DNA of 64,000 nt from positions 45,031-109,030 of the forward strand of contig JBKBRF010000023.1 in assembly GCA_046292385.1 (NCBI GenBank), in the 5' to 3' direction. How positions within the stretch are numbered: the stretch's first letter is position 1; every line of letters starts with the position of its first letter. Source of the stretch: Armatimonadota bacterium (lineage in GTDB: Bacteria > Armatimonadota > SYMT01). Positions 1-64,000 of this stretch are shown here, piece by piece. A program made the position numbers and the translations under genes. Below the pieces are notes generated by a model. It worked only from the letters and a program-made list of their open reading frames with translations, had not been told where the DNA came from and searched no databases.

Positions 1-87
1 AGGGACGATCAGGCTGCCTTCGAGCAGCTGGTCCTCCACGGGAATCTGGACCTCGCGATTGATGGCGAGGCCGGTTGAAGTCATCAT
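1..87 (-). CDS. 5' end of a gene running off the window; possibly dienelactone hydrolase-like alpha/beta hydrolase
   Basis: Minus frame from ATG at 87 reads MMTSTGLAINREVQIPVEDQLLEGSLIVP with GGAGG upstream; only 29 codons are visible. Confidence 0.4.
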   Translation of the reverse strand, partial: MMTSTGLAINREVQIPVEDQLLEGSLIVP

Positions 88-282
88 CGGGTCAGCCCTC
101 CAGCCAGTAGTTACCCGTCCCGGCCCCGACCGAAAAGGTCACGCCCAGATTCGGGCGCGCCGCGGCGGGGCCGGAAGGATGCCGGCACGGTTCGGCCCGG
201 AGAATTGCCGAGGGCATGGCGGCCCGGGGGGCGAAGGAGTAGATAAGCCTGGCGGCGCCGGCCGCGAGCCCGGGAGGAGACG

Positions 283-525
283 ATGGCTGAGAAGACCGAG
301 ACTGTCCCCCTCAAAGAGCGCCGCATCCTCGGCCGCACCATTCCGCAGCTCGTGACCCAGGGCGCCGCGGTGGCGCTGCTCGCCACCTTCATCTTTCAGA
401 ACCAGGAGCGCGTGGCGGTGCGCTTCCTCGTCTGGGAGATCGGCGGCGCGCTCGTCTGGGCCCTCACCGCCTCCGCCGGGCTCGGCTTCCTGATCGGTTA
501 CCTCACCCGCGGCCAGAAGGGCTGA
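283..525 (+). CDS. LapA/DUF1049-like small membrane protein
   Basis: GGAGGAG RBS; two hydrophobic segments around FIFQNQERVAVRFLVW. Confidence 0.7.
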   Translation: MAEKTETVPLKERRILGRTIPQLVTQGAAVALLATFIFQNQERVAVRFLVWEIGGALVWALTASAGLGFLIGYLTRGQKG

Positions 526-2154
526 TTAGGAGCCGGTACCGCTCCGGAGCGACCCCACGGCGTCGGCGGCATGCGGAGCGACGACGGCGGTGAGTCGGTC
601 GCCCGCGGCGAGACGCATCTCGGCGGTCGGGATGATGTCACGGAGACCGCGGCGCACCGTGATCAGCAGGCAGCCGGGGGGCAGACCCAGCTCCCGAATC
701 TTCCGGCCGTCGAAAGGCGCGCCAGGTAGGAGCGGCATCTCCACCAGGAGCGACTCCTCCAGCTCCGGCGACGACTGGCTCCGCAGCAGGTCGCGCTCCA
801 ACAGTGCCTCGTAGACGGGGCGGTCGCCCAGGAGGTCGGCTACCCCGTAGGCTGCCAGGCAGGCCACCAGCAGCGGCAGCATCTGCTCGTGGCTGCCGGT
901 CATCTCCACGATCATCACGATCCCAGTCAGCGGCGCCCGCACCACGGCGGTGAAGAACGCCGCCATCCCCACTACGGCAAAGGCGCCGGGGTGTCCTACC
1001 ATCCCCGGGGCAACGTGGTCTGCCACCAGGCCTACCCCGAGCCCGACCTGCGCCCCCAGCACCAGCATCGGCGCGAAGATGCCGCCGGGCGCGCCGGTGC
1101 CGTAGCTGACCATCGTCAGGACGAAGCGCAGCACAAAGTAGAATGGGATGAGCGCCAGCGCCACCCGGCCGGAGAGCGTCTCCTCCACCAGCGGATGCCC
1201 GCCGCCCAGCATCTCCGGGGCGAACCACCCGACCAGCCCCACCCCCGCCCCGACTACCGCCGCGCGCGCCGCGGGCGCCAAACTCGTGGTACGCTGCGTG
1301 AAGGAGAGCGTCCGCAGCAGCATCCGGTTGAAGAGAACGCCGAGCACCCCCGCCACCGCTCCGAGCACTAGAAAGGCGGGAATGGAGGCGAGCGGAGGGA
1401 TCGGATAGGCCGTGACGTGAAAGACGGGGAGCTGACCTAACAGCCCGCGCGCCACGATGTCGGCGGTTACCGCGGCCACGAACGCCGCGGTGAAAACGCC
1501 TGCGGAGAAATCGCGCTGCAGCTCCTCCAGCACGAAGACGAGCCCCGCCAGCGGCGCGTTGAACGCCGCCGCCAGCCCCGCTCCGGCACCGGCGGCGACC
1601 AGTGTCTGTCGCTCCCGCGGCGTGCTCCTGAACCACTGGGCCACCGCCTGTCCGGCGGCACCCCCCATCTGAACGGTGGGGCCCTCCCGCCCCAGGACCA
1701 GCCCGCCGCCGATCGCCGTAACCCCTCCCAGGAATTTCACCGCGATGATCCGCGCGCCGATCATCCCGCGGAGCCGGTGCAGCACCGCCTTGAGGTGCGG
1801 GATCCCGCTCCCCGAGGTCTCCGGCGCGAACCGGCGGACCATCCAGACCGAGACGGCGGCGCCGAACGCCGAGTAGAGCATCGGCAGCAGCCAGCCCCAC
1901 GCCGGGTAGCCGTAAGCGAGCTCGGTCAGCCGTTCCCGCAGCAGGTCCGCCGCCCGCAGGGACCAGCGAAACGCCACCGCCACCAGGCCCGCCAGGAGAC
2001 CGACCATGAGGGCGCGCGGCAGGAGGTGGCGGCGCTGCTCGTGGGAGCGGATAAAGTCCCGCACCTCCCCCACGACTGCCCGCGCCGCCTCCAGCGACGA
2101 TCGCTCCTCTCCCGCCCCGCCCGTCGGTTCGAGCTCGTTCGCTTTTTCCGGCAC
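526..2154 (-). CDS. clcA: ClC-family H+/Cl- antiporter with C-terminal RCK_C (TrkA-C) domain
   Basis: GSGIP, GREGP, FNAPLAG..FVLEE, GIFAP and PVYE motifs; RCK_C-like tail GRKIRELGLPPGCLLITVRRG. Confidence 0.9.
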   Translation of the reverse strand: MPEKANELEPTGGAGEERSSLEAARAVVGEVRDFIRSHEQRRHLLPRALMVGLLAGLVAVAFRWSLRAADLLRERLTELAYGYPAWGWLLPMLYSAFGAAVSVWMVRRFAPETSGSGIPHLKAVLHRLRGMIGARIIAVKFLGGVTAIGGGLVLGREGPTVQMGGAAGQAVAQWFRSTPRERQTLVAAGAGAGLAAAFNAPLAGLVFVLEELQRDFSAGVFTAAFVAAVTADIVARGLLGQLPVFHVTAYPIPPLASIPAFLVLGAVAGVLGVLFNRMLLRTLSFTQRTTSLAPAARAAVVGAGVGLVGWFAPEMLGGGHPLVEETLSGRVALALIPFYFVLRFVLTMVSYGTGAPGGIFAPMLVLGAQVGLGVGLVADHVAPGMVGHPGAFAVVGMAAFFTAVVRAPLTGIVMIVEMTGSHEQMLPLLVACLAAYGVADLLGDRPVYEALLERDLLRSQSSPELEESLLVEMPLLPGAPFDGRKIRELGLPPGCLLITVRRGLRDIIPTAEMRLAAGDRLTAVVAPHAADAVGSLRSGTGS

Positions 2155-2243
2155 CCGGTCCCAACCTTCACCACACGCGCAAGACGCCCGACCGAAACTC
2201 CGGCCGGGCGTCGCGCAACACGCGAGTCCGCTCTATACCGCTG

Positions 2244-4208
2244 CTACTTCTTCTCCGCGGGCGGCGCGGGCTTTACGGTGAGCGCCACGGCGGGCGCGGC
2301 GACCACCACATTCTTGCCGTTCCCCTGGACCACCACCGAGGAGGGACCAACGGCCGCGTTCCCCGCCGCTTCCAGCACCAGCTTGCCCTCGGTCTGGTCC
2401 TTCTTGATCGTCAGGCCTGCCGCCTTCACGTTCCCCGGCAGCCCCAGCACGGTGACCGCCACGTCTTCCTTGAAGTCGTCCTGGCGCTTCACCCGGACCG
2501 TGAGCTCCACCTTCTGGCCCGCCTGCACCTCCGCGGCGTCGCCCGTCACCTCCAGCACGTACTTCGGCGCGGCGCCGACCGCTCCCACCAGCAGCTCCGT
2601 CTCGCGCGTCTTCTGCTGGTTGGGCTGGTTCGTCAGCGGCGGCTGGTACTTCTCGGTGCCGGCGGCGCGGCGCTCCACGGTCTGCTCGCCCATCTTCGCG
2701 CTGCCGACTACGCTGATCCGCGAGTGGACCGGGGCCGTGCCGGCCGGCGCAAAGAGAGTCACCAGCGTGGAGCCCTGACCCTTGCGGATCGCCGCGGGGC
2801 TGGCCACCACCCCGGCGGGAAGCCCCTCGATCCGGAGCGGAATCTCCTCGTTGAAGCCGCCGCGGCGCTCGGCCGTAACGGTGATCACCGCGGCGGCGCC
2901 GGGCGGGATCGTCGGATTATCCGGGGCGACGGTGAGCCGGTAGTCCGGCCCCTCCGGCGGCGAGAGGCGGAGCCGGTAGTAGTAGCCGTCGCCGCCCCGT
3001 CCGCTCAGGCTCGACACCTCCGCCAGGTAGTCGCCGTCCGCGGGCGGGGTGAAGTTGAGCGCGGAGTCCTTCCCCGCGTCGTCGTCGTTCCTCGCCAGCT
3101 CTTTGCCGGACGAGTCGAGCACCCGGAGAACGGAGTCGAGCCGGGAGCCCAGCCGCCGTGCCGCGACCTCGATCCGGACCGGCTGCTTCCCTTTCGCGGA
3201 GAAGCGGTAATAGTCCCGATCTCCCATCCGGCCGATCCAGCCGCTAACGCCGCCCGGGATCTCCCCGACCTCCCCGGCTTTCGCTGCCTCGTCGTTCGGC
3301 TCGGCTTCCGAGCGCCCGGCTCCACCGGGGAAGACGGGGAACGGCGCGGACGGTCCCGTGGGTGTGGAGACGGTGACCAGCGCCGGCTCCTCGCTGCCGC
3401 CGGGGAGCTTCACCTCGGCTTCCCGCATTGCGCCGAGGTTCACGCCCTGCACCGCCAGCTTGACCGTGCTGCCCGGCGCACCGCCCAGGGGGCTCCACCG
3501 GGTCACCACCGGCAGCTTGCCCATCGAGAGCCGGTAGGTGTACTGCGGCCCACCCCGGAAGAGGCTGTCCCGCACCTGGAGCACGTAGCGCCCCGCCTTC
3601 TTGAAGGTGTGGACCAGCCGCGGATCCCGCTCGAAGTTGTCCATCGCGAACTTCACCACGCGTCCTTCGGCGTCGTGAAGACTCAGATAGCCGTCGAGGG
3701 CGGAGTGGTGGCCGGCGGCGTTGAGCGAGAAGACCCAGGTCTCCCCCGCCTGGGCCCGGAAGACGTACGAATCGATATCCTGTCCCTTGTCCGCGCGCCC
3801 GCTAAGTGTCACCGGGAAGGAGCTCACTTCCTGCGGCTGCTTGAGCGCGTCGTTCGGCTCCTTCTCCAGCGCGTCGGGGTACAGTCCCACCCAGATCCGC
3901 CCCGCGTTGGAGACCCCTTTCGCGGTGACGACCCGTATCTCCCGCGGTCCGACCGGGGCGTCCGCCGCGATCGTGAGTTGGATCGGCAGACTCGCCGCCG
4001 CGCCGCCCATACCCGGTGAGGCGGAGACTCCGCTGCCGCTGACCAGCACCTCCCGGACCTCCGTCAGCGCGGCGCCCGAGACCGCGGCCGTCACCTCCGT
4101 CCCGGCCTTTCCCCCCGGGGGATAGACCGCGTTGAGACTGGGGGCCTGTGCCGCCGCCGGCAACGGGCCCAGCGCCAGACACACCGCACCCAGCAGCAGC
4201 CGTTTCAT
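2244..4208 (-). CDS. Secreted PPC (pre-peptidase C-terminal) repeat protein
   Basis: Signal peptide MKRLLLG..AAAQA after GGAGG; two E.EPND..D.D.Y.F...LD..L repeats and Ig-like C-terminal domains; start moved from 4319 to 4208. Confidence 0.8.
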   Translation of the reverse strand: MKRLLLGAVCLALGPLPAAAQAPSLNAVYPPGGKAGTEVTAAVSGAALTEVREVLVSGSGVSASPGMGGAAASLPIQLTIAADAPVGPREIRVVTAKGVSNAGRIWVGLYPDALEKEPNDALKQPQEVSSFPVTLSGRADKGQDIDSYVFRAQAGETWVFSLNAAGHHSALDGYLSLHDAEGRVVKFAMDNFERDPRLVHTFKKAGRYVLQVRDSLFRGGPQYTYRLSMGKLPVVTRWSPLGGAPGSTVKLAVQGVNLGAMREAEVKLPGGSEEPALVTVSTPTGPSAPFPVFPGGAGRSEAEPNDEAAKAGEVGEIPGGVSGWIGRMGDRDYYRFSAKGKQPVRIEVAARRLGSRLDSVLRVLDSSGKELARNDDDAGKDSALNFTPPADGDYLAEVSSLSGRGGDGYYYRLRLSPPEGPDYRLTVAPDNPTIPPGAAAVITVTAERRGGFNEEIPLRIEGLPAGVVASPAAIRKGQGSTLVTLFAPAGTAPVHSRISVVGSAKMGEQTVERRAAGTEKYQPPLTNQPNQQKTRETELLVGAVGAAPKYVLEVTGDAAEVQAGQKVELTVRVKRQDDFKEDVAVTVLGLPGNVKAAGLTIKKDQTEGKLVLEAAGNAAVGPSSVVVQGNGKNVVVAAPAVALTVKPAPPAEKK

Positions 4209-4366
4209 GGGATCCTCCGAAGATCGCGCAGGGACGTAGTCGTTTCGCGGGGAATCGTAATGAGTGTAATGTAACCGCGGAGCGAGGGCTCGCAGGCCGG
4301 GGAGAGTGACCGCTGTCACTCCTGCCGGGAGCCTCTCACTCGACTCTCGGCGACTCGGAGGGTACG

Positions 4367-4633
4367 ATGACGCACGCGAAGACCGCCGGACTGGCGCTCC
4401 TGGCAGTGGCGGCTGTGGGGCTGATGGTGTTTAGCCTGAAGCAGAGCTTCTTCAACGAGCCGGAACGCGCGGGCGCGCGCGAAGCCGCCATCATGAAGGC
4501 GTCGATGGAAGCCGCGATCCGCGCCGCCAAGGAGCGCGAGGCGCGAGGCGAGCGCACGGAAGGCACCTCCGCCGCCGCGAGCGCCAAGAAGGACGCCAAC
4601 ACGCCGGGAAAGGCGCCCGCCCCGGCGCGGTAG
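4367..4633 (+). CDS. Small hypothetical membrane-anchored protein
   Basis: GGAGG RBS; N-terminal hydrophobic helix and charged tail. Confidence 0.65.
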
Positions 4634-4742
4634 AGCCTCGCGAGGCCGAAACCGAGGGTCGGAAGGCACGTCCCGGGCAGCCGTTGAACCTGCGTGGGGA
4701 CGCATCCGCGCGTACTCCCAACCTCGAGAAGGCAATCCCCCG

Positions 4743-5483
<741 letters not shown>

Positions 5484-5571
5484 CGCCGGTGGCAGGTTGG
5501 CAGGTCCACAGGTGGGCACCCCGATAGACAGGGCTGGAAACCTGAGGCCTGCAACCTGCTAACGCAGGGAG

Positions 5572-7737
5572 CTACTTCCCGCGGAGAGCGGTGAGCGAGC
5601 CGTCCATTCCGGTCACGTAGACCACGCCGCCGGCCGGCACCGGGTCGGAGAAGACGTAGAGCCGCGGCGTCACCTGGTACTCCCAGAGCCGGCGCCCGTC
5701 CGCCGCGGCGAGCGCGACGATCCGTCCCGTCCCGCCGGCGGAGTAGACGATCCTGTCCTGCTCCGCCGGGGCGGAGGGGATGAAGCCGGTCCCCGCGGCC
5801 GCCGTCCAGAGTGGGGTGCCGTCGGCCGCCAGTTTGCGCAGGTTGCCGTCGGTGCCGCGCAGGTAGACCGCCGAGCCGTCCTCCGAGCGGGCGACGCTGG
5901 AGACCTTCTCCTGCTGCTCGCCCAGCGTGCCGGTCTCGGGGTCGAGGAGCGACAGGCGGTACATCCGGTCGGCGATCCAGACCCGGCGCCCGGCGACCAC
6001 CGGCCCCGCGTCGGCCGGGCTGTAGTAGCGCGCCACCCCCGGCAGCGAGGCGGCGCTCCCGGCGCCCTTCGCCTTCCAGCGGATCTCGCCGGTGGCGGCG
6101 TCGAGCGCGTAGACGTGGCTGTCCCACGCGCCGTAGTAGAGCGTCCCCTGCTCCAGCCAGGGGCGGCTCTCGATCGAGTAGTCCGCCACGGCGCGCTCCC
6201 AGAGCTTCCGCCCGTCCGCTGCGGCCAGCGCGTAGACCCGGCCGTTGTTGGCGGCGAAGACGATGGTGTCGCCGACGGCGACCGCCGCGGAGTAGACCGG
6301 GTCGCCGACTTCGAACGACCAGCGCTGCCGCCCGCGGCGGTCGACCGCATAGAAGCGGCAGTCTCCCGAGCCGACGTAGAACGCGTCGCCGTGCGCCAGC
6401 GGCTGCGCCAGGATCTCGCCGCCGGTCCGGAAGAGCCACCGGCGCTTTCCGCTCTCCCGGCTGAAGGCGTAGAGGCCGCCATCGCCCGCGCCGGCGACCA
6501 CCAGGTCTCCCGCTGCCGCCGGAGAGCCTTTGCCGGAGCCGCCCATCCGCGCGCGCCAGAGGACTCGCTTCTCCGGCGCCTCTACGTAAAAGCGAGTGGT
6601 GCGCTGGAGCTCCTCGCCGTCTTTCGCGCGGAAGGTGACCCGCAGGTAGTGACAGCCCGGCTCCCACGCGGAGGTATCCACGCTCGCGCGCCACTCGCGC
6701 CGGTCCCGCTGCAGCGTGCCGGTCCGTCCTTCCACGTCGTCCGCCTGCCAGGTCGCCGACTCCAGGTCGTCCCGGTCGATCCGGACCCGCAGCGTCGTCA
6801 GGCCGGCCTCGACGTTCGCCGAGTCGCGCGGCGCCTGGAACGTGATGCGGGGATAGCGACTCGCCTTCCGCAGGGGACGCTCCAGCAGCGGCTGGCGCGG
6901 CGCCGGCTCCCAGGCCCGGCGGTAGGCGACCCGCAGCACGCCGTCCTTTACGGAGACGACCGAGTAGCCCGGCGCATTCCCGAAGGTGCTGCCGCCCATC
7001 ACCTGGTCCACCCCGGCCACCACCCGGTGCTGCGCCGCGTGGCCGTGACCCACCAGGATCAGCGCCACGTTGTAGGGGCGGAGCAGGTCGAGCAGCCGGT
7101 CGCGCTCGTAGAGCGAGGCGAGCTCGTTACTGTCGATCGGGTGATGGCAGAAGAGGAAGATCGGGGTGCTGCGGGAGACCCGCTTCAGGTCCTCCTTCAG
7201 CCAGCGGATCCCCTCTTCCCCGAACGACGGGCGCGGATCCTGCGGCGTGGCGGAGTCCCACCCGATGAAGTGACAGCCGTGCGCGTCGAAGGAGTAGTAG
7301 GGCGAGCCATGCAGCTTCCGGATCTCGTGGCGCTGGCAAGCCCAGGTGGAGTCGTGGTTGCCGGACTGGTGGTAGACCGGGAACGGCGCCCCCTTCCAGA
7401 GGTCGAGATACTGCTGCCACCAGCCCGAAAGCCCGCCGAACTCGGTGAGGTCGCCGGTCGCAATGGCGAACGACGGCGCCGGGACCTCCACCCCGTAGCC
7501 CGGCAGCGAGATCGGCTGCGTCAGCGTCTTGATCTGCGCGATCACCTCGGTCGAGCCGAACTGCCGCTCCGGGTCCGGCCCCGTCCTGCGCGTGACACCC
7601 GGTGGGACGTGGACGTCGCTGCAGTGGATGAAGCTGAAGTCCCCCGGCCCGCCGGGCTCCGCCGCGGAGACGAGAGAGACGAGCGTCGACGCCGCCAGCA
7701 CAGCGGCGAGAGTGGTGAGCGCGCGGAGGAATCGCAT
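5572..7737 (-). CDS. Secreted calcineurin-like metallophosphoesterase fused to a PQQ/BamB-like beta-propeller
   Basis: Signal peptide; SDVH, TGDL, GNHD, HHP and GHGH metal motifs; repeated G..YALD..TG...W blades. Confidence 0.85.
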   Translation of the reverse strand: MRFLRALTTLAAVLAASTLVSLVSAAEPGGPGDFSFIHCSDVHVPPGVTRRTGPDPERQFGSTEVIAQIKTLTQPISLPGYGVEVPAPSFAIATGDLTEFGGLSGWWQQYLDLWKGAPFPVYHQSGNHDSTWACQRHEIRKLHGSPYYSFDAHGCHFIGWDSATPQDPRPSFGEEGIRWLKEDLKRVSRSTPIFLFCHHPIDSNELASLYERDRLLDLLRPYNVALILVGHGHAAQHRVVAGVDQVMGGSTFGNAPGYSVVSVKDGVLRVAYRRAWEPAPRQPLLERPLRKASRYPRITFQAPRDSANVEAGLTTLRVRIDRDDLESATWQADDVEGRTGTLQRDRREWRASVDTSAWEPGCHYLRVTFRAKDGEELQRTTRFYVEAPEKRVLWRARMGGSGKGSPAAAGDLVVAGAGDGGLYAFSRESGKRRWLFRTGGEILAQPLAHGDAFYVGSGDCRFYAVDRRGRQRWSFEVGDPVYSAAVAVGDTIVFAANNGRVYALAAADGRKLWERAVADYSIESRPWLEQGTLYYGAWDSHVYALDAATGEIRWKAKGAGSAASLPGVARYYSPADAGPVVAGRRVWIADRMYRLSLLDPETGTLGEQQEKVSSVARSEDGSAVYLRGTDGNLRKLAADGTPLWTAAAGTGFIPSAPAEQDRIVYSAGGTGRIVALAAADGRRLWEYQVTPRLYVFSDPVPAGGVVYVTGMDGSLTALRGK

Positions 7738-7867
7738 GGGGTTTCCGGGAGAGAGCTCGCTGGGCCGGCAAACGGCCGCACCCGTTCACTCTCCACCCCC
7801 GGACCGCAGGGCTCCTCCCTGCGGCTTCAGAACCCCGCCACAGACGTACACGCCACCGCCGGAACCC

Positions 7868-8168
7868 GGGCGTCCGGAGGCGCTGCCGCAGGCAGAGCCG
7901 GAGGGCGGCATTTGTGACCACCCGTTGGCGGAGGGGTGGTCGCTCGAAGGTTTACCACCCGTACGGGTGGGTCGGGAATCAGCCCGTGAGCTCCGCTCCT
8001 GTGGGGGTAGGGCGGAGTGGCGCGGGAAGAGCCTATCGGAGCGCACTCCCGGAGCGGCCCGCTAACGGAGCGAAGCGGAGTGTGAAAGGCTTGTCCCCCG
8101 AACGGGGGGGGCCGGCGGAGGGCCCACGTCGCGGGAGGGCTGATTCCCGACACAAGGGCGCGGGGTCG
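7868..8168. repeat. About 300-nt structured dispersed repeat, copy A
   Basis: Reverse complement aligns with 24470-24730; perfect 15-bp internal inverted repeat 7971-7985 / 8137-8151. Confidence 0.85.
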
Positions 8169-8210
8169 GGGCGACGGTCTCGAGGCCGGTCACCGGAAGA
8201 AGGGCGAGAC

Positions 8211-8489
8211 TTACGACCCGGTAAGCTCCGCCAGTCGCGCCTGGAGTCCCTCCGCGTCGAGGCCGGTGATCCGGAAGCGCTTGTCGCGAGACTTCTCGCC
8301 GCCGATCAGCTCCACGTCCGCCCGCTTCACGCCCAGCACGTCGGCGAGGAAGTCGCGGCACGCGCGGTTGGCGGCCCCCTCGACGGGCGGGGCCGTGAGA
8401 CGGATCGCGAGGACGCCCTCCCGCCAGCCGACTACCTCGCTCTTCGACGCGCGCGGCTGCACCCGGACTCGCAGCTCCGTCTGGCGCAT
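8211..8489 (-). CDS. DUF167 / YggU family protein
   Basis: VRVQPRASK, APPVEGAAN and GEKSRDK motifs; true start is ATG 8489 within the longer ORF. Confidence 0.9.
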   Translation of the reverse strand: MRQTELRVRVQPRASKSEVVGWREGVLAIRLTAPPVEGAANRACRDFLADVLGVKRADVELIGGEKSRDKRFRITGLDAEGLQARLAELTGS

Positions 8490-8866
8490 CAGCCGAACAG
8501 CAGGTGGCGATAGAACTCGACGACCCGGCCCGAGTGCGCGAAGACGCCGGCCACGTAGCCGACCAGGTAGCAGACGATGACCCAGCGCATCACCTTGGTG
8601 ATCAGGACCGGGTTGCGGGGCCGGTACCACTCCGCGGCGATGACGGCGGGCACGAACGTCACCATCTTGGCGACGATGAACGGCACCGTTCCCATCTCCA
8701 GAAACCGCACCAGGACCGGGTTGCCTTCCCAGGCGATTCCCTGCCAGACCCAGTAGAGGGTGGTGATGAGATCCGCGAGGCAGATAAAGGTGATCAGCGT
8801 CCCTTCCCCGCTGACGGTACGGTGGAGGAGGGGTTTTCCAGTAGGTCCGAGGGAAGTCGCTTCCAT
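8489..8866 (-). CDS. DUF5658-like membrane protein
   Basis: D..TT..W....EGNP motif and three TM segments; stop overlaps the next start. Confidence 0.7.
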   Translation of the reverse strand: MEATSLGPTGKPLLHRTVSGEGTLITFICLADLITTLYWVWQGIAWEGNPVLVRFLEMGTVPFIVAKMVTFVPAVIAAEWYRPRNPVLITKVMRWVIVCYLVGYVAGVFAHSGRVVEFYRHLLFG

Positions 8867-8958
8867 GCACTGCGTCCTGCCGCCCGCTGCGGCTTCCGTG
8901 CCGCCGGGCGCTGATGGGGAAGGCTACAGGAGTAGTATTCCAGATTATCGCCGATTCG

Positions 8959-9804
8959 TTAGGCTAGTTGCCGCGTGCTCGTTTGCGTGCACTCTTCTAT
9001 GACGACCGTGGAGCGCCGGAGGATCGCCGCCTCCGCTCCGGGTCGCCATCGGGCGGCGCCGGAGAGCCACTCCGCCGCGCGCTCCCGGGCGAACCCGACC
9101 TCCTCCGGCGCGTGAGAGTCCGACCCGTACGTCAGCGGCACCCCCGCGTCGACGCAGCGGCGCAGCAGCCTCTCGTCCGGGAACGGCGCGCTGCCGCCCT
9201 TCCGGATGGCGGAGGTGTTGATCTCGATGCCGACTCCCGCCCCGGCGAGGACTCGGGCCGTCTCCGCAAACTCCTCCTCCAGGAGCGCGGGGTCGGGCGC
9301 AGGCCCAAAAGCAAGGATTCCGGTGATGTGACCCAGCACGTCGAAGAGCCCGCTCCGCGCGGAGTCCCGCACCAGCCGGAAGTACTCGCGGTGCTGCTCC
9401 TCCGCCGGCTTCCCCTCCCGCCAGCGGCGCTGGTCGTAGATGTGGACGTCGCCCACGAAGTGCACGGAGCCGATCAGGTAGTCGAACGGGTAGGCGGAGA
9501 GCACCTCCCGGTAGAGCTCCTCGAACCCGGGGGCGTAGTCGACCTCCAGCCCGAGCAGCACGTCGATGCGCCCGGCATAGCGGCGCTTCAGCTCCAGCAC
9601 CTCGTCCACGTAGCGCGGCAGCTCGCTGCGGGCCATCGCCGTGCCGGGGAGCACGTGGTCGCCGTCCCAGAAGTAGATCGGCGCGTGGTCGGTCACCCCG
9701 ATCTCCCGCATGCCCAGCGAGAGCGCGGCCTCCACGTACTCCTCGATCGTGCCGCGGGCGTGGCCGCACCGCTCGTGATGGGTATGGTGGTCGAACGTCA
9801 GCAT
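8959..9804 (-). CDS. PHP-family histidinol-phosphatase (HisJ/HisK type)
   Basis: DHHTH..RCGHA, TDH, GLEVD, DYLIGSVH, EINTS and GSDSH motifs; start ATG 9804. Confidence 0.88.
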   Translation of the reverse strand: MLTFDHHTHHERCGHARGTIEEYVEAALSLGMREIGVTDHAPIYFWDGDHVLPGTAMARSELPRYVDEVLELKRRYAGRIDVLLGLEVDYAPGFEELYREVLSAYPFDYLIGSVHFVGDVHIYDQRRWREGKPAEEQHREYFRLVRDSARSGLFDVLGHITGILAFGPAPDPALLEEEFAETARVLAGAGVGIEINTSAIRKGGSAPFPDERLLRRCVDAGVPLTYGSDSHAPEEVGFARERAAEWLSGAARWRPGAEAAILRRSTVVIEECTQTSTRQLA

Positions 9805-9982
9805 AGATCTCCGGTACTTCGGCGCCCCGGCAAACCAGCCGGTGCTGAGCTGTTGTACCACGTTCGCCGCCTTCGCCAACGGCGTTCTCCGAGGTGCCCC
9901 CTCTCGCGGGCCTTGCGGTGGGAGACGCGAGTGTAACCCGCGGAAGCCGGGGAGCATCCTAGTGGCGGAGGTGCAGCCAGCG

Positions 9983-12355
9983 ATGTTCCGATCTCTCCGA
10001 AACCTGATTCTCTTCTCCGTACTCGGAGCGCTGCTCTCGGCGGCAGCGCCCGCGGCGGCGCAGGGGTTGATCCTGCCCGACCGCCGCCTGCCGATCCCCA
10101 ACCCGAGGGCGGTCTCGGTGAAGTCGCAGCACATCACCATGCAGGTCAACAGCGGCGCGATGCGGGTGGAAGTCGAGCAGGTGTTCTACAACCCCAACCC
10201 GGTGCCGGTGGAGGGGACCTACCTCTTCCCGCTGCCGGAGGGTGCCGTGCCCTCCAACTTCCGGCTGCTGATCGATAAGGAGCCGGTCGACGGCAAGATC
10301 CTCACCACGCAGGAAGCGCGGCGGATCTACGAGGCGTACCTCCGGCAGAACATCGACCCGGCGATCCTGGAGTACGCCGGCCGCAACACCTTCCGGGCGC
10401 GGGTCTTCCCGATTGCCGCGGGCGGAGAGCGGCGGATCTGGATGGGCTACTCCCAGGCGCTGGAGTTCAACAACGGCATCTACCGCGCGGTCTACCCGCT
10501 CGATTCGGAGCGGGTGACGCAGGCGAGCGCGGGCGACGTCACCATCGACTGCACCATCCGCAGCCCGCAGCCGCTCAAGGCGGTTTACAGCCCCACGCAC
10601 GAGATCCACGTGAAGCGGGAGAGCGACCACCTGGCGCGGGTCACGTTCGAGGCGAAGGAGCTGCGCGCCAATCGGGACTTCGTGCTCTACTACACCACCT
10701 CGGAGAAGGCGTTCGGCGTGAACCTTCTCGCCCACCGGAAGGCGGGGCAGCCCGGGTACGCCATGCTGATGCTCGCCCCGAAGCGGGAGGTGGACTCTGC
10801 CGACGTCTTGCCGAAGGACGTCGTCTTCGTGGTCGACACCTCCGGCAGCATGCAGGGCGACAAGATCGAGCAGGCGCGCAAGGCGCTCCAGACCGTGGTC
10901 GGCGCGCTGAACGACAAGGACCGCTTCAACATCATCCGGTTCAGCAGCGACGTGGTGCCGTTCCGTGAGAGCGTGGTTCCCGCCAGCCCGGAGAACCGGG
11001 CCGCCGCGTCCGCCTTCGTGGACCAGATCAAGGCGGTGGGCGGCACCGCGATCGACGACGCGCTCCAGGCCGGCCTCGCTTCTCTGCCGAAGCCGGAAGA
11101 CCGCGTCGGCCGCGCGCCGTTCCTCGTCTTCGTGACCGACGGCCTGCCGACGATCGGCACGACCGACGTCGACCAGATCCTGAAGAACGCCGCGAAGGCA
11201 GCTCCGGCCGACCTGCGCCTCTTCTCGTTCGGGGTCGGCGCGGACGTGAACACGCTGCTGCTCGACCGCCTCGCCCGGGACAACCGCGGCGCGGCCGACT
11301 ACATCTCCCCGTCCGAGGACCTGGAGACGGAGATCGGCAGCTTCTACGCCAAGATCGCCAACCCGGTGCTCTCCAACGTGAAGGTCTCCGTCGAAGGCGC
11401 GAAGCTGACGGAGGTCTACCCCAGCAAGGTCCCGGACCTCTTCGCCGGCACGCAGCTTCTGCTGCTGGGCCGCTACGAGGGCAGCGGCAAGGGGAGCGTG
11501 GTGCTCACCGGCGAGGTGAACGGCAAGCCGCAGCGCTACAGCTTCCCGGTGGAGCTGCCGGAGCGGAACGCGGGCGAGGAGTTCATCCCCCGGCTCTGGG
11601 CCGGCCGCCGCATCGGCTTCCTGCTGGAAGAGATCCGCCTGAACGGCGAAAAGGAAGAGCTGAAGGACGAGGTGATCCGCCTGAGCAAGGAGTGGGGCAT
11701 CGTGACTCCCTACACGTCCTACCTGGTGGAAGAGCCTGGCGCGCTCGGCGCGGGATTCAGAACCCATTTCTCCATTGGTGGCGCAGAAGCTCTCGGTGGG
11801 GGTGTTGGCGGTGGCGGATTTGGCGGCGCGGCCGGCCGCCCCGGCGAGCGCGGTCCCGCGGGTCCGCCGGGACTTCCGGGGCCGGCCGGACCTCCCGGAG
11901 CCCGCGGCGCCACTCCGCCCGCGGCTTCCAAGCCCGAGGCGGAGCGGGTGCGACGCGAGACCGCGCAGACCCGGGCGCGGCAGCAGGTGGACGGCTACTT
12001 CAACCGCTCCACCGGCTGGAACGCCGTCGAGGCGAGCAAGCGGGTGCGGGAGCTGAAGGACCGGAGCGTGGCGGAAGGCGACGTGGAGGTCCGCCGCACG
12101 GTAGAGGGCCGCGCCTTCGAGCTCCAGGGCGAAGTGTGGCGGGACCGCACCCTCCCCGCCAAGGCGAAGCCGGTGGAAGTACAGTACGGCTCGGAAGCCT
12201 ATTTCCAGCTCCTGCGCGCCAAGCCGGAGTGGGCAAAGTTCCTGGCGCTCGGGCGGCAGGTCGCCTTCCGCACCGGCAAGACGGCCGCGGTGGTGATCGG
12301 CCCCAAGGGCAAGACGAAGCTCACCGAGGCCGAGCTGAAGGCGCTGGAGAAGTAA
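9983..12355 (+). CDS. Secreted VIT + vWA domain protein (inter-alpha-trypsin inhibitor-like) with short collagen-like insert
   Basis: Signal peptide; VIT motif EGTYLFPLP; MIDAS DTSGSM, GGT, TDG; PRLWA..RI and IVTPYTSYLV. Confidence 0.9.
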   Translation: MFRSLRNLILFSVLGALLSAAAPAAAQGLILPDRRLPIPNPRAVSVKSQHITMQVNSGAMRVEVEQVFYNPNPVPVEGTYLFPLPEGAVPSNFRLLIDKEPVDGKILTTQEARRIYEAYLRQNIDPAILEYAGRNTFRARVFPIAAGGERRIWMGYSQALEFNNGIYRAVYPLDSERVTQASAGDVTIDCTIRSPQPLKAVYSPTHEIHVKRESDHLARVTFEAKELRANRDFVLYYTTSEKAFGVNLLAHRKAGQPGYAMLMLAPKREVDSADVLPKDVVFVVDTSGSMQGDKIEQARKALQTVVGALNDKDRFNIIRFSSDVVPFRESVVPASPENRAAASAFVDQIKAVGGTAIDDALQAGLASLPKPEDRVGRAPFLVFVTDGLPTIGTTDVDQILKNAAKAAPADLRLFSFGVGADVNTLLLDRLARDNRGAADYISPSEDLETEIGSFYAKIANPVLSNVKVSVEGAKLTEVYPSKVPDLFAGTQLLLLGRYEGSGKGSVVLTGEVNGKPQRYSFPVELPERNAGEEFIPRLWAGRRIGFLLEEIRLNGEKEELKDEVIRLSKEWGIVTPYTSYLVEEPGALGAGFRTHFSIGGAEALGGGVGGGGFGGAAGRPGERGPAGPPGLPGPAGPPGARGATPPAASKPEAERVRRETAQTRARQQVDGYFNRSTGWNAVEASKRVRELKDRSVAEGDVEVRRTVEGRAFELQGEVWRDRTLPAKAKPVEVQYGSEAYFQLLRAKPEWAKFLALGRQVAFRTGKTAAVVIGPKGKTKLTEAELKALEK

Positions 12356-12388
12356 GGTAAGAGGTACGCTGGAGCGATTGGCCGCTTT

Positions 12389-12444
12389 CGCCTCGGACTA
12401 GAATCGAGGCTACACGGAGCGAAGCCCGCCTGCGCGGGCTCAGA
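12389..12444. repeat. REP-like double-hairpin element (family R1)
   Basis: CCTCGGACTAGAATCGAGG-CTAC-n-GAGCGAAGCCCGCCTGCGCGGGCT; 53/56 identical to the inverted copy at 13338-13393. Confidence 0.85.
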
Positions 12445-12540
12445 ACTCCACCGGTAAGCGTGTCAGTGACTTCCCGCAACCCCTTCAAGTGAGGGCGGGT
12501 CCGCGCGGACCCGCCCCCGCTTCTCCGGAGGCGTTTTACC

Positions 12541-13173
12541 GTGGCTACGCTCGAGCTAATGGTCGAGATTCGGAGGCTCGTGGACGATGGTTTTCCGCCC
12601 GCCGTTGAGTGCGCCTTCGCGGATGCCGCAGGCCGCGAGTGGCGGTTTATAGGGAAATGCATCGATTTCACCTCTGACATCCTCACTCTGGACAGTTCGT
12701 TTCCGCAGCCGGGATCGCTCGCCTGCGAACTGGTCTCGGTCCACGTCGATGATGAGGATCAGCCCCGGGTAGAGATTGACACCGCCTTTCCGTGGTACAC
12801 CGAGGCGGTAGATGGAGAGACTCGCTTCGTCGTCCGCCCTGAGCAGCTCGAGGGCCTTGAGGCCGCGGTAGACCAGCAGCGGCGCTGGCGTGAATACCTT
12901 GCCATTCACTCCGCTCTACTCGTGCGCGCCGGAGTGCCAGACGCCTTTCTGTCTCAACAAGGAGCGTTCGTCTCGGTGCTTTGCAATGGCTCATTGCCTG
13001 ATTGGAGCTGTCGAGTGGCGGATCTGTCGAGAGATCAGCAGGCGCAGCTCGAAGAGGCGGTGGTTCAGTATCTCTACGCTGGGCTGGAGCATATGGCGAT
13101 CCAGTTGTTCGACCGTGCTCGCGTTCGGGAGATCTTCCGCCGAGTTGATGAGCTGAAATCGCTTGAGAAGTAG
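12541..13173 (+). CDS. Hypothetical protein with visibly lower GC and atypical codon usage
   Basis: GGAGG upstream of GTG; 210 aa; many A/T-ending codons; bracketed by inverted R1 repeats. Confidence 0.65.
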   Translation: MATLELMVEIRRLVDDGFPPAVECAFADAAGREWRFIGKCIDFTSDILTLDSSFPQPGSLACELVSVHVDDEDQPRVEIDTAFPWYTEAVDGETRFVVRPEQLEGLEAAVDQQRRWREYLAIHSALLVRAGVPDAFLSQQGAFVSVLCNGSLPDWSCRVADLSRDQQAQLEEAVVQYLYAGLEHMAIQLFDRARVREIFRRVDELKSLEK

Positions 13174-13337
13174 ACGTCGCGGGGGCGGCGCTCGCGTTTA
13201 CCGGGTCATTGCCCCGCGTCCGAACCACTGAGGAGTTGCCAGGTGGGGTATCGGCAGAGCAAGTCGACCGCCCAGGACCAGGCTCCTGCGGACTAAGGTA
13301 CAAGAAGTAAGTAACACCAGCTTCTCGGTCCGCCGGG

Positions 13338-13393
13338 TCTGAGCCCGCGCAGGCGGGCTTCGCTCCCTGTAGCCTCGACTTTAGTCCGAGGCG
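13338..13393. repeat. REP-like element R1, inverted copy
   Basis: Contains GTAG-CCTCGACTTTAGTCCGAGG; reverse complement of 12389-12444. Confidence 0.85.
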
Positions 13394-13438
13394 CGAAGCC
13401 GGCAGTACTTCTTGCCTACCCCTTAATAGTGGTGAGGA

Positions 13439-14707
13439 TCAGCGCCGCAGTGTCAGCGTAATCCGGTCGAGGGCCAGGGCCTCGCCGGCGGGGGCGCGGA
13501 GCTCCAGCAGATGCCAGGCGGCGCTCTGGTCAGGCAGGAGCACGTCCCAGCCTCCGGAAGCCTCTCCCTTCGTCAGCGCCGCTCCATCCAGCGCGAGCGC
13601 GGTGTCTTTCGGCATGCGGCCCTCCGGCTGGATCTGCCAGCTCCCGCCGGGGAGCAGCAGCCGGTAGGTCGCGCGGCGGAAGCCGTTCTCCACCCGCTCC
13701 GTGCGCGACGGAACGAACGCGTCGGCGGCGACGGTGAGCCGCACCGGGTCGAGCTCCCGGAAGGCGCGCGCCACGTAGCCGGGCAGGTTGAGCGGCCGGG
13801 GGGTATCGAACCGGCGCCAGACCGCCCGCAGCGCGGAAGGCCCATAGATCGCCTCCAGCGCCAGCACCTGGCCGATGAACGAGTACATCCCCACGGCGTC
13901 GCCGCGCGCCAGGAGCGGCGTGCCGCCCGGATCGGCGGCGTCCGGCCCGCGCTCCAGGAACCGCTCCCGCAGCGGGGCGATCTGGTGGGTCACGTAGCCG
14001 GCGGCGTCGATCGGCTCGCCCCAGATCCCGCTCTGGCCGTTGTCTGCCAGCAGCCACTTGAGGTAGAGGCGCTCGCCCAGGTAGCCCTCTCCCCACTCCT
14101 CCGGCTCCGAGTAGGGACCGACCCGCGGCAGCACCAGGTGCGCGTACTCGTGGGCCAGCTCTCGCAGCCATTCCGCCGGGGCGCGCTCGGTGCGGATCGC
14201 GTGCAGGTAGATGTTGCCGCGATACTCCTCCCCGCTCGGCTCTCCGCCGCGGTGGAGCCAGATGCTGGTGTAGCGGGGGGCCGGCGGCGCGTAGGCGAGG
14301 TAGTCGACCGAAATCCAGTAGAGCCGCGCCATCACGGCGCCGACCTTCCGCGCCAGCGGCTCGTCTTCCGGGGTGAGGAAGTGGACCACGAACCGCCGCT
14401 CCCGCCGCTCGCCGGAGACGCACTCCACCTGCAGGCGGTGCGGATAGTGGACGTTCAGCTTCGGGTCGCGGGCCGGGCCGTAGTCGTAGTCCCGTCCGAG
14501 CTCGCGGGAGACGTAGGTGAGCCAGCCCCGCTTCGGCGGCTTCGGCAGCAGCCGCGGATCGGAATAGACGAGCGAGCCCTCCTCCGAGATGCCGGCCTGC
14601 ACACCGGTCCGCGCCTGCGCATCTCCCCGCCGGGAGATCGCCGTGGTCAGTCCGATTCCGAGCGCGCGCCGCAGCAGCGTGCGGCGTTTCCAGGCATTCC
14701 CCACCAT
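13439..14707 (-). CDS. Putative Tat-exported zinc metallopeptidase-like protein
   Basis: KRRTLL twin-arginine-like signal; ELAHEYAH (HExxH) followed by W.EG; start uncertain (14707 or 14767). Confidence 0.6.
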   Translation of the reverse strand: MVGNAWKRRTLLRRALGIGLTTAISRRGDAQARTGVQAGISEEGSLVYSDPRLLPKPPKRGWLTYVSRELGRDYDYGPARDPKLNVHYPHRLQVECVSGERRERRFVVHFLTPEDEPLARKVGAVMARLYWISVDYLAYAPPAPRYTSIWLHRGGEPSGEEYRGNIYLHAIRTERAPAEWLRELAHEYAHLVLPRVGPYSEPEEWGEGYLGERLYLKWLLADNGQSGIWGEPIDAAGYVTHQIAPLRERFLERGPDAADPGGTPLLARGDAVGMYSFIGQVLALEAIYGPSALRAVWRRFDTPRPLNLPGYVARAFRELDPVRLTVAADAFVPSRTERVENGFRRATYRLLLPGGSWQIQPEGRMPKDTALALDGAALTKGEASGGWDVLLPDQSAAWHLLELRAPAGEALALDRITLTLRR

Positions 14708-15015
14708 GGGCGGCGTCCGTTCCTTCCGTGCGACCCGCGATCGAGTCCCCTCCAAGATATCGGTCACCTGGCGCTTGCTACGTTGGGAATCCGTTGGATC
14801 GATTCGAATCTGCGGCTCTACGGGAGGGAAATACGCAAGCTACCCACCAACTGCGTCATTGAAACCCAATAACGCCGGGGCGTCTTCCCCGCTAAAGCTA
14901 AGACAGCTTGCTACCGACATCCATGGGTAAGCAAGTCGCTCACTACGCCGGTGCCCGGACCCCCAGCCGGAGCCACCGCAAGTAATCAATTCACACGCTA
15001 CGCAGGAGTTCGCGC

Positions 15016-15645
15016 ATGCGTTTTGCCGTCCACTACGGTTGCTACCTCGCCATCGGAGGGGCCGCTCTCGCCCTTACCGCCGTCCCGTCGGTCTTCGCCG
15101 AGGAGATGGTGCCGCCGGCCCCGGTCCAGGCCCCGGCCGTCCCGACCCCCAGCACCGCCAAGGCGCTCCCGGCGGCGCAGGGAGAGGTTCTTCCCACTCC
15201 GGAAGAAGTCCGCTTCGTGGAGCTGGCGAACCAGGAGCGAGCCCGCCGCGGCCTCGGAAAGCTAACGATCGATCCGCTGCTGATCCGGATCGCTCGGAAG
15301 CACAGCCAGGAGATGATGGAGAAGGACTACTTCAGCCACACCTCCCCCACCCGTGGCAGCGAGACGCCGCTGGACCGGTACCGGGTAGCAGTGCCGACCC
15401 CTCCGAACGACTACGCCTGCGTGGGCGAGAACCTCTACTACTGCACCGTGGTCGACGTGCAGCGCGGGCACTCCGCCTTCATGACCAGCCCCAAGCACCG
15501 GGAGAACGTGCTCTTCCCGCGCTTCGAGAAGATCGGCGTGGGGATCATCACGGATCAGCACGGCAAGTTCTGGGTGACGCAGATGTTCCTGACGAACACG
15601 CCCCCGGAAGTGGTAGCGAAGAACCGCAAGGTCTCCAAGCGTTAA
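15016..15645 (+). CDS. CAP/SCP (YkwD-like) domain secreted protein
   Basis: N.ER, AR.HS..M, YFSH, GEN, SPKHREN, IGVG and TQ.F motifs; AGGAG RBS. Confidence 0.9.
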   Translation: MRFAVHYGCYLAIGGAALALTAVPSVFAEEMVPPAPVQAPAVPTPSTAKALPAAQGEVLPTPEEVRFVELANQERARRGLGKLTIDPLLIRIARKHSQEMMEKDYFSHTSPTRGSETPLDRYRVAVPTPPNDYACVGENLYYCTVVDVQRGHSAFMTSPKHRENVLFPRFEKIGVGIITDQHGKFWVTQMFLTNTPPEVVAKNRKVSKR

Positions 15646-15728
15646 CCGCTCGACATCTGTCGAATCCGAGCGCGGGAAGGCAGCAACCGGAGGGGACACT
15701 GGGTAAAGGCAACTCCTGGCGAGATCGT

Positions 15729-16008
15729 CATCTCACCGGGGTTCCACCCCCCGCCCTCCCCGAACGGAGCGGCCCTCCCGCGTGATCGGCCCTCCCGCAG
15801 TCCTTTCACGCTCCGGCTTCGCCTTCGCTAGCGGACTGCTCCGGGCGTGCGCCCCGGCAGGCCGCGCTCCGCGACCGAGAGCTGCGTCGCAAACCGTCAC
15901 TGCGAATCACGGGCCGCGCCGTCCGGCTCAAGCGAGGCCCCCGCGCTTGGGGCCTCACAAGGGGACCCCTCCGCCTCCGCCTCCGGGCTCCGCAGGTACC
16001 CACGCGCG
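15729..16008. repeat. About 300-nt structured dispersed repeat, copy B
   Basis: Aligns along its length with the reverse complement of 24783-25068 and with 63568-63772. Confidence 0.85.
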
Positions 16009-16061
16009 GCGACCGCGGCGCAATCATCGCGTGACGAGTAGAGTCCCCCGGCAGGGAATAC

Positions 16062-16099
16062 AAAACGGCCCCGGATCGCAGCTCTCGATCCGGGGCCGT
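16062..16099 (-). terminator. Likely intrinsic terminator of the Gfo/Idh/MocA gene
   Basis: 14-bp stem 16065-16078 / 16086-16099 followed by a short T run on the minus strand. Confidence 0.6.
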
Positions 16100-16119
16100 G
16101 CTGTCGGTTCGGGAGCTCC

Positions 16120-16192
16120 AGGTTAGCAAGTTGCGGGTTCCGAACCCCGCCTATCGTGGAGCCAACCTGTAACCTGCCAACTTGCTAACCTG
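16120..16192. repeat. AACCTG(C/T) tandem repeats around a CGAACCCCGCC core
   Basis: Homologous to the reverse complement of 61794-61881. Confidence 0.65.
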
Positions 16193-16218
16193 GAACAAGC
16201 ATCTCCGGCCGGTGCGAG

Positions 16219-17169
16219 CTAGCCCACTCCGTTGCCGTAAGCCTGGTAGACCACCTCGACGGCGCGGACCCCGTCCTCCGCGGTCACGCGCGGCTGCGCC
16301 TCGCCCCGGATCACGGCGGCGAAGTGGCGGAGCTCCTCCACGAAGCGGCTGCGGGAGTCGGTCTCGATCGCGGTCCAATCGGCGTCTTCCGCGAGACGGA
16401 AGCGGGTGGCGCCGGTATCGTAGTCGATCACCGCGGCGCCGTGCTCGCCGTAGAGCTCCACCACGTTGGCGGACCATGGGGAGACCCAGCTCGCCTCGAT
16501 GACGCCGATGGCGCCGTCCACGCCGCGGAGCAGCATCGCGGCGCTGTCCTCCACTTCTCGGATCTCCGGATGGAAGCTCTGGGTAGCGCCCGCCGCCGTA
16601 GAGACCTCGCCCACCAGGTAGCGGAAGAGGTCGACGCTGTGGATCGCCGTGTCCATCAGCGCTCCGCCCCCCGCCATCTCCTGCCGGCTGAACCACTTGC
16701 TCTCCATGCCCTTCAGGAGTCCGCCGAAGCGGTTGCGGAACATCAGGATCCGCCCGAGCCGACCCTCCCGGATGAGGTCGCGCACCGCCTCGACCGGGGG
16801 GTGGAAGCGGTGGCAGAACGCCGTCATCAGCAGCACGCCGGCGTCGCTCGCCGCGCGCGCCATCTCCCGCGCTTCCTCCGGGCTGCGGGCCAGCGGCTTC
16901 TCGCACAGCACCGGCAGCCCGGCGGCGATCGCCGCCCGCGCGGCAGAGGCGTGGAACCGGGGCGGCGTGCAGATATCGACGGCGTCGAGCTGCTCCGCCG
17001 CCAGCATCTCCTCGATGCCGGGGTAGGCGGCCGCGCCCGCCGCCTCGGCGCGGGCCTGGTCCGGGTCGCACGCGGCAACCACCCGCGTGGCCTCCACCTG
17101 GGCCCACGACCGCAGGTGCACGGCGCCGATCCCGCCGCATCCCACCACTCCAATTCGCAGTTCACTCAT
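16219..17169 (-). CDS. Gfo/Idh/MocA family oxidoreductase
   Basis: GVVGCGGIG, CEKPLA and GGGALMDTAIHSVD motifs; start ATG 17169. Confidence 0.92.
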   Translation of the reverse strand: MSELRIGVVGCGGIGAVHLRSWAQVEATRVVAACDPDQARAEAAGAAAYPGIEEMLAAEQLDAVDICTPPRFHASAARAAIAAGLPVLCEKPLARSPEEAREMARAASDAGVLLMTAFCHRFHPPVEAVRDLIREGRLGRILMFRNRFGGLLKGMESKWFSRQEMAGGGALMDTAIHSVDLFRYLVGEVSTAAGATQSFHPEIREVEDSAAMLLRGVDGAIGVIEASWVSPWSANVVELYGEHGAAVIDYDTGATRFRLAEDADWTAIETDSRSRFVEELRHFAAVIRGEAQPRVTAEDGVRAVEVVYQAYGNGVG

Positions 17170-17348
17170 AGTGAGCAATTGTCTCACGACCGCCTGCACC
17201 TCCGGCAGTGAGCCGGACTGCGTTCTCTCCAGCGTTCAGTGAAACGGAGCGCTCCCGGAGGCGTCTCGATGAGAGGCACGGCGCCTCCTCGCAGGTGACG
17301 GGAGAACCAGGGAGGCCACTGCGCCCCGGTACGAGCCAGGTACGACGA

Positions 17349-17654
17349 ATGGCTGCCCACTTCAGAGATGCGGCGATGCTGCTGGTGATGACCGGGATTC
17401 TCGCCTACTTCGCGGGCGGATTCGTGGCGGGCGTCGTCTGGTGCCGCGACTGCCACGGGCTGATTGGCAATACGCTCGGGCGGCTCTTCATCGGGATCGT
17501 GATGGCGGTCCTCTCCGCTCTCTCCGGCGGCTTTCCACCTCAGAACGAGGCGGGAGTCGGCGAGCCCCGCAACGCCTGGCCGTTCATCCTCGGCTGCTGG
17601 GCCGTCTTCTTCGTCGGCTCCTTCCTCTGGCTCCGCCGCCAGCGGGGATCGTGA
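17349..17654 (+). CDS. Small membrane protein with CxxC (CRDC)
   Basis: Three hydrophobic segments; GTGA overlap with the next gene; start uncertain. Confidence 0.55.
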   Translation: MAAHFRDAAMLLVMTGILAYFAGGFVAGVVWCRDCHGLIGNTLGRLFIGIVMAVLSALSGGFPPQNEAGVGEPRNAWPFILGCWAVFFVGSFLWLRRQRGS

Positions 17655-18628
17655 ACGCGCTTCGCTCCGCTGACCGCTCGATCGTCATCCGCCACATGTT
17701 CACGCGGCGCGAGTTAGCACGGGTCGACGCTCCGACGCTGCGTGGTGCGGAGCTTCGCGGCCAGAGCCTGCGGCGGGCGAACCTGCGCGGCCACTCCCCT
17801 CTCGGGGCGCTGTGGGTCTTCTGCACGTTCGGACCGGCGCTGTGGGCGATGCTCACGCTGCGAACGGAATTGCTCCCGTCAGGAGCCGGGACGAGTCCGG
17901 TGGAGAGGGCTGTCGTGAGCGCGGTTCCGGCTGCGTTCGCGGCTTTGCTCACCTTGATTACGCCTTCCATCGCCCGGCCCGTGATCTGGACCACGGCGGC
18001 AATTCTCCTCGGCTTCGTGGGCGGGGTGCTGGCCATCGCGGCCGGAGTGAGCCTCGGTGGGTGGGCGTGGCTGCCTGCTCTAATCTGCTGCGGCGGGTGC
18101 GCCTGGATCTTGCTGCGGACGCCCAAATGGTGGTGGTATTCCGGCTTCGACCGGCTCTGCGACCTGCGTGAAGCCGATCTGCGCGAGGCGGACCTCACCC
18201 GCGCGAACCTGGCGCGGGCTAACATGGCGCACGCCCGTCTGGATGATGCGACCCTCTCTCGTGCCAGCCTCTACAGCACAGCACTGGACGGAACCTGTCT
18301 TCGACGCTGCCTGCTGGAGGGCGCGGACCTGTCGCTGGGCCGGATCGACAACAGCGACCTGCGCCAGGCCTCATTGCGTAGGGCGCAGGCCTACCATCTC
18401 CGCCTCCGGCACTCGGATCTCGGCGGCTGTGATCTCACCGGCGCCATCCTGCGGGACGCTCGGCTGGAGGAAGTGGATCTCCGCGACGCGGTGCTCGATG
18501 GGGCGGATCTCCGCGGCTGCCGGCTGGAGCGGGTCCGGTTGGAGGGGGCGCGGTACTCTTCGAAGACGCGCTTCCCGCAAGGGTTCGACCCGGCGGCGGC
18601 CGGGATGCGCCTCTCCCACGCCGGCTGA
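17651..18628 (+). CDS. Pentapeptide-repeat protein with internal transmembrane block
   Basis: A(D/N)LxxA repeats on both sides of about four hydrophobic helices; C-terminal T.FP.GFDP motif. Confidence 0.8.
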   Translation: MNALRSADRSIVIRHMFTRRELARVDAPTLRGAELRGQSLRRANLRGHSPLGALWVFCTFGPALWAMLTLRTELLPSGAGTSPVERAVVSAVPAAFAALLTLITPSIARPVIWTTAAILLGFVGGVLAIAAGVSLGGWAWLPALICCGGCAWILLRTPKWWWYSGFDRLCDLREADLREADLTRANLARANMAHARLDDATLSRASLYSTALDGTCLRRCLLEGADLSLGRIDNSDLRQASLRRAQAYHLRLRHSDLGGCDLTGAILRDARLEEVDLRDAVLDGADLRGCRLERVRLEGARYSSKTRFPQGFDPAAAGMRLSHAG

Positions 18629-18834
18629 GGGAGCTGCCGTCTGCGGCTCGGCACTCCCCCCCCGCGCCATCCAAAGTTCATCCTCCGGTTACCTCGGGTT
18701 AACCGGCGCTTAATGAGGCGCGGTTACGCTAACCCTGCGACGCATTCAGGGGCCGAGGTTGGTTTCTCGGCCCAACGCTCCAACGGCGGAGCTCCGGATC
18801 CTCACTGGATCTCCGGAGCGTCCGCCGATTTTTT

Positions 18835-19440
18835 TTGTTGGAGGCAAACGTGCAGTCAGTACGGTGCTGGGATTCGTTGGCGGGGAAGCGGGTCACATCG
18901 TCCCGGTGGACGCTCTGCGTGGCCGCGGTGGCGCTGCTGGGGGCTGTCGCCGCGGCGCCGGTGCGAGTTGGCGTAACCGTGGGCCATTCGATGGAGCCGG
19001 TGCTCCGGCCGGGCCAGCCGTTCCTCTTCGTCAGGCGGGACGGCGCAGCGGAGCCGGTCACACGCGGAGAGGTGGTGCTCCTTCGTTTGAACGGCCAGAC
19101 GTGCGTCAAGCGGATCTTCGCCGTGGGCGGCGACCAATTCCTGAGCGTGCAGGCGGACAAGTATCCATACCGCGGGACGCCGCTGCAGCTTGGGGAGTCG
19201 GCCCGGCGCTGGAAGCTGCGGTTTCCGCATCTCAGCATGAAGCGCGTGCGCGTGCCGCGTGGTACCGTCTACGTCCTGGGAGACGGCGCATGGTCGCGCG
19301 ACAGCCGGGACGTCGGCCCGATCCCGGTTTCGGACGTCCTGGGCAGGGTCCTGCTGCCGGGCGGGCAGGGCTCCGACCTCTGCCCCAACGCCCAGGCGCT
19401 GCGCGATCTGCCGCCGAAGCCGAGTCCGCATCGCTCCTGA
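18835..19440 (+). CDS. Signal peptidase I (S26 family)
   Basis: GHSMEP (Ser), VKRI (Lys) and LGD...SRDSR motifs; start uncertain. Confidence 0.8.
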   Translation: MLEANVQSVRCWDSLAGKRVTSSRWTLCVAAVALLGAVAAAPVRVGVTVGHSMEPVLRPGQPFLFVRRDGAAEPVTRGEVVLLRLNGQTCVKRIFAVGGDQFLSVQADKYPYRGTPLQLGESARRWKLRFPHLSMKRVRVPRGTVYVLGDGAWSRDSRDVGPIPVSDVLGRVLLPGGQGSDLCPNAQALRDLPPKPSPHRS

Positions 19441-19603
19441 GCCGTCCGCGCCGGAGGAGAGCCGCGCGCGGCCGACCAAACTGGGGAAGGAGGCCGCCGG
19501 GCTCGGGTCCGGTTGGCCGCTTCCCTTTAGAGCCTATCCGAACAGGCCTGCCTGGCTGCGGCCAAGCCTGTCCCGGATCGGCTCTTAATTTGCGCAGAGA
19601 AGA

Positions 19604-20566
19604 ATGCGACTACTCACCTTCGAAGTGGCCGGACGCTCCCGCCTGGGCGCGGAGTGGAACGGCTTTATCGCAGATCTACAGAACGTGGCCGCGCTTGCGG
19701 ACCTCGTGCAGTACGGCGCCGGCTCCGTGCCCGGGAGCATCGAGCGGTGCCCGTCGGATATGCTCTCCTACCTCCAGGGCGGCGAGGCGACCCGCGCGGT
19801 GGCGAAGGAGGCGCTCGGCTTCCTCGACATGCTCCAGGCCGACGTGGTCGACTCCCTCGCCGGAAACAGCGCCCTGCTCTACCGGGAAGAGCAGATCCGC
19901 CGGCGCGCGCCGATCTCCAACCCGAGCAAGATCATCTGCCTGGGGCTCAACTACCGCGACCACGCGGAAGAGAGCGGCATGGAAGTGCCGACGGAGCCGG
20001 TGCTCTTCTGCAAGTACGCCACCACCATCATCGGCCCCGGCGACACGATCGAGCTGCCGCACGACAGCGAGGAAGTCGATTACGAGGCGGAGCTGGTCTT
20101 CGTCATCGGCAAGCGGGGCCGGCACATTCCCCAGGACCAGGCGCTCGGCTACGTCGCCGGCTATACCTGCGGCCACGACGTCAGCGCCCGCGACTACCAG
20201 TTGAAGCGCGGCGGCAACCAGTGGATGGTCGGCAAGACCTGGGACACCTTCGCCCCGCTCGGCCCGGTGCTGGTTACCCCGGACGAAGGGATCGACCCGG
20301 AGAGCCTGCCGATCCGCTGCGTTCTGAACGGCGAGACGATGCAGGACTCGAACACCAACCAGTTCGTATTCGGCATCGCGGAGACGGTGGCGTATCTCTC
20401 CCGGATCATGACCCTGGAGCCGGGCGACGTCATCTTCACCGGCACCCCGCCCGGCGTCGGCTTCGCCCGCAAGCCGCCGGTCTTCCTGAAAGACGGCGAC
20501 GTCGCCGAGATCCAGATCGACGGCATCGGCAACCTGCGGAACCCGGTCTCCGCCGCGAAGCAGTAG
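19604..20566 (+). CDS. Fumarylacetoacetate hydrolase family protein
   Basis: CLGLNYRDH, DYEAEL, DVSARD, GKTWDTF and GDVIFTGTPPGVG motifs. Confidence 0.93.
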   Translation: MRLLTFEVAGRSRLGAEWNGFIADLQNVAALADLVQYGAGSVPGSIERCPSDMLSYLQGGEATRAVAKEALGFLDMLQADVVDSLAGNSALLYREEQIRRRAPISNPSKIICLGLNYRDHAEESGMEVPTEPVLFCKYATTIIGPGDTIELPHDSEEVDYEAELVFVIGKRGRHIPQDQALGYVAGYTCGHDVSARDYQLKRGGNQWMVGKTWDTFAPLGPVLVTPDEGIDPESLPIRCVLNGETMQDSNTNQFVFGIAETVAYLSRIMTLEPGDVIFTGTPPGVGFARKPPVFLKDGDVAEIQIDGIGNLRNPVSAAKQ

Positions 20567-20591
20567 GCACGGGTTCAGCGTCCGTACAAGT

Positions 20592-20630
20592 TGATGGCCG
20601 GGGGTTAACCCCCGGCCATCACGTTTTCTT
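20592..20630. terminator. Perfect 30-bp palindrome between convergent genes, probable terminator
   Basis: TGATGGCCGGGGGTTAACCCCCGGCCATCA followed by CGTTTTCTT. Confidence 0.7.
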
Positions 20631-20643
20631 CTATCCCATGAGT

Positions 20644-21501
20644 CTACGCCGGCACGACCGGCGGCATCGGCTTGCGGCGCTTTTGCTGCCAGATCTCGAT
20701 CACGTTGGCGATCGGTCCCACGGTGAAGAGCGCGTAGTACGGCGCATGGACGTTGCCGGAGAGCCGGAGCGCGCACTCCGCCGCCGCTACCAGGAACGCC
20801 ACCAGCACCTGCCCGCTCTTGCTCTGTACCGTCGTCTTCGGATCGGTGATCATGAAGAAGATGAAGAGCTGGTACATCGGGCCGGTAATCGGCGCCACCG
20901 TCGTCGCGAACGCCTGGCCGGTGATCGCCGCCCGCAGCGCCGCGAAGAGCACGAAGGAGAGGGCGTAGGTCAGGCAGATGTGGAACCGCTTGAGGCGGTA
21001 GATGATGATCGAGCCGATGGCCCAGATCACCAGCATCGGCCAGTGGATGTTGCCCCACTCGCCGCTGAGCGTGTGGACCGCCCACGGCGCCACGATCAGC
21101 GTCATGGCGATGCCGAAGTTGGACGGGTTCCAGATGTGGCGGCCTTCCCACCGGATCACGTACTTCGACATGATCGAGATCGCCGCGCAGAAGGCGTAGG
21201 GCCAGTAGACTCCCTCCGCGCGGAGCAGGATGCCGACGCTGATCCCGCTGATGTAGGCGCTGGCGAGGTGGGGCCACTTGCCGTAGTAGACCCGGCTGAA
21301 GATCAGCTCCGTCACGATCGAGGTGGCGATGGCGAGCAGAGTGCGGTCGAAGCTGACCAGCACGTTGAACTGCCAGTTCGCCACCAGCAGGATCGCGGTG
21401 ATGAAGATCGGCGCGATGTAGCGCTGGTCGAAGCCGCCCTTCCGCTTCTCGGGGATCGCCGTCGTCCCGGCGGGCGTCAGTGTGGTGGGCTCGGTGCTCA
21501 T
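20644..21501 (-). CDS. UnbU-like / RnfD-NqrB-related polytopic membrane protein
   Basis: SAYISGISVGILL, SKY....GRHIWNPSNFG and FFMITDPKT motifs; ATGA-coupled to the upstream gene. Confidence 0.8.
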   Translation of the reverse strand: MSTEPTTLTPAGTTAIPEKRKGGFDQRYIAPIFITAILLVANWQFNVLVSFDRTLLAIATSIVTELIFSRVYYGKWPHLASAYISGISVGILLRAEGVYWPYAFCAAISIMSKYVIRWEGRHIWNPSNFGIAMTLIVAPWAVHTLSGEWGNIHWPMLVIWAIGSIIIYRLKRFHICLTYALSFVLFAALRAAITGQAFATTVAPITGPMYQLFIFFMITDPKTTVQSKSGQVLVAFLVAAAECALRLSGNVHAPYYALFTVGPIANVIEIWQQKRRKPMPPVVPA

Positions 21502-23273
21502 GCCGATTCCTTCACATGGTGCCGCTTCCCGATCTCGGGAGCTTCAAGCGTCTGCCGGGTGCCGGAGGGCCAGAGGATCTCGACCTTGTCGATCTTCTCC
21601 GCCTCGCCCAGGCCGAAGTGGAGCCGCCGGCTGTTCTGCGCGGCGAAGCCGCTGCCGCCGGAGACCTGCTGGAGCTGCACCTTGCCGTCCCAGTAGAGCT
21701 TCACCTGGGCGCCGATGGCGCTCCGGTTGCTCTTCGTTCCTTCCAGCTCCAGCTCCACCCACCGGTGCTTCGGCTCGGCGTCGTTCCGGTAGAAGAGCAG
21801 CGGGCCGCGCTGGTGCGCCACGGCGACGTCGAGCACGCCCCGGTTCTGGAAGTCGCCCATCACCACGGCGCGGCCGTCGAACGTCTCACTCACGCCGACC
21901 TGCGGCGCGATGTCGACGAAGCGCTTTCCGTCCTGGCTCAGCCAGACCTTCTTCGGCTGGTAGCCGGCGAGGGTGCGGTTGTTCAGGGCCGGCCAGTTCA
22001 CGGCGTCGCTGATGATCGACCCGTGGGCGCCGGTGATTTGGGAGTAGTCGTGCCAGTAGCTGGAGCCGCGGTCGCCGGAGATGAAGCCGTTGGTGAGGAA
22101 GAGGTCGAGCCAGCCGTCGTTGTTCAGGTCGCCGAACTGCGCGCCGAACGCCCAGCCGCCCTCGGAGACGCCGAGCTCCGTCGCCCGCTCCTCGAAGCTC
22201 AAGGCGCCGCCGCCAGCGCCCTCGAGCGGCGACCAGAGGTTGTTGAGCTGCATCATCACGCCGCGCTCGCTGATGTTGGAGACGTAGGCGGCGAGCCGGC
22301 CGCTGTTGGTGATGTCGCCCAGGGAGACGTTCATGCCGCTGCGGGGATGGTCCGCGATGCCGACCGCCTTGCCGATCTCCCGGAACTTGCCGCCGTCGTT
22401 CGCGAAGTACTCCGCGTAGCCGTAGTCGTTGGCGATCACCAGGTCCGGGTAGCCGGTGCCGCGGAAGTCGCCGGCCATCGCCGCGAGCGCCCAGCGGTTG
22501 CTGTTGAGGCCGACCTTCGCGGTGACGTCTTCGAACTTGCCGCCGCCCGAGTTGCGGAGCAGGTACTTGCGGCCGCCGTTGGTGGCGTACTTGAAGCTGT
22601 CCGGCATGATCCGCGTGTCGCGCAGGCGGAAGAGGTCGACGTCCTCGCGGTAGTAGCCGCCGAGGAAGAGGTCGAGCCGGCCGTCACGGTCGTAGTCGAG
22701 CCAGACCGCGGAGTTGGCGTTCGCCCAGGCGGGAAAGCCCTGCACCTCCACGCGGGTCAGCTTCTTGCCGCCCTCGTTCCGGAACAGCTCCGGCCGGCCC
22801 CACTTGTAGAGGAACAGGTCCTCGAAGCCGTCGTTGTCGTAATCGCCCCAGACGGCGCCCATCGACACGCCGGTGCCGGGCTGGTTGACGTCCGCCACGC
22901 CCAGCTCGGCGGCGACGTCCTTGAACGTGCCGTCCTGCTGGTTGCGGTAGAGCCGGTTCTGGCTGCCCTCGGCGCTGTTGGTGACGTAGAGATCGTCCCA
23001 GCCGTCCCGGTCGAAGTCGACCACCGACGCCGCCGCCCCATACGAGGCGACGAGCGGCGAGATCTTCTCCAGCCGGGGGTCGAGCTGCGGCGCCTGGTGG
23101 GTGAAGTCGAGCCCCGCCTTGCGGGACGCCTCTTCCAGGCGGAAGCCGTACCGCTGGATCGCCAGCGAGGGATCTACCGCCGCGGTGGTCTTCATCTGCG
23201 ACCAGACCACCGGCGCCGCGAGGACGCCCACGAAGACGATACTCAGCCCGATTCGCGCGACGCGATTCTCCAT
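21498..23273 (-). CDS. CRTAC1 / ASPIC-UnbV family protein with FG-GAP repeats
   Basis: Repeated D(F/Y)D.DG..DL motifs; C-terminal SNRSAIGA.V and GSGF.AQN...LHFGLG; N-terminal anchor. Confidence 0.92.
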   Translation of the reverse strand: MENRVARIGLSIVFVGVLAAPVVWSQMKTTAAVDPSLAIQRYGFRLEEASRKAGLDFTHQAPQLDPRLEKISPLVASYGAAASVVDFDRDGWDDLYVTNSAEGSQNRLYRNQQDGTFKDVAAELGVADVNQPGTGVSMGAVWGDYDNDGFEDLFLYKWGRPELFRNEGGKKLTRVEVQGFPAWANANSAVWLDYDRDGRLDLFLGGYYREDVDLFRLRDTRIMPDSFKYATNGGRKYLLRNSGGGKFEDVTAKVGLNSNRWALAAMAGDFRGTGYPDLVIANDYGYAEYFANDGGKFREIGKAVGIADHPRSGMNVSLGDITNSGRLAAYVSNISERGVMMQLNNLWSPLEGAGGGALSFEERATELGVSEGGWAFGAQFGDLNNDGWLDLFLTNGFISGDRGSSYWHDYSQITGAHGSIISDAVNWPALNNRTLAGYQPKKVWLSQDGKRFVDIAPQVGVSETFDGRAVVMGDFQNRGVLDVAVAHQRGPLLFYRNDAEPKHRWVELELEGTKSNRSAIGAQVKLYWDGKVQLQQVSGGSGFAAQNSRRLHFGLGEAEKIDKVEILWPSGTRQTLEAPEIGKRHHVKESA

Positions 23274-23329
23274 AGCAGCTCCGTCCTACCGAATCGCGGC
23301 CACACCTGGTGACCGGCGGCCTCCGCGCG

Positions 23330-24349
23330 TCACTTCAGGGTGATGCTGGCGGGGCGAATGTCTTTCGGGATAAAGCGGCGGTCGATCAGCTCCGACATCG
23401 GCACCGGCCGCTCCAGGATACCCGCTCGCAGGCCCATCTCCTGGATGCGGTTCAGCTCCTCATCCGTGGGGGTGAGCATCCGGTAGCTCACGCGGTTGCG
23501 GGGCTGCGTCAGGACGTGGCGCACCACTTTCTCATCCTGACGGAAATACGGTGCGGCGAGCGCGGCGGCCTCCAGCCGGTGGGTTTCCGCCCATTCGCCG
23601 GACTCCGCGATGCCCCGTACCAGGTCGGCCACCACCTGGGGCTTTTCCTTGATCACCCGCTCGGTCACCACCAGGCAGCAGGAGATGAAGCTGGGCCACA
23701 CGTCCTTGATATGGTGGAGCACCCGCCCGGTACCGTCCAGCTCCGCCCGCGCTGCGTGCGGCTCGCCGATGATGTAGGCGTCGATCGCCCGCACGGCGAG
23801 CGCGCCCGGCATGTCCGGCGGCGGCATCTCGATGAACTTCACGTCGTTGGGTGAGAGCCCCCGGTCTTCCATCAGCTTGCGGATCACCAGGTACTGGTTG
23901 CTGTACTTGCTCGGGATGGCGACCGTCTTGCCGCGCAGTTCGCCCACGTCCTTCGCAGTCGAGTCGCTGCGGACCATGATCGTGGTGCCGTCGCGGTGGC
24001 CCAGGTAGGCGATCTTCACCGGGACGCCCTGCTCCCGCAGCTTCATGGCGAGCGGCACGATCATGAAGGAGGCGTCGAGGTGACCCGCCTTGATCGTCTC
24101 CACCACGGTGGGAAAGTCTGTAAAACGCTGCGACTCGAACCGAGTCGTCGTGCTGGTCTTCGACGCGAAGTCGGTGACCGGGCACGTCAGGTGTCACGTC
24201 ACCGGCAGGAAGCCGACCTTCAGCGTCTCCTTCGCCACCACCTGCGGCTCCTTCGCCGCCAGCGCCTCCCACGGCCGGAACCGGAGGACGCCGATGCCGG
24301 CGTAGACCGCCGCCACCGTGGCCCAGACTTTGATGCTCGATCGGGTCAT
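23330..24349 (-). CDS. NrtA/SsuA/NMT1-type ABC substrate-binding protein, probable selenoprotein (Sec at codon 52, UxxxC)
   Basis: GGGAG RBS and ATG 24349 in frame with the 23330-24106 ORF; N-terminal TM anchor; LKVGFLPVT-TGA-HLTCPVT; hairpin just 3' of the TGA; 339 aa with readthrough. Confidence 0.8.
24149..24193 (-). promoter_or_regulatory. Candidate bacterial SECIS element
   Basis: mRNA after UGA: CACCUGA CGUGC CC GGUC ACCGA CUUCG CGU CGAAG ACC A GCACG; lower stems CGUGC/GCACG and GGU/ACC, apical CUUCG/CGAAG with a GU-containing loop 28 nt from UGA; folded by eye. Confidence 0.55.
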
Positions 24350-24469
24350 GCTTTACTCCCGGACAACAGTTCTCGGATCCTTCTCGCCGCCCGTCCCGTG
24401 TCGGCCAACGCACCGCAGCTTGCCCCTGGCTCACGTTTCTTGCCGATGTGCCGCGTCAGCACCGCGGCT

Positions 24470-24730
24470 CCGACCCCGCGCCCTTGTGCCAGGAAGCAGC
24501 CCTCCCGCGACGACGGTCCTCCGCGCCCTTTTCACACTCCGCTGCGCTCCGTTAGCAGGGCGCTGCGGGAGTGCATCCCATCAGGCTCTGCCCGCGCCAA
24601 CAACCGGGGCTCCAATCAGAGGCTCGGTTCACGGGCTGCCTCCTGGCCCTTCGAGCGAACCCCCCTGCGCCCAGGGGGGTTCACAGGTGCCGTCCTCCGC
24701 CGCAGCCTGCGGCTGCACCTCCGGACGCCT
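24470..24730. repeat. About 300-nt structured dispersed repeat, copy C
   Basis: Homologous to the reverse complement of copy A; arms 24488-24502 / 24633-24647. Confidence 0.85.
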
Positions 24731-24782
24731 CGGAAACATGGTGGTCACCGACTAGGAGACCCCTTTCGGGAATCGCAGGTAC

Positions 24783-25068
24783 ACGCGCGATGGCTACCAG
24801 CGGAGCCCGTAGGTTCTGCCGTAGGCAGAGCCGGAGGGTTCCCCTTGTGACCACCCCTGGCGAGGGGTGGTTGCTTGAGCCGGGGGGAGCGGCCCGTGAA
24901 TCGCCGCGATGGTGCAGTCGCCGTGACCGATCGCGGCCCACAGCGGGACGGGGAGCACGCCCGGACCAGCCCGTTAGCCCGAAGGGCGTGGGAGGGCTGA
25001 GGGAGGGCCACTCACGCGGGAGGGCCGCTCCCCCCGGTGGGGGCACGGGGTGGAACTGCGGTGAGATG
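24783..25068. repeat. About 300-nt structured dispersed repeat, copy D (inverted relative to C)
   Basis: Perfect 16-bp arms 24880-24895 / 25022-25037; homologous to B and E. Confidence 0.85.
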
Positions 25069-25174
25069 TCTTGCCCGAAAAGTGGCGGAAGGCCTCCTGC
25101 TCGGGAGGCTGGGCCCACAGACGGGGAACGGTGCACGTGGGAGCTGTCACGATCGTAAGACACGGCAACCCTCC

Positions 25175-25916
<742 letters not shown>

Positions 25917-25927
<11 letters not shown>

Positions 25928-26687
25928 AACCCCACCGCACCTCCGGGAGCAGCGTGAGCCGCGCGAGCAGCCAGTCGAGCCCCATTCCGATCACTCCGAT
26001 CACCACCATGTGGCAGACGAGCCAGTCGGTCCGCAGCGCGTTCCGGTCGTCCCACACCGCAAAGCCGAGGCCGTTGATGCCCGCGATCATCTCGGCCGCC
26101 ACCACCACCATCCAGGAGACGCCGGCCGCTACCCGCAGCGCGGTGATGAACTGGGGCATGATCGCCGGCAGCGAGACCTTCGTGATCAGCTCCAGGCCCT
26201 TGTAGCCGTAGTCGCGGGCCACCCGGAACTGGACGGCCGGGATGTTCGCGACAGCGGCGCTGATCGAGAGCACCAGCGTGAAGAAGGTCCCCATGAAGAT
26301 CAGGAAGATGGCGGGCGCATCCCCGATCTTGAACCAGAGCACCGCGAAGGTGATCCAGGCGAGCGGCGAGAGATTGCGGAAGAAGTTGACCGCCGGCAGC
26401 AGGGCGAGGCGCGCCAGCCGGGAGTGCCCCATCCAGAGCCCCACCGGCACGCTGAGCGCCACCGCCACGCCGAAGCCGATCGCCACGCGCCAGAGGGACG
26501 CGGCCACGTCGGTCAGCATCCGGCCGCTCCGCACCTCGTGCGCGAAGCCTTCCAGCACCGCCTGCGGGGGCGGGAACGCCGACTTCGGATAGATCCCGAG
26601 CGCGGAGACGACGCTCCATGCCACCAGCAGCACGGCAAAGACCCCGAGCGGCAGCAGCAGCGTTTGGGCGGATGCGCGTTCCTTCAA
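25917..26687 (-). CDS. NitT/TauT-family (SsuC/TauC-like) ABC permease
   Basis: FPPP, SLWRV..GF, PLAW and W..VVAAEMI...GLG motifs; TTG start with GGAG. Confidence 0.93.
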
Positions 26688-26877
26688 GACTACGGCTCCG
26701 GTCGCGGGGGGAAAGCGGGCGGCGCGACGACTTCGACATACGTTGTTACGGGCCCCAACCGGGGCGGTCCTCCACCGGCGGCGGTCCCTTAACCGTTTCT
26801 AATGCCCGCCCTCCCCACGAAAAAAGTTCCTCCGCGCAGCGTCACGCCGCAACCGGGCCGCGCGTACCGGCTCTGAA

Positions 26878-27450
26878 ATGACGACCATGGACGCCGCCAT
26901 CACCGAATGCACCGCGGACGACGAGGCGATGCGGCTCGTCGCGGCCGGGGACAGCCAGGCGCTCGCGATGCTGTTCGAGCGTCACAAGACCCGGCTCTTC
27001 GGGTACCTCTGCCACGTCACGGGAGACCGGTCGCTGGCGGAAGACCTGCTGAGCGACGTCTTCCTGCGGGTCTACCGGGCGCGGGGCACGTACCGCCCCG
27101 GCAGCGGATTCGCGCCGTGGCTCTACCGGATCGCGCGCAACCTGGCGATCGGAGAGCTGCGCCGGCGCTCCACCTTCCGGAAAGTCTGGGACCGGCTGGT
27201 GCGGGAAGCGCGCACCGCCCCGACCGATCCGTGGGAGCCGTTCCGCGGGGAGGTGAAGGAGCAGGTGCAGGCGGCGCTCTCCCTCCTGCCGGAGGAGCAG
27301 CGCTCCGCGCTGGTGCTGAAGGAGTATGCCGACCTGAGCTACCGTGAAGTGGCGGAGGTGCTGGGCTGCACCGAAGAGGCGGCCCGGGCGCGCGCCTACC
27401 GGGCGCGGATGAGCCTCCGGGAGTCGCTGCGCGAGTATGTCGATGCGTGA
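26878..27450 (+). CDS. ECF sigma-70 factor
   Basis: AEDL..DVFL, F..WLYRIARN and LSYREVAEVLG motifs. Confidence 0.93.
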   Translation: MTTMDAAITECTADDEAMRLVAAGDSQALAMLFERHKTRLFGYLCHVTGDRSLAEDLLSDVFLRVYRARGTYRPGSGFAPWLYRIARNLAIGELRRRSTFRKVWDRLVREARTAPTDPWEPFRGEVKEQVQAALSLLPEEQRSALVLKEYADLSYREVAEVLGCTEEAARARAYRARMSLRESLREYVDA

Positions 27451-27478
27451 ACGCGTCGGGAGCTAGGAATTCGGGAGT

Positions 27479-27961
27479 ATGCAGTATTCGGATCGATCCC
27501 TGACTTGCGCCGACGCCGCTCCCCTGCTGCCGGCCCTCGGCGACCTGCCGGAAGCCCGCCGTCGGGAAGTCGTCCTGCATCTCGAGTCGTGCGTCTCCTG
27601 CGCGGCGGAGGCGCGGGCCTACCGGGCCGTCGACGCGCTGGTCCGCGACGACCCGTTCCCGGGCGTGCCGCTGCCGAGCGGGCGGAGCGTGGTGACCGGA
27701 ATCCTGGAGCAGGAGGCGGCGCGCGCCCGGCCGTCGTGGAGCCGGTGGGCCTGGGCGCCCGCGGCGGCAGTGGCGGCCTCACTGATCTTCGTCGCCGCGC
27801 GCCCGGAGCCGGCGCCGACCCCTGTGCCGGCCCCTGCGGTCGAGGTGGAGCCGCTGCCCGTGCTGCGCATCGTGGACGACGAGCAGGGGCGCAGCGTGTG
27901 GCTCTCCTCCCCCACCGCGGCCGACGCGGGCGACCGCGAGCGAGCGGACCGCAAGCTGTGA
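27479..27961 (+). CDS. Zinc-binding (ZAS-type) transmembrane anti-sigma factor
   Basis: HLESCVSC (HxxxCxxC) and one TM helix, directly downstream of the ECF gene. Confidence 0.8.
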   Translation: MQYSDRSLTCADAAPLLPALGDLPEARRREVVLHLESCVSCAAEARAYRAVDALVRDDPFPGVPLPSGRSVVTGILEQEAARARPSWSRWAWAPAAAVAASLIFVAARPEPAPTPVPAPAVEVEPLPVLRIVDDEQGRSVWLSSPTAADAGDRERADRKL

Positions 27962-28866
27962 TGCGCCTGTTCCGCGCATCGGTAGCTGCCCTGGCGTTTG
28001 CTCTCGCTGGAGCGCTCGGGCTGTCCCCCAGCTCCGCGGCGGCGCAGGAAGCGGTATCCGACGGGCTGCGGATCCGGGTGGTGGAGCTGGCGCAGAGCGT
28101 CGACCTCTCCCGCGGCAAGGAGCGGTTCCTCACCGTGACGGTCGAGCTTTCCGCCGCCGACCCGGTGCGCCTCCGGCGCGTGCAGCCGCTGCGGGACGAC
28201 TTTACGGTGCTGGCGGGTAAGGCGATGCTCCCCTGCCGCTGGCTTCGCGGCGGCTCCCTACCGGAAGATCCTACCCGGCTGCGCTTCACCCTCGGCTTCT
28301 CCCTTCCGCCGCCGGGCACCGCTCGCGTCGCCCTGCAGGCGAACCTGCCGCGCCTGGACGGCGGCGAGGCGCTCGAGCTGCGGCTGGACGATCTCTCCGC
28401 CGGCCAGACCCGGAAAGGCCCGGGCTGGACACTCACGGTTCAGGCCTTCTCCCCCGAGAGCTACGATCCACCCGCCGTGCCGCCGAAGGGCACGTTCATC
28501 TCCAAGCTCGGCCCGGTCGACGCGCGCGTCTTTCGGAAGCAGAGTCCCAAAGCCGGTGAGCCGGACCGCGCCGTGCTGCTGCGGATCCACTCGGAAGACA
28601 CCGCGCTCTACGACCCGATCCTCGACGTCTCCGGGAATCTGCTGGTCGACGGCCGGCCGGGCCCCGCGCTCCTCTCCGCGCGGATGCTGCGGGAGCCCTC
28701 TCGCACCGTGGAGAAGCCGCCGGCCGGCCCGTTCGTCCGCGGCGAGTTCTACTTCCCTGTCCCCGCGAAGGGGCGGCCCACCGGAGCGGTGATCCGTCTC
28801 CACCGCCGCGGCGCCGGCACCGAAAAGCCGGTGCTCCTGCGCGACCTGCCGGTGCCGAGTGTCTGA
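27961..28866 (+). CDS. Hypothetical secreted protein
   Basis: TGATG coupling to the anti-sigma gene; signal peptide ending AAAQ. Confidence 0.7.
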   Translation: MRLFRASVAALAFALAGALGLSPSSAAAQEAVSDGLRIRVVELAQSVDLSRGKERFLTVTVELSAADPVRLRRVQPLRDDFTVLAGKAMLPCRWLRGGSLPEDPTRLRFTLGFSLPPPGTARVALQANLPRLDGGEALELRLDDLSAGQTRKGPGWTLTVQAFSPESYDPPAVPPKGTFISKLGPVDARVFRKQSPKAGEPDRAVLLRIHSEDTALYDPILDVSGNLLVDGRPGPALLSARMLREPSRTVEKPPAGPFVRGEFYFPVPAKGRPTGAVIRLHRRGAGTEKPVLLRDLPVPSV

Positions 28867-28961
28867 GCTACCGTTTGAACGGTTGCAATCGACGGCGACG
28901 CCTACTATGGAGGGTGGGAGAGCTGGCGACGCGTTGGCTGCGGCGCCGGCGGGGGAGTTGA

Positions 28962-29432
28962 ATGGAAGTGCGCGGTTCCTGGGACTGCGGGTGCGGCCGT
29001 CGCAATCATGGGCTTCGGGAGAGCTGCGTCGCTTGCGGCTCTTCGCGCGCCAGCGGGCTCGACGTCTACGACTACCGCTCCAGCAGCGCTTCCACCCCCC
29101 GGGCACAGCGGCGCGGCCTTAGCTTCCGGGACTATCTCTCGCTCGCGGTCATCGCGGCAGCGCTGGGTGGTTACGCCTACTTAACGGCCGGTGCCGAGCT
29201 CCCCGGGCAGGCGCAGGGCTCCTACCTGCGCCACGTGGCCACGGTCCGCCATGGAATGTCGGACGCGCAGGTGCGCGACCTCTGCGGTCCGCCGGACGAG
29301 ATCCGCATCCGCCCCTCGGCCCAGCTTCCGATTGCCACCTCGGCCCGCCGCATCGAAGTGTGGAGCTACGACAACGGCGGAGCGCTCCTCACCTTCGGTG
29401 ATGGCGAGCTGATCGCCATCCGCCGGAATTAA
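28962..29432 (+). CDS. Zinc-ribbon + TM + SmpA/BamE-like domain protein
   Basis: WDCGCGRRN....CVAC; TM helix; GMS..QV....GPPD...W.Y motif. Confidence 0.7.
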   Translation: MEVRGSWDCGCGRRNHGLRESCVACGSSRASGLDVYDYRSSSASTPRAQRRGLSFRDYLSLAVIAAALGGYAYLTAGAELPGQAQGSYLRHVATVRHGMSDAQVRDLCGPPDEIRIRPSAQLPIATSARRIEVWSYDNGGALLTFGDGELIAIRRN

Positions 29433-29705
29433 AGGCAGCCCTCTCCCACCGCAGCGGGCAGTTAGCTGCGCTCCTCTGTGGCACGTGCGGGAGACGCGTC
29501 CCTGGCACGCCCAAAGTCGCAGAATTTCGCAATAAATCGCCTCCTGCCGCCCCGTAACTAACCTGCCGGTGCCGGCGTTCTATGTGTGAGAGGCCGCAAC
29601 CCGGTTTCTCTCCCCACTTCGAGGCGAACCTCTTCGCCAGCTGCGTCGTCAATCTGCTGGTTGCTTGCCGTCCGAGCACAGGCCGCTCCTCACCCGTCAA
29701 CCAAG

Positions 29706-31412
29706 ATGGATCTCTTCACCGGCGCACCCTCCCTGCACCAGGCGCTCGTCGCCAGCGGTTTACTCTCGGCCGACGCCCTCGCGGCGGCGCTCGCGGAGCA
29801 GCGCACCTCCGGCAAGCGGCTGGTGGAAGTCCTCCTCTCGCGCGGACTCGTGGCGGAACGGCCGCTCATGCAGGCGCTGGCGGAGATGCTCGGGCTGGAG
29901 CTGGTCAGCCTGGCGGGAGAAGAGGTGCCCTCCGCCGTGCTGGGCAAGGTGCCGAGCGAGCTGGCCCTGAGCCGGCAGGTACTGCCGGTGAGTGCCGACG
30001 TGACGACGCTGACGGTCGCCGTCGCCGACCCGCTCGACCTGGCGACCCAGGACGACCTCCAGATGCTCACCGGCCTGGCGATCCGGCCGGTGCTGGCGAC
30101 GCCGTCCGAGATCCGCCGCGCGACCGAGCGGTTCTATATGGCGCGGATGCTGCAGGACGCGGAGGCGGACGAGACGCAGGAGGGGCGTGGCGGCGACGAG
30201 GCGCTCGACGTGGCCGATCTCCAGAAGATGGCGCAGGAAGAGCTGATCATCCAGCTCGTCAACCTGCTCATCAACCAGGCGATCCAGGACCGCGCCAGCG
30301 ACATCCACATCGAGCCGTTCGAGCGGGAGCTGCGGGTGCGGTACCGGATCGACGGCATCCTGCACGAGGCCTCCTCCCCGCCGAAGCGGCTGCACCCGGC
30401 GATCGTGTCCCGCATCAAGATCCTGAGCGACATGGACATCGCCGAGCGCCGCCTGCCGCAGGACGGCCGGATGCGGATCCAGTCGGCCGGCCGCCAGATC
30501 GATCTGCGCGTCTCCACGGTGCCGTCGCTCTACGGCGAGAGCGTGGTGATGCGTATTCTCGACCGCTCCGCTGCGGTGCTCTCGCTGGAGGAGATCGGGA
30601 TGCGCTCCGACGCGCTCTCCCGCTTCCGGTCGCTCATCCGCTCCCCGCACGGCATCATCCTGGTGACCGGCCCGACCGGCTCCGGTAAGACGACCACGCT
30701 CTATTCCGGCCTGACGGAGATCTATTCCGAAGAGCGGAAGATCATCACGATCGAGGACCCGGTGGAGTACCGGCTGCACGGCATCACCCAGATCCAGGTC
30801 CATCCGCAGATCGGCCTCACCTTCGCCGGCGGACTCCGCTCGATCGTGCGGCAGGACCCCGACGTGATCATGGTCGGCGAGATCCGGGACGGCGAGACGG
30901 CCGACATCGCGATCCACGCGGCGCTCACCGGACACCTGGTCCTTTCCACCCTCCACACCAACGACGCCGCGGGTGCCGTGAGCCGTCTTCTGGACATGGG
31001 AGCGGAGCCGTTCCTGGTCGCCTCCTCGCTGATCGGGAGCCTGGCGCAGCGGCTGGTGCGCGTGATCTGCCCCGCTTGCCGCGTTCCGGTCCCGGAGGGG
31101 CACGAGATGTGGAGTCAGGCGGCACTCTTCGGCGGCGAGCTGGCGCGGGGACCGCTCTACTACGGCCCCGGCTGCGTGGAGTGCCGCGGCCTCGGCTACC
31201 GCGGCCGCACCGGGATCTTCGAGCTTCTGCCGGTTGATGAAGAGGTGCACCAGATGATCATGCGCCACGCCTCCGCCGGAGAGATCCGCGCTCACGCGAT
31301 GCGCCACGGAATGACGACGCTCCTCGGCGACGCGCGGCGCAAGGTGCTCGCCGGAGAGACCCCCGTCAGCGAGCTCCTCCGCGTCTGCCAGCGGGAAAGC
31401 GACAGCGACTAG
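29706..31412 (+). CDS. gspE: Type II secretion / pilus assembly ATPase GspE/PulE
   Basis: ASDIHIEP, ERRLPQDG, GPTGSGKTTT, TIEDPVEY, RQDPD and LHTND motifs plus CxxC-CxxC; start moved to ATG 29706. Confidence 0.95.
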   Translation: MDLFTGAPSLHQALVASGLLSADALAAALAEQRTSGKRLVEVLLSRGLVAERPLMQALAEMLGLELVSLAGEEVPSAVLGKVPSELALSRQVLPVSADVTTLTVAVADPLDLATQDDLQMLTGLAIRPVLATPSEIRRATERFYMARMLQDAEADETQEGRGGDEALDVADLQKMAQEELIIQLVNLLINQAIQDRASDIHIEPFERELRVRYRIDGILHEASSPPKRLHPAIVSRIKILSDMDIAERRLPQDGRMRIQSAGRQIDLRVSTVPSLYGESVVMRILDRSAAVLSLEEIGMRSDALSRFRSLIRSPHGIILVTGPTGSGKTTTLYSGLTEIYSEERKIITIEDPVEYRLHGITQIQVHPQIGLTFAGGLRSIVRQDPDVIMVGEIRDGETADIAIHAALTGHLVLSTLHTNDAAGAVSRLLDMGAEPFLVASSLIGSLAQRLVRVICPACRVPVPEGHEMWSQAALFGGELARGPLYYGPGCVECRGLGYRGRTGIFELLPVDEEVHQMIMRHASAGEIRAHAMRHGMTTLLGDARRKVLAGETPVSELLRVCQRESDSD

Positions 31413-31530
31413 TTTCAGGTTCCAGGTTCCAGGTTGCAGATCGCTGGCGCGCGGGAGAGGGACGAGCTCCACGCAAGGCTATCCCCGTAGCCACAGACCT
31501 AGACCCTATCCCCTAAACCCTAGACCCTAA
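31413..31530. repeat. Heptamer tandem repeats (TTCCAGG; CCCTAGA variants)
   Basis: 31413-31439 and about 31497-31530, between gspE and gspF. Confidence 0.7.
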
Positions 31531-31533
31531 GAA

Positions 31534-32781
31534 ATGCCGCAGTTCAACTACCGAGCGCTCGATAAGGCTGGAGCCACCGTCTCCGGCGTCATCCAGGCGG
31601 AAAGCCCCGAGGCGGGTGCCGACCGCGTGCGCCAGCTCGGCCTGTTTCCGATGGCGGTGACGGCGACGGCGGCGGTACGGGACGCAGGCCGGGAAGCGCC
31701 CCGCGCGGCCGGGGAGCGGGGAAAGGCGGTCACTGGCGACCTGCGGCGGGTCGGCCGTATGGAGATCGTGCTCTTCACGCGCCAGCTGGCCGACCTGGTG
31801 AGCGCCGGGCTGCCACTCGACCGTGCCCTGACCGTGCTGACCCGGCAGACCGACTCCTCGGGGCTGCGGCAGCGGCTCCTCAAGGTCCAGGAAGAGGTCC
31901 GCGCCGGCCGCTCCCTCTCGGAAGGGCTCTCCGCCTTCCCGCGGGAGTTCCCGCGGCTCTACATCAACATGGTCCGGGCGGGTGAGGCGACCGGTCAGCT
32001 CGGCGCGGTGCTGGAGCGGCTGGCCGGCTACCTGGAGCGGGAGGCGACCCGGCGCGCCCAGCTCATCTCCGCCCTCACTTACCCGGGCGTGTTGATCGGT
32101 GTCGCGTTCTCCGCGGTCGGCTTTCTCCTGGCGTTCGTGATTCCGCGGCTCTCCACCGTCTTCGAAGAGCTGGACCGCGCCCTGCCGCTGCCGACGCAGA
32201 TCCTGCTGGGGCTGGTCGGCTTCCTCACCGGCTACTGGTGGCAGCTCCTCCTCGGGCTGGCGCTGGCGGTCTTCGCCATCCGGCAGGCGATCTCCACCCC
32301 CGCGGGCGGGCTGGCGTGGGACTCCGGCAAGCTGCGGGTCCCGATCGTGGGCAAGCTGTTGAACCGGGTCATCTCCGCCCGCTTCGTCCGCTCACTCGGG
32401 ACGATGCTGGCGGGAGGCGTGCCGATCCTCGACTCGCTGGAGATCGCCCGCGAGGCGGTCGGCAACGCCGCCGCCACCCGCGCCGCGGACGCGGTGCGCG
32501 AGTCGATCCGCCAGGGGAAGAGCCTGGCCGAGGCGCTCGAGGAGAGCGATCAGTTCCTCCCGGTGGTGGTCCACATGGCCGCGGTCGGCGAGGAGACCGG
32601 ACGGCTGCCGGCGATGCTGATCCGCACCGCGGAGAGCCTCGACTTCGAGATCGACAGCCAGATCCGCCGCCTGGTGACGCTGATCGAGCCGGTGATCGTG
32701 CTGCTGATGGGGGCCTTCGTCGGCTTCATCGTGCTCTCGATCCTGCTCCCGATCTTCGAGGCCAACGTGGCCGTGCAATAG
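31534..32781 (+). CDS. gspF: Type II secretion inner-membrane platform protein GspF/PilC
   Basis: FTRQLA.L..AGLPL, AGEATG.L, ALTYP, GEETG.L and LIEP motifs. Confidence 0.95.
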   Translation: MPQFNYRALDKAGATVSGVIQAESPEAGADRVRQLGLFPMAVTATAAVRDAGREAPRAAGERGKAVTGDLRRVGRMEIVLFTRQLADLVSAGLPLDRALTVLTRQTDSSGLRQRLLKVQEEVRAGRSLSEGLSAFPREFPRLYINMVRAGEATGQLGAVLERLAGYLEREATRRAQLISALTYPGVLIGVAFSAVGFLLAFVIPRLSTVFEELDRALPLPTQILLGLVGFLTGYWWQLLLGLALAVFAIRQAISTPAGGLAWDSGKLRVPIVGKLLNRVISARFVRSLGTMLAGGVPILDSLEIAREAVGNAAATRAADAVRESIRQGKSLAEALEESDQFLPVVVHMAAVGEETGRLPAMLIRTAESLDFEIDSQIRRLVTLIEPVIVLLMGAFVGFIVLSILLPIFEANVAVQ

Positions 32782-32881
32782 AAGCGACCGTTCCTGCCGG
32801 AGCAGTGACCCCGCCTCCGGCTCACTCATCTAATCAGAGGGGACGCGAGCGTCCCACGGGATCGATGGAAGGACTGCAGCC

Positions 32882-33325
32882 ATGCTACGCCTGCGCAACC
32901 GGAGCCTCGCCCGCGGCTTTACACTGATCGAGCTGCTGGTGGTGATCGTCATTCTCGGCATTCTGGCGGCCGTGATCATTCCGAACGTCGTCGGTAAGAC
33001 GGAGGACGCCCGCGTGGCGAAGGCGCGCGCCGACATCGAGAGCCTCGGCACGGCGCTCGACATGTACAAAGTCGAGAACGGCCGGTTCCCCACCACGGAG
33101 CAGGGCCTGCAGGCGCTGCGGGAGCGACCGACCACCCCGCCGCTGCCGCGCTCCTGGAACGAGCCGTTCCTGAAGAAGCCGCTCCCGGCGGACCCGTGGG
33201 GCCAGCAGTACCTCTACCGCTCCCCCGGCGAGCATGACTTGGTCGGATACGACCTCTACTCGCTCGGCGCCGACGGGCGCGAAGGCGGCAGCGGCGCCGA
33301 CGCGGACATCACCAACTGGAACTAA
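32882..33325 (+). CDS. gspG: Major pseudopilin GspG
   Basis: GFTLIEL, PTTEQGL.AL, DPWG..Y.Y.SPG and S.GADG..GG...ADI.NW motifs. Confidence 0.97.
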   Translation: MLRLRNRSLARGFTLIELLVVIVILGILAAVIIPNVVGKTEDARVAKARADIESLGTALDMYKVENGRFPTTEQGLQALRERPTTPPLPRSWNEPFLKKPLPADPWGQQYLYRSPGEHDLVGYDLYSLGADGREGGSGADADITNWN

Positions 33326-33342
33326 GCTCGTTAACGCCCACC

Positions 33343-33393
33343 CGCCTCGGACTGAAGTCGAGGCTACTGAGAGCGAAGCCCGCTGCGCGGGCT
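33343..33393. repeat. REP-like element R1 between gspG and gspH
   Basis: CCTCGGACTGAAGTCGAGG-CTAC-TGAGAGCGAAGCCCGCTGCGCGGGCT. Confidence 0.85.
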
Positions 33394-33461
33394 AAGTGCC
33401 CCGTGTGCAGCAGGCGACTCCCGATTCCAGATCTCTCATCTCTCTTCTCCCCTCTTCCATC

Positions 33462-33971
33462 TTGAAACGCGCTTTCACCCTGGTCGAGCTGATTATCGTG
33501 CTGGCACTGCTGGTGCTGGCGACCTCCGCGGTGGTGCCGAGTTTCGTGCGGTTCCATCAGCAGGAGCAGCTCGGCCACGCCGCGCGGCGGGTGATTTCGA
33601 TGGCGGGGGAGGCGCGGGGGCTGGCGCTCTCGCGCGGGGCGGTGGCGGCGCTGGCGTATGATCCGCAGGCCCGGGAGCTGGCACTGGTGGTGGAGCCGAA
33701 CGAGACGGAGCCGGACCCGGCGCTGGACGGCGAGGCGCCGCTCCCGGCGCCGGAGCCGCCCTCGCCGGACGCGCGGCTGCTCCGGTTTCCGCCGGAGGTG
33801 CGGCTGGAGATCGAGAACCGGGACGGCCCGGAGACGCTGTCGCTCCGGTTCTATCCCGACGGCCGGGCCGACCTCGGCCGGATCGCCATCTTCCGGGAAG
33901 AGCTGCGGCCGATCCGGCTGGCGGTCAATCCGCGGACGGGCCGGATGGCGGTCGTGGAGGAGCAGCCGTGA
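33462..33971 (+). CDS. gspH: Minor pseudopilin GspH-like
   Basis: KRAFTLVEL prepilin motif and FYPDG; TTG 33462 preferred over GTG 33396. Confidence 0.82.
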   Translation: MKRAFTLVELIIVLALLVLATSAVVPSFVRFHQQEQLGHAARRVISMAGEARGLALSRGAVAALAYDPQARELALVVEPNETEPDPALDGEAPLPAPEPPSPDARLLRFPPEVRLEIENRDGPETLSLRFYPDGRADLGRIAIFREELRPIRLAVNPRTGRMAVVEEQP

Positions 33972-34327
33972 AGAGCCGGCGGGGCGCTTCTCTGGTCGAG
34001 GCGATGGTGGCGGTGGTGCTGCTGGCGGTCGGCATCTCCGCGAGCGTCGCCTGCATCGGCACGGCGACCGAGGCTTCCGGGCGGTCGGAAGAGTACACCG
34101 CCGTGCAGCTGCTGGCGCGGGAGAAGCTGAGTGAGCTGGAGTTGCAGCCGGTGCAGGTCGGGCCGCAGCAGGGCGACTTCGGCGAGCAGCGCCCGGGCTA
34201 CCGTTGGGAGACCTTGACCGAGGAGACCGAGACGCCGGGCCTTAACCGCGTGCGGCTCCGCATCCTCTGGGGTGACCCGGAGCGGCCGAAACAGGAAGAG
34301 TTCCTCACCTTCACCCGCAGCCGGTAG
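33968..34327 (+). CDS. gspI: Minor pseudopilin GspI-like
   Basis: RRGASLVEAMVA; GDF....GYRW; position in the cluster. Confidence 0.8.
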   Translation: MKSRRGASLVEAMVAVVLLAVGISASVACIGTATEASGRSEEYTAVQLLAREKLSELELQPVQVGPQQGDFGEQRPGYRWETLTEETETPGLNRVRLRILWGDPERPKQEEFLTFTRSR

Positions 34328-34370
34328 TCACCGCTCCCGATCACCCCTTCGATCTTCGCCCTCCACTCCG

Positions 34371-35195
34371 ATGCAGCACCGCCGCCGACAGCGCCAGAAC
34401 GGCTTCACGCTCCTCGAGTCGCTCGTGGCGCTCGTGCTCGCCGGCATTATCACGGCGGGGGTGGCGCTGGCGCTCCGGACGGGGCTGGACGCCTCCGCCC
34501 GCATCCAGGAGCGCGCCGACTCCCACGCGGAGGCGCGCGCGGTGCTGGAAGAGCTGCGGGCCGACCTGACCGCCGCCTACCTTTCCGGCGCCAACACCCA
34601 GCGCACGCAGTTCGTGGCGCTGCCTCCGGAGTCGGCAGCCGCGGGAGAGCCGTTCCTTTCCTTCAGCACGCTCAGCTATCGGAGCAGCCATGGCCCGGGC
34701 GCGCGACCGCCGCGGCAGGATGCGGTGCTGGTGGAGTACCGCCTGGAGGCGCCGCCTCGCCCCGCGGCCGAAGAGGACGGCCGGCAGGTGTTGATCCGTC
34801 GGGAGACCTGGCCGACCGAGCGCGGCGAAGGGCGGCGGGACGTGGTGTGCGACCGCGTCGCCGGGCTGCGCCTGCGCTACTTCGACGGCACCGAGTTCCA
34901 GGAAGGGTGGTCCGCCGACCCGGAAGCCGACCCGCCGCTGACCGTGGAAGAGGGCGAGAGCTATCCGGAGCCGTCCGCCCGGGAGCTCCCGCGGGCGGTG
35001 GAGATCACGCTGCTGCTCCACAGCAGCGGAACCGCGGACGCACCCCGGCCGCCCCGGACCTACCGCACGGTGGTGTCGCTCGGCGCCCAGGCGGCCCTGC
35101 CGTTCGAGACCGAGGTCATCCCCCCACCGGAGCCGGCCGGCGAGACGCCGCAGCCGGGTCCGGTGGTCCCTCCGGGAGGCGAGAATGGCGAGTAG
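34371..35195 (+). CDS. gspJ: Minor pseudopilin GspJ-like
   Basis: NGFTLLESLVA, L.LRYFDG and LPRAVEITL motifs. Confidence 0.85.
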   Translation: MQHRRRQRQNGFTLLESLVALVLAGIITAGVALALRTGLDASARIQERADSHAEARAVLEELRADLTAAYLSGANTQRTQFVALPPESAAAGEPFLSFSTLSYRSSHGPGARPPRQDAVLVEYRLEAPPRPAAEEDGRQVLIRRETWPTERGEGRRDVVCDRVAGLRLRYFDGTEFQEGWSADPEADPPLTVEEGESYPEPSARELPRAVEITLLLHSSGTADAPRPPRTYRTVVSLGAQAALPFETEVIPPPEPAGETPQPGPVVPPGGENGE

Positions 35196-36561
35196 CCGCC
35201 GCACACGCCGGGGACAGGCGCTGGTGGTCGCCATCCTCGCGCTCACCATCCTCGTCACCGCCGCAATCGCGCTCTCCGGCGTCGCCCGCATGGAGGTGCG
35301 CGCTGCCCGCCGGGGAGTCGACGCCGTCCGCCGCGAGGCGCTGCTGCGCGGGGCGGTGAGCCGCGGCATCGCGCTGCTCGACCAGGGCCGCACCGACTCC
35401 GCGGCGCTGCTCGACGCCCTGCGCCGCTACCGCGAGCTTCGCTGGGAGCCGGTGCCGGAGCTTTCCGGGCCGGACCAGCCCCCGCTGCAGGTGGCGCTTC
35501 AGCTGGTCGACACCTGCTCCCGGCTCAACGTGAACACCGCCGACCGGGAGACGCTGGAGCGGCTGGAGGCGGTGGACAAGGACACCGTCAGCGAGATTCT
35601 CGCCTGGCGCGAGGAGGATCGCGGCGACGATGACGAGACCTACTCCGGCACGCCGCGGCCTTACGACCCTAAGGACCGCCCGTTCGACACCGTCGAAGAG
35701 CTGCTCATGGTGCGCGGCGTCGAGCCGCCGCTCTTCTACGGACCGCCTACCGTCGCCGAGGCTCGCTCGCTGCGATATCCGCCGCTCACCGAGCTCCTCA
35801 CGACCTTCTCCGGCGACAACAATACCGATCCGGAGGGCCACCCGCGCGCGGACCTGAATCGCGCCTCCGCGGAAGAGCTGATCGAGGCGGCGAATCGCGG
35901 GGGCAACCTCGTCACCCGGCGCCTGGCGGAGACGATCGTCCAGCGAAGGGAAGAGCGCGAGCGGCAGCGGCGCCCGCCGTTCCGCTCGGTGCTGGAAGCG
36001 GTCGTCGAGGCGATGGGGAACGGAGGCGATAACTCGCAGTTTTTCGACCCGTCTGTAAAGGAAGAGGACGCGGTCGAACGGATCCTCTATGCCTGGACCG
36101 CGGATCGGCGGTCGTTCGCGGCCGGCAAGGTGAACCTCAACACCGCGCCGCCGCTGGTGCTGCGGACGCTGGGATGGTCCGACACGCAGCTCCAGGCCCT
36201 GATGGAGAAGCGGCGGGAGCGACCGGACGGGTTCCGCTGGGTCGACCTGATCGAAATGGTGCTCAGTCCGATGGGCCTCGGGGGAAATCCGGGGGACGAC
36301 GCGAACTCCCGGATGCTCCAGCGGATCGAGCGCGCCGTGTCGGTCCGGTCCTCCACCTATCTGGTCCGCTGCCTGGTGCGCGACCCCCAGACCGGCCGGG
36401 TGGACGCGGTGGCGGCGACCGTTTACTGGCCGGCCTCTCCGGACGAGGCGGCACAGATCGTTCAGTGGCGCGAGCCGGACCGGTACCCCGGCTGGAGCGC
36501 GTGGTACCGGGTTCCCGGTGAGGAAGAGGGAGCGACGAGTGATCGCAACGGCAGGCAGTAA
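35185..36561 (+). CDS. gspK: Minor pseudopilin GspK-like
   Basis: RRGQALVVAI (no E5), RLNVNTA, FDTVEEL..VRG and KVNLNTAP motifs. Confidence 0.88.
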   Translation: MASSRRTRRGQALVVAILALTILVTAAIALSGVARMEVRAARRGVDAVRREALLRGAVSRGIALLDQGRTDSAALLDALRRYRELRWEPVPELSGPDQPPLQVALQLVDTCSRLNVNTADRETLERLEAVDKDTVSEILAWREEDRGDDDETYSGTPRPYDPKDRPFDTVEELLMVRGVEPPLFYGPPTVAEARSLRYPPLTELLTTFSGDNNTDPEGHPRADLNRASAEELIEAANRGGNLVTRRLAETIVQRREERERQRRPPFRSVLEAVVEAMGNGGDNSQFFDPSVKEEDAVERILYAWTADRRSFAAGKVNLNTAPPLVLRTLGWSDTQLQALMEKRRERPDGFRWVDLIEMVLSPMGLGGNPGDDANSRMLQRIERAVSVRSSTYLVRCLVRDPQTGRVDAVAATVYWPASPDEAAQIVQWREPDRYPGWSAWYRVPGEEEGATSDRNGRQ

Positions 36562-37969
36562 GCGGAAGGCGCCGCCGCGCGGCGAGGTGCTGGTGCTCGG
36601 CCTCTCCGCCGGGTGCGTGCGCCTGCTGCAGGCGCGGGCGCAGGGCGGCGACGTGGTGAGCGATCGCTGGGTCTCCGTCCCCGCCGCGGACGACGAGACC
36701 CGCGCCCGCGCCGTGGTGGACGCGCTGGCCGGCGCCGGGGTCAGGGAGCGCCGGGTGACCGTCTGCCTGCCGGCATCCTGGCTCACGATGAAGCGAGTCC
36801 AGCTTCCGCCGGCGGAGCCGGAGCAGATCCCGGAGCTGGTGCGCTACGAGGCGCAGCGCCACCTCCCCCTGCCGCTGGAGCAGCTCGCCTTTGGCTACCA
36901 GGTGATGTCTCACGGAAAGCCGGGCGAGGGCGCCGGCACCGACGTGCTGATCGCGGTTTGCCGCAAGACGGACCTGTCCCGTCTGGAGCGGAGCCTGTCC
37001 GATGCCGGGATCACGGTCGACGGCTACGGCATCGAGCCGCTGGGCGTCACCGACTCGTATCTATCCGGCGCCGCGCCGTTCCGGAACGGAGACGCCCGTC
37101 TGCTGCTGGCGCCGGAGAGCGCGGGGGTGCACGTGCAGGTGCTGCGCGGGAGCGACCTGGTCCACTCCCGGTACGTGGTCTCGAACGGGGACGACTGGAC
37201 CGGCAGCGTGCGCCGCTCGCTGACCGCCTTTGCTCTCGAGAGACCCGACCTGCACCTGGCGGAGGCGGTCGCCCTCGGCGCGGAGGACCCGGAGCGCCTG
37301 TCGCTGGCGCTGGACCGCCCGGTCTCCCCCGCCGCCGCCGACCCGACTCTGCCGGCGGAATACCTGCCGATGCTCGGGGTCGCCCGCCAGTCGCTCGGCC
37401 TGGGCCAGTACCCGCTCCGAATCGAGCCGCAGGGCTGGCAGGAAGCGCGGGCCGGGTCGGAGCGTCCCGTGGCGCTGCTGGCAGTTGCCGCGGCGGTCCT
37501 GGTTGTCGCCGGGTTGGTCGGCTGGCAGCTGACCCGCGTCCGCGCCCGGGCGGCCGATCGCCGGGAAGCCGGGCGCATCGCCAGCCTGGCGGCGCGGGAC
37601 CAGAAGGCCCTGACGCAGCTGCGGGAGGAGCGGGACGCACTCCGCGCGCAGCTCACGGTGTTGGGCGACGGCGAGACGCGGCGCCCGCTCGACCTGCTCG
37701 ATGACATCGCCGGCAAGGCGCCGCGCGGCCTCTGGCTGACCCACGTCGGCTTCCAGGCGGGAAAGCCGCTCCAGCTCGAGGGGACGGCGCGCGAGGCGAC
37801 CCAGGTGACCCGCTTCCTGCGCGACCTGGAGCGGATCCCCGACTTCGGCCGCGCGGAGCTCGGCTTCCTCCGCAGCGAGAACGCCGGCGAGATCCCGGTC
37901 ACCGAGTTCCGCATCGACTGTCACTTCCGGGCCGGGTCAGAGAGTGAGACCGTGGAGACGACGCCATGA
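36539..37969 (+). CDS. gspL: GspL-like (PilM actin-like + TM + PilN-like) protein
   Basis: YEAQRHLPLPLE, TM helix, coiled coil and LWLT....L.LEG.A; start uncertain (36518 or 36539). Confidence 0.75.
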   Translation: MIATAGSKRKAPPRGEVLVLGLSAGCVRLLQARAQGGDVVSDRWVSVPAADDETRARAVVDALAGAGVRERRVTVCLPASWLTMKRVQLPPAEPEQIPELVRYEAQRHLPLPLEQLAFGYQVMSHGKPGEGAGTDVLIAVCRKTDLSRLERSLSDAGITVDGYGIEPLGVTDSYLSGAAPFRNGDARLLLAPESAGVHVQVLRGSDLVHSRYVVSNGDDWTGSVRRSLTAFALERPDLHLAEAVALGAEDPERLSLALDRPVSPAAADPTLPAEYLPMLGVARQSLGLGQYPLRIEPQGWQEARAGSERPVALLAVAAAVLVVAGLVGWQLTRVRARAADRREAGRIASLAARDQKALTQLREERDALRAQLTVLGDGETRRPLDLLDDIAGKAPRGLWLTHVGFQAGKPLQLEGTAREATQVTRFLRDLERIPDFGRAELGFLRSENAGEIPVTEFRIDCHFRAGSESETVETTP

Positions 37970-38502
37970 GCACGCTTTCGAAGCGGGAGCGCACGCTGGT
38001 GGCGCTGATGGTCGGGGTCGCCCTGGTAGTCGGCGTTCCCGGGCTGCTGCTGACCGGCGGGCGCGAGCCGGGTCCTTCGCTGGAGGCCGAGCGGGAGCGC
38101 CATGCCGGCATCCGGACGGAGCTGGCCGAGGTCCGCGAAGAGGTAGCGTCGCTGAAGAGCCGAATGGGCGGCCGCATTGTGCCCGGCACCCCGCGGCTGC
38201 TGGTTCCGCGGATGGTGCAGGCGGTCCACCGCGCCGCGCGCGCCGCCGGGATCCGGGTCGACGACCTGAAGCCGGTGCCGGACCAGCGGGAATCGGAGCT
38301 GAAGCGCGTGGCGGTGCAGGTGACCGCCAGCGCGCCGTTTCCCCGGGCGGTGCGGTTCCTGTACGAGCTCGACCGGCAGAGCAGCCGTTACGGAGTGGAG
38401 CAGCTTTCCATGGATGCCGCCAACCGGGAAGCGGACGAGCTGCAGCTCGAGCTGCGGCTCGTCGCGTACGTGAGATCGGAGGAAGCAGATGCAGTACCGT
38501 GA
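37966..38502 (+). CDS. gspM: GspM/PilO-like protein
   Basis: LSKRER.L, TM helix, coiled coil and F....RFL.EL. Confidence 0.75.
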   Translation: MSTLSKRERTLVALMVGVALVVGVPGLLLTGGREPGPSLEAERERHAGIRTELAEVREEVASLKSRMGGRIVPGTPRLLVPRMVQAVHRAARAAGIRVDDLKPVPDQRESELKRVAVQVTASAPFPRAVRFLYELDRQSSRYGVEQLSMDAANREADELQLELRLVAYVRSEEADAVP

Positions 38503-39271
38503 GGACGCGATCCTACTGGTGATCCCCCGCCGCGCGGCGGTTACCGGCCTGGCGGTGGTGGCCACCGCCGCGGCGCTCTGGGGATTCCCCTCCGGCACCC
38601 AGGCGGAAACTCCCGTCAAGCCGCCGGAGACCGCGGTCGTGGAGACCCGCAAGACGGCGCGCCCGCGGCGGGAGCGGCTTCCGGACGACTTCGGGCGCTA
38701 CCGCCGGCTGCTCGAGCGGAACCCGTTCGCGCCGCAGCTTCCACGCGTGCCGAACGTCTCCGTCACTCCGGCCCCGCCGCTCCCCGGCTCGGCTCCGCCC
38801 CTTCCGGTGCCCACGGTGCCGCCTCCGGGAGGTAACCCCGGCGGCGCCCCTGCCGCCGCGCCGCCGGCCTCCCCGGACCCACTTCAGGGCTGGACCTACG
38901 CCGGCACGGTGGTGATCGGCGACCAGGTCTACGCGGTGGTAGAGCACGCGCCGACGAAGCGCGGCGAGTACGTCAAGCTGGGCGGCGAATTCCAGGGCGC
39001 GAAGGTGACCGGGATCTACCAGGGTGAGCTGACGGTCGAGATCGGCGGCCAGAGCCGCACGCTGCAGAAGTCGACCGCCTTCAACGCCACGCCGCTGGCC
39101 GGCGCCGGCACGCCCGGACAGCCGGGGCAGCCCGGACAGCCAGGGCAGCCCCAGCCGGGACAGCCACAGCCGGGGCAGCCACAGCCCGGCGTGCCGCAGC
39201 CCGGAGAGGGACAGCCTCACGGGGCCGTGGAGATCCATGAAGCTCCGGTAGCGGTCGCCGTTCCCGGTTAG
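38489..39271 (+). CDS. GspC/PilP-like protein with PGQ-repeat tail
   Basis: TM helix, RNPF and Y.GTV......A motifs; located just before the secretin. Confidence 0.6.
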   Translation: MQYREDAILLVIPRRAAVTGLAVVATAAALWGFPSGTQAETPVKPPETAVVETRKTARPRRERLPDDFGRYRRLLERNPFAPQLPRVPNVSVTPAPPLPGSAPPLPVPTVPPPGGNPGGAPAAAPPASPDPLQGWTYAGTVVIGDQVYAVVEHAPTKRGEYVKLGGEFQGAKVTGIYQGELTVEIGGQSRTLQKSTAFNATPLAGAGTPGQPGQPGQPGQPQPGQPQPGQPQPGVPQPGEGQPHGAVEIHEAPVAVAVPG

Positions 39272-39319
39272 CCCAGTCGTCCGCAGCAGCAGTCACGTGA
39301 AGTGAGGGGGAAGATCGAG

Positions 39320-42133
39320 ATGAAAGACCGGTACCTCTGCGCCTTCGAGCGGACGGGCGAATCGTCGTCCGGGCTCCTGGCGTTCTCCAGGCTCTACCCG
39401 CTGCCGGACGCGCGGTGGCGCCGCCGCTCCCGCGCCGGGATGCTGGCGCTCGTGATGGCGGCGGGAACGGTCGGTGCCGTCTCGGCAGCCCAACCCGCCC
39501 CGAAGGCGCAAGCCAAGCCCGCGCCGAAGAAGGCGGGCGAGGCGAAACCGGCCACTGCCCCCGCCCCCCAGCCGGGAGCCCCCGCCCCGGCCGGCGCGCC
39601 GAACCCGGGCCAGCCGATGCCGATGCCTGCACCGGGAGCGATGCCGACGCCGATGGGCAACAACGGCGAGAAGGCCCGGGCGGCGGTGGCGGGCCTGCCT
39701 CCCGGAATGATCAAGCTCGACTTCCGCGGCACCGACATCGACACGGTGCTGCACGCCTACTCGCTGGCGTACGGGTGGACGATCGTGAAGGATCCGTCGG
39801 TCTCCGGTCCGGTGACGATCATCGAGACGAACCCGCTCGACCAGAAGAAGGCGTTCCAGGTGCTGCAGGCGGTGCTCGACGTCCGCGGCTTCACGGCGAT
39901 GCTGGAGGACAACATCCTGAAGGTGATGCCGCTCAAGCGGGCGGTGACCTCCACGCGCAGCGTCCGCGTGCCCGCGCCGGACTCCCCTGCGCTGGACGGC
40001 AACCAGGTGGTGACGGAAGTGGTACCCCTCTCCAACGCGGAGGCGGCGAGCCTGGCCAAGGACCTCCAGCCGCTCCTCACCGACGGCGCGAACATCATCG
40101 GGGCGGCCGGGGCGAACGCGCTGATCATCACCGACGCCGCCAACAACATCGAGCGGCTCAAGACGATCATCAACTCGCTCGACAAGGGCGCGGGCAACAA
40201 CGAGCTCGAGATCTTCCGGCTCAAGCACGTCACCGCCAAGAAGATGACGCAGATCATCAACGACCTCTTCGGCAAGATCGCCCCGCGCGGCGGTGGCGGG
40301 CCGGCGCCGATGCCGGGCCAGCCGCAGCCGGTGGGTCCGGACGGCCGCCCGCTCAAGACCGGTCCCGACCCACGGCCCGCGGTGGCCGCCGTGGAAGACG
40401 AGCGAACCAACTCCGTCATCGTGGTCGGCTCGGAAGACAACCTGGCGCGGGTGAAAGAGATCGTGGAGAAGCTCGACAACGAGCTCAACCCGCACAACGA
40501 GACCCGCGTCTTCGAGCTGAAGTTCGCGAACGCGGCGGAAGTCGCCAAGCTGATCAACGACGCCCTGGTGGGGCGGGACGAGGGCCAGAACACCAACCGG
40601 CAGCCGAGCTTCGGCTTCTTCAACCCGTTCGGCGGCCAGCAGCAGCAGGAGCAGGCGCAGACCAGCTTTCAGGTCGGCGGCACCCGCATCGTCGCGGACA
40701 CCCGCACCAACAACCTCATTGTGACCGCGGACGAGGACACGATGAAGACGATCGAGGGGCTGCTGGAAGACCTCGACCGCGGGGTGGAGTACGAAACGAC
40801 CACCTTCTCGATCAAGCTGAAGAACGCGCACGCCGAGGACATGGCGTACGTGCTCTCCCAGGCCTTCGGCACCCAGCAGCAGAACCTCAATCCGTTCGGC
40901 TTCTTCGGCGGCTTCTTCGGCAACCAGGGTGCCGGGCGGGAGTCGAGGCGCGACCGCCGCATCCGACGCCGCGTGAACTCCAACGATCAGCGGACGGATG
41001 CCTCCCTCGGCGGCGACCTGCCCCGCACCGCCTTCGTACCCGATGACGGACGGGAGCTCATCGCGGACGCGAGCCGCCCGGAGATCCCGGAGGGCGCGCG
41101 CCAGCTGGCGCAGTTCTTCTACGACTACTACTATGGCGGCAACCGCCGCGGCTCCGACGCCACCACCGGCCGCACGTCGGACGGGCGCTACGTCAACCTG
41201 CTCCAGCTCCGGAACAACGTGCTGGTCACGCCGGAGCGGAATACGAACAGCCTGATCATCACCACCTCGCCGGAGAACGTGCAAGCGGTAAAGGACCTGA
41301 TCGCGGACCTCGACATCGAGGTGAAGCAGGTCCTGCTCGAAGCGATCGTCGCCGAAGTCACGCTCGACAACCAGCAGCGGTTCGGGGTCGAGTACCTCCT
41401 CGGCAACCTGCGAAACCAGATCCAGGGGGTGTTCCCGGTGCTGCCTGGCCGGGGTCCGATCAGCGCGGATCCGCTCGGCGCCGGCTTCCGCTACACCGTG
41501 ATCCGCGGCGACCTGACCGCGATGGTGACCGCCATCGGCCGGGACGAGCGGGTGCGGATTCTCTCCACGCCGCGGATCTTCACTTCCAACAACCAGGAAG
41601 CCGAGATCGACATTACGGACAGCATCCCCTACCTGGAGGGCAACTCGATCGGCTTCGGCGGCCAGGTCAGCACCAGCGTCGACTTCCTGAATGTGGGCCT
41701 GATCCTGAACGTCACCCCGCGCATCACCGAGGACGGGATGGTGACGGTCGACGTCTACCAGGAAGACAGCAACCTGATCGAGTTCCGCAACGTCGGGAAC
41801 GGCGCCGTGGCGCCGGTCACCACCCAGCGCGTCACCGACACCTCCGTGGCGCTGCGGGACGGGGACACGCTGGTGCTGAGCGGCCTGCAGCGGGAGTCTC
41901 AGACCCTGGTCCGCAACAAGATCCCGGTGCTGGGAGACATCCCGGTCCTCGGCAACCTGTTCCGGAACACGACCCGGCTGAAGAAGCGCACCGAGCTGGT
42001 GGTCTTCCTCACGCCGCGCGTGGTGAACAACTCCGACGAGGCGAGGGCGCTCTCCCAGCAAGAGCTGGACCGGATCCGCAAGACCCTGCCGGGAGTCCAG
42101 CCGAGCACGCCGGAAGCTCCGAGTAAGCCGTAG
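39320..42133 (+). CDS. gspD: Secretin GspD
   Basis: N0 plus repeated N-domains (D.RTN.LIV); QVLLEA.VAEV, ILSTP, IPVLGDIPVLGNLF and TELVVFLTPRVV; start uncertain. Confidence 0.93.
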   Translation: MKDRYLCAFERTGESSSGLLAFSRLYPLPDARWRRRSRAGMLALVMAAGTVGAVSAAQPAPKAQAKPAPKKAGEAKPATAPAPQPGAPAPAGAPNPGQPMPMPAPGAMPTPMGNNGEKARAAVAGLPPGMIKLDFRGTDIDTVLHAYSLAYGWTIVKDPSVSGPVTIIETNPLDQKKAFQVLQAVLDVRGFTAMLEDNILKVMPLKRAVTSTRSVRVPAPDSPALDGNQVVTEVVPLSNAEAASLAKDLQPLLTDGANIIGAAGANALIITDAANNIERLKTIINSLDKGAGNNELEIFRLKHVTAKKMTQIINDLFGKIAPRGGGGPAPMPGQPQPVGPDGRPLKTGPDPRPAVAAVEDERTNSVIVVGSEDNLARVKEIVEKLDNELNPHNETRVFELKFANAAEVAKLINDALVGRDEGQNTNRQPSFGFFNPFGGQQQQEQAQTSFQVGGTRIVADTRTNNLIVTADEDTMKTIEGLLEDLDRGVEYETTTFSIKLKNAHAEDMAYVLSQAFGTQQQNLNPFGFFGGFFGNQGAGRESRRDRRIRRRVNSNDQRTDASLGGDLPRTAFVPDDGRELIADASRPEIPEGARQLAQFFYDYYYGGNRRGSDATTGRTSDGRYVNLLQLRNNVLVTPERNTNSLIITTSPENVQAVKDLIADLDIEVKQVLLEAIVAEVTLDNQQRFGVEYLLGNLRNQIQGVFPVLPGRGPISADPLGAGFRYTVIRGDLTAMVTAIGRDERVRILSTPRIFTSNNQEAEIDITDSIPYLEGNSIGFGGQVSTSVDFLNVGLILNVTPRITEDGMVTVDVYQEDSNLIEFRNVGNGAVAPVTTQRVTDTSVALRDGDTLVLSGLQRESQTLVRNKIPVLGDIPVLGNLFRNTTRLKKRTELVVFLTPRVVNNSDEARALSQQELDRIRKTLPGVQPSTPEAPSKP

Positions 42134-42154
42134 CCAAAGGATGGATTGGCTTCT

Positions 42155-42207
42155 CCCGGGCGGTTGAAACCGCGGCAACAACAGCACGAAGTCCCCCTGC
42201 GGGGACT
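42155..42207. repeat. Divergent R1-type double hairpin
   Basis: GCGGTTGAAACCGC-GGCAAC-n-CGAAGTCCCCCTGCGGGGACT; same layout as R1 with different stem sequences. Confidence 0.6.
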
Positions 42208-42216
42208 GAAAAGAGC

Positions 42217-42255
42217 GGGGGCAGGCGTCCTGCGGGACGCCTGCCCCTTCGTTTT
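42217..42255 (+). terminator. Intrinsic terminator after gspD
   Basis: 13-bp GC stem GGGGCAGGCGTCC/GGACGCCTGCCCC followed by TTCGTTTT. Confidence 0.75.
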
Positions 42256-42398
42256 GCGTCTCACCCCTGGAGACCCCGTGAGCGATACCTCTATGTCCGT
42301 CGGACAGACGACTGCAGGGCTCTTCAGCATCCTTCGAGAAAGGGATCGTTGACGGGCCGTGGCCGTGTCTTCGTATGCCCACCAGATTGGCGTTAGCG

Positions 42399-43358
42399 AT
42401 GACTCCTGTTTATCTGACCGAAAGTGACGTAGACCGCCTGGTGACGATGGCGGATGCGATGGAGGTGGTGGAAGGTTGCTTCCGCCGCCAGGGCGCGGGC
42501 GCGGCGACGAACGAGCCGCGCCGACGGGCGCGGGTGCCGGGCGGGCTGCTCCACGTGATGTTCGCGGCCGATCCGGGCGCGGGCTACCTCGGGCTCAAGA
42601 GCTACACTACCTTCCGCGAGGGCAACCGCTTCCACGTGCTGCTCTACAGCGCGGAGGACGGGCGGCTCCTGGCGTTGATCGAGGCGGACCGGCTGGGCCA
42701 GCTTCGCACCGGCGCCGCTTCCGGCGTGGCGACCCGCCTGCTCGCGAGACCGGACGCGTCGGTCGCGACCGTATTCGGCACCGGCTGGCAGGCGCGCGCG
42801 CAGGTGGAAGCCCTCAGCTACGCGCGCAGCCTCTCCGAGATCCGGGTCTACGGGCGGGATGTCGACCGCCGCCAGGCATTCTCCAATGAGATGTCCGGAC
42901 GGCTGGGCCTGTGGGTGGTGCCGGCGGCGAGCCCGGAAGCCGCGCTGGACGGCGCGGACGTCGTGACCACGATCACCACCTCGGCGCGACCGGTCTTCGA
43001 CGGCTCCCTTCTGCAGCCGGGAGCACACGTGAACGCCGCGGGATCGAACTCGCTGCTTCGCGCGGAGATCGATGAGACCACCGTCTCGCGCTCCGACGTG
43101 GTGACCGTCGACAGCCTCGCGGCGGTCCCGCTGGAAGGCGGCGATCTCTTCCCCGCCATCCAGAAGGGAAGCCTCTATCCGGAGGCGCTGGTGGAGATCG
43201 GGAAGGTCGCCGCGGGTCTGCACCCCGGACGTACCAGCGCGGAGCAGATCACCCTCTTCAAATCGCACGGCATCGCGCTGGAGGACATCGCCCTCGCCGC
43301 GCGGGTCTACGAACGGGCCGTGGAACGGGGCGCCGGCTCTCCGCTCGGGAGCGCCTGA
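42399..43358 (+). CDS. Ornithine cyclodeaminase / mu-crystallin family protein
   Basis: LRTGAASGVAT, FGTGWQA, GAHVNAAGS and ITLFKS.G.ALED motifs. Confidence 0.92.
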   Translation: MTPVYLTESDVDRLVTMADAMEVVEGCFRRQGAGAATNEPRRRARVPGGLLHVMFAADPGAGYLGLKSYTTFREGNRFHVLLYSAEDGRLLALIEADRLGQLRTGAASGVATRLLARPDASVATVFGTGWQARAQVEALSYARSLSEIRVYGRDVDRRQAFSNEMSGRLGLWVVPAASPEAALDGADVVTTITTSARPVFDGSLLQPGAHVNAAGSNSLLRAEIDETTVSRSDVVTVDSLAAVPLEGGDLFPAIQKGSLYPEALVEIGKVAAGLHPGRTSAEQITLFKSHGIALEDIALAARVYERAVERGAGSPLGSA

Positions 43359-44020
43359 TGGCCGGGCGGGGTAGCGGCCTGCTCCAGACGGTGTGGGCCG
43401 GCACGCTCGACCTGCTCTTTCCCCCGCGCTGCCTGGTGTGCGATGCCCTGGCGGAGCCGTTCTGCGCGGAATGCCGGGGCGAGGTGCAGCCGGTCGGACC
43501 CGATGCGCTGCTGCCGCCGCTCCTGCGTGACGTCCGCAGCGCGGGCTACCACGCAGGCCCGCTCCGCAGCGCGGTGCTCCGCCTGAAGTTCGAGCGAAAG
43601 GTGGCGCTGCTCGATCCGCTGGCGGAGCTGCTCGCGGCGGAGCTGGAGTCCCACCTCCCCGCCTGGCGCGCCGACGCCCTGCTGCCGGTTCCGATCCACT
43701 GGCTCCGCCGGCTGGAGCGCGGCTTCAACCAGAGCGAGCTGCTGGCGGAGGAGGTCGCCCGGCGAACGGGGCTGCCGCTCTCTCGCGCGCTGCGGCGCGT
43801 CCGGAAGACGCCGCACCAGGTCGGCCTGCCGCGAGAACGCCGGCAGGAGAACCTCGTGGGAGCGTTTGCCGTTTCGCCCGGCGAGACGGTCGGCGGGCGG
43901 CGGTTCGTCCTGCTCGACGACGTCCGCACCACCGGCGCCACGCTGACGGAGTGCGCGCGAACCCTCCGCGCCGCCGGTGCCGAGGAAGTCTACGGCCTCA
44001 CCGTGACGTACGACGCGTAG
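43358..44020 (+). CDS. comF: ComF family protein (zinc ribbon + PRTase)
   Basis: FPPRC..C, PVP.H..R..ERGFNQ and LLDDV.TTGATL motifs. Confidence 0.92.
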   Translation: MAGRGSGLLQTVWAGTLDLLFPPRCLVCDALAEPFCAECRGEVQPVGPDALLPPLLRDVRSAGYHAGPLRSAVLRLKFERKVALLDPLAELLAAELESHLPAWRADALLPVPIHWLRRLERGFNQSELLAEEVARRTGLPLSRALRRVRKTPHQVGLPRERRQENLVGAFAVSPGETVGGRRFVLLDDVRTTGATLTECARTLRAAGAEEVYGLTVTYDA

Positions 44021-44062
44021 GCTTCCGGAAGAACACGATGCTGCGCGGAGATCGCCAACCCG

Positions 44063-44112
44063 CCCGCGAGTAAACTCGGGGCTACTGAGAGCGAAGCCCG
44101 CCTGCGCGGGCT
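44063..44112. repeat. REP-like element R1 with substituted first hairpin
   Basis: CCCGCGAGTAAACTCGGGG-CTAC-TGAGAGCGAAGCCCGCCTGCGCGGGCT. Confidence 0.8.
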
Positions 44113-44239
44113 GTCGAACCCGGTACTCGGAGCGCCTCGCCCGTTCCCATCAGGTTCCCTTCGCGTCTTTCGCCATCTTCGCGCCTTCGCGTTCGTTCGG
44201 AGCTACCCCCCGGCGAGGCTTCGCCCGTATACTGCTGTG

Positions 44240-45544
44240 ATGCACCGGAATCGGCTGACACGACGGGACTGGCTGCGCCTGGGGGCCGCGGCGGCGGCGC
44301 TGCCGCTGGCGGCGGGCTGTGACGCGCCTTCCGCGGACGGCGTGACGGAGATCCGCTACTGGACGGGCTGGACCGGGCACGAGCTTGACGTTCAGAAGCG
44401 GCTGGTGGCGGAGTTCAACCGTACGCATCCCGGCATCCGCGTCCGCATCCTTAGCGTCGCCAACGCCTACCAGAAGGTCCGGATCGCGTTTGCGGGCGGC
44501 GCCACGCCGGACGTTTGCTCCGCCGTGTGGGCGGACGAGCTGGCGGCCTACGCCATGCGCGGCGTGCTGCTGCCGCTGGACGAGTTTCTTCACGAGAGCG
44601 GGCGCTCGGGAGAAGAGTGGCTCCCGGGGCTCTGGCGGATGCTCCAGTACCGAAATCGCGCCCACGGCCTGGTGGTGACGACGAACGCCAGCTTCATCGT
44701 CTTCAACAAAGAGATCTTCCGCGAGGTAGGGCTCGACCCGGAGCGCCCGCCGCGAACCATCGAGGAGCTCGACGCAGCGGCCTGGGCCTGCACCCGGATC
44801 GAGCGGGACGGCTCGATGAGCCGCTACGGCCTCCGGCCGGCCGACCTGAACCGCTGGGCGTACTCCTTCGGCGGGCGCTGGGCGGATGAGGACGGGCAGC
44901 GGATCACCGCCAACCATCCGCGCAACGTGGAGGCGCTCCGGTGGATGGCGTCCTACGGGAAACGGTACGACGTGCGGCGGATGCAGTCGTTCGAGGAGAC
45001 GTTCGGGCGCAACACCGGCGCCAACGGTCCGTTCTTCACCGGCAAGGTGGCGATGTGGCAGACCGGCGAGTTCGCGCTGGAGCACCTGCGGCGCTACGCC
45101 CCGGACATGGAATGGGGCTGGTTCCCCTACCCGGCGCCCCCTACCGGCCGCGAGAACTGTGTTGTTACTGCCGGCGGCAGCGCCTTCGTCATCCCGGCGG
45201 CGACGAAGCACCCGCGGGAGGCGTGGACCTTCCTCGACTGGCTGACCCGGCCTCATGCCGTGGGAGAGTTCTGCGAGGGGATCGCCAACCTCCCCCCGCT
45301 GCGTTCTCTTGTCGGCTCGGAGCGGTTCCGGAAAGAGCCGCTGTTCCGGTTCGCCCTCGACCTGGCGGCGGGGGAGAACGTCTTCGGGCCGCCCGTCGTC
45401 CCGACCTGGCTCCGGTACAAGCAAGAGATCCAGCGGGCGGAAGAGTACGCCATCTTCGGCGGAGCCGATCCGCAGTCGCTGCTCGACGGCGTCCAGGCCC
45501 GGGTGGAACAAGACCTCGCTCGCGCCCTGCGTGAGGCCGCCTGA
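44240..45544 (+). CDS. Carbohydrate ABC transporter substrate-binding lipoprotein (Tat signal)
   Basis: TRRDWL, lipobox LAAGC, FNKEIF...GLDP..PP.T..EL and F.TGKVAM. Confidence 0.92.
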   Translation: MHRNRLTRRDWLRLGAAAAALPLAAGCDAPSADGVTEIRYWTGWTGHELDVQKRLVAEFNRTHPGIRVRILSVANAYQKVRIAFAGGATPDVCSAVWADELAAYAMRGVLLPLDEFLHESGRSGEEWLPGLWRMLQYRNRAHGLVVTTNASFIVFNKEIFREVGLDPERPPRTIEELDAAAWACTRIERDGSMSRYGLRPADLNRWAYSFGGRWADEDGQRITANHPRNVEALRWMASYGKRYDVRRMQSFEETFGRNTGANGPFFTGKVAMWQTGEFALEHLRRYAPDMEWGWFPYPAPPTGRENCVVTAGGSAFVIPAATKHPREAWTFLDWLTRPHAVGEFCEGIANLPPLRSLVGSERFRKEPLFRFALDLAAGENVFGPPVVPTWLRYKQEIQRAEEYAIFGGADPQSLLDGVQARVEQDLARALREAA

Positions 45545-45562
45545 ACCCGGCTCTGACCCCGT

Positions 45563-46495
45563 ATGACCGCTCCCCTTCTCCACTCTCCGAAGCGCCGCGC
45601 CTCCACCCGCAGCCGGCAGGACCTGCGCAACGGCCTCCTCTTCGCGGCGCCGTGGTTGCTCCACCTGGCAGTCTTTATCGCCTACCCGATCGCCGCCTCG
45701 CTTTACTACAGCTTCTGCTACTACGACGCGCTGCGACCGCCGCGGTGGGCCGGCCTGGAGAACTACCAGCGGCTCTTCTTCCAGGACCCGGTCTTCTGGC
45801 AGGCACTCTGGAACACGCTCTACCTGATCGCCTTCGGTCTCCCGATCGGCCTGGTGGCGAGCCTCGGCATCGCGCTCCTGATGAACCAGCGGCTGAAGGG
45901 CATCGAGCTCTACCGGACCGTCTTCTACCTGCCGAGCATCGTGCCGGTGGTCGCCACTTCCGTCCTCTGGCTCTGGCTGCTCAACCCGGACATGGGGCTG
46001 ATCAACCTGCTGCTGAAGCAGGTCGGGATCGCCGGGCCGGGCTGGCTGCAGGACCCCGGCTGGAGCAAGCCGGCGCTGATCCTGATGGGGCTCTGGGGCG
46101 CGGGCGGAGGGATGGTGATCTACCTGGCCGGGCTCCAGGACGTGCCGCAGGCGCTGTACGAGGCGGCGAGCCTGGACGGCGCCGGAAAGCTGGCGCAGCT
46201 CCGACACGTCACGCTGCCGATGATCAGCCCGGTGATCCTCTTCAACCTGATCATGGGGCTGATCGGAGCGTTCCAGTACTTCACGCAGGTCTACGTGATG
46301 ACCGGCGGCACGGGGCGCCCGCAGGACAGCACGCTGGTCTACGCGCTCTACCTCTTCAACTCGGCGTTCCTCGACTTCCGCATGGGCTATGCGTGCGCCA
46401 TGGCATGGGTGCTCTTCGTGGTGACGCTGCTCTGCGCGCTGGCGGTCTTCCGCACCTCCGCGAAGTGGGTCTACTACGGCGGAGAGGCGCGATGA
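45563..46495 (+). CDS. Carbohydrate ABC transporter permease
   Basis: GLENY, FYLPS and LYEAASLDGA motifs. Confidence 0.95.
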   Translation: MTAPLLHSPKRRASTRSRQDLRNGLLFAAPWLLHLAVFIAYPIAASLYYSFCYYDALRPPRWAGLENYQRLFFQDPVFWQALWNTLYLIAFGLPIGLVASLGIALLMNQRLKGIELYRTVFYLPSIVPVVATSVLWLWLLNPDMGLINLLLKQVGIAGPGWLQDPGWSKPALILMGLWGAGGGMVIYLAGLQDVPQALYEAASLDGAGKLAQLRHVTLPMISPVILFNLIMGLIGAFQYFTQVYVMTGGTGRPQDSTLVYALYLFNSAFLDFRMGYACAMAWVLFVVTLLCALAVFRTSAKWVYYGGEAR

Positions 46496-47325
46496 AGCCG
46501 AAGCTGCGCTGGCTCGGGGTGCTGGGCAGTCACGCCGCGCTGGTGGCGCTGGGCGCGCTCTTCTTTCTGCCGTTCTTCTGGCTCGTGAGCACCAGCTTGA
46601 AGGCAGACGCGGAGCTCTTCTCCGCGGAGATGGTCTGGCTCCCGGCGCGGCCGCAGTGGCAGAACTACCGGGAAGCGGTGCGATACATCCCGTTCTTTCT
46701 CTTTCTGAAGAACACGCTGGTGATCTGCGCGCTGAGCGTGGTGGGGACCGTCTTCTCGTCGTCGCTCGTCGCCTACAGCTTCAGCCGCATCCGCTGGCCC
46801 GGACGGGACGCCCTCTTCGTGCTGCTGCTGGCGACGATGATGCTCCCGGCCCAGGTGACGATGATCCCGGTCTTCTCGATCTTCCGCGCGCTTGGGTGGG
46901 TCGATACGATCCTGCCGCTGGTGGTGCCGACCTTCCTCGGTACCGCCTTCTTCATCTTCATGCTGCGGCAGTTCTTCCTCTCGATCCCGCACGAGCTCTC
47001 CGACGCGGCCCGGATCGACGGCTGCTCCGAGTGGGACATCTACCGCCGCGTGGTGATGCCGCTCTCTCGCCCGGCGCTCGCCACGGTGGGGCTCTTCACC
47101 TTCATCGCGGCGTGGAACGACTTCGCCGGGCCCCTGCTCTACCTGAACGACGAGCGGAAGGCGACGCTCTCCCTCGGGCTGCAGCAGTTCGTGACGCAGC
47201 ACGGCACCGAGTGGTCGCTCCTGATGGCCGCCTCCACGCTGATGACGATCCCGATCATCGTGCTCTTCTTCCTGGCGCAGCGGACCTTCATCCAGGGCAT
47301 TACCCTCACCGGGATCAAGGGGTAG
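46492..47325 (+). CDS. Carbohydrate ABC transporter permease
   Basis: STSLK, LRQFF.SIP.EL.DAARIDG and WNDF motifs; ATGA overlap. Confidence 0.95.
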   Translation: MKPKLRWLGVLGSHAALVALGALFFLPFFWLVSTSLKADAELFSAEMVWLPARPQWQNYREAVRYIPFFLFLKNTLVICALSVVGTVFSSSLVAYSFSRIRWPGRDALFVLLLATMMLPAQVTMIPVFSIFRALGWVDTILPLVVPTFLGTAFFIFMLRQFFLSIPHELSDAARIDGCSEWDIYRRVVMPLSRPALATVGLFTFIAAWNDFAGPLLYLNDERKATLSLGLQQFVTQHGTEWSLLMAASTLMTIPIIVLFFLAQRTFIQGITLTGIKG

Positions 47326-47604
47326 AGCGCGGCCGGTCGGAGCCCTGCCGGACGGGAGACGGACGAGAGTGTCTCCGGGCGAGGCCTCCCGTCTCCGCCC
47401 GAACGTCAAGCGATATGCCTCTCCTTTCGTTCGGAGAAAGGGGACTCGCGTGCAGCTCCCTTCCTGGTGTATACTGGCGCCAAACTGGAAAGAAGCTTGG
47501 TGGGAACGGCCCGCCCACCCGGGCAGCGCCGCGCGATGGTTTGGCAGTCGCGGTGGTGCCCCTTCTGTTGTGAGTCGAGGGCCTTAGGAGTAAGTGGCGA
47601 GCCT

Positions 47605-47823
47605 ATGCCGCGTGAAGACATGATTACGGTCGAGGGGACGGTGGTGCAGCGTCTCCCCGCCGCGGAATTCAAGATCGAGCTGACCACCGGGCACACCATC
47701 ACCGGGTACCTCTCCGGCAAGACCCGGCGCAATTTCATTCGCATCCTGCAGGGCGATAAGGTGCGGGTGGAGATGTCTCCGTACGACCTCACCCGAGGCC
47801 GCATCGTCTACCGGCTGAAGTAG
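47605..47823 (+). CDS. infA: Translation initiation factor IF-1
   Basis: 72 aa; [38 protein letters not shown]. Confidence 0.97.
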
Positions 47824-47922
47824 CGCGGGCAGCTTCGGTCCGGTCCCCGCGCACGGCTCTCGGCCCCGCCGAACCGCGCGCTCGTCCCCCACCGCCCGCA
47901 CCCACTCGATCGGGAGGTTGGC

Positions 47923-49794
47923 GTGGAGGGCTCTTCCAAGAAGACCCACTGGCACCCCTGGCTAGCGCTGGGGCTGGTTCCGGCCCTGCTCTACCTGGGG
48001 CTGTTCTGCGCGTTCACCTACCCGCTGATCGAGCGCTTCTCGACCCACCTCTTCTGCGACACCGGAGACGGGCTGCAGAACGTCTGGAACATCTGGTGGG
48101 TCAACAAGGCGGTGACGGAGCTCGGGACCCACCCGTGGTTCACGCGGGAGGTGCAGTTCCCGCACGGCACCACGCTCATCGGGCAGACCCTGAACCCGTT
48201 CAACGGCTTCGTCTGCGTCGGGCTGCTCCCGTTCCTCTCCCTCACGCAGGCCCACAACGCGATGGTGGTCTTCTCCTTCATGATGGGAGGGCTCACCGCG
48301 TTCTGGCTGGCCCATCACGTCACGAAGTCGTATCCGGGCAGCCTGGTGGGTGGGGCGGTCTACACCTTCTCCAGCTACCACTTCGCGCACGCGCAGGGGC
48401 ACCTGCAGCTCGTGTCGCTGGAGTGGATCCCCCTTTTCCTGCTCTCCTGGCTGGTGCTGCTCCACCGGCCCAGCGTGCGCGCGGGGCTCTTCGCGGCGGG
48501 CGCGCTCTTCCTGGTGATCCTCTGCGACTACTACTACTTCTTCTGCAGCGTGGTCGCCGCGGTGCTGATCCTCGCCTACTACGGGCTGCGCGCGCGGAAG
48601 CTCTCCTGGAAGCAGATCCTCTGGAACGACCTGCTCCGGATCAATCCGTTCAGCCGCCAGGCGCTGGAGACGGAGACGTTCCGCAGCATCGTCCGCCGCT
48701 GGCCGGAGTTCCGGGCGCGCTACCTGGCGCCGCTGGCCGCCTTTGCCGTCGCCGCACTCTGCAGCTCCGGGGTGCTCGCCATCACCCTGCTGGCGACCGG
48801 CGCGCGGGATCCGTTCTTTCCGCCCGGCCACCCGCCGGACCTCTTCTCGCTCGACCTTCCGGCGGTGCTGATCCCGGGCGGACACTGGCGCTTCGCGGAG
48901 TGGACCCGGTGGTACTGGTCGCGGCTGCCGGGCGTCATCCATGAGAGCAGTGTCCACCTCGGCGTCTCCGTCCTGGCGCTCACGGCGATCGCCTGGGCGT
49001 GCCGGCGGCGGGCCGGGGCACGCGACCTGGGCCTGTGGCTCACGGTGCTGCTCGTCTTCTTCGTGCTCGCGCTCGGTCCTTACCTGCGGGTCGGCGGCTC
49101 CCCGCTCGGGTACGTGAAGCTGCCCTACGCGTGGATGACGGACCTCTTCCCTCCACTCACACTCGGCGGGATGCCGGTGCGCCTGATCGTGATGGTCACC
49201 CTGGCGGCGGGAGTGCTGGCGGCGGCTGGGATCGGTGTCCTGGCGCGGGCGGGGACCGCCGGCCGGCTTGCTGCCGCCGCCTTCGTGCTCCTCTGGGCGT
49301 TTGAGATCGCGCCGTCGGAGCGTCCCGCCTCTCGCCTGGAGACGCCGCGCTACGTCACGCTGCTCCAGGAGCAGCCCGGGCGCGAGGCCGTCTTCGATCT
49401 CGTCAGCGGCCTCTCGGAGGGCCTCTACTGGCAGACGGTGTACGACCGCCCCCAGGCGTTCGGCTATATCTCCCGCTGGCCGCGCTCGGTCAAGGTGAAG
49501 AACAACCAGATCCGGCGCCTGGAGCATCGAGCGCAGTGGGAGCTGCTCTATCCCCGGTTCGGCATCCGCTACCTGATCGCGCCGGCCGGCACCGCCGCGG
49601 ACCGAAGGCATTCCGGCATCCGGCGGATGTACGCGGATCACAACGCGGAGCTCTACGACCTCCTCGGCACGCGCGACGTGAAAGAGCCGGTCAAGCCGTG
49701 GGCGCCGCCCCCGCCAGCGCCGGCAATCCGGAACGGGCCCGCGGGTACCGCGCGCCACCCGCAGCCGGTGCTGCGCCCCGGCAGCGTCCGTTAG
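47923..49794 (+). CDS. Polytopic membrane protein, GT-C/YfhO-like
   Basis: GDGLQNVWN.WW, FS.YH..H..GH and M..R motifs; more than ten TM segments; GGAGG RBS. Confidence 0.7.
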   Translation: MEGSSKKTHWHPWLALGLVPALLYLGLFCAFTYPLIERFSTHLFCDTGDGLQNVWNIWWVNKAVTELGTHPWFTREVQFPHGTTLIGQTLNPFNGFVCVGLLPFLSLTQAHNAMVVFSFMMGGLTAFWLAHHVTKSYPGSLVGGAVYTFSSYHFAHAQGHLQLVSLEWIPLFLLSWLVLLHRPSVRAGLFAAGALFLVILCDYYYFFCSVVAAVLILAYYGLRARKLSWKQILWNDLLRINPFSRQALETETFRSIVRRWPEFRARYLAPLAAFAVAALCSSGVLAITLLATGARDPFFPPGHPPDLFSLDLPAVLIPGGHWRFAEWTRWYWSRLPGVIHESSVHLGVSVLALTAIAWACRRRAGARDLGLWLTVLLVFFVLALGPYLRVGGSPLGYVKLPYAWMTDLFPPLTLGGMPVRLIVMVTLAAGVLAAAGIGVLARAGTAGRLAAAAFVLLWAFEIAPSERPASRLETPRYVTLLQEQPGREAVFDLVSGLSEGLYWQTVYDRPQAFGYISRWPRSVKVKNNQIRRLEHRAQWELLYPRFGIRYLIAPAGTAADRRHSGIRRMYADHNAELYDLLGTRDVKEPVKPWAPPPPAPAIRNGPAGTARHPQPVLRPGSVR

Positions 49795-50082
49795 CCGCAG
49801 GACTGGCGGGCTGCCCCGGCAAGCCCCCTCGGTCCCCCGGCAGTCTCCTCGCTGCTGGCGTCCTCCGGGTTCGGTGCCGCCGAGACACAAAAAGTTGTGT
49901 AGTGCGCCAGAACGGCGGGCATCCTCGGTAGCAACCAGCGCAGAGCGCCGCGGGCTCCATCGGCCCCCCTCCGGGCAGCCGGCCTCCATGGAGACAGGAG
50001 TCTCCGGCTCCTCCCAGGTCTCCCATCGGAAACACCTGATCTCCTGCGGCACTCTGCGCCGAGCCGAACGGAGATCGGAATC

Positions 50083-52020
50083 ATGCAGCAATCAATCCCC
50101 ACTTTCGCGGGAGCGCCGACGAGATGGCGCAAGGGCTTCCTCGTGGCGGGCGTCGGACTGGTCGGCACGCTCCTGGCACATTCCGCGAGCAGCGTGCAGG
50201 CCGGTGCCGCCGCGCCGGAAGTCGTCGATCCAAACCTGGCGGTGCGGACGGTGGTGAGCGGCCTGGACCAGCCCACGAGCATGGCGTTCATCGGGGAGAA
50301 CGACTTCCTCGTCCTGGAGAAGGCGACCGGGCGGGTGCGGCGCGTCACCAATGGCGCGGTGCAGGGTACGGTGCTGGACCTCCCGGTGAACAGCGGGTCG
50401 GAGCGTGGGCTCCTGGGAATCGCGCTCCACCCGAGATTCCCGCAGGACCCCGGCGTCTACCTGTTCTGGACGGAGTCGACCACCGGCGCCGACACCGAAG
50501 TGCTCAGCGAGACGCCGCTCCTGGGGAACCGGGTCGACCGGTTTACCTGGAATGGGACGGCGCTCACGATGGACCGGAACATCATCCGCCTCCGCGCTCT
50601 GCAGCAGGACGCCAACCAGCCGGAGCGGGGCAACCATAACGGCGGGGTCCTGCGCTTCGGGCCCGACTGCAGGCTCTATATCATGGTGGGCGACGTCGGT
50701 CGCCGCGGGCAGATGCAGAACCTGCCGGACGGCCCGTTCGGCAGCGGACTCCCGGACGACCAGTTCGGAGGTCCCGAGCCGGACGATGCCCACCTGACGG
50801 GCGTGATCCTGCGCTTGAACGACGACGGCACGGCTCCCCGGGACAACCCGTTCTTCCGGGCCGGCGCGCTTCGCGGCGGCGAGGTCGGCGAGAATCTCCA
50901 GAAAGTCTTCGCCTACGGCGTCCGCAACAGCTTCGGCATGGCGTTCGAGCCGCGTACCGGCCGGCTCTGGGACGCGCAGAACGGCGACGACAGCTTCACG
51001 GAGATCAATCGGGTACCCTCCGGTGCTAACCTCGGGTGGATCCAGGTCATGGGACCGGTCAGCCGTGTCGCACAATTCCGGGCGATCGAGACCGACCCGA
51101 CGGCGCCGCAGCCGTTTACGCCTGCCGGCTACTTCGGGCTCCAGCAGGTCCGCTGGTCACCGGAGAACATTGCGACCAATCCTCAAGAGGCGCTCGCGCG
51201 GATGTTCCACGTCTTCGAGGACGGGACCCGGTTCCGCGCGACCCTTACCGGCAGGCAGGAAGTCCCACCCGTTGACACTTCCGGCGCGGCGGAGGCCGAC
51301 TTCCGGCTGCAGAGCGACGGAACGCTCCGCTTCCGCCTCCGTGCCACGCGCGCCATCGACGACGTGACCCAGGCGCACATTCACCTGGCTGGGCGGGGGC
51401 AGAACGGGGTGGTAGTGGCGTTCCTCTTCGGGTTCGATCCAGCGGGTGTCGACTTCGACGCCGGCGACGTTATCGCAGAAGGCGTGCTGGACGACGACGA
51501 CGTGATCGAGAGGCCCGGCTTCGACGGCACCGTCGCCACGCTGGTACAGCGGATGCGGGACCAGCGCACCTATACCAACGTGCACACCCTGGAGTTCCCG
51601 GCGGGAGAGGTCCGGGGGCAAAACCTGCCCACAAACGCGCGGCAGGTCTCCCGTTATGTGGACCCGAGGTTTAGCTGGAAGTTCGAGATCGCCCCGGCTG
51701 CCCTCGGCTTCCAGCGCGGCCGGCGGTTGGGCCGGCAGTACCAGGGCGACATGTTCGTAGGCGCCGCGCGGACGTTCCTGGAGGGCGGACAGATCTTCCG
51801 GTTCGATCTCAAGCGCAATCAACGCGACCTCCGCCTCCGCGGGCCGCTGCGGGACCGGGTGGCCGATAACGAGTCGAAGTACGACATCACGGAGAGCGAG
51901 CGGCTGCTCTTCGGCCGGAACTTCGGGATCGGGACCGACATCCAGACCGGCCCAAACGGCAACCTGTTCGTGGTATCGCTCAGCAACGGAGCGGTGTACG
52001 AGATCCACCGCGCCGACTGA
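50083..52020 (+). CDS. PQQ-dependent glucose/sorbosone dehydrogenase-like protein with inserted CHRD domain
   Basis: ERGLLGIALHP, NHNGG.L.FGPD, P.DNPF and AYGVRN; CHRD motifs L.G.QEVPPV, AHIH and Y.NVHT..FP.GEVRGQ. Confidence 0.9.
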   Translation: MQQSIPTFAGAPTRWRKGFLVAGVGLVGTLLAHSASSVQAGAAAPEVVDPNLAVRTVVSGLDQPTSMAFIGENDFLVLEKATGRVRRVTNGAVQGTVLDLPVNSGSERGLLGIALHPRFPQDPGVYLFWTESTTGADTEVLSETPLLGNRVDRFTWNGTALTMDRNIIRLRALQQDANQPERGNHNGGVLRFGPDCRLYIMVGDVGRRGQMQNLPDGPFGSGLPDDQFGGPEPDDAHLTGVILRLNDDGTAPRDNPFFRAGALRGGEVGENLQKVFAYGVRNSFGMAFEPRTGRLWDAQNGDDSFTEINRVPSGANLGWIQVMGPVSRVAQFRAIETDPTAPQPFTPAGYFGLQQVRWSPENIATNPQEALARMFHVFEDGTRFRATLTGRQEVPPVDTSGAAEADFRLQSDGTLRFRLRATRAIDDVTQAHIHLAGRGQNGVVVAFLFGFDPAGVDFDAGDVIAEGVLDDDDVIERPGFDGTVATLVQRMRDQRTYTNVHTLEFPAGEVRGQNLPTNARQVSRYVDPRFSWKFEIAPAALGFQRGRRLGRQYQGDMFVGAARTFLEGGQIFRFDLKRNQRDLRLRGPLRDRVADNESKYDITESERLLFGRNFGIGTDIQTGPNGNLFVVSLSNGAVYEIHRAD

Positions 52021-52102
52021 CGCTTCCGCCGCCGGAGCTGGGGACACCAGGGGGTCCGGGCCTGCACCGGCTCGGGCCCTCTTTCATTCTGCGCGGCGGA
52101 AT

Positions 52103-52330
52103 CTACGGCTGGTGCCGATCCGATGCGGCTTCCATCCGCTTCAGCTCCGCGCGGACGCTGGCGTGCGCGCGCTGGATCGCGGACGGCACTTCGCGGCCGT
52201 GACGCTCGCAGAGCATGACGTAAAGGAAGAGCTCGTTCGAGGCGCTGATCAGGTGCTGCCGCATCTCCTCGTCGATACTCTGCGAGGCGGTCGGCTCATT
52301 CAGCTCGAGTATTCGGGGAGTCTGGCTCAT
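52103..52330 (-). CDS. Small hypothetical protein
   Basis: MSQTPRILEL..., 75 aa with host-like codon usage. Confidence 0.55.
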   Translation of the reverse strand: MSQTPRILELNEPTASQSIDEEMRQHLISASNELFLYVMLCERHGREVPSAIQRAHASVRAELKRMEAASDRHQP

Positions 52331-52454
52331 CAATGTCAGAATACCCGCGCCGGAAAGCGCTGCCAAATGGCTCCGGCGAGTGTATCGCCCGGCGGAGCCG
52401 CACCCCAGGGCGATCGGAGGAGGCAGGCTCCTCGTGAAATGCGCATCACACGGG

Positions 52455-52490
52455 GGTTCCACCCCGCGCCCTCACCTTCCGGAGCAGCCC
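52455..52490. repeat. Terminal fragment of the 300-nt repeat (copy F)
   Basis: GGTTCCACCCCGCGCCCTCACCTTCCGGAGCAGCCC matches the starts of copies B and E. Confidence 0.6.
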
Positions 52491-52573
52491 CGCTGGAGTA
52501 GGTCGTGCCGGTCGCCGCCGCTCTCTCCGGCAGCACCATCTCCCGTGGAACGGAGGATTCTTGCGGGACCGAC

Positions 52574-52602
52574 TTTGGAGTGCGGAAGCTTGCTTCCGCT
52601 TT
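52574..52602. repeat. REP-like palindrome with GGAGTGCG foot (family R2)
   Basis: TTTGGAGTGCGGAAGCTTGCTTCCGCTTT; related copies at 63822-63850 and 63904-63935. Confidence 0.65.
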
Positions 52603-52814
52603 GTGGAGCCGAGCGGTTAGCGTAGGCCCTGGATGGAGAAAGCGAGCTTCGCGGGAACCGGCGGTCCGGAGGCGGAGGCGCCGCGGGCTCGGCGTAGCGC
52701 GCCGTTTGCTTGTCGGCCGGCTCTGGCTCTGACGGCTGGGGAGTAGGAGCGCCCGTCTTCCGACGGTCTCCCCTACTCCCACAAACCTACACGCTGCCCC
52801 CTGAACGCTACCCG

Positions 52815-53849
52815 CTACCCAGCGGAAGCGGTCTTCAGCTCACCAGCGGGGGGAATGCTCACCTGCACCTGCTCCCCCGGCTGCAGGCCGGCCGGGTTGG
52901 CGGGCTTTACCCAGAGCCAGTAGCGGAACAGGTCCTTGTCCCAGCCCGACTCGATCTTTTCCAGCTTGCCGGTCTCCTGGCGCTCGCCGCGAGTGAGCGC
53001 CAGCCGGGCACCCGGCTTCAGCTCCTCTCGCACGCGCTCGTCCACCAGCGTCAACACGCGGTAACCGGTCGGGTCGTCCACCCGCACCACCGCGCGCCCC
53101 GCCGCCACGCTGTGGCCCGCGTCCGCGTAGATCCCGGTCACGACACCGTTGAGCGGGCTGCGGCGGTCGGCCGCGGCAATCTGCTTTTCCAGCTCGCGCA
53201 CGTGGGACGCGGCGTCCCGGTGGCTGGCGGTCGCCTGCGCGATCACCGGCTCCCAGGCGCTCCGGCGCTCCTGGATCTGCGCGGCGAGCTGCTGCGCGTA
53301 GGCCGTCAGGCTCTCGATCTGCGCCGGGTCGACCGTATAGGTCGTCTCTACCACCGTGCCGTCCGGGTAGACCTCCCGCTGCGGCTGGGTGGCGGCCCGC
53401 AGGCTGCGGATCTGGGCTCGCGTGGCGGAAAGCTCCTGCTTCAGCGCGGCCACGTCGGCATCCCGGCGGGCACGCGCCTCTTTCAGCGAAGCGTAGGCGT
53501 CCGCGCTCGCCTGCTTGGCAGAGACCAGCGACTCCCGCAGCGGGGTGTCGTCCATCTTGAACAGCAGGTCGCCCTTCTTCACTCGCTGGCCCGGCTGCAC
53601 GGCCACACTCTGAATACTGCCCTGGAACGGAGCGCCGACTCCTTCGGTGCGGAGGCTCTCCACCTGGCCTACCGTCACGGCGCCCGTCGACTCGGCTTCC
53701 ACCCGCTCCGTTTTGAACGGGAGCGGCGCGAGCGCGAGCAGGCCCAGCAGCAACGCCCCCGCAGCCCCGGCCTGCACCGGGACTCGCCAGCGGCGACGAA
53801 CGTATCTCAAGAAGACGTGGGACGCCTTCTCCTTCTCGGGATGTTCCAT
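52815..53849 (-). CDS. HlyD/RND-type periplasmic adaptor (membrane fusion protein)
   Basis: TM helix; lipoyl half-motifs V.PGQ.VKKGD.L and SP.NGVV flanking a coiled coil. Confidence 0.85.
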   Translation of the reverse strand: MEHPEKEKASHVFLRYVRRRWRVPVQAGAAGALLLGLLALAPLPFKTERVEAESTGAVTVGQVESLRTEGVGAPFQGSIQSVAVQPGQRVKKGDLLFKMDDTPLRESLVSAKQASADAYASLKEARARRDADVAALKQELSATRAQIRSLRAATQPQREVYPDGTVVETTYTVDPAQIESLTAYAQQLAAQIQERRSAWEPVIAQATASHRDAASHVRELEKQIAAADRRSPLNGVVTGIYADAGHSVAAGRAVVRVDDPTGYRVLTLVDERVREELKPGARLALTRGERQETGKLEKIESGWDKDLFRYWLWVKPANPAGLQPGEQVQVSIPPAGELKTASAG

Positions 53850-53968
53850 GTTCCTCTCCCGCCGGATCGTGCCGGCCTTTGTTTAGCGCTCGCTCTCATG
53901 GAGCGGCGCCTTAATTCGGCCCTTTATACCCGGCGAGAGGGAAACTCTACCGCGCATCCGTCGGAGCC

Positions 53969-55051
53969 TTACGACTGGTGGTCACCCGATGCGGCGGCGG
54001 TGGTCTCGGTCTCCGCGGACGTGGGATCGATCCGCAGCTGCACCCGCTGGCCCGGGAGGAGCTCCGCGTCCTCACCCGGCTTCACCCAGACCCAGTACTG
54101 GAAGACGTGGCGGTCCCACCCGCGCTCGATCTTCTCGATCTCTCCGGTGGCGCGCTCTCCATCCGGCGCTACGATCCGGGCCGGGTCTTGCTCCGCCAGC
54201 GCCAGGCGCTGCTCTTCGTTCACCAGCGCGACCACCTTCAGCCCTTCCGGCTTGTCGACGCGCACGACCGGCACTTCGGCGTCGACCCAGTACCCCTCAC
54301 CGGCCTTGATCGACGTCACGATGCCGGAGATCGGGCTATATCGGTTTGCCTGCGGAACGGCGGCCCGGGCCTGGCGCACCTCCGCGGCGGCCTGGTCATA
54401 GCGGCGCTGGGCCGCGGCGACCGCACCGTTCCACTCCCCGGCGCTCGCGGAGCGGCGCGCGCGAGCGGTCATTAGCTCCCGGTAGCTCGCCTCGAGCCGG
54501 TCCTGGATCCTCCGAAGCTTCGCGGAGGTGGCCGGGGTGGCACCCCGGCTCTGCATCCGGGCGCGAGCGGCGCGGTCACGGGCCAGCTCCGACTCCAGGG
54601 CGGAGATCTCGGCCTCCAGCGGGGCCAGGGCCGCGGCGCGATCGCACCGGGCCCCGCACAGCGCCTGCCCCACCCAGGCCAGCTCCGCCTCCTGCTCCTG
54701 AACGCACTCCGTCAGCCGGGTCGTGTCCCTCCAAAAAAGAAGCTCTCCCTTCCGGACGGACTGCCCCTTCTCCACCCGCATCTCCGCCACGACACCGGGG
54801 TGTACCGCCCCGATGCCGCTCGCCTGGCTGCCGATGACGGCGCCCGGCACCACCACCGGCTGCGGCTCCGGCGCCGCGGCCAGCATCGCCGGGGCCACCC
54901 GCGGGGCGTCCCGGAAGATCGGCGCGATCGCCCGTCCCAGGAGGTAGGCCCCCAGGGCGAAGAGCACCACTATCAACGTCGCGTTCAGTGCAAGCAACCA
55001 GCCGGAATCGGCGCCGGCACGCCCAGTCGTCCTCCCATGTGTCTGTTCCAT
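53969..55051 (-). CDS. HlyD/RND-type periplasmic adaptor, paralog of the adjacent gene
   Basis: VEKGQSVRKGELL, SPISGIV and shared EKIE.GWD...F.YW.WVKP tail. Confidence 0.85.
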   Translation of the reverse strand: MEQTHGRTTGRAGADSGWLLALNATLIVVLFALGAYLLGRAIAPIFRDAPRVAPAMLAAAPEPQPVVVPGAVIGSQASGIGAVHPGVVAEMRVEKGQSVRKGELLFWRDTTRLTECVQEQEAELAWVGQALCGARCDRAAALAPLEAEISALESELARDRAARARMQSRGATPATSAKLRRIQDRLEASYRELMTARARRSASAGEWNGAVAAAQRRYDQAAAEVRQARAAVPQANRYSPISGIVTSIKAGEGYWVDAEVPVVRVDKPEGLKVVALVNEEQRLALAEQDPARIVAPDGERATGEIEKIERGWDRHVFQYWVWVKPGEDAELLPGQRVQLRIDPTSAETETTAAASGDHQS

Positions 55052-55223
55052 TTGTTTTCCAACTCCCGTTTGGTCTTACCCGGGAGCCGGGCCGGGCCAA
55101 CTCCCCTACCCGGGCAGGCGCCTGCGGTCAGGCGGCACGCCGCACGGATACAACAGAGGAGGGCGGCCTTCCGGGTGGCCGCTCGGCCCACGTACCGACC
55201 CGGCGAGCGAGGCGGGAGGCGGC

Positions 55224-56123
55224 ATGAAACTGGTGCACTATCACGTTCCCGGGCAGGGCGGCACGTGGGGCCTGGCAGAGGATGACAGCGTCTACCCGCT
55301 CGCCACCGATGCCGGCAGCGGCGGCGCCTTCCTGGCGAGCCTGCTCCAGTGGCCGGACCCGGTCCGCCTCCTCACCGAAACGTTCGACACCCTGCGCGGC
55401 GGCGCGGCCGTCTCCCTGGTGGAGCTCTCCGCCGCGGCGGCCCACCCGGGTGTCGCGCACCTGCTGCCGCCGATCGATCAGCAGGAAGTCTGGGCCGCGG
55501 GCGTGACCTACCTGCGCAGCAAGGTCGCGCGGATGGAGGAGTCCGAGGGGGCGGCGCGCTTCTACGACCTGGTGTACGACGCGGAGCGCCCGGAGCTCTT
55601 CCTGAAGGCAACTCCCTCCCGCGTCTCCGGCCAGAACGGGCCGGTGCGCATCCGCACCGATGCGCGCTGGAACGTGCCGGAGCCGGAGGTCGGGCTCCTC
55701 CTTACCCCCGCGATGAAATGCGTCGGCTACACGGTCGGCAACGACATGAGCTCCCGCGACATCGAAGGCGAGAACCCGCTCTACCTGCCGCAGGCAAAGG
55801 TCTATCGGGACTGCTGCGCGCTGGGGCCGGTGATCTGGCTGGAGCCCGAGGCGCCGGAGCACCGCGAGCTGGAGATCCACCTCGCCATCGAGCGCGGGAA
55901 CGAGCTCGTCTTCAGCGGCGAGACGAGCACCGCCCAGATGAAGCGGAAGTTCGCCGAACTGGCCGGCTGGCTGGGGAAGGACAACCACTTCCCGCAGGGG
56001 GCGGTGCTGCTGACGGGAACCGGCCTGGTTCCGTCCGACGAGTTCACGCTGCAGCCGGGCGACGTGGTCGCCATCTCGGTGCCGCAGATCGGTACGCTGA
56101 TGAACACGGTCGTCCAGGGGTAG
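55224..56123 (+). CDS. FAH-family protein, 2-keto-3-deoxypentonate dehydratase-like
   Basis: QEVWAAGVTY.RS, RPELF.K, PEPE, GNDMSSRDIEGENPLYLPQAK and LLTGTG motifs. Confidence 0.88.
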   Translation: MKLVHYHVPGQGGTWGLAEDDSVYPLATDAGSGGAFLASLLQWPDPVRLLTETFDTLRGGAAVSLVELSAAAAHPGVAHLLPPIDQQEVWAAGVTYLRSKVARMEESEGAARFYDLVYDAERPELFLKATPSRVSGQNGPVRIRTDARWNVPEPEVGLLLTPAMKCVGYTVGNDMSSRDIEGENPLYLPQAKVYRDCCALGPVIWLEPEAPEHRELEIHLAIERGNELVFSGETSTAQMKRKFAELAGWLGKDNHFPQGAVLLTGTGLVPSDEFTLQPGDVVAISVPQIGTLMNTVVQG

Positions 56124-56166
56124 CGCTGCGACTGGAGAGCGCGGCTGCAGCGGAGGGCGGAGCGGC

Positions 56167-57126
56167 ATGGCACGGGTGCAGAAGGCAGTGGTCACGGCCG
56201 CGGGCATGGGGACGCGGCACTTCCCCGCTACGCAGACGCTCCAGAAGGAGATGATGCCGCTCGTCGACCGGGACGGCACCACCAAGCCGACGATCCAGAT
56301 CATCCTGGAAGAGGCGCTGGAGTCCGGCATCGAGGAGTTCTGCGTCGTCCTCTCTCCCAGCACCGCGGATCAGTTCCGCCGCCACTTCCAGGGGCTCTCC
56401 GCCGGCGAGGAGAGCTTCTTCCGCGGCAAGAGCTGGGCCCTGGAGCAGTCGGAGCGGCTGCGGGACCTCGGCCGGCGGATCACCTATGTCGTCCAGGAGC
56501 AGCAGAACGGCTACGGCGACGCGGTCTACCGGGCGCGCGAGTTCGTGGGCGACCACCCCTTCCTGCTGCTGCTGGGCGACCACGTCTTCATCCCGGGCGG
56601 AAAGAAGCCGTGCTCCCGGCAGGCGATCGACGTCTACAATGCCTACCAGGCGCCGGTCACGGGGGTCCAGCGCACCCATGAAGACCTGCTCCACCTGTTC
56701 GGCACGCTGACCGGCACCCGCATCGCCTCCGATCCGAACGTCTACGAGGTAAGCCGGATCGAAGAGAAGCCGACCCTGGAGCTCGCGGAGGAGCACCTGC
56801 GCACGGAAGGGCTCGGCCGCGGCGAGTATCTCTGCTTCTTCGGGGTCAGCGTCTTCCCGCCGCTGCTGTTCGAGCTGCTGGAGTACCACATCCGGCACGA
56901 CATCCGGGAGCGCGGGGAGATCCAGCTCACCAACGCGCTGGAGATGCTGCGCGCGCAGGGCCGCTATCTCGCCGCGGAGATCGACGGCCAGCGCTGCGAC
57001 ATGGGCGTCCCGATGGGCTACATCGAAACCCAGCTCGCCCTGGCGCTCCACTCCGGAGCCCGGAAACGGGTCCTCGCCTCCCTGCCCAACCTGCTCGCGC
57101 TGAACGATCCGGACCCCGCGCACTAG
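56167..57126 (+). CDS. UTP-glucose-1-phosphate uridylyltransferase (GalU)-like nucleotidyltransferase
   Basis: AAG.GTR..PAT....KEM.P, G.GDAV, LLGD, EKP and GEIQLT motifs. Confidence 0.85.
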   Translation: MARVQKAVVTAAGMGTRHFPATQTLQKEMMPLVDRDGTTKPTIQIILEEALESGIEEFCVVLSPSTADQFRRHFQGLSAGEESFFRGKSWALEQSERLRDLGRRITYVVQEQQNGYGDAVYRAREFVGDHPFLLLLGDHVFIPGGKKPCSRQAIDVYNAYQAPVTGVQRTHEDLLHLFGTLTGTRIASDPNVYEVSRIEEKPTLELAEEHLRTEGLGRGEYLCFFGVSVFPPLLFELLEYHIRHDIRERGEIQLTNALEMLRAQGRYLAAEIDGQRCDMGVPMGYIETQLALALHSGARKRVLASLPNLLALNDPDPAH

Positions 57127-57188
57127 CTCCGGCTAGGCCACTCGGTTTGGATGTCGCTCGGCGAGGGACGGGTGCGCTCCGTCTTCGG

Positions 57189-57374
57189 CTACACTCGGAA
57201 GGCCCGCCTGGCCAGGCCGATCAGGAACAGGACCGCCATCACCACCAGCGCCAGCGCGATCAGGTTCGCCGCGAGCCCTACCAGGCCGAAAAGCAGCTTC
57301 AGCACGAAGCCGAGCACCCGCAGCGCGATGATGCCCACGATGATGATCCCGAGGATCTGCAGCACCTTCATCAC
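57189..57374 (-). CDS. Small hydrophobic membrane protein
   Basis: GGAGG RBS; 61 aa, two TM segments and a basic C-terminus. Confidence 0.7.
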   Translation of the reverse strand: MMKVLQILGIIIVGIIALRVLGFVLKLLFGLVGLAANLIALALVVMAVLFLIGLARRAFRV

Positions 57375-57595
57375 TTCCTCCCGCTGCGACCCTCCGGGAG
57401 AGGGCCACGCTTACAGGATACAACGGCGCCGACCGAGGATAGTTGCGGGAGCGGTCGCTTCTCCCCCCTGCGGGGCAGGAACCGGCGGCCCCTTCACGAA
57501 CATGCCACTACCCGTGTAACCGACGATTGTTTGTGGGTAGGGATGTTCGGCGCCCGTCCGGCGAGCGCCGTTCCCCGCATCTTGAGGTCTGCCCG

Positions 57596-58579
57596 TTGAG
57601 TCGTTCCACGCCCCCTCGTCGTCCCCTCCGGAAGCGCAACACCCGCCGCCGCGCCCGCCTCTGGTTCGGCGCCTTCGGGATCGCGGGTGGTCTGCTGGCC
57701 GGCGGGATGCTCCTGCCGCGCTGGCTGTTTCCACCCGCCAGGCCCGCTCACGGCATGGCGGTCGCCCAGGCCGCGGCCGGACAGGCTCAGCCGGCGGTCG
57801 CTACGCCTCCCGCCGCAACTCCCGAGACGATGCAGCGGCTCCAGGAGGAGCTGGACGCGATGGCGGCGGAAGCGCCGGCTCGCGACGTCGGCATCTACGT
57901 TCAGGACGTGGAGACCGGCCTCTCCGCCGGGGTGAACCCGAACCGGCTCTTCATCGCGGCGAGCCTGATCAAGCTGCCGGTGATGGCCGCCGCCTTCGAG
58001 CACTGGGAGCAGCGGCCGGAGCGGAAGACGAAGAACGCGCTCACCTGGATGGAATGGATGATGACGGTGAGCGACAACGCCAGCACCGACCGCCTGATCG
58101 ACATGGTCGGCGGCCCGGAGATCGTTACCGCCGGCTGCGCGGAGCGCGGGTGGGACAACCTGAAGGTGCGTCACGCCATCATCAACCACCGCGGCCGGCG
58201 CGGCTCAAACGAGTGCACCGCGCGCGAGGTGGCGGAGTTCCTGGTGGCGCTCGACAAGCGGGAGCTGGTGAGCCCCGAGGCCGACCAGGAGATGTGGGAG
58301 ATCATGACGCGCAGCCGGAAGCTGGCGCGCATCCCCGCCGGCATCCCGAAGCTGCCGGGAGTGGAGGTGGGAAACAAGACCGGCACGCTCGGCTACGTGC
58401 TCCACGACGCCGCCATCGTCCGCACGCCCCGCGTCCGCTACGCGATCTGCATCCTCATCAACCGCCAGCGCAGCGAGTACCACGGCAACCGGTTCTGCCG
58501 CGACGTCTCCCGCAAGGTCTTCGAGCTGCTGCACGGCGCCGAGGAGTCCGCGTCTCTCGAAGATGCTGCGGCGCTCTGA
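57596..58579 (+). CDS. Serine hydrolase, class A beta-lactamase-like fold
   Basis: SLIK (SxxK), SDN and KTG motifs; N-terminal TM anchor; start uncertain. Confidence 0.88.
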   Translation: MSRSTPPRRPLRKRNTRRRARLWFGAFGIAGGLLAGGMLLPRWLFPPARPAHGMAVAQAAAGQAQPAVATPPAATPETMQRLQEELDAMAAEAPARDVGIYVQDVETGLSAGVNPNRLFIAASLIKLPVMAAAFEHWEQRPERKTKNALTWMEWMMTVSDNASTDRLIDMVGGPEIVTAGCAERGWDNLKVRHAIINHRGRRGSNECTAREVAEFLVALDKRELVSPEADQEMWEIMTRSRKLARIPAGIPKLPGVEVGNKTGTLGYVLHDAAIVRTPRVRYAICILINRQRSEYHGNRFCRDVSRKVFELLHGAEESASLEDAAAL

Positions 58580-58580
58580 T

Positions 58581-58612
58581 AAAGGCAAAAGGCTAAAGGC
58601 AAAAGGCTAAAG
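58581..58612. repeat. Heptamer tandem repeat AAAGGC(A/T), about 4.5 units
   Basis: AAAGGCA AAAGGCT AAAGGCA AAAGGCT AAAG directly after a stop codon. Confidence 0.8.
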
Positions 58613-58869
58613 CCGAACTTTCCGTGCACGGGAACTCCTTCACCTTCTCAGCCACGGTCTGCGCCGAGCGATGGCCGCCTCGGCGGCCGCTCTCCCACTC
58701 CGTCCCGGATCCGCGCTCCCATTCCATCCACGGGAGAGGTAGTCGGGCACGCCGCTGACCGCCCTTTCAAAAAAAGCTATACGTCTCCTATCCGGCGCCC
58801 GCACGGCGGTCTCTATTCGATTGGACGTCCGGCGGCCAGGCGGAGCTGCTTCCCTGACCGGGCGCGAGG

Positions 58870-59703
58870 ATGAGGAGCCCGATGCACGACCTGGACTGGC
58901 GCAGCGTTCCCGATAGCGACCTGGCGATCGCCGCCACGCTGGGCGAGTTCCAGGCGTTCGACGAGCTGGTGCGCCGCTTCCGGCCCGCCGTGCTCGCCGT
59001 GGCCCGGCAGATCGTGGGCCCCGCGCAGGCGGACGACCTGGCGCAAGACGCCTTTATCCTGGCGTTCAAGGCGCTGCCCCAGCTCGAGGAGCCGGAGCGG
59101 TTCGGGCCCTGGCTGGCGGCGATCACCCGTCACCGGGCGCTGCGGCAGAAGCAGCACCGCTCCAGCCGCGAGGAGACGGGGCACACGGAGATCGACCGCC
59201 TGATCATCCAGCACACGCCGAACCTGACCTGCAACCCGGCCCACGAGGTCGAGGCGGAAGCGGGCCGCGAAGAGGTGAGAGCGGCGATGGCGCGGCTGCC
59301 GGAGGAATTCCAGATCGTCCTCTGGCTCTTCTATTTCGAAGGGATGCCGGTCGCCCGCATCTCCGAGTTCCTGGTGCTGCCGGTCACCACCGTGAAGTGG
59401 CGGCTCCACCGCGGGCGACAGTTGATGAAAGAGCAGCTCGAGGCGAGCTCCGGCGAGCAGCCGGCGCGCGCAGGGAGAACGACGGATGAGCGAAGAGCAG
59501 AACACCCGGCAGGAGATCCGCCGGCTGGTCCGGATGCTGGCGGGAATCGGAAAGGCCGCGCGCGACGCGAGCCTGACCGGCCAGCTCGCGGGCGGGAGAG
59601 CGGTGGCGGTGCGCCAGTACAACGCCGTGCTGAGCCGGCTGCAGGAATTGGGCACCGTATCCGAGGCGCTCTTCTCCCGGCTGGAAGACGATGCTTCGTT
59701 TGA
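58870..59703 (+). CDS. ECF sigma-70 factor (tail overlaps the next gene)
   Basis: ADDLAQDAF, FGPWL..I and TVKWRLHRGR motifs. Confidence 0.88.
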   Translation: MRSPMHDLDWRSVPDSDLAIAATLGEFQAFDELVRRFRPAVLAVARQIVGPAQADDLAQDAFILAFKALPQLEEPERFGPWLAAITRHRALRQKQHRSSREETGHTEIDRLIIQHTPNLTCNPAHEVEAEAGREEVRAAMARLPEEFQIVLWLFYFEGMPVARISEFLVLPVTTVKWRLHRGRQLMKEQLEASSGEQPARAGRTTDERRAEHPAGDPPAGPDAGGNRKGRARREPDRPARGRESGGGAPVQRRAEPAAGIGHRIRGALLPAGRRCFV

Positions 59704-60259
59704 CGAGGTCGGTATCGCCGCGATGCAGCTTCAGGAGTTCCTCCAGGACGAGGAGGACGACCGCCCGCGGATGCGGGGCGGCATCTTCGAGGCGACTCCG
59801 GGGCACGTAAAGATCGTCGACTTCCCCGGAAACATCGGCGAGATCGGCAACCTGGTGCGGGACTACCTCCCGGACTTCATCAAGCAGCGGATGCCCCACG
59901 GCAAGGAGGGCGAGGCGGGGGAAGCGGGAGCCACTCCGTCAGCGGAGAGCAACGGCAGCACCGCCACCGCGGAAGCCCCGCCGGCGCCGGAGCCGCCGCC
60001 CGCTCCGGCTGCGACCACCCCGGAGCCTCCGGCCGCGCCGCCGCCGCCTAGCTCACCGTGGGACGTCGATCCGCTGGAGGGGGTCGCGCGCCAGTTGGAG
60101 GCGGTTGGGCTGGAGATCCGGTCGGTCTCCGCGGAAATGTCGAACGCCAACGCCAGCCCGGAGCAGGTGCAGGCGCTCGCCGCCAAGCTGAACCGCCTGA
60201 TCGAGCGACAGAGCGACCTGCTGCGGCAGCACGCGGAGCTCAGCAGCGAGGCGGTGTAG
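59486..60259 (+). CDS. Hypothetical soluble protein with Pro-rich linker and helical tail
   Basis: GGGAG RBS; host-like codon usage; follows the ECF gene. Confidence 0.75.
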   Translation: MSEEQNTRQEIRRLVRMLAGIGKAARDASLTGQLAGGRAVAVRQYNAVLSRLQELGTVSEALFSRLEDDASFDEVGIAAMQLQEFLQDEEDDRPRMRGGIFEATPGHVKIVDFPGNIGEIGNLVRDYLPDFIKQRMPHGKEGEAGEAGATPSAESNGSTATAEAPPAPEPPPAPAATTPEPPAAPPPPSSPWDVDPLEGVARQLEAVGLEIRSVSAEMSNANASPEQVQALAAKLNRLIERQSDLLRQHAELSSEAV

Positions 60260-60341
60260 GCGGAGAAGTCAGCCCCGGTTTACCGGTAGCGCTGGGGCCA
60301 GGGCTCGCACCTCGCGCCAAGGATGAACACCCACCGAAATC

Positions 60342-60500
60342 GTCATTCTGAACGCAGTGAAGAATCTCGGCAGCCGTCCTGGTCCGGAGTACGCATGCGC
60401 GTGGCGAGGAGTCGGCCTGGCGAAGCGCTCCCGAACGTGCCGGCTGACCGTGCCCCCGAAGAGCCGAGTGACGTAGATCCTTCACTCCGTTCAGGATGAC
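60342..60500. repeat. Inverted REP-like doublet (family R3)
   Basis: GTCATTCTGAACGCAGTGAAGAATCT (60342-60367) and its reverse complement at 60475-60500, 23/26 identical. Confidence 0.85.
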
Positions 60501-60596
60501 TGGGGTGGGAAGGCGGGAGCGACCGTCCATGTCGCGAGAGTTGTCCCCGCCCTGTGCGTTCCGGAGGCCAATGAGCTCGGCGCAAGCTCGCCGCGG

Positions 60597-61070
60597 CTAC
60601 GCGGCGGTGTCGATATACATCAGGATGTCGCCGCGCTGCACCAGGCGGCCGTTCTCGACCACGATCTCCAGGATCGTCCCCGCCTGCTCGGCCGGCACGT
60701 CGCTGAAGACCTTCATCGCCTCGATCAGGCCGACCACCTCGCCCTCTTCCACCTGCTGACCCACCTCCGCGAACGGCGGCGCATCGGGGGTGGCGGCGCG
60801 GTAGAAGTGACCGGTGAGCGGGGCGCGGAGCGGGACGGCCGTCTCCGGGCGCTCCGGCGCGCTCTCCTGGGCCGCCTGCTCCCCCCACACCGGAGGGGTC
60901 CAGAGGGTGTAGCGCCCCGGCGGGGTGGCTTCGTCGTCCGGGGGGCCGTACTCCACGGCGCGGAGGGTGACCTTCAGGTCGCCCTCCTGCACTTCCAGCT
61001 CTTCCAGCCCGTAGCGCGCGGCAAGCCCCATCAGCTGCTCGATGACCCGGACCTCATCCTGCTGGCTCAC
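60597..61070 (-). CDS. accB: Biotin carboxyl carrier protein
   Basis: APLTG.FYRA..P, EAMKV biotinylation motif and N-terminal L.EL.V.EGD. Confidence 0.88.
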   Translation of the reverse strand: MSQQDEVRVIEQLMGLAARYGLEELEVQEGDLKVTLRAVEYGPPDDEATPPGRYTLWTPPVWGEQAAQESAPERPETAVPLRAPLTGHFYRAATPDAPPFAEVGQQVEEGEVVGLIEAMKVFSDVPAEQAGTILEIVVENGRLVQRGDILMYIDTAA

Positions 61071-61729
61071 GCCGCCTCCTCGTTCTCTGGTCCGCCCGGC
61101 CGGTCCAGCCGGCGCAGCGCTTCCTGAATCACATCCCGCAGCTCGTCCTGGCGCAGCGCCGTCGTCAGCTCGCCGCGGGTCTTCTCGATAATACCGCGCA
61201 CCGAATCGGTGGTGCGGCGCAGCCCGCCGGTGAGCGCGTCCGGATAGTCCAGCGTCACCAGCAGGTGGTAAATCTCGTCCATCTGCGCGAGCAGCGCCTC
61301 CGCATCGCCCAGGCGACCCTGGCGCATCCGGTCGAGCGTGTGCCGGCGCATCTCCCCCACCGCCTCGCCCAGCCCGTTCAGATAGGCGGGGTACTCCACG
61401 CCCATCTCCTCCGGATCCGGCACCTCACCGCCGGAGAAGACCGCCAGCACCGCGGAGGCTTCCGCGAACTCCTTCTGGCAGTCGTGCACGTAGCCGGCGG
61501 AGTAGATCTCCGGGTGCGCTTCCAGGCGGTTGCCGAGCTGCCGCACCGCCTCTCGCGCGCCGCGCAGCATCTCTCGCGCGCGGTCCAGCTCGCCGCGGTG
61601 CGCGGCGCGGATCGTATTCGCGCAGGTGCGGATGATCTCGCGGGAGAGACCGATCGCCTCCTCGCGCGCGGCATGGCGCGCGTCCAGGACGGCGCGGATC
61701 TTCTCGCTAACGGCGTCAAGCTGTGCCAT
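61067..61729 (-). CDS. Translin/TRAX (C3PO)-family protein
   Basis: RE....SR, QKEFAEA, YLNGLGEAVGEMRR and LRR..D..R motifs; all-helical, 220 aa. Confidence 0.85.
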   Translation of the reverse strand: MAQLDAVSEKIRAVLDARHAAREEAIGLSREIIRTCANTIRAAHRGELDRAREMLRGAREAVRQLGNRLEAHPEIYSAGYVHDCQKEFAEASAVLAVFSGGEVPDPEEMGVEYPAYLNGLGEAVGEMRRHTLDRMRQGRLGDAEALLAQMDEIYHLLVTLDYPDALTGGLRRTTDSVRGIIEKTRGELTTALRQDELRDVIQEALRRLDRPGGPENEEAA

Positions 61730-61769
61730 GGATGAACGTAGGCCCTGGAACCGGGGTCAACCCGCGGCA

Positions 61770-61775
61770 ATTATA
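61770..61775 (-). promoter_or_regulatory. Candidate -10 box for the translin-accB unit
   Basis: TATAAT on the minus strand about 40 nt upstream of ATG in high-GC context; no clear -35. Confidence 0.4.
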
Positions 61776-61793
61776 CCTCTTCGCCCCGGCTGC

Positions 61794-61881
61794 AGTTGGC
61801 AGGTTGCAGGTTCGGGGTTGGCCGCACCGTAGGGCGGGGTTCGAAACTTGCTAACCTGCTAACCTGCAACCTGCAACCTGC
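61794..61881. repeat. Inverted arrays of (T)AACCTGC repeats around a GTAGGGCGGGGTTCG core
   Basis: GCAGGTT repeats on the left and AACCTGC repeats on the right; homologous to 16120-16192. Confidence 0.7.
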
Positions 61882-63312
61882 TTATGGCCGGGTCTGGGCG
61901 CGGATCCAGTTGCGGCGTAGTGCGTCCAGGTCATCCTCGGTGACCAGCTCCGCGGCGCGGCTCTGAATGGCGGCGACGAACGGTCCCAGCTCCGCCTGCA
62001 GCGCGGCTTCCTCGTCCGGGCTCACCGCCTCGCAGAAGGTCCGCACGTCGGGGCGGGTCAGGTCCCGGAAGGTGCCGTCGTCCGGCTCCGCGTCGAGGCG
62101 GTAGAAGGCGGCGACGATCTTTCCGTCGAACAGCGCCACCCGCAGCGAGCCCCGGTGGTACTTGCCGGTCTTGCGGGAGCGGATCGGGCGGGCGTCGACA
62201 TACTCCTGCAGCAGCGAGACGGTCGACTCCAGGAACGGGTACGGCGCGGAGAAGTGGAAGGTCCCGTCGCCGTGGTCGTGCACCTTGGCGCCGGGGGTCC
62301 GCAGCAGGTTGTCGAGCAGCTTGCCGCGGTAAGCGGTGATCTCTTCGTAGGAGTGCACCACCCGCGGCATCAGGAGATCGAGCGCCACCCGCTGCGTCAG
62401 GCGCTGCTTCGGCTGCCGCGCGCCGAGGGCCCGCAGCGCGGTGCGGTCGAGGAACCGCCGGCCGGGCGCCAGGCTCTGGTGGCTCGGCTTCAGCACTGCC
62501 ACCGGAAAGCCATGCGGCGACTCGAGCGCCTGCGTAAACTCCCCCACTTCCTGCGCCGTGCGCAGCCCCATTCCCACCGGGATCCAGCGCGGCAGCAGGC
62601 GCGCGGCGGGGGTGTTTTCCAGCAGCGCCGGTACCAGCCACTTGTTCTCCAGCAGGCGGTCGGTCAGGTACCCGTTGACATTGGGGAACCAGGCGGCGAA
62701 GCGGAAGTCGTCCGGGAAGCGGTCGCTGGCGCCGCTGAAGACGAGCAGGCCGATCTCCGCCGGATCGAGGATGACGGTAGTGGCGCGATCCCGGGAGCGC
62801 CGCTTGAAGCCCGCCAGGAGCAGCTTCGGGGACTCGCCGGGAAAGTCGACCCGCGCGGTGGCGCAGTAGGCAAGCTTCACCCGCTGCCGCGCCGCCAGCG
62901 GATCGAGAAACTCGCCGAGCTGCTCCAGCTCCGGAGCCGCGCCCTGCTGCCACCGCTGGCCGGGATAGGCCTGGAGGTCCGGAACCCAGTCGGTAATCGG
63001 GCAGTACGGCGCGTGCTTCTCCACCAGGTCGAAGAACGCGTCCGGGAACGGCAGGCGGGAAGCGTAGGAGTCGCAGGCGAGGAGGATCGTCCGGCCCCCC
63101 GCCAGCTCCGCCAGGCGCCTCAGCATCGGCGCCAGGCGTGCCGCCGCCGTGGAGCGCGAGCCGTACGCCTCTCCCAGGCTCTCGAGCCCACTCCCCGCGC
63201 CGCCGCGCACGTCGGTCACGCGCACGCTACCGTCCGGCGTAGGGATGCAATCAAGGGCGAAATAGCTGGGCGTCACAAGAGTAGTTTTAGCGCTCCCCTC
63301 CCGCCGCGCCAC
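61882..63312 (-). CDS. Hypothetical protein resembling a circularly permuted ATP-grasp fold
   Basis: N-terminal FALD...DG..RVTDVRGGAGSG; ENKWL, VLKP and LLQEYV motifs later in the chain. Confidence 0.55.
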   Translation of the reverse strand: MARREGSAKTTLVTPSYFALDCIPTPDGSVRVTDVRGGAGSGLESLGEAYGSRSTAAARLAPMLRRLAELAGGRTILLACDSYASRLPFPDAFFDLVEKHAPYCPITDWVPDLQAYPGQRWQQGAAPELEQLGEFLDPLAARQRVKLAYCATARVDFPGESPKLLLAGFKRRSRDRATTVILDPAEIGLLVFSGASDRFPDDFRFAAWFPNVNGYLTDRLLENKWLVPALLENTPAARLLPRWIPVGMGLRTAQEVGEFTQALESPHGFPVAVLKPSHQSLAPGRRFLDRTALRALGARQPKQRLTQRVALDLLMPRVVHSYEEITAYRGKLLDNLLRTPGAKVHDHGDGTFHFSAPYPFLESTVSLLQEYVDARPIRSRKTGKYHRGSLRVALFDGKIVAAFYRLDAEPDDGTFRDLTRPDVRTFCEAVSPDEEAALQAELGPFVAAIQSRAAELVTEDDLDALRRNWIRAQTRP

Positions 63313-63464
63313 GCCGGATTGCCCGCGAACGGCTCATTCGGGCGGTTGCGCCGCGGTCTTAGCCCCACCGGATTGGATGGGGTCGCACTCCACTCGCTCG
63401 GAGTGGTCCGCGTCACCGCCGAGGCATCCTGCAGCCGTAGATACGCGGGGGAGTCGCGAGGCAG

Positions 63465-63490
63465 CGCCTCGGACTGAAGTCGAGGCTACA
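63465..63490. repeat. REP-like element R1, first hairpin only
   Basis: CGCCTCGGACTGAAGTCGAGGCTACA. Confidence 0.8.
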
Positions 63491-63567
63491 CAGCGCGGCT
63501 AATGCCGCAACCCAGTTTAAGGCGGCGGAAGAAGGCTCGGTTAGTCGAGATCAGCATCGCGCCGAGG

Positions 63568-63772
63568 GTCCACCCCGCGCCCTCCCCGCCCGGAGCGGCC
63601 CTCCCGCGTGGGTGGCCCTCCGCGGCCCTTTCACGCTCCGGCTGCGCCTCCGCTAGCGGGCGCTGCGGGCGTGCTCCCCGACGCGCTGCGTTCCGCGTCC
63701 GTAGGCGGCGCCTGTAGCCAGATCACGGTTCACGGGCCGCTCCAGGCGGCTCAAGCGACCACCCCTCGCCAG
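63568..63772. repeat. About 300-nt structured repeat, copy E (truncated)
   Basis: Arms 63586-63601 / 63734-63749; ends mid-hairpin at GACCACCCCTCGCCA. Confidence 0.85.
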
Positions 63773-63821
63773 ATACTGTTGGCGAAATCGGAAAGCTTCT
63801 CCGGTGCCCCGCTGGCGCGGG

Positions 63822-63935
63822 GCGCGAAAGCAAGCATTCGCACTCCACAGGCTAGCCCGGAAGAGATTCCCTCTCGTCAAAAGGGAGCCGGCCTCGGTGC
63901 AGTCTGTGGAGTGCGGTGGCTTGTGTCACACGCTG
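63822..63935. repeat. Degenerate inverted pair of R2 REP-like elements
   Basis: CGCACTCCACAG (63839-63850) and CTGTGGAGTGCG (63904-63915). Confidence 0.55.
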
Positions 63936-64000
63936 TAAAGTTACGCCGCTGGTGGCGCAGGAAGGTTTTGCCGCATCGCTCGCTTGCGCGAAGGAGGCCG

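Follow-up and report, generated by a model that had tools for sequence, protein, structure and literature searches.

Introduction

Is an ABC transporter gene that is interrupted by one stop codon a damaged gene, or does it encode a selenoprotein that has been cut short in annotation? The question is raised by the minus strand of the window, by which we mean the whole stretch of 64,000 nucleotides that was analysed. Positions 23330-24349 form 340 codons there, and frame translation gives one internal stop, a TGA at codon 52. The ORF list splits the gene in two: 23330..24106 (minus strand, 258 aa, GTG start) and 24194..24349 (minus strand, 51 aa, ATG start). A sequence-only reading had joined them into a hidden selenoprotein, an ABC substrate-binding protein (SBP) whose UxxxC motif begins with selenocysteine (Sec). 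We argue that this core claim is strongly supported. Proteins of this kind are a recent discovery. Sec-containing ABC SBPs (SaoB and SaoX) were first described in 2022-23 and were called unexpected. The SBP studied here belongs to that class and is a new member of it.

The reading frame and its start

The coordinates of the gene, its parts and its neighbours are collected in Table 1. The same-frame extension to an upstream ATG, the GGGAG ribosome-binding site and the hydrophobic anchor that the sequence-only reading had reported are all present in the sequence. Frame translation likewise confirms its single in-frame TGA with a Cys four codons on. The signal-anchor lies 5' of the TGA and is therefore missing from the truncated gene calls. 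This N-terminal region is kept in the Cys homologs, where L19, R23, P26 and W27 are nearly invariant. In some relatives (loci L027 and L028) the anchor position is taken by a lipoprotein-type signal ending in Cys. A scan of 23200-25300 gave no promoter-like sites. The terminator scan of the same interval gave one site, which lies within the SBP gene on the opposite strand and is no more than shuffled sequences yield. An Rfam scan of 20000-28000 at E <= 1 gave no match, the spacer upstream of the SBP gene included.

Table 1. Features of the SBP locus in window coordinates
Feature	Position	Strand	Basis
Full predicted selenoprotein gene, 339-residue NMT1/SsuA-type ABC SBP	23330..24349	-	Single frame, one internal TGA
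Start ATG of SBP gene	24349-24347	-	Read from sequence
Terminal stop of SBP gene, also TGA	23332-23330	-	Frame translation
Shine-Dalgarno-like GGGAG, 6-nt spacer to ATG	24356..24360	-	Read directly from sequence
N-terminal hydrophobic signal-anchor, residues 4-24	24278..24340	-	Sequence and single helix in AF2 model
Predicted Sec codon UGA, residue 52, motif PVT-U-HLT-C-P	24194..24196	-	Cys/TGA column in homologs
Candidate SECIS hairpin, starts 8 nt past UGA	24150..24185	-	MFE structure and consensus of 9 Sec forms
Spacer of 825 bp between ATPase and SBP genes, with dispersed genomic repeat	24350..25174	.	Insertion relative to close relatives
ABC transporter ATP-binding subunit, same system	25175..25927	-	Pfam ABC_tran E 6.3e-29
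ABC transporter permease subunit, NitT/TauT type	25917..26687	-	NCBIfam best matches
FG-GAP / UnbV_ASPIC repeat protein, 591 aa, downstream neighbour	21498..23273	-	FG-GAP_3 E 5.3e-40, UnbV_ASPIC E 1.1e-23
RnfD/NqrB-like membrane protein, 285 aa	20644..21501	-	NQR2_RnfD_RnfE E 1.3e-09

UGA-52 as a selenocysteine codon

Codon 52 stands in the context KVGFLPVT-U-HLTCPVT, with Cys56 four codons after it. Full-length homologs that are about 70% identical align to the SBP from residue 1 through to the end. Column 52 is Cys in 15/15 aligned close homologs, and the PVTCHLTCPVT block is invariant among them; the residue in homologs is neither Trp nor variable. The phylum sample comprises 401 genomes. 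The SBP gene is found in 60 of these, 9 of them with one TGA. We inspected the codon in 38 of the 60. It is TGA in all 9 homologs flagged with one TGA, and TGC or TGT in 29/29 of the TGA-free genomic homologs examined.

The sequence-only reading treated this as one odd gene, which underestimated its scale, as the family is large and spans several phyla. An exact-pattern scan of species-representative genomes found at least 121 further cases, and all 121 of those listed read LPVT*HLTCPV in frame. The 80 listed matches with flanks are all homologs of the SBP (38-72% identity), and the best alignment crosses the TGA in 78 of them. The frame is open and conserved either side of the TGA in every TGA-bearing homolog of the phylum sample and of the matches listed. 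By this comparison of sequences, the recurrence of TGA at one column is far past chance. Other sequencing data agree with the assembly as well: contigs from runs X3 and X5, which belong to two independent studies, retain TGA at codon 52. In contigs of run X7, near relatives have TGC. One contig of the RNA-library run X15 spans the codon, but it derives from a relative with 12 differences and so is no proof that the SBP gene is transcribed.

A candidate SECIS hairpin follows the UGA. It consists of a lower stem (GUGC/GCAC), a middle stem (GGUC/GACC), an upper stem and an apical loop. The consensus of 9 Sec forms, numbered from the U of the UGA, has pairs 12-47 to 15-44, 18-42 to 21-39, 24-36 and 25-35. 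Two of these pairs show compensatory changes among the 9 forms: 21-39 is CG in 6, GC in 2 and UA in 1, and 24-36 is GC in 6 and CG in 2, with one CU mismatch. The hairpin is found in 9/9 Sec forms of the phylum sample and is missing or weaker in 25 Cys forms. Mean 60-nt MFE is -18.6 kcal/mol for 8 Sec forms versus -10.0 for the 25 Cys forms. In other lineages the hairpin found at this place after the UGA is a different one. It must be noted that stability across the wide set (n=117) is only moderately above codon-shuffled controls, with a mean z of -1.4 and 26% of cases below -2.

The genome that carries the gene has the machinery to insert Sec, which the sequence-only reading had proposed to look for. 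Its selA (577.9 bits), selB (367.5 bits), selD (362.3 bits) and tRNA-Sec (66.6) all score above the curated cut-offs, and selD itself has one TGA. In the phylum sample selA was detected in 8/9 Sec-form genomes and not found in the remaining one, G267, which is 92% complete. We also considered selA as a link between the transporter and selenium use in general. It is present in 43/60 genomes with the SBP gene versus 218/401 of the whole phylum sample, and none was seen in 16/51 Cys-form genomes. Among related genomes such an excess is modest, and we do not take it as support.

One can imagine that the TGA is an ordinary stop. The gene would then be a pseudogene or carry a nonsense mutation, or it would yield two products (a 51-residue membrane peptide and a leaderless protein of 258-286 residues), or the assembly would be in error. 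Automated calls do read it as a stop (P0002, 286 aa; P0003, 258 aa), and the Engelhardtia mirabilis ortholog has an NCBI record of 332 aa. We consider this extremely improbable, since 9 phylum-sample and at least 121 species-representative genomes have the same TGA column and no other stop, and the protein is conserved on both sides of it. The hairpin accompanies the TGA forms and is missing or weaker in the Cys forms, the Sec machinery is present and the TGA is retained in independent contigs. Were translation to start after the TGA, the product would also be without both the first core beta-strand and the signal-anchor. Within the reach of sequence analysis, UGA-52 is a genuine Sec codon and not a defect, because of the Cys at its column, its recurrence, the hairpin, the Sec machinery and its persistence in independent contigs.

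Distribution of Sec and Cys forms

Sec and Cys forms are interspersed in a 34-row tree, which was made without three Cys rows (a VAFLP variant missed by the motif pattern) and the fragmentary copy of genome G004. Well-supported branches force at least 3 Sec/Cys switches, and parsimony gives 7. We rejected a single origin of the Sec form on these grounds. Close relatives differ in having Sec or Cys, even species within one genus. Judged by their record titles, the listed pattern matches are mostly from Planctomycetota and Acidobacteriota, and those titles are typical of aerobic soil and water bacteria. Among the listed carriers are Engelhardtia mirabilis Pla133, a planctomycete in culture with a complete genome sequence, and the isolate Myxococcus sp. 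RHSTA-1-4.

Fold and family

Pfam NMT1_2 matches the SBP over residues 40-265 (E 8.5e-30, 104.8 bits against a cut-off of 24.7). An initial AF2 model, for which 16 close homologs were used, stayed below pLDDT 50 over residues 23-66 and was discarded. The model used here was built from an 87-sequence alignment and has a mean pLDDT of 95.2. Its best Foldseek match is 3un6 (E 2.3e-27, TM 0.90, rmsd 1.9 over 293 columns), and it also matches SsuA, TauA and NrtA at E <= 1e-18. The assignment to the NrtA/SsuA type in the sequence-only reading thus holds by both Pfam and Foldseek. The SBP falls outside the SsuA family proper, as TIGR01728 (SsuA_fam) gives 131 bits against a cut-off of 163.5. There is no clade-specific equivalog among the families matched by 87 family members. 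The first core beta-strand of the model is residues 41-47. Residue 52 is predicted to lie in the short turn joining this strand to the first helix (55-65), and residue 56 is at the start of that helix. In this fold the strand-helix turn lines the ligand cleft.

Comparison with known systems

SaoX, the substrate-binding lipoprotein of the SAO system, is of the same NMT1/SsuA-like SBP superfamily, and its model NF040735 matches 79/87 members of the SBP family. Like the SBP here it is partnered by a NitT/TauT-type permease and ATPase, and Sec stands in place of Cys in some members; the accessible text of Haft and Gwadz describes it as occasionally a selenoprotein. The SBP is not SaoX, since NF040735 scores 67.4 bits on it (residues 81-277, E 1.1e-18) against a cut-off of 300. 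Going by its description in the same text, the Sec of SaoX aligns near residues 191-192 with the latter of two adjacent Cys (a CC motif), whereas here the motif is U52-HLT-C56 in the first strand-helix turn. That text also has the conserved Cys residues of SaoX converging in the cleft and reports the SAO system in anaerobes only. Another source gives the SaoX motif as UxP (PMC13188914). No SAO family other than SaoA and SaoP was matched among the SBP neighbours scanned.

SaoB is also an extracytoplasmic ABC SBP. Its Sec lies at what is presumed to be a ligand or metal site, and older annotation truncated it in the same way. The SaoB model NF040727 has no match to the SBP at E <= 0.01. In the Haft and Gwadz preprint SaoB is described with a CU dipeptide, an SAO context and a homology to other SBPs that is only remote, in contrast to the U-HLT-C found here. 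The CU motif and the other gene context that the sequence-only reading gives for SaoB agree with the preprint. Another SBP-type protein with predicted Sec is the BtuF-like cobalamin-binding protein (PMC13188914, Table 1). Its domain (cd01144) and its CxxU motif, as that part of the review gives them, are both unlike those of the SBP here.

The closest solved structure is PDB 3UN6, a Staphylococcus aureus ABC SBP with zinc (sequence E 1.3e-38, TM 0.90). It is 24% identical to the SBP, with His at the position of Cys/Sec52 and Leu at that of Cys56. SBPs like 3UN6 are encoded beside clade B Ni-CODH genes (PMC6344411, PMC13592312), and in an AlphaFold 3 model of one, two Cys and one or two His hold a metal (PMC13592312). 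The accessible parts of these two papers report no Sec forms for the CODH-associated proteins. There is no CODH gene among the genes annotated at about 16.1 to 32.8 kb of the window. SsuA, TauA, NrtA/CmpA, ThiY and PqqT share the fold (Foldseek E 1e-16 to 1e-20) and the transporter architecture at 15-22% identity to the SBP. To our knowledge the Cys/Sec-His cluster of the SBP family is not a feature of any of them.

Transporter partners and neighbouring genes

The permease and ATPase genes lie upstream of the SBP gene on the same strand, and they adjoin it in relatives too. The best NCBIfam match of the ATPase is SaoA, at 193.6 bits and below its cut-off of 360. The permease gives 154.1 bits with SaoP (cut-off 295) and 125.2 bits with TauC. 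Permease and ATPase adjoin the SBP in 4/4 loci from other lineages, and one or both are within 1.2 kb of it in 37/80 loci. The spacer between ATPase and SBP contains a repeat for which the genome has 65 further matches, at 67-83% identity. In genomes G001 and G006 only about 60-200 bp separate the matched stretches of ATPase and SBP. We consider it highly probable that the locus as a whole encodes a Sec-containing, membrane-anchored SBP of a three-gene NitT/TauT-type ABC importer.

Downstream, the FG-GAP/UnbV_ASPIC and RnfD-like pair is near the SBP in 12/31 loci examined, the window included, and was not seen in the four loci from other lineages. The FG-GAP/UnbV_ASPIC protein is a lineage-specific neighbour of the transporter. 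In the Sec-form genome of locus L038, a gene for a P1B-type ATPase with an HMA domain precedes an orphan SBP gene by 82 nt, and this is the only one of 31 loci with such a neighbour. A CorC/CNNM gene adjoins the SBP in two genomes of one genus, and the remaining neighbours are unrelated to one another. Gene context was rejected as a basis for naming the substrate. The neighbours vary, and since nothing outside the three transporter genes is kept from lineage to lineage, context says nothing on the cargo.

What residue 52 may do

If residue 52 is Sec, what is it for? A profile alignment to 3un6, whose entry title states that zinc is bound, pairs Cys52 and His118 each with a His, and Cys224 with a Cys. 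Position 52 in 49 distant relatives is Asp in 20, His in 12, Cys in 6, another residue in 7 and a gap in 4. His118 is kept in 41 of these relatives and Cys224 in 36, and His118, Cys224 and His198 are co-conserved. The alignments suggest that residue 52 is a soft ligand to a metal bound in the cleft, given the His at this place in zinc-bound 3UN6 and the Asp, His or Cys of distant relatives. Our tentative preference, somewhat short of an even chance, is that a thiophilic metal ion in the cleft is ligated by Sec52, Cys56, His118 and Cys224, with His53 and His198 as possible further ligands. The sequence-only reading proposed more broadly that the protein binds a soft metal, a metalloid or a ligand that reacts with thiols, and judged from sequence this is plausible.

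The mechanism we propose would begin with UGA-52 being decoded as Sec by SelA, SelB, SelD and tRNA-Sec, directed by the hairpin downstream. With the permease and the ATPase, the SBP would form an importer in which it is the membrane-anchored extracytoplasmic subunit. A metal ion would be held in its cleft by the Sec52 cluster, resembling the zinc in 3UN6. This metal centre would capture the solute to be transported, which is probably a small anion, before the SBP passes it to the permease. The usual cargoes of NitT/TauT-type permeases are small anions or organic solutes, which counts against a metal cation as the cargo without establishing a cofactor role for the metal.

Two other roles for the cluster must be weighed against such a metal centre. 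Sec52 and Cys56 could be a redox-active selenenylsulfide pair, with the ligand (a sulfane-sulfur, selenium or other electrophilic species, for example) captured or sensed by covalent thiol or selenol chemistry and no metal. Cys56 is found in 38/38 close homologs and is Cys in just 2/49 distant relatives, which mostly have Leu. It is clade-specific and so would have arisen together with Cys/Sec52. In the model residue 52 is in a turn and residue 56 begins helix 1, a geometry typical of redox Cys pairs. Redox motifs of the UxxC/CxxU type are also present in most catalogued bacterial selenoproteins (PMC13188914, Table 1). However, the spacing here is UxxxC and not the usual UxxC, and the class II SBP fold is not thioredoxin-like. 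The Asp or His that most distant relatives have at position 52 is a better fit to metal or ligand coordination, and the co-conservation of His118, Cys224 and His198 also argues against a redox pair. We think such a pair unlikely.

The Sec/Cys cluster might instead bind an imported soft metal, metalloid or organometallic substrate directly, as proposed for the SAO system. We doubt this. After generic models it is indeed SaoX, SaoA and SaoP that score best for the three subunits, yet they reach only a quarter to half of their cut-offs, SaoB is unmatched and the SAO context is absent. The orphan SBP gene beside a P1B-type ATPase would fit a metal substrate, as would the CorC/CNNM gene in two genomes of one genus, but the P1B-ATPase is a neighbour in 1/31 loci. 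We know of no metal-cation importers among NitT/TauT permeases, and this too counts against a metal substrate. Finally, the record titles of the listed carriers point to aerobic bacteria, while Haft and Gwadz describe the SAO system from anaerobes exclusively.

Implications

SaoB and SaoX are confined to a rare anaerobe system. The SBP family is separate and far more widespread. It is absent from the 119-family prokaryotic selenoprotein inventory of a 2026 review (PMC13188914), and our literature search found no paper linking selenocysteine to NMT1 substrate-binding proteins or the TauT family. Public gene calls truncate the SBP, and members of the family are now wrongly annotated, as proteins that are cut short at the N-terminus and have no export signal. 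As no NCBIfam model covers the family, annotation pipelines are expected to go on truncating it.

Close relatives with Sec and with Cys are natural matched pairs for the contribution of Sec in an extracytoplasmic binding site. The cultured carriers put 75Se labelling, metal analysis and ligand screening within reach. The most far-reaching reading is of a large, unrecognised multi-phylum selenoprotein family in which a Sec-Cys-His extracytoplasmic metal site captures a small anion or chalcogen species. We regard this full combination as quite unlikely. Examples of cargo under it are a sulfur or selenium compound and bicarbonate-like ligands. If true, a Sec-ligated metal site would be described for the first time in a solute receptor with a defined, testable cargo. 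Prokaryotes have no known uptake system that is both specific for selenium and of high affinity (PMC13188914), and such a site could bear on that question.

Reading frame and evidence for selenocysteine

The gene for the substrate-binding protein (SBP) appears in the ORF list as two pieces. The sequence-only reading had taken these as one frame with a single internal stop, a TGA at codon 52, and the sequence is as claimed. The upstream ATG, its GGGAG and the hydrophobic N-terminal helix are also there: residues 4-24 are hydrophobic and form a single helix in the structure model. Both the export signal and the first core beta-strand lie 5' of the TGA.

Coordinates of the SBP gene, its neighbors and the selenocysteine genes
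Feature	Position	Strand	Remarks
ORF piece, N-terminal	24194..24349	-	51 aa, ATG start (ORF list)
ORF piece, C-terminal	23330..24106	-	258 aa, GTG start; same frame as 24194..24349 (ORF list)
Full SBP frame	23330-24349	-	340 codons read through; terminal stop also TGA
Putative Sec codon TGA, codon 52	24194-24196	-	sole internal stop; context KVGFLPVT-U-HLTCPVT
Start codon ATG	24349	-	GGGAG upstream, 6-nt spacer
Spacer with dispersed repeat	24350-25174		825 bp between ATPase and SBP genes
ABC ATPase	25175-25927	-	upstream of SBP, same strand
Permease, NitT/TauT-type	25917-26687	-	upstream of SBP, same strand
ECF-type sigma factor gene	26878-27450	+	about 190 bp upstream of permease gene, opposite direction
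selA, selD, tRNA-Sec, side by side	contig C11 of the same genome, about 87438-90122		outside the window; same strand (L009, L010, L012)

We argue that UGA-52 is very probably decoded as selenocysteine (Sec), and the argument begins with the homologs. Relatives of the SBP number in the thousands. Among the full-length ones, the nearest (336-381 aa, about 70% identical) all align across the site. Column 52 is Cys in 15 of 15 aligned close homologs, inside an invariant PVTCHLTCPVT block. In a sample of 401 genomes of the phylum the gene is found in 60, and 9 of these carry exactly one TGA. The codon at column 52 was examined in 38 of the 60 genomes; it is TGA in 9 (the Sec forms) and TGC or TGT in 29 (Cys forms).

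A degenerate DNA pattern for PVT-TGA-HLTCP was also scanned against a collection holding one genome per species, and it hit at least 121 loci. All 121 among the matches listed have LPVT*HLTCPV in frame and open on both sides. Eighty of the loci were taken with their flanks. All are homologs (38-72% identity). In 78 the best alignment runs across the TGA and contains a single stop; in the other two it begins downstream of the site. By a hand count of record titles, which carry submitters' labels, 37 are Planctomycetota-type, 32 Acidobacteriota-type and 11 other or unclassified. The last group includes a Myxococcus isolate and MAGs labelled Sericytochromatia, Heliobacteriaceae and Chthonomonadales. 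The SBP family is large and spans several phyla. Every close homolog examined has Cys or TGA at this column with both flanks conserved, and the TGA recurs in 9 genomes of the phylum sample and at least 121 species-representative loci.

The genome has selB, selA, selD and tRNA-Sec, all over curated cut-offs, so the machinery that the hidden-selenoprotein reading needs is present. Its selD carries one in-frame TGA, and therefore there is at least one further selenoprotein gene. Eight of the nine Sec-form genomes have selA; it was not found in the ninth, G267, which is 92% complete. No selA was found in 16 of 51 Cys-form genomes. It is present in 43 of the 60 genomes with the SBP gene versus 218 of the whole 401, the gene-bearing genomes being related to each other.

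The TGA is real and not an assembly error, since contigs from runs X3 and X5, sequenced in two other independent studies, cover the site unchanged. Near-relative contigs from a soil metagenome (run X7) have T>G at plus-strand position 24194, which turns the TGA into TGC (Cys). Contigs matching the window occur beside them in the same run. This shows that a natural Sec/Cys difference exists among closely related strains or species. Together the Cys homologs, the recurrent TGA, the Sec machinery, the independent contigs and the hairpin described next give the selenoprotein reading good support.

Candidate SECIS hairpin

All 9 Sec forms in the phylum sample share a hairpin whose start lies 8 nt after the UGA. 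Numbered from the U of UGA, its pairs are 12-47 to 15-44, 18-42 to 21-39, 24-36 and 25-35. There are compensatory changes at pair 21-39 (CG in 6, GC in 2, UA in 1) and at pair 24-36 (GC in 6, CG in 2, one mismatch). The mean folding energy of the 60 nt from the UGA is -18.6 kcal/mol in 8 Sec forms versus -10.0 in 25 Cys forms, even though the encoded peptide is nearly identical. Compared with codon-shuffled controls the signal is moderate (mean z -1.4 over 117 distinct sequences).

Among the pattern matches in other genomes (L084-L204) the hairpin sits at the same place right after the Sec codon but differs by lineage. The PVTSWVT type, the most frequent among the matches listed, has the hairpin GGUCACC-AGUUG-GGUGACC, in which the codons for VT..VT build the stem around the AGUUG loop. 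In the PVTDWINKN type the hairpin is long, CCCC...CCGACUGG. Because lineages have different hairpins here, the SECIS and the coding sequence appear to have co-evolved in this family.

Sec and Cys forms are interspersed in a maximum likelihood tree of 34 sequences, which omits three Cys rows missed by the motif pattern and one fragmentary Sec copy. At least three Sec/Cys changes fall on well-supported branches, and parsimony counts 7. Some very close pairs are mixed: within a single genus, for example, Sec form G335 pairs with Cys form G233, and Sec form G192 with Cys form G031.

Transporter and gene neighborhood

Residues 40-265 match NMT1_2 (Pfam, E 8.5e-30). In NCBIfam the protein scores highest against the generic SsuA family (131 bits, cut-off 163.5), followed by SaoX (67.4 bits, cut-off 300), and no curated NCBIfam model claims the SBP or any of the 87 members of the family alignment. 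An AlphaFold2 model built from that alignment has a mean pLDDT of 95.2. Its best PDB match is 3un6 (E 2.3e-27, TM 0.90, rmsd 1.9), an ABC binding protein of S. aureus crystallised with zinc, followed by SsuA, TauA, NrtA/CmpA, ThiY and PqqT. Since the protein has this domain and fold and ATPase and permease genes lie upstream on the same strand, it serves as binding subunit in an ABC importer of three genes.

The spacer between the ATPase and SBP genes holds a repeat that matches the rest of the genome 65 times (67-83% identity). At about ten places the match is full-length, about 570-640 bp long (query about 100-740). Its two halves, about 280 bp each, are also found singly, and some places match the opposite strand too. 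No Rfam family matches it. In close relatives only about 60-200 bp separate the matched stretches of the ATPase and the SBP, which suggests that the repeat is an insertion within the operon. It is possible that the ECF-type sigma factor regulates the operon.

An FG-GAP/UnbV_ASPIC protein of about 600 aa and an RnfD-like membrane protein are both near the transporter in 12 of the 31 loci, among them that of the window. A conserved TPR/FG-GAP/UnbV_ASPIC protein of about 1150-1230 aa is often nearby in the window's lineage; at six loci (L064, L065, L078, L082, L036 and L034) it adjoins the FG-GAP and RnfD-like proteins. Four loci of other lineages share only the permease and ATPase as neighbors. 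It must be noted that the SBP gene of one Sec-form genome is an orphan (L038, 7149-10391): neither the permease nor the ATPase is encoded within about 10 kb of it. The gene for a P1B-type heavy-metal ATPase, which has an HMA domain, ends 82 nt upstream of this orphan, and a DUF6174 gene comes after it. In two genomes of another genus an orphan copy adjoins a CorC/CNNM-type gene.

Binding site and possible role

The model places residue 52 between strand 41-47 and helix 55-65, in the turn that follows the first strand and that, in proteins of this fold, lines the ligand cleft. Aligned with 3un6, position 52 falls on His, His118 on His and Cys224 on Cys. Position 52 varies among 49 distant relatives: Asp in 20, His in 12, Cys in 6, another residue in 7 and a gap in 4. 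They retain His118 (41/49), Arg119 (46/49), Glu196 (44/49) and Cys224 (36/49). Cys56 and His198 are particular to the SBP clade. For a 3UN6-like SBP encoded beside a clade B CO dehydrogenase, PMC13592312 reports an AlphaFold 3 model in which two Cys and one or two His coordinate a metal.

Our tentative reading of these residues is that Sec52, Cys56, His118 and Cys224 might together coordinate a thiophilic metal inside the cleft. The metal would aid the capture of a small solute, and the SBP would hand that solute to the permease. One can imagine instead that a metal or metalloid is itself the cargo. The heavy-metal ATPase beside the orphan gene can be set next to this candidate, which we think improbable; the neighbors at the 31 loci of the lineage and four others, along with selA co-occurrence, identified no cargo. 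Sec52 and the clade-specific Cys56 could also form a putative redox-active pair, but we consider this unlikely.

Relation to known selenoproteins

Table 1 of a 2026 review (PMC13188914) has 119 selenoprotein families and subfamilies. It contains just three binding proteins (SaoX, SaoB and one that is BtuF-like), none of which is of NMT1/SsuA type or carries a UxxxC motif. Our literature search found no paper on Sec in an NMT1/TauT-type SBP; the BSepDB family table lay outside its scope, so an earlier description is possible. The Haft and Gwadz preprint describes SaoB as having a CU motif and no more than remote homology to other SBPs, and reports both SaoB and SaoX exclusively from a nine-gene system found in anaerobes. 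The present family differs from both in family, motif, reported Sec position, gene context and carrier organisms. It joins the Sec-containing ABC binding proteins, a class recognised recently, as a new member.

The protein collection has the SBP solely as shortened calls of 286 and 258 aa. The NCBI record of the Engelhardtia mirabilis ortholog, named 'ABC transporter substrate-binding protein', has 332 aa and begins past the TGA; the UniRef name starts 'Bicarbonate-binding'. The family is shortened in current annotation as well as missing from the PMC13188914 catalogue. Cultured carriers exist, so tests of its ligand and of the role of selenium are practical.
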